17,793 bases of DNA from Bugula neritina. Its lineage: Eukaryota > Animalia > Bryozoa. Every line of letters begins with the position of its first letter. Positions within the stretch are counted from its first letter, which is position 1. Both the position numbers and the translations under genes were made by a program. Where the stretch lies: positions 1 to 17,793 of the forward strand of contig CAXIUT010000029.1 in the NCBI GenBank assembly GCA_964035545.1, read 5' to 3'. Shown here in pieces: positions 1-17,793 of this stretch. The notes below the pieces were generated by a model. It worked only from the letters and a program-made list of their open reading frames with translations. It searched no databases and had not been told where the DNA came from.

Positions 1-81
1 CCCAACCCCAACCCCAACCCCAACCCCAACCCCAACCCCAACCCCAACCCCAACCCCAACCCCAACCCCAACCCCAACCCC
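1..81 (-). repeat. Left telomere, (CCCCAA)n
   Basis: Perfect C4A2 repeat at the window start, the Tetrahymena-type telomeric repeat. Confidence 0.98.
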
Positions 82-139
82 TCAAAGAATTAAAATATAT
101 CTCAATATTTACTTCATATAATTGATATTTAATAGATAT

Positions 140-976
140 ATGTCAAAGTTATTATTCATACTAGGACTACTGATCTTCACTTCTTGCAAATAAGTAGTAG
201 TTGACGCCAACAAAGAACCTTATCAAGCTCTAAACGACGTATTTACCAATGGAATTGAAACATCTGATAACTGTGATGACAAAATCAAACATATCGCTAT
301 CTAAGCAGATCCAATTCTCAAAAGAAATGTCTTTCTCTATTCTCTCCATGTAGATAACACCAAAAACTATGCAGATGGCGATCGTTGCACTGGCGATTAC
401 AGTCGACAAAGATGCTAAACTTCTGTTGTTCCCAGTTCTCCAGCTTGGATGCATGGAGATAAAGGAAAAACCTTTACCTATGCCTGGAAATTATACCTTG
501 ATTCTAATTTTCAAAGTAATACTCATTTTTGCCATCTCCATCAAATAAAACTAGATGGAAAAGATGTAGGCACCCCTAATTTGACTTTAACTGCCAGAAA
601 AGATATGCAGCTATAAAACTAAGGAAGAATTTTAGATAAAGTGCCTATGATTTCATTCAGAGGTGAATGGATTCAAATTCGTTAAAAGATAACATATGAT
701 GTTAAAGGCTGTCTTGATTTTACTGCACATAGAATCAGAGATGGGTATAGATTATTAAGTTACAAAGGATGTGACATTGAACTTGATAACAGAGGACAAA
801 TGATTAGACCTAAATTTGGATTTTATAGAAGTTTGCAAGATAAACAAACATTGAAGTCATAATCAGTTCGAATAGTTGATCTCTGTATTGGATAAAATGA
901 TGCCTGCAACTATAGTGCTTTTGGATAAAAGATTAATTAGACTCAGTAATCATTTTTGCAGCAAGAAATTGAATGA
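140..976 (+). CDS. Secreted polysaccharide-lyase-like (beta-jelly-roll, PF14099-like) protein, 278 aa, intronless
   Basis: Open from ATG140 to TGA974-976 when TAR is read as sense. Signal peptide MSKLLFILGLLIFTSC. Motifs DGDRC..SRQRC[TAA]T, FTYAWKLYL, FCHLHQIK, PNLTLTARK and IRPKFGFYRSL recall bacterial polysaccharide-lyase-family proteins (DRQRNE, HLHQIK, RPKWGxYRSL). Confidence 0.75.
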
Positions 977-1156
977 TTAAATCATTGATAATCTATCACA
1001 TAAAATATACTTATATCAATAATAAGATATAGAATGAAAAAATTATTTATTCTGATGCTCGGGAAGACCAAAATTTGGTTTTTATCGAAATATCACAAGA
1101 ATAAAAAAATAGAATGATTAATATATTTTATCATATGAATATTAAAAGAATAAAAA

Positions 1157-3638
1157 TCATATATCTGTGGTTACTTATTTGACTAAATTAGATTGTATTC
1201 CTTTTTTTCTTGTAGGTATATCAAATCGAAATGCTTCAGGCTGAATATCTACTATCGTAGACATATTAGTCAAAAGATATTGCGTGTATTCATAACTAAG
1301 ATTGAGAGGCCTTGCTACTTTTCTTTGCCTGTATTTATTTGCTAATTTTGGCATATTTGAAGCAATATAATTTTACTGCTTTCTAGAATTGAAAATAGAA
1401 GGCGTAATTGATGGCAACTGCAAAGCTGGTTTCGATTTCGGTAAAGCATAATGCGGTATTATTTTTTATTTATACTGTTTAACCATCAACTATTTATCAA
1501 TCGCACTAAGATCCTCAGTCTAACTCTACCCATCAGATTCCTAACTCAACTAGTTATATTTTTTCAATTTGATTTTACTACTTTACTGAACAATTTATTT
1601 TCTTAAAGAAGAAAAATCAATACTAGAATTACAAATTAACTATCGTTTAGCTATAGTTCTAAAATTGATAGTAGATTTTTGATTAGCAGCCTTACTAAAA
1701 AAATTATAATTTCTATTCATAATCTGCAAATATTTAAAATAAGATGATAATCCACTAGCTAACTCCCTCCCGAATTACTTCCATTAGGGCACGCTCATAG
1801 ATTTCCTCTCCTCTTCGTTGTTTTTATCTCGGTATAAAGCATAGGAAGTTTATATCGTATATGCAGGTATCTTTAACTTCTTTATAAAATATCCTCTAGC
1901 TGTATTTACTTTGTATTATTATAATTTAAATTTTGACATTTAGTATTTGAAATATTTGCTTATTCTGTCCATTATTTTAGGAAATATTCTGCATTATATA
2001 TAGTTTTCATTTTTCTAGTCTATCTATGGACCATAAACAAATGAATTTGTCTGACTCGAGTGACCATGCATATCCAAAAAACCTATGAAATTCTAACCAT
2101 ACTAAGTCTGATAAGTTTTGCCCAGCTACTTAAGAGCAGTAGTTTCAGGAAAAACGGTATCATCTACTTTATTAAACGATCGATTGAGATCATCTCCAAG
2201 ATAATCTAGATAACTATATTTATACTTGTTCTGAAATTGCCAAAAACTACTCCATCTGGATTAAGCATAGGCACTATTTTGATAACATTTTTAGACAAAA
2301 ACTATTCATAACTCTACTCGCCATGTAGTAACTCTTTTATTATTCCGTTGATAATATAAGAACTACAAGTTTAACTTGGATGAACTCTTCCTGAAATAAG
2401 TATAAGTTTTTTTTTATTTTGATTGTTTTTTCTTTATTTAGCTGCTCCTTTTGTTATCGTGAGTAGTGGAACAGCCAATCCTGTAATACTATGAGTAAGC
2501 ACATCTATTTTGAAGTTGGGCGAGTGTTAGTAGTATTATAGATCTTTTAGAAGTTTACTATATGTATAGGGAGGTATAAGACTTAGATATGTCTATTGAT
2601 GAGGTTTCAGTGATATTTAGAAGGTGATTTTGAATTTATTTTTACCAAAAGGTTGAACTTATACTTCTTAATCCAGTATTTTCCAATCTGTTTTAGGAAG
2701 ATTATACTTACAAAATATTTTTTGTCCATGCTATATCATCCTAAATTTTCTTTTTACATTACAAATATTAATCCTAACTCGTTTTTGCTCGTGATATCTA
2801 TTGGTAATTTGAAAATAGAACCAACTTTGATGTCCTTTTGTATTAGTATCAATTCTTAAGAATAAATTATACTAATTTTATGATATTTTGAAGACACTGT
2901 CTAGATTACCACTTTAAAAATCACCTATGAAATCTATAATATTCTATTTGTTTTATTTGTTTGTTTTAGGTTATATTTATTGTTTATTTTTTTATATTTG
3001 CGTTTTCAAAGATCTGTTATATTTACTTTATAAAAAAGTTGATTTTTTATTGGTTTTGAGATGTTGATAAAAAGTATAAGTATTTGCTATTTTAGGCTAT
3101 CGATATACTAGTTCAGATTATGGATAAGGCTACATTTATTATTTTATAATTGCCTACTGCTGAACTATGTCATTTGGTATTTATAAATTTTATGTTGTTT
3201 CTGTTCTAAATACTAACAGAAGTACCTCTTATCTTTTATTATTATTGTTTCAATTGTTTACTAGAGATGAATGATTGATGAGTTTTTATTCAGTTTAGGA
3301 GGCTTTTTAAAGATAACAGAATCAGGATATTTATGTTCTTTTTAACTGTCTGATAATTCTTATTCATTTTATATCAAAGGATATCTATTTTTAAGATGCT
3401 CTTTTGATTTCATAAGATTGTCACTCTTTCTATCGAGTACTTTCAGTTCTAAATATATCATTATTTGTACTGAAACTGACTTTCTAACTGGAGTTATAGC
3501 GATGTTTCTTTTTTTTAGATGAAATACTAACATAAGGATTACAACTTGTTTGAAGATGATTTTCTTCTTCAATTACTTATTAGGAAATAGAAGGACGTTA
3601 AAAACCTTATTCAATTTACTAATCTTCAAGATAGCCAT
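1157..3638 (-). CDS. Cytosolic carboxypeptidase (M14D, CCP/AGBL tubulin-deglutamylase family); introns 3206-3225 and 2206-2225; 5' end uncertain
   Basis: Ordered motifs DF[TAA]SGNL, DTNTKGHQSWFYF, PPYTYSKL, GRVHPS[TAA]T, VPMLNPDGV..GNFRTNYLGDDLNR (after splicing), FLDMHGHS, FVYG, TARG and YTI[TAA]TS. Stop is TGA at 1157-1159. ATG3638 gives an open frame, but an alternative start at 3655 is possible. Confidence 0.9.
2206..2225 (-). other. 20-nt spliceosomal intron (GTATAAATATAGTTATCTAG)
   Basis: Removing it restores the frame and the conserved GNxR....G.DLNR motif. Confidence 0.92.
3206..3225 (-). other. 20-nt spliceosomal intron (GTACTTCTGTTAGTATTTAG)
   Basis: GT..TAG ends. The downstream frame meets a TGA just upstream of it, and removal joins it to a long open upstream frame. 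Confidence 0.75.
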
Positions 3639-3770
3639 ATTTTTTTTGTATACATCTCCTATAATATTTATTTCGATAAAATTATCAAAGAGGGCTCAAA
3701 TAATTAATCACCTTATCACATATATTAATAATTACTTTGTTTTCTTAATAATAAAAAATATAACTTAGAA

Positions 3771-5291
3771 ATGTAAGAGCAACTCTTTGACCCCAAACAA
3801 ATAAACCTACCTTTTACTGTAGCAATCATAAAACCAGATACAGTCCTCTAATCTGATAAATTACAAGAAGTTATTACATTTATTGAAAATTCTAATGAAC
3901 TTGTCATCAAAAATATGTTCCAAAGATAGTTACTTAAAGAATAAGTTGTTAACGTATTTTATAAACACTAAAATAAACCTTACTTTTAAGATATCATTCG
4001 CTATATGATGAGTGGATAGAGTTGCGTGATGATATTGGTCAATGCAGAAGGAAGCGAAGGAGATCCGATAGCTAAATGGAAAAAAATGATAGGAATAATG
4101 AATCCTTAAGAAGCGAAAAAAGCCAGTCCTGAAAGTTTAAGAGGTAAATATGGTAAATCAGTAATAAAAAATGAATTTCATGGAAGTGATAATCTTATCG
4201 ATGCTAACAAATAAAGAAAAATATTCCATTTTAAAGTACCACAAGAACCACCCAAATTCTAATATGACCCTTATAAAGTAACACTTAAATCAATTCAACA
4301 GTTCTTAAGACCACCTAATCTTTAACATTCATGTATCAACTAAAGAATGGATCTGATGGCCACCTATGGTCCCATTGTTGATTGGCATTCCATTGAACAA
4401 TGTTTCTGTGTTTAGTGCAAACCTTTCGCTAGAGATATTGCCAAAAGAAGAAAGATGTCAAATAAATTACCTCCTAAAGTTCTTAAATAAGTCTAAATAT
4501 CAGAAATATACAACTAACTTTGCCAAAAATGTCAATTTCATTGTAGTAATTTTACTCATCTACCAGGAGGAAGATAAATGCAGCATTTACTTACAGATAA
4601 TTAACTCAATTAGCTCGGTAAACAAATAAACAAAGGATAATTGATTGATCTCCTTACTATTGAAAAAGGATCTACTGCTAAAATTATGGTATAAAAGATA
4701 TCGCCAAGAGAACCAAACTAAACCCAATATAATATTGATTTCTTCAATATTCTTATCAAACAAATAGAACCAGATTACTACGAAAGATATACCTTTATCT
4801 AACTACAAAATCTCATACTTTAAGATAGAAGAATCAGAATGACATATTGGGTTGCTAAAATGACAGGAAAATCAGTTGATAGATTTCCACCTGTAACTTC
4901 TCTTGATAATACTCTCACTCAAGAACAACTTAGTGATCCTAAAGGACCATATTTTACTCTAAATCGAAAACTACCTTTGACTCTGCTTATCAAACCAGAA
5001 CAAATTAAAAATATTCCTCTTTTATATGCTCCTAGCATCATAGACAAGAAGAAATTAGCCCAAATGGAAGAAAATCTCGTGATTGAGAAACTATTACATA
5101 GAAATTTAACCAAAGTTACTCAGGTGGGATTGAAAAGCGAAGGAATTAGAGAAGCAGTTTCTCTTTTACGACCCTATAACGAAGGAAGACATGGAGATTG
5201 GGACAACTATGCTAATTTAAAAGGAAATAGTACTAAGGGAGATGTTGGAGGCAAGTATATGAACGGATATATGACAAAACAATCAAAATGA
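3771..5291 (+). CDS. Nucleoside-diphosphate-kinase-domain protein (group II NME-like) with a long C-terminal extension, 506 aa
   Basis: Single frame from ATG3771 to TGA5289-5291. NDK motifs FTVAIIKPD, KPYF..II.YMMSG, WKKMIG..NP, SLRGKYG and NEFHGSD (catalytic His kept), then DANK[TAA]R. Confidence 0.88.
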
Positions 5292-5379
5292 TCAATAGAT
5301 AAATAAAATTATTCTATATACTTTAAATAATTTACTTAAAACTTTTAAAATAAATAGTTTAATATTGATGTAATGCAAA

Positions 5380-8300
5380 TCAATTGTATCTTTATTCGAA
5401 AAGAATCTTCATTAGATCGGCATTGGTCCAATAATCTTGATCGATAGTTGAAGAAAGAGGGTTTTAGAAAGGAAATTGGTCTGATCTTATTTACTTGACT
5501 AAAGTCTGAGCCATTTAGAGATCTGAAAAGAAGTTTTTAAATTGAGGATTAATTCTGATAGTGATTTAGAAAGTAGGAATAAATCTTAAATTCGGGAAAT
5601 AAAAAACAAAAAGAAACCAATATTGAGTACCATCATAGTACCTGTAATCTGCCTAGATACTAGATAACTGTGAACTTTTAATTTCAACTTGCAAAAGATT
5701 CCAACTAGGTACACCATAATTTTATAGATATTTATCAGATAACATATTCATAGAAACACCTTGAAAGATCTTCTGATTGCCAAGAACTGTTTTTTATAAA
5801 GTTAAAATTGAAGTTGAATATCTAGGCAAGATACAAGTGGTCACTGTTCTACCATCTTCAAGCCATTACGTACTAATTTAGTAACTATTGGCACATGCTT
5901 AGCAAGTATTAGCTGCATGGCAGAGGATACAATGAAAGGTACATAGTTGACATTTGTAGTTAGTATCTCTATATTGCCCTGGAGCACATCTAGCTAGACA
6001 ACGACCATTTCTGTAGATTCCATCTGTGCAAGTGAGACACTACTGAGCTCCTGGACCTGAACAAGTTGTACAAGTTGAATGACATTTCATACAATTTTAT
6101 CTAGGACCATAATAACCATCAATACAAACACAAGTCACCAAGGCTGCTATATATCGACTGTTAGGATTGCATAGCTGGCATTATCCATTAATGATAAAAT
6201 AAGCATAGTTACAGACACAATTTTTTCCATTCCAGAAAGAATTAACACCACAACTATTATCACCGAAGTTATTGTTATTATTTTCATAGTCATATAAACA
6301 TTATCCATTGATTAGGGTGAGTCCGCTATTGCAGACACATTTCTGAATATCAGAATTCCATTGACTATTCGCAGGACAATTACTTATACACCAACCATTA
6401 ACAAAAGTAAGTCCTTGGTTACAGACACAAGTATTCAGAACGAAGTTCCATTAGCTATTAGCGGGACATCGAACACATCCTATTTGAGTGGTAAAATAAT
6501 CTAATCCGCAAACGCAAATTCCATTTGAAAACATTCTGTCAGCAGTATTGCATTGAGTACATAAACTAGTTATGTTATCTATGATTTGACCTGATGGACA
6601 GATACAGTTGTTGTTGACTAAAATTTTACCTCCAGTACAAGTATTTCTCACACTATTGCCTTGATTAGAAATTTATGCGACACACTGACGAGTTTGTGCG
6701 TCTAAGATAAGAGGAGAAATGCAAAAACAATTTCCACTTGGGTTACGATTGCTATGAGTAGGACATGACACACAGTCATTTCCAATAAGACCAAAAGGAC
6801 GAGGGCATACACATACTCCAATACTGAAAACGAAGTTAGGCGGGCACTAGTTTTAAGAAACACATTGATTGGTAACTTATGATAGAGAATAGTTCGGTAT
6901 GCATCCACACTTTCCTTAAACTTTTATCGCATTGATTCCACAAGTAACATAACAGATTCCATTGACCATCAGATAGCCAATATTGCAGACACATTCGTTT
7001 CCATTGTGATTTTGGTTGAGACCACATCTGTTTTAACTTGCACACTGTCCGTTATTAAGAGTGCCACTAACACAAGTTAAACATTAATTAACATTAGTTC
7101 CTAAACAAGTAGCACAAGTTGAATGACATCTAGAACAGTTGTTCCAGTTTCCAAAGAATCCATCATTACAAAAGCAAGTTTTCTGAGAAAAGTCATATTG
7201 ACTGTTAGGATCACACTGTTGACATTTATTATTGATAGAAAAATATCCTGCCTTACATGAGCATGTAGAAACATTCCATACTTCATTATTTCCACATGTA
7301 TTAGTGCACTGGCCATTGGACAAGGTAGGTCCTTGAATACAATCACAGCGATTGGAACTCCAAGTCGAATAAGGTTGGCATGGCTGACAGATACCATTGA
7401 TAATGTGATAGTTAGGATTATTACATTAACAGGTCTGACTAAATTAATTCCAATTGCTGTCAGAAGGACAACTTAAGACGCACTGACCATTTGATTAGAT
7501 ATATTCTGATATACATTGGCATTTTTGAAGTTGAGAGTTCCATTGACTGTTAGTTTGACAACTAGAAACACATTTATCGTTTTAGACAGCAAAACCTTGG
7601 TTACAGACACATTGTCCAGTAGTTTAGTTATACTAGCTATTAGCTGGACACTTAACGCATCTATTTTGAGTTTCAATATAGCCTTAAGCACATACACAAA
7701 CTCCATTAGCAATCATTCTATCCAAAGCTCTGCATAGTGTACATTAGTTAGTAAAAGTATCAATAACATACTCTCCTTGACAAACACATGAATTTCCATT
7801 CCATATTTTTCCACTTTTGCAAGTCGGATTGGAAACACATTGCTGTGTTTGAGAACTTAGATTAAAACCAGTATAACACTAACATTTACCATTTGAACTT
7901 CTAATGCTATTAGTTGGACAATTAACACATTTATTTCCTATTAAACCAAATGGATAAGAACAAGTACATTTGTTATTAAGCCATTTGAAGTTGGGTTAGC
8001 AAGGGTTTTAAGTAATACATCTACTTCCAGATATTATTTAATTTTATTCACAAAAAAGACAAGTTTTATCTATAATTGTACCCTTGTTTTGTTAACAAAT
8101 GTCTTTTGAAGTGCATTTTGATGGGCATTTTGAACCAAAACAAGTTATTCCATTTGGAACTTTTGAAATAAAGCCATTTCCACTCAAGACAGTCTTTCCA
8201 CTCTAAAGAGTTTGAATGCCTATCAACTAGTATGGGTAATCAGATCCTACTGAAGGGTCAAAATAATGATATTAAAATTAAGAAGTAGTTTCAAAAGCAA

Positions 8301-8969
8301 CATAAGTGATGAACAGGATCTCAATTGGAGGAGAACTGTCGAGACTGATGATGGACTTGATAACACCAGAGTTCGTTATAACAACTGAGCTAAGAGAAGC
8401 AGTGAAAGAGTCAGCTGAAGTTTTGATTCCGCAGATAGCAGTGATGACTCTATGTTCGTTGTTTGACTGTTTGAAGTTGGGAATGCTGAAATCGTGAGTG
8501 ATTCCTCCCACAGCTGAATTGAATTAAATAAAGTTTGCCGCAATGATGTATGTACCCAGATAGAACTCATCTCTGTTGCTCATCATATATGAAATTACGA
8601 TCATATTCCAGCTGTTGTCATTATCAATTAGAAGCTCTATTACTCCAGAGTTTCCTGATTTGCTCTTTCCTCTTATCGAGAAATCCATTCCATTGCTTGT
8701 AGCTAAGGCAGTAAAGCTTGAGGTTGCTAAATAAAAATCAACTTACAGGCAGCAATGTTAACTCTTGAACCTTTTCCAGAAGTTGCAAAGATATTAAAGC
8801 TATGAACTCTGTTCTCAGGGGTATTGACACGGTTATTTTGAAAAAGGATGGTCCCTTAATCTAGAAAATCTTGACTAAGAGCTGTTTTGCTTATGCAAGA
8901 TTGTGTATTAAAGGATTCTAAGAGAAGGGTTAGAAGAAACAAAGTCGATAAGATTTTATTGTTTCTCAT
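5380..8969 (-). CDS. Secreted Cys-rich repeat protein, paralog B (about 1189 aa): signal peptide, family N-domain, EGF/furin-like repeats, C-terminal beta-domain; intron 8727-8746
   Basis: ATG8969 (MRNNKILSTLFLLTLLL) to TGA5380-5382. Length is divisible by 3 after removing the 20-nt intron. Many CxC..GY/F...NG.C and C..C..C.GP...QCLTC repeats. Confidence 0.85.
8727..8746 (-). other. 20-nt intron (GTAAGTTGATTTTTATTTAG)
   Basis: Restores the frame. Same phase-1 position as in the three paralogs. Confidence 0.92.
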
Positions 8970-8987
8970 GATTTAATATTGTAGTTT

Positions 8988-9010
8988 ATAATGATAACTC
9001 ACTGGATTTA
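8988..9010 (-). promoter_or_regulatory. Candidate upstream element shared by the Cys-rich paralogs (+ strand ATAATGATAACTCACTGGAT)
   Basis: 18/20 match to 16419-16438. The core ACTGGATTTA also occurs at 12156-12165. All lie within about 60 nt upstream of the paralog ATGs. Confidence 0.55.
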
Positions 9011-9496
9011 CACCCAATAATGTTGGATCGGTAAATAAATCATCAGGATTGGAAAATAATATCAAAATTAAAGAAAGAAAAATTAGGTAAATAATCTATG
9101 ATGATTTTTGATTTTGTAGAATTATCAAGTGAAAAAGTAGTATCGAAAATATTATCTTTAGAATCGATTTTATCTATGATTTGATTAAGATAAATCTACC
9201 ATTTTTAAGTATGCATAATAGCAAATTTATCTTATTTCTCGTTTAAGGTTAATTCTTATTAATGATTACTATAAAAGTGTGTGATTGTTTTAATCAGAAA
9301 GCTCTCTCGGTGAGCACAACTCAGCAATAAAGGATCTCAAGAGAAAATTACAATGAGAGAGTTAATGATAGTTTCACAGTCTTTGCTAAAGTAAAAATAA
9401 GAACCTTAGATTACTTTATTAAGAATATAAAATGTTAAAGAGTTGATATAGTTATGCTTTTTATTTTCATAAATGCTATGCGAATCAAGACGATCA

Positions 9497-12127
9497 TCAT
9501 AATTAATTTCTACACTATCCATTAACTAGAACAAATCCTTTTTTACAAGCACAATAAGCTCCTTTCCAGACTTAATTTGGACCACATCTACTTTAATTAT
9601 TTTCATCAACATGGATACATTCTTGATTTACCAAGGAAAGTCCTCCTTAACATTTACATTATTAATCTGAAAAGCTCCACTAACTATAGCGAGGACAATT
9701 TCCTTTGCAAAATCCATCAACAAAAGAAAATCCTTAAATACAATCACATTTTTAAAGTTCAGAATTCCATTAACTATTTTAAATACAAAAAACACATCCT
9801 TTTGTTTCTGTAAGAACAGCATCTTTTGCACAGATACAAGTGCCATTTTACGATACTCTTCTATCTGGAGCAATGCACCAAGTACAGTTATTGGTTATAA
9901 TATCAATAATTTGACCTATTGGACAGACACACTTCTCTCCTCTGTAGATTCTACCTCCCGTACAGGTTAGAGGCTAGCACTATTGATTCTAGATGTTTAA
10001 AGTATAGCCAGTAAAGCACTAACAAAACCCAGTTGAGTTTCGAATACTCCTAGATGGACAGCTAATGCAGTTGTCTTTGACTAGGCCAAAAGGAACTGGA
10101 CAAGTACATTTTCCATTGATACTTTTAAAGTTCTACTAGCATTATTTTTAAAGTTAGCAATTTACTTAGTTCCTAATTAAAGACTTATCCTGGGAAACAC
10201 TGACACTAGTCGTCGATAACAACTCTGTCATTTTAACACTTAAGGTAACAGCTCTCATTGAACATCAGGTATTCACTGTTGCAAGCACAAGATGTCCCAT
10301 TCCAAGAGGCGTTATCTTGGCAACTTTGTACACACTCTCCATCGACTTCAGTCAAATCTTCATCGCAGACACAGTAAGTTCCATTCCAGGTTGAATTAGA
10401 ATGACAAGCTTGGCAAGAATCATTTATCAAGTGAAGAGTGGGATTACTACAGTCACATCTTTAAAGGTCTTCGTCCCAATTGCTACCAGTAGGACACTTA
10501 TTCACACACTAGTCATTGAAGAGTACTAATTCTCCAGTGCAGATGCAACGACCAATGACTGAGTTCCATAGACTCTGATTCGGACACTTGATACATCCTT
10601 TTCTAGTTGTAATATAATCAAAAGCACAAACGCAAATTCCATAAGAAAGCATCCTATCACTAGTATCGCATAAAGTACATTAGTCAGTAATAACATCGAT
10701 AACCTAACCAGTTGGACAAACGCAAGCACTTCCATTCCATTATCTTCCGCCTGTACATTATTCATAAGAAGGAAATGGAATAGGCGCACACTCGAGAATT
10801 CGAGGGATAAGGAGAAAGCCACTAAAGCATTAACAGATTCCATCAGGACTTCTAGTACCATTGGCGGGACATTTGACACACTTATTTTCAATAAGACCAA
10901 AAGGATGTAAGCAAACACACTTTCCATTTTTATTGATAAAATTAGAAGAACATTGAGTTTAAGGAACGCATTAAAGAGTATAAATGTTGAGAGGATAGCC
11001 ATTATAGCACCTACAGAAGCCAGTTTCATTACGAGAAGTATCACCTTCGCATTTAAGACATCTATTTCCAACCAAGCCGAAAGGATCAGGGCAATAGCAC
11101 TAACCATTTTATATTACAAAATTTAATTAACACCTTATCTAAGATACGCATTGCTTTTAGGATATTCTCTGCCCATCATCACAAAATATACAGGTCTAGT
11201 CGATTATTACACCTTTATTATAAGTGCAAATATTCTTTGAGGGACATTTTGATGGACATCCTTAACCAAAGCAAGTCACTCCATTTGGAACTTTTGAAAT
11301 AAAGCCATTTCCACTTAAGACAGTCTTTCCACTTTAAAGAGTTTGAATGCCTGTCAACTAGTATGGGTAATCCGAGCCAACTGAAGGGTCAAAATAGTGA
11401 TATTATAACTGAGAAGTGGTACGAGAACTATCAGCAATATACTATATATCAAAAGCAACGTAAGTGATGAACAGGATCTCAACTGGAGGAGAACTGTCGA
11501 GACTGATGATGGACTTGATAACGCCAGAGTTTGTTATTACAACTGAGCTGAGAGAAGCGGTGAAAGAGTCAGCTGAAGTTTTGATTCCGCAGATAGCAGT
11601 GATGACTCTATGTTCGTTGTTTGATTGTTTGAAGTTGGGAATGTTGAAATCGTGAGTGATTCCTCCCACAGCTGAATTGAATTAAATAAAGTTTGCCGCA
11701 ATGATGTATGTACCCAGATAGAACTCATCTCTAGAGCTGGCAAGGTAGGAGATGACAATAACACTCCAACTGTTGTCATTATCAATTAGAAGTTCTATCA
11801 CTCCTGTGTTACTAGCTAAACCTTGATAGCCTCTAATAGAAAAATCCATTCCATTGCTTGTAGCTAAGGCAGAAAAGCTTGAGGTTGCTAAATATAGAAA
11901 AACTTACAGGCAGCAATATTCAGTCCATCTTTTCCAGAGGATGTCCATACATTGAAGCTGTGGACTCTATTCGCAGGAGTATTGATTCTATTATTCTTTG
12001 CACGAAAGGTTCCTGAGTCCATGAAGTCTCTGCTAACATGTCTGCGACTAATGCAAGGCTGTGCATTGAAGAATTCTGAGAGAAAAATCAAAAGGAGAAA
12101 AGTCGGTAAGATTTTATTGTGTCTCAT
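9497..12127 (-). CDS. Secreted Cys-rich repeat protein, paralog C (about 870 aa), lacking the C-terminal domain; intron 11888-11907; apparent 1-nt frameshift near 10160
   Basis: ATG12127 (MRHNKILPTFLLL). Near-identical to paralog B over part of the N-domain. Cys repeats continue to TGA9497-9499 only if one base at 10159-10160 is skipped. Confidence 0.78.
11888..11907 (-). other. 20-nt intron (GTAAGTTTTTCTATATTTAG)
   Basis: Restores the frame. Position conserved among the paralogs. Confidence 0.92.
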
Positions 12128-12198
12128 GATCAATATAAATATATCATAATATCTGACTGGATTTAGAAATAAAAAGGTTCATAATTTTAAATATAAAA

Positions 12199-12291
12199 GG
12201 GGTTGGGGTTGGGGTTGGGGTTGGGGTTGGGGTTGGGGTTGGGGTTGGGGTTGGGGTTGGGGTTGGGGTTGGGGTTGGGGTTGGGGTTGGG
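12199..12291 (+). repeat. Internal telomeric tract (GGGGTT)n, 93 nt, right-end orientation
   Basis: Perfect G4T2 repeat flanked by unique AT-rich DNA. Confidence 0.97.
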
Positions 12292-12380
12292 ATAGATTTA
12301 TTAATAAAAAAGCATTTGTCATTCTTTGAGTTAGAATATGGAAGTATTAAGTTAGTTCATTGATTTTTATGAATCATAGG

Positions 12381-13282
12381 TCAATTGGATATGATAGAGC
12401 ATGAGTTTTCAACAATAGTCCCTTGCTTTTTGCAGTTTTACTCAGAAATACATCTATTCCTAGGACAGCTAAGACTAGTACACCTGATTCCATTCAGAGA
12501 TGAAGAGTAGTCTGCTCCAGTATAGATAAGTTTTTGATTTGATACTCCATCAAGTCCTTTCCATATATAAGGAGATCTACCTCCTGAATAAAAAGCAACA
12601 TCAATCGGAGAAGCTAGTGGAATAATGACATAGCTTATATGTATCGACTAAAAGGGCTAGGAACCCTAGAGGTAGAGAGGCATTTCCATGGTTTGGACAG
12701 TTGGAAACTTTATTCTTGGATAAATAGTAACATTGAAGTTTTTAGCAGATGTTTTGACTCCACTTAGATAGTAGGTATAGTTAAAGTCGGTGTTATCTGG
12801 GAGGACAGGTATTGTCAAATTGTACCTCGATAGCCCGTTACCTGAATTAGAATGGAAGTCGAATAATGGTATTAAGCGACTTTCCATAAAAGTGTCATTT
12901 CTAGCACTAACTAAGTAAGATATCTTCATAAACTAGAAGTCACCATTGTCCATTTCAAGAACGACTTTGATCTTCTTGGCAACTTAGCTTTTAGACCCGC
13001 TGATTCTGAAATCCATCCCATCGGATCTGTCTCCCTAAAAGCTAAAAAAAGCTGAATAAGTTATCAAATACCTGCAATAACCTTTATATCAGGAGAGTCA
13101 ATGCCAGTTCCTAATTAATAAATGTGTTCTCTGACTCCAGGTTAAGCCTTGTTGCTTATAGCAATAAAAAAACCTGTTTATAGTTGATCAGATGGCTCAC
13201 CAAGCGAACATAGCTCAGTATTGAAAGATTTCAAGAGAAGAATCATCAAAAAAAGAGTTTGAAGTGTCTTTTTAGTTTTCAT
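12381..13282 (-). CDS. Short divergent paralog E (293 aa): signal peptide, family N-domain and one Cys module, no repeat array; intron 13052-13071
   Basis: ATG13282 to TGA12381-12383. Shares GMDFxIxG, ISYLVSAR, SGVKTSA, ISYV and NGIRC...CP..C with paralogs B, C and D. Confidence 0.82.
13052..13071 (-). other. 20-nt intron (GTATTTGATAACTTATTCAG)
   Basis: Restores the frame. Same position and phase as in the paralogs. Confidence 0.88.
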
Positions 13283-13374
13283 GTAGTAATAGATATGAAT
13301 ATAATATCATAAGTATTCAAAAAGATGATATATTATTAATAAGGTAATGAATGTAATGCAAATCAGGAAGAAGA

Positions 13375-16300
13375 TCATCCGAAAAGTTAAAGAACTAACG
13401 CATCAGTAACTCCTTAGTCTTTTGAAGAAGAGGGTAAAGAATCAGAAGATGGTTGAATTCGTAAACCTGCTGTTCGAGGAAGATTTCTGGTATTTGCTAT
13501 TGGGGCTGCTGAAGCTTGAACTGGGAATGAATCAGGTCCAAATGCTCCATTCAGAGATTGAGCCATGTCACTTGCTGAGAAAAAGTTTGCATGAATTGGA
13601 TTGATTCTAATGTCGTATTGGAAAGAAGGCACGAATGTGGCTGATGGGAAGAGGAAAGTAATAATGAACCAATATTGGGTCGGAGAAATGTATTATTGAG
13701 TAACTGTGATGGCTGTAAACTGACTATTAACAGTTACTAAGAAGAGACTATCACAGATATTGCATCCATTGGCAAGAATAGCTGATGGCATTGTACTCAT
13801 AGCTACTCCCTGGTAAATCTTTTTATTACCCAAAACACTACTTCTAAGAGTGATTATTGAGCCAGTACTAGGAGGTTGAATGCAAGTAGTTACAATTGAT
13901 CCACTAACCACAACTGAGTTGGCTGAATATCCAACAGCACAGTTTTCACAACTATTAGCTGCAAAACATAGAATACAATTGGCAGTGCAAGGCTGACAGA
14001 CATTGTTTGTATCTCTATACTAACCAGGTTGACAGTTAGTTAAACAATATCCGTTGCTTACGGTGCCACTAACACAGGTTAAACATTGATGAGCACCAGC
14101 ACCTTAACAAGTAGCACAGGTCGAGTGACATTGAATACAGTTATCCCAGGTTCCAAAGTAGCCATCGTTACAGATACAAGTTTGTTGAGCTGAATTGTAT
14201 TGACTATTCGAGTCACAAAGTCGACATTGTCCGCTGATTACAAAATATCCAGAATTACAAACACATGAGACTCCATTCCAAGTCGCATTAGCTCCACAGC
14301 TATCCACACATATTCCATTGACTTTAGTATAACCTCCATTGCAGACACATTAGTTACCATTCCAAGCTGAATTAGAAGGACAAGGTTGACAGATACCATT
14401 AATCAGGTAGTAATTGGCTGTATTACAGACACATCTTTGAAATTGTGAGTTCCAACTGCTACCAGACGGACAATTTACTACACATTGATTATTTGATAAG
14501 ATATATCCTGACACACAGACACATTGATTTCCATTCCAAACTGAGTTAGAAGGACAAGGCTGACAGACACCACTAATCAAGTAGTAATTGGCAGTATTGC
14601 AAACACATCTTTGAAGTTGAGAGTTCCAGCTGCTACCAGATGGACAATTTACTACACATATTCCATTGACCTTAATATAACCGCTATTGCAAACACATTA
14701 GTTACCATTCCAAGCTGAATTAGAAGGGCAAGGTTGACAGACACCATTAATCAAGTAGTAATTGGCTGTATTGCAAGAACAGCCTTGAAGTTGAGAGTCC
14801 CAGCTGCTACCAGATGGGCAATTCACAACACATTGATTATTAGATAAAATAAATCCTGCTATGCAGACGCATTGATTTCCATTCCATTGACTATTGACTG
14901 GACACTGAATGCATCCATTTTGAGTTGTAATATAATTTGAAGCACAGACACAGACTCCATTTGAGATCATTCTGTTAGAAGCAGTACAAAAAGTGCATGA
15001 ATCAGTGATAGTATCGACTATTTGGCCACTTGGACAGACACAAGAGTTGCCATTCCAGATTCTTCCTCCTGTACAAGCTGGATTTATAGTACACTGAATG
15101 AGTAGGGTATTCAAAGTGTAACCACTAATACATTGACAAACTCCATTTGAGTTTCTGAAACTATTGGCTGGACAAGCAACACAGTTATTTCCAACTAGAC
15201 CATAAGGAGGTAAACAAACACACTGGCCATTGACCCAAGTATAGCTAGGTTGACAATTATTTAGCACACATTGATTTGTTGTTGTGGAACGTACATAACC
15301 TGAAATACACTAGCATTGGTTGTTTATAAGAACTGCATTGGATCCACAGATAGCGTAACAAACTGAGTTGATCCTTGTGTATCCACTATTACAGACACAT
15401 TGATTTCCATTCCAATTTTAATTTTGACCGCATGGGTTAGATACACATTGTCCATTTGAGATTGTTTCTCCTGAGGCACAGATGAAACATGTATTTCCTA
15501 TTCTTGTGCCCTGGTTTAGTGTGCATGCTGAGATTGAAAGACAACCAGTAGGACATCCAGAACCAACACAGGAGATGCCGTTTTGGTTAGATGGTGTGAA
15601 AGCATTACCAGCTAACACTGAATTTCCACTTTGAAGAGCATCTATTCCAATTAGTTGATAAGGAGCATTTGATCCTACACTTGGATTGAATCCTGAGTAT
15701 TGGATGGGGGAAGATTTATCAAAGGCTACATAGGTGATGAAGAGAAACTCAATTGAAGGAGATGATGATAGATTGATGACTGTTCGAATAGTTCCTGAAG
15801 AAGAGAAAATAGCAACTGATTGAAGAGAAACTGTGAAGGAAGTAGCTGATGTCTTGATTCCACTGATTTAGATGATCACAGTGTGGTCATTGCCTGTTGT
15901 AAAGCTAGGAATGATGTGATTATAAGTCATAGCTCCATTAGTTTGAAGGGCATATGGGGGAATCAAATAAGAGCCAAGATAAAACTCACTTCTGCCACTT
16001 GCCAAATAGGAAACTCTAATAGTGCTCCAACTGTTGTCATGATCAATTAGAAGCATTATTAAGCCAGAATTAGAATTTTGACTTCCCCAGATGGAGAAGT
16101 CCATTCCACCATTAGAGGCTGAAGCGGAAAAACTTGAGGCGGCTAAATAAATTAAAGATTACATGCAGCAACTTGCAATCCTGTAGAAGGAATAGCAAAA
16201 CTAACAGTGAAGGGGAAGCTATGAAGCCTATTCTGAGGAATATTATCGTTGTCGTTTTGAACAAAGTAGATCCCAGATTTTAGACGATCATTAGATCCAC

Positions 16301-16382
16301 TGAGAGGGCATAGTTGGGCATTCAAAGAACCAGCTAGGAGAGATACAACGAGAAGAGTTAAGAGTATTTGATTGGATTTCAT
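13375..16382 (-). CDS. Secreted Cys-rich repeat protein, paralog D (995 aa), same architecture as B; intron 16143-16162
   Basis: ATG16382 (MKSNQILLTLLVVSLLAGSLNA) to TGA13375-13377. Joins the ORF-track fragments through TAR codons. The C-terminal domain (VLGNKKIYQGV, TQYWF, IRINP, MAQ) matches B. Confidence 0.88.
14341..14887 (-). repeat. About three tandem 174-bp (58-aa) coding repeats inside paralog D
   Basis: The anchor GAAGG(A/G)CAAGG recurs at 14375, 14549 and 14723. Unit: CVVNCPSGSSWNSQxQRCVCNTANYYLINGVCQPCPSNSAWNGN. Confidence 0.9.
16143..16162 (-). other. 20-nt intron (GTAATCTTTAATTTATTTAG)
   Basis: Restores the frame. Position conserved among the paralogs. Confidence 0.92.
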
Positions 16383-16418
16383 GATTTAATTATATTTACA
16401 GCTTATCATCACAGATTA

Positions 16419-16444
16419 ATAATGATAGCTTACTGGATATCCAG
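16419..16444 (-). promoter_or_regulatory. Candidate upstream element of paralog D, overlapping the palindrome CTGGATATCCAG
   Basis: ATAATGATAGCTTACTGGAT is 18/20 identical to the element upstream of paralog B. Confidence 0.55.
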
Positions 16445-16678
16445 ATAAAATTGTTATGACTTTAAGCCTTAATTGATTGGATAAGAATAAAGAATGATTG
16501 AGGTGATATCCACTAGAGTTAATCATGGAATTTGATGGAATATGATGAAAGGTAAGGTAAAGTTGAGGACGTTATTCGGTGAAATTGGGAGTTTTTGAAG
16601 AATAAATAAAAATTAGAGAAATATCAAAGGGAAATAAGTTCATTTGATTGGAAATTAGCTTCTTAAACAAAAAGTGAA

Positions 16679-17173
16679 ATGATCATTTTATACAATCTAA
16701 TAGTATTTTTGGTAAAAAATAAAAGGTCTAAAAAATCTAAAATAGATAAATGTACGACTAGTGAATAAAAAACATAATTATGTTTAATTATTTTATCAAA
16801 ATAGTCATCTTTTCCTTAATAATATTTATTTAGTGATCAAAAAGATAATTTCCTCATTAAAACTTACGGAAGAAAAAAGTAAATAAGAATGATTTTATTG
16901 ATCAAAAAGATATTGAGTAACTTGATAAATCATAAAAGCAAAAATATAGAATAAAAAAAAACTTAAAACTTTATCCAATAGATCAAATATCTCGACCAAT
17001 AAATTCAAGAACCAGAACTATAAGAACTACAACTATTAATAGCTTATATATTTAGATAAAAATTCAGAATTGAAAATGAACTCTAAGGAATATGTAGTTC
17101 GATTTCAAAAAAGAAACAGATGTAGGAAGTTCAGATAAAATAGAAATTAATCTAAATAAAATAATACTAATGA
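16679..17173 (+). CDS. Hypothetical E/K/I/L-rich protein, 164 aa (start uncertain)
   Basis: The frame is free of TGA from 16583 to 17170. No recognisable motif, and long ORFs arise more easily when TGA is the only stop. Confidence 0.4.
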
Positions 17174-17380
17174 TAGATTTAATGATTCTATTTTATTGTT
17201 AATTCGAATTCTCTTACTATATAAAAGAAAAATGCTTTTTGTTATTTTATTTCTTTAAATAAAATCTTTCAAATTTAACATCCTTTCAAGATTCCAGAAA
17301 CAAAGTTAATTTTTATTATTAATTGAGTATTTATTGACTGATATTTAAATTTACAAAGTTTACCAGAACAAATATAAACA

Positions 17381-17661
17381 TCAATTCAAAGACTAATCTT
17401 TTTTCATCACTAATATCTCTCCTTCTTCTGTCATAGTGACTGTCCATTATTCTTTGCCATTAATAACTAAATAAGTTCATAGTTACAGCTTATTCTTTGG
17501 AGTAAAGAGTTTCCAATAACACTTCGAGAATACCTCAAAGCCTAGCGAGAACGTTGGTATATTTATTTAGCTTTTGGTCTGTCAGACTCATGCTTGAGTT
17601 GCTTGATACTGCCTGAATGATCAAAAATCCAAAAGGAAGTAAGACTTTTGATATCCTCCAT
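17381..17661 (-). CDS. Small roadblock-fold, LAMTOR4-like protein, 86 aa; intron 17467-17486
   Basis: MEDIKSLTSFWIFDHSGSIK...LQRISFINGKEEWTVTMTEEGEILVMKKDESLN*. The size and C-terminal beta-strand pattern resemble LAMTOR4 (FKRLSVVFG..TLLVTV....VFVVKR). The gene call is firmer than the product call. Confidence 0.6.
17467..17486 (-). other. 20-nt intron (GTAACTATGAACTTATTTAG)
   Basis: Matches the GTA...ATTTAG 20-nt consensus of the other introns and yields a plausible protein C-terminus. Confidence 0.8.
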
Positions 17662-17706
17662 ATCTACTAATATATAATCAAATATTTGTATTTCTAAATA
17701 AAACAA

Positions 17707-17793
17707 GGGGTTGGGGTTGGGGTTGGGGTTGGGGTTGGGGTTGGGGTTGGGGTTGGGGTTGGGGTTGGGGTTGGGGTTGGGGTTGGGGTTGGG
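17707..17793 (+). repeat. Right telomere, (GGGGTT)n
   Basis: Perfect G4T2 repeat running to the window end. Confidence 0.98.

Follow-up and report, generated by a model that had tools for sequence, protein, structure and literature searches.

The window, a stretch of 17,793 nucleotides analysed over its whole length, is bounded by telomeric repeats and carries seven genes and a small open frame (Table 1). An internal G4T2 tract splits the contig in two, with units of 12.3 kb and 5.5 kb, and the short-read contigs of four public runs end at this tract. As the public runs containing the window DNA are stored solely as short-read contigs, which stop there, the reality of the tract could not be judged from the reads. 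No RNA run containing the window DNA was found among the public runs. The intron length of the window genes is constant.

Table 1. Features of the window, with coordinates on the forward strand.
Feature	Coordinates	Strand	Details
Left telomere, C4A2 repeats	1..81		Most small contigs in the assembly open with this tract
Gene 1, secreted polysaccharide-lyase-like protein	140..976	+	278 aa; in-frame TAA 10, TAG 1; TGA stop 974-976
Gene 2, cytosolic carboxypeptidase (M14 + N-domain)	1157..3135	-	652 aa; pieces match Pfam PF18027 and PF00246; in-frame TAA 27, TAG 19; 20-nt intron 2206-2225; TGA stop 1157-1159
Gene 3, NDK-domain protein	3771..5291	+	506 aa; Pfam PF00334; in-frame TAA 20, TAG 4; TGA stop 5289-5291
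Gene 4 (paralogue A), secreted Cys-rich repeat protein	5380..8969	-	1189 aa; 20-nt intron 8727-8746; TGA stop 5380-5382
Gene 5 (paralogue B), Cys-rich protein	9497..12127	-	20-nt intron 11888-11907; TGA stop 9497-9499
Internal G4T2 tract	12199..12291		Polarity of the right-hand telomere
Gene 6 (paralogue D), short, N-terminal domain only	12381..13282	-	293 aa; 20-nt intron 13052-13071
Gene 7 (paralogue C), Cys-rich repeat protein	13375..16382	-	995 aa; 20-nt intron 16143-16162; TGA stop 13375-13377
Small open frame	17431..17661	-	About 76 aa; begins at the ATG that marks the end coordinate of the first-pass annotation
Right telomere, G4T2 repeats	17707..17793		

Gene 1 gives a weak match to Pfam PF14099 from a single 65-residue piece. 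The carboxypeptidase encoded by gene 2 is of the CCP/Nna1 type: the FESGNL, HxxE (zinc site), NPDG...DLNR and HGH motifs are readable when TAA is taken as Glu, and the structures of human CCP5 and of bacterial CCP align with it. Removal of its intron restores the reading ...NPDGVVFGNFRTN followed directly by YLGDDLNRSF. For the N-domain of the Cys-rich family, a search of the ESM Atlas returned sub-threshold matches only. The frame of gene 5 is broken, as assembled, near position 10159, where one base is missing in four of four public runs; the Cys-rich frame then continues to the terminal TGA.

When all three stops are counted, open frames of the window reach at most 203 codons, compared with 1144 codons when TGA is the sole stop; in shuffled sequence under the TGA-only rule, the longest frame averages 377 codons and never exceeds 701. 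The probability of finding no TGA across 1189 codons is 9e-12. The six complete gene models (3913 codons) each start with ATG and end with TGA, and contain 106 TAA and 38 TAG but no internal TGA. Given the 1-nt indel, the seventh model (gene 5) also ends with TGA and has none inside. The proposal of the first-pass annotation that TGA alone acts as a stop and ends all genes thus agrees with all seven window genes. In addition, the TGA that ends the alpha-tubulin, beta-tubulin, eRF1 and NDK-like genes, the NDK orthologues included, lies near the C-termini of their homologues. TGA is a stop codon, and the only one, in the window and in the sister contigs. Adding TAA and TAG (TAR) to the Glu codons raises the Glu share of codons from 1.9% in the conventional reading to 5.6%, and makes TAA the most frequent Glu codon of the window (TAA 106, GAA 57, TAG 38, GAG 19).

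Ciliate tubulins on sister contigs were compared with tubulin exons of the host from the same assembly: TAR coincides with host Glu in 30/38 cases (TAA 22, TAG 8), and occurs at 0/66 Gln positions and 0/63 Lys positions, with none recorded at conserved Tyr positions. An exact-sequence look-up of the beta-tubulin yielded no record. In eRF1 (contig C314), TAG aligns with Glu at four sites (FEPFKP, KEKK, RMEKRHNY and VAExAVQ) and TAA aligns with Glu at E55 and in GENG, IELS and QEKK; one TAR lies at a conserved Arg column. The stop-recognition motif of this eRF1 has QIKD in place of NIKS (TASNIKS to RASQIKD).

Inside the window, the TAA codons cited by the first-pass annotation as standing at Glu residues of motifs are all in the coding frame. 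Their contexts are F[E]SGNL (2914-2916), HPS[E]T (2371-2373), YTI[E]TS (1850-1852), ANK[E]RKIF (4212-4214) and RQRC[E] (416-418). In-frame TAG codons are present at 12648-12650 (gene 6) and 2872-2874 (N[E]YNL, gene 2), and the acidic tract N-TAG-LS-TAG-ESDG-TAG-S-TAG-TED (1511-1555) is also in the coding frame. In NDKs, the HGSD motif contains the catalytic His and is followed by a conserved Glu that pairs with it; the TAA at this place aligns with Glu in 4/4 aligned PDB NDKs. The TAA of the HxxE site aligns with Glu in 4/4 PDB carboxypeptidase chains, from which it follows that NCBI table 6 would put Gln at this zinc-ligand Glu, as had been predicted. Three regions had no match in the PDB search: the FESGNL window, the catalytic YTxE region and the RQRxE region of the lyase-like protein. 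For the Glu of FESGNL, eight ciliate paralogues carry GAR three times, TAA four times and TAG once. The TAG of N[TAG]YNL occupies the position of EY[DN]L, where TAG is found four times versus Glu in two paralogues and in the host, and paralogues A, B and C all have Glu where paralogue D has its TAG at 12648-12650. The evidence for TAG had been called weak, which is fair inside the window, where it comes down to these last two codons; with the sister contigs and paralogues added, it is solid. In the window, as the annotation had maintained, and in the sister contigs as well, TAA and TAG are both used like codons for Glu.

The NDK-like gene was compared with 11 orthologues. At columns that are at least 70% conserved (n=8 for TAA), TAA falls on Glu six times, on Asp once and on Gly once, and never on conserved Gln or Lys; the TAA codons at 4602, 4719 and 4821 correspond to Glu in 11/11 orthologues. 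A Gly at 4341 is a conserved non-Glu column with TAR. The nine conserved Lys columns are encoded by AAA, AAG or, once, GAA, never by TAR. When this gene is paired with three independent metagenome orthologues, TAA stands opposite GAR 37 times, TAR 16 times, Asp nine times and Gln (CAA) twice, and TAG opposite GAR nine times, TAR 12 times, Lys three times and Gln three times; TAA met a Tyr codon only once in the orthologue comparison. The alignment of the fast-evolving Cys-rich paralogues shows TAR against Gln 11 times and against Glu four times. As most of its TAR sites fall at variable positions, we rejected this alignment as a test of Glu versus Gln. From the sequences, its excess of Gln may be read as Gln/Glu exchange at variable sites through a single CAA/TAA transition.

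The assembly contains two tRNA(CUA) genes, on contigs C10 (16787-16858) and C256 (3981-4052), with an oligo-T run downstream of each. No tRNA(UUA) emerged when the whole assembly was searched by pattern; the matches were rejected as host repeats, a tRNA-Pro(AGG), two sequences that are not tRNAs and, on contig C73, an odd tRNA of mitochondrial type. Neither BLAST nor a covariance model derived from the two CUA tRNAs turned up another family member, or a canonical tRNA-Glu, on the small contigs. Because canonical tRNA-Glu is missing there too, we consider the ciliate part of the assembly to be incomplete. However, tRNA(UUA) is encoded on 16 metagenome contigs, with 61/72 positions matching the C10 gene. 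Of the tRNAs with UUA and CUA anticodons that the first-pass annotation suggested looking for, those with CUA were found in the assembly and those with UUA in metagenome relatives only. In the orthologous frames of the tRNA(UUA) contigs, TAA exchanges with Glu codons in 169 cases and with Gln codons in 20, and TAG is paired with Glu codons 132 times among the metagenome loci. The acceptor stem of the UUA/CUA family resembles that of tRNA-Glu, and its anticodon arm that of host tRNA-Gln; the covariance-model scores for host isotypes are non-discriminating (Glu 59.8, Gly 59.7, Asp 58.4, Lys 57.5 and Gln 57.1 bits). Two of the 16 metagenome contigs are syntenic with the C256 locus. At one tRNA locus, the anticodon is UUA in the relatives and CUA here. 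The tRNA(CUA) genes and the UUA homologues in relatives with the same code suggest that a suppressor tRNA family would read UAR, while eRF1 with its altered motif (RASQIKD) presumably no longer recognizes UAA or UAG.

Taken together, the window is very probably ciliate macronuclear DNA, co-sequenced with a far larger host genome, in which UAA and UAG encode Glu and UGA is the sole stop (NCBI table 30). This is the peritrich nuclear code, which is rare but already described, and the code itself gains nothing new here. Vorticella, Opisthonecta, Carchesium and Campanella are table 30 organisms. The code of the window does not differ from theirs: TAA and TAG are Glu and TGA is the sole stop in both. 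Their suppressor tRNAs have UUA and CUA anticodons, as do the putative suppressor tRNAs described above (UUA in metagenome relatives only). Our material has TAA as its majority Glu codon and QIKD in its eRF1; a literature search found no description of a peritrich eRF1 motif. With Tetrahymena and Paramecium (table 6), the window has in common TAR as sense codons, TGA as the sole stop and C4A2/G4T2 telomeres, but TAR is Gln there and Glu here. Both UAR codons are reassigned jointly to one amino acid in Mesodinium (table 29) as well, to Tyr instead of Glu. In Oligohymenophorea sp. PL0344, UAA encodes Lys and UAG encodes Glu, with a tRNA(CUA) related to tRNA-Glu (PMC10553269); this organism belongs to the same ciliate class and shares UAG as Glu, whereas UAA is Glu here.

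Could the in-frame TAA and TAG be true stops, in decayed pseudogenes or through sequencing error? Beyond their raw presence nothing favours this, and we give it practically no credence: the six long frames contain 144 TAR and zero TGA, and the same pattern is repeated in the essential tubulin and eRF1 genes and in orthologues from three unrelated metagenomes. A table 6 code, with TAA and TAG as Gln, is highly improbable. The tubulins have TAR at none of the 66 Gln positions and at 30 Glu positions, three TAA of the window stand at Glu residues invariant in 11/11 orthologues, TAA is exchanged between orthologues for GAR in 37 cases and for CAA in two, and the catalytic Glu of both the NDK and the carboxypeptidase would turn into Gln. 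These observations outweigh the C4A2 telomere that Tetrahymena and Paramecium have too, the tRNA anticodon arm similar to that of host tRNA-Gln and the matches of TAR to Gln in the Cys-rich repeats (WNGN-TAA-CVC versus WNGNQCVC and YPY-TAG-L versus APYQL). One TAA of eRF1 also aligns with human Gln in QQRLKLY, but this site is Glu in S. pombe. A split code like that of PL0344, in which TAG would be Glu and TAA would be Lys or another residue, has a precedent in the same ciliate class (PMC10553269) and would fit an assembly that yields tRNA(CUA) genes only. It is nevertheless very improbable, as TAA stands at 22 Glu but 0/63 Lys positions of the tubulins, occupies three invariant Glu columns of the NDK-like gene and exchanges 37 times with GAR, with no exchange with Lys codons recorded. 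The annotation had named a different residue for TAG alone as the mark of a split code; this is contradicted, since TAA and TAG are both Glu-like.

The C4A2 telomeres, the UAR=Glu code and a near relative in a marine biofilm metagenome hint that the organism is a sessile oligohymenophorean of peritrich type. The assignment of UAR to Glu in Peritrichia is attributed to Sanchez-Silva 2003 in PMC4967479. Alternatively, the code may have arisen a second time, independently, in a non-peritrich ciliate with a macronucleus made of multigene minichromosomes of about 5-12 kb. Such minichromosomes with C4A2 telomeres were not found described for peritrichs in the searchable literature, where our search gave no description of peritrich telomeres or chromosome sizes. 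We nonetheless regard a non-peritrich origin as unlikely: UAR=Glu is established for the Peritrichia, is so far known only from them and is stated to have arisen once (PMC10553269). Moreover, the organism is a cobiont of several hosts and a marine biofilm sample (SAMN08714533) yielded one relative, both of which fit sessile peritrichs, and the tiny introns of constant length agree with the narrow pattern of intron lengths reported in three peritrich genomes (PMC13685798).

For this cobiont, the table 30 code matters mainly because ordinary annotation would fragment or misread every window gene. About 300 small contigs of the host assembly belong to the cobiont and need translation table 30. 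Under table 6, all TAR-encoded Glu residues become Gln, including the carboxypeptidase zinc ligand and the NDK Glu that follows HGSD. The contigs also offer DNA-level material for the rarest classic ciliate code: TAA as the majority Glu codon, an eRF1 with a changed NIKS motif, a UUA/CUA tRNA family and one locus that switched from UUA to CUA. Under the standard code, every gene of the cobiont is fragmented; the close database relatives of the NDK-like protein of the window are stored as pieces of 50-170 aa.

The reading of TAA and TAG as glutamate, with TGA as sole stop, which the first-pass annotation had proposed, is supported by the genes of the window, by tubulins and eRF1 on sister contigs and by codon exchange in relatives; all of the codons cited there are present in frame at their positions. 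With TGA as sole stop, seven gene models are obtained in the window. Across the 3913 sense codons of the six complete models (ATG to TGA), TAA occurs 106 times and TAG 38 times, and TGA is never internal. When only TGA terminates, the longest open frame reaches 1144 codons, compared with 203 codons with three stops, and it does not exceed 701 codons in 200 shuffles of the window read with TGA as the only stop. The Glu share is 1.9% of codons read conventionally and 5.6% once TAR (TAA and TAG) is counted. Four genes require one intron apiece, of exactly 20 nt and with GT...AG ends, and a fifth 20-nt intron suits gene B, one of four Cys-rich paralogues; all five start with GTA, four ending in TAG and one in CAG. 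The frame of gene B is broken by one extra base at 10159, which is absent from the contigs of four of four public runs. Without this base, the Cys-rich frame reaches TGA at 9497-9499 and yields 869 aa.

Positions of telomeric repeats, introns and the eRF1 gene (C-numbers are contigs of the same assembly; L060 is a fetched stretch)
Feature	Sequence	Position	Strand	Remark
Left telomeric C4A2 repeats	window	1-81		
Internal G4T2 tract	window	12199-12291		
Right telomeric G4T2 repeats	window	17707-17793		
20-nt intron	window	2206-2225		restores reading frame
20-nt intron	window	8727-8746		restores reading frame
20-nt intron	window	11888-11907		restores reading frame
20-nt intron	window	13052-13071		restores reading frame
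20-nt intron	window	16143-16162		restores reading frame
eRF1 gene	C314 (L060 = C314:16900-18700)	140-1474 of L060	minus	

In each of the four solved NDKs aligned, the residue opposite the TAA at 4212-4214 in the NDK domain is Glu. Opposite the TAA at 2371-2373 in the carboxypeptidase zinc site, human CCP5 and three bacterial carboxypeptidases of CCP type have the Glu of HPGE[T/S]. In the carboxypeptidase N-domain, the F-E-x-GNL position is occupied in eight ciliate paralogues by GAR (GAA or GAG; three), TAA (four) or TAG (one), and the EY[DN]L position by TAG in four cases, compared with Glu in two paralogues and the host gene. The strongest window-level test of codon meaning is the orthologue alignment of the NDK-like gene. 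A search of 1.8 billion proteins with its stop-free C-terminal 155 residues gave 45 relatives, the 11 longest of which were aligned with the read-through translation, a column being taken as conserved at 70% or above. Eight TAA codons fall in conserved columns (six Glu, one Asp and one Gly), none of them where this alignment of 11 relatives conserves Gln or Lys; of the nine conserved Glu columns, the window has TAA in six, and those at 4602, 4719 and 4821 are invariant Glu in 11 of 11 relatives. In-frame TAR is also present at three orthologous NDK-like loci taken from unrelated metagenome or run assemblies. When codons are aligned with these loci, TAA pairs with GAA/GAG 37 times, TAR 16, Asp 9 and Gln 2, and TAG with GAR 9 times, TAR 12, Lys 3 and Gln 3, as is expected of synonymous TAA, TAG, GAA and GAG. 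The database relatives closest to the NDK-like protein (P0001-P0003, P0009, P0012 and others; 67-90% identity) are short pieces of 50-170 aa, which is what gene callers would produce by stopping at TAA/TAG in organisms with the same code.

Two alpha-tubulins (C16 and C87) and two beta-tubulins, one canonical (C10) and one divergent (C255), were compared with the host's own tubulin exons. Host Glu is found at 30 of the 38 aligned TAR codons (22 TAA and 8 TAG), and no TAR lies on any of the 66 host Gln or 63 host Lys positions. Against solved eRF1 structures, TAG in the eRF1 gene stands at the Glu of FEPFKP, KEKK, RMEKRHNY and VAExAVQ, and TAA at E55 (human Glu55), GENG, IELS and QEKK. This pattern is broken by a single TAG that faces Arg and by TAA at three variable sites; at one of these three, human eRF1 has Gln and that of S. 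pombe has Glu. The tubulin and eRF1 genes terminate at TGA near the C-termini of their homologues. This eRF1 reads RASQIKD where other eukaryotes carry TASNIKS and retains the YxCxxxF motif. Alteration of the eRF1 N-terminal region is known to restrict stop-codon recognition (PMC10553269), and the RASQIKD change may do so here.

The usual ciliate code (table 6), in which TAR is read as Gln, is contradicted by the tubulin, NDK-like and orthologue-exchange data. In the four Cys-rich paralogues TAR is aligned with Gln 11 times and with Glu 4 times. These sites lie at variable positions on the protein surface, and a single transition separates CAA from TAA; we read this as frequent Gln/Glu exchange, with no second codon meaning. 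The split code of PL0344, in which UAA is Lys and UAG is Glu (PMC10553269), is also contradicted here.

A tRNA family with UUA and CUA anticodons would read the UAR codons. The search for such tRNAs suggested by the first-pass annotation was borne out in the assembly for CUA and not for UUA: two tRNA(CUA) genes lie on telomere-bearing contigs (C10:16787-16858 and C256:3981-4052), both folding into 72-nt cloverleaves followed by an oligo-T run, and no tRNA(UUA) was found. The latter says little, because the ciliate part is incomplete, the canonical tRNA-Glu also being missing from the small contigs. The C10 gene shares U1-A72, C2-G71, C3-G70 and the D-loop GGTTAGGA with host tRNA-Glu; overall similarity of the tRNA(CUA) is about equal for host tRNA-Glu, Asp, Gly, Lys and Gln. 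A search of metagenome contigs with the shared T-arm plus a UUA anticodon located tRNA(UUA) on 16 contigs, each identical to the C10 gene at 61 of 72 positions, two of these contigs being syntenic with the C256 locus. These tRNA(UUA) genes have an acceptor stem (ACCUAGA/UCUGGGU) similar to that of host tRNA-Glu (UCCCAGG/UCUGGGA) and an anticodon arm, GGACUUUAAAUCC, similar to that of host tRNA-Gln. In orthologous frames on these contigs, TAA is exchanged 169 times for a Glu codon and 20 times for a Gln codon, and for TAG there are 132 exchanges with Glu codons. The carriers use the same code. At the syntenic locus (C256:2500-5500; L091 1473-1544, versus the fetched stretches L076 and L087) the relatives carry tRNA(UUA) and this ciliate tRNA(CUA). 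The C256 gene is far more diverged (54-55 of 72 positions versus the relatives' UUA genes, which match one another at 68 of 72).

The code in which UAR is Glu is that of peritrichs; it was described first by Sanchez-Silva et al. (2003), as cited in PMC4967479, and is stated to have a single origin, in Peritrichia (PMC10553269). The present ciliate shares this assignment. The code is already known, and the main value of the finding lies in correct annotation. Three pieces of circumstantial evidence are consistent with a sessile peritrich: the cobiont occurs under several host labels, a marine biofilm metagenome (SAMN08714533) contains a near relative, and the constant tiny intron length fits the narrow pattern of three peritrich genomes (PMC13685798).

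The assembly totals 216 Mb in 321 contigs, of which the window is C38. C1-C9, of 10-36 Mb each, carry tubulin genes that are split by introns and free of in-frame stops, and are DNA of the host eukaryote. Most small contigs have a high AT content and start with C4A2 repeats. Since its build matches these small contigs, the window is ciliate macronuclear DNA sequenced alongside the host. Its DNA, identical or nearly so, is present in runs with three organism labels from three studies, which is consistent with an epibiont or other cobiont.

The Cys-rich paralogues (5380-8969, 9497-12127, 12381-13282 and 13375-16382) encode secreted proteins that share a signal peptide and one identically placed intron, and lie on both sides of the internal telomere tract. 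Their shared N-terminal domain of about 230 aa has no match in Pfam or Atlas, and three of the four extend into long Cys-rich EGF/furin-like repeats. Internal tracts also occur in C10 (L014, 9690-9763), C11 (L015, 5249-5309), C18 (L022, 6405-6481) and C24 (L028, 6210-6284), with a mirror case of C4A2 in C27 (L031, 8447-8521). The tract-bearing contigs are 17-25 kb long, and the internal tracts, at 61-93 nt, are normal in length and have the polarity of a right-hand telomere, C27 excepted. Every internal G4T2 tract terminates in GGGGTTGGG, in the phase of contig-terminal tracts, and is directly abutted by unrelated sequence, with no second tract of opposite polarity. Such a tract reflects either real molecules joining the telomere of one minichromosome to the telomere-less end of another, or a library or assembly artefact. 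Finally, it should be noted that C73 of the same assembly (G000; L037, L046 and L047), 70.6 kb long and with 17-23% GC in sampled stretches, has at its end tandem repeats with a unit of about 64 nt, carries two copies of an unusual tRNA whose anticodon loop is shortened, and looks like a linear ciliate mitochondrial genome. C214:41100-45400 (G000; L033) holds 13 tRNA genes of bacterial or organellar type in 4.3 kb and is another assembly component, neither host nor ciliate-nuclear.
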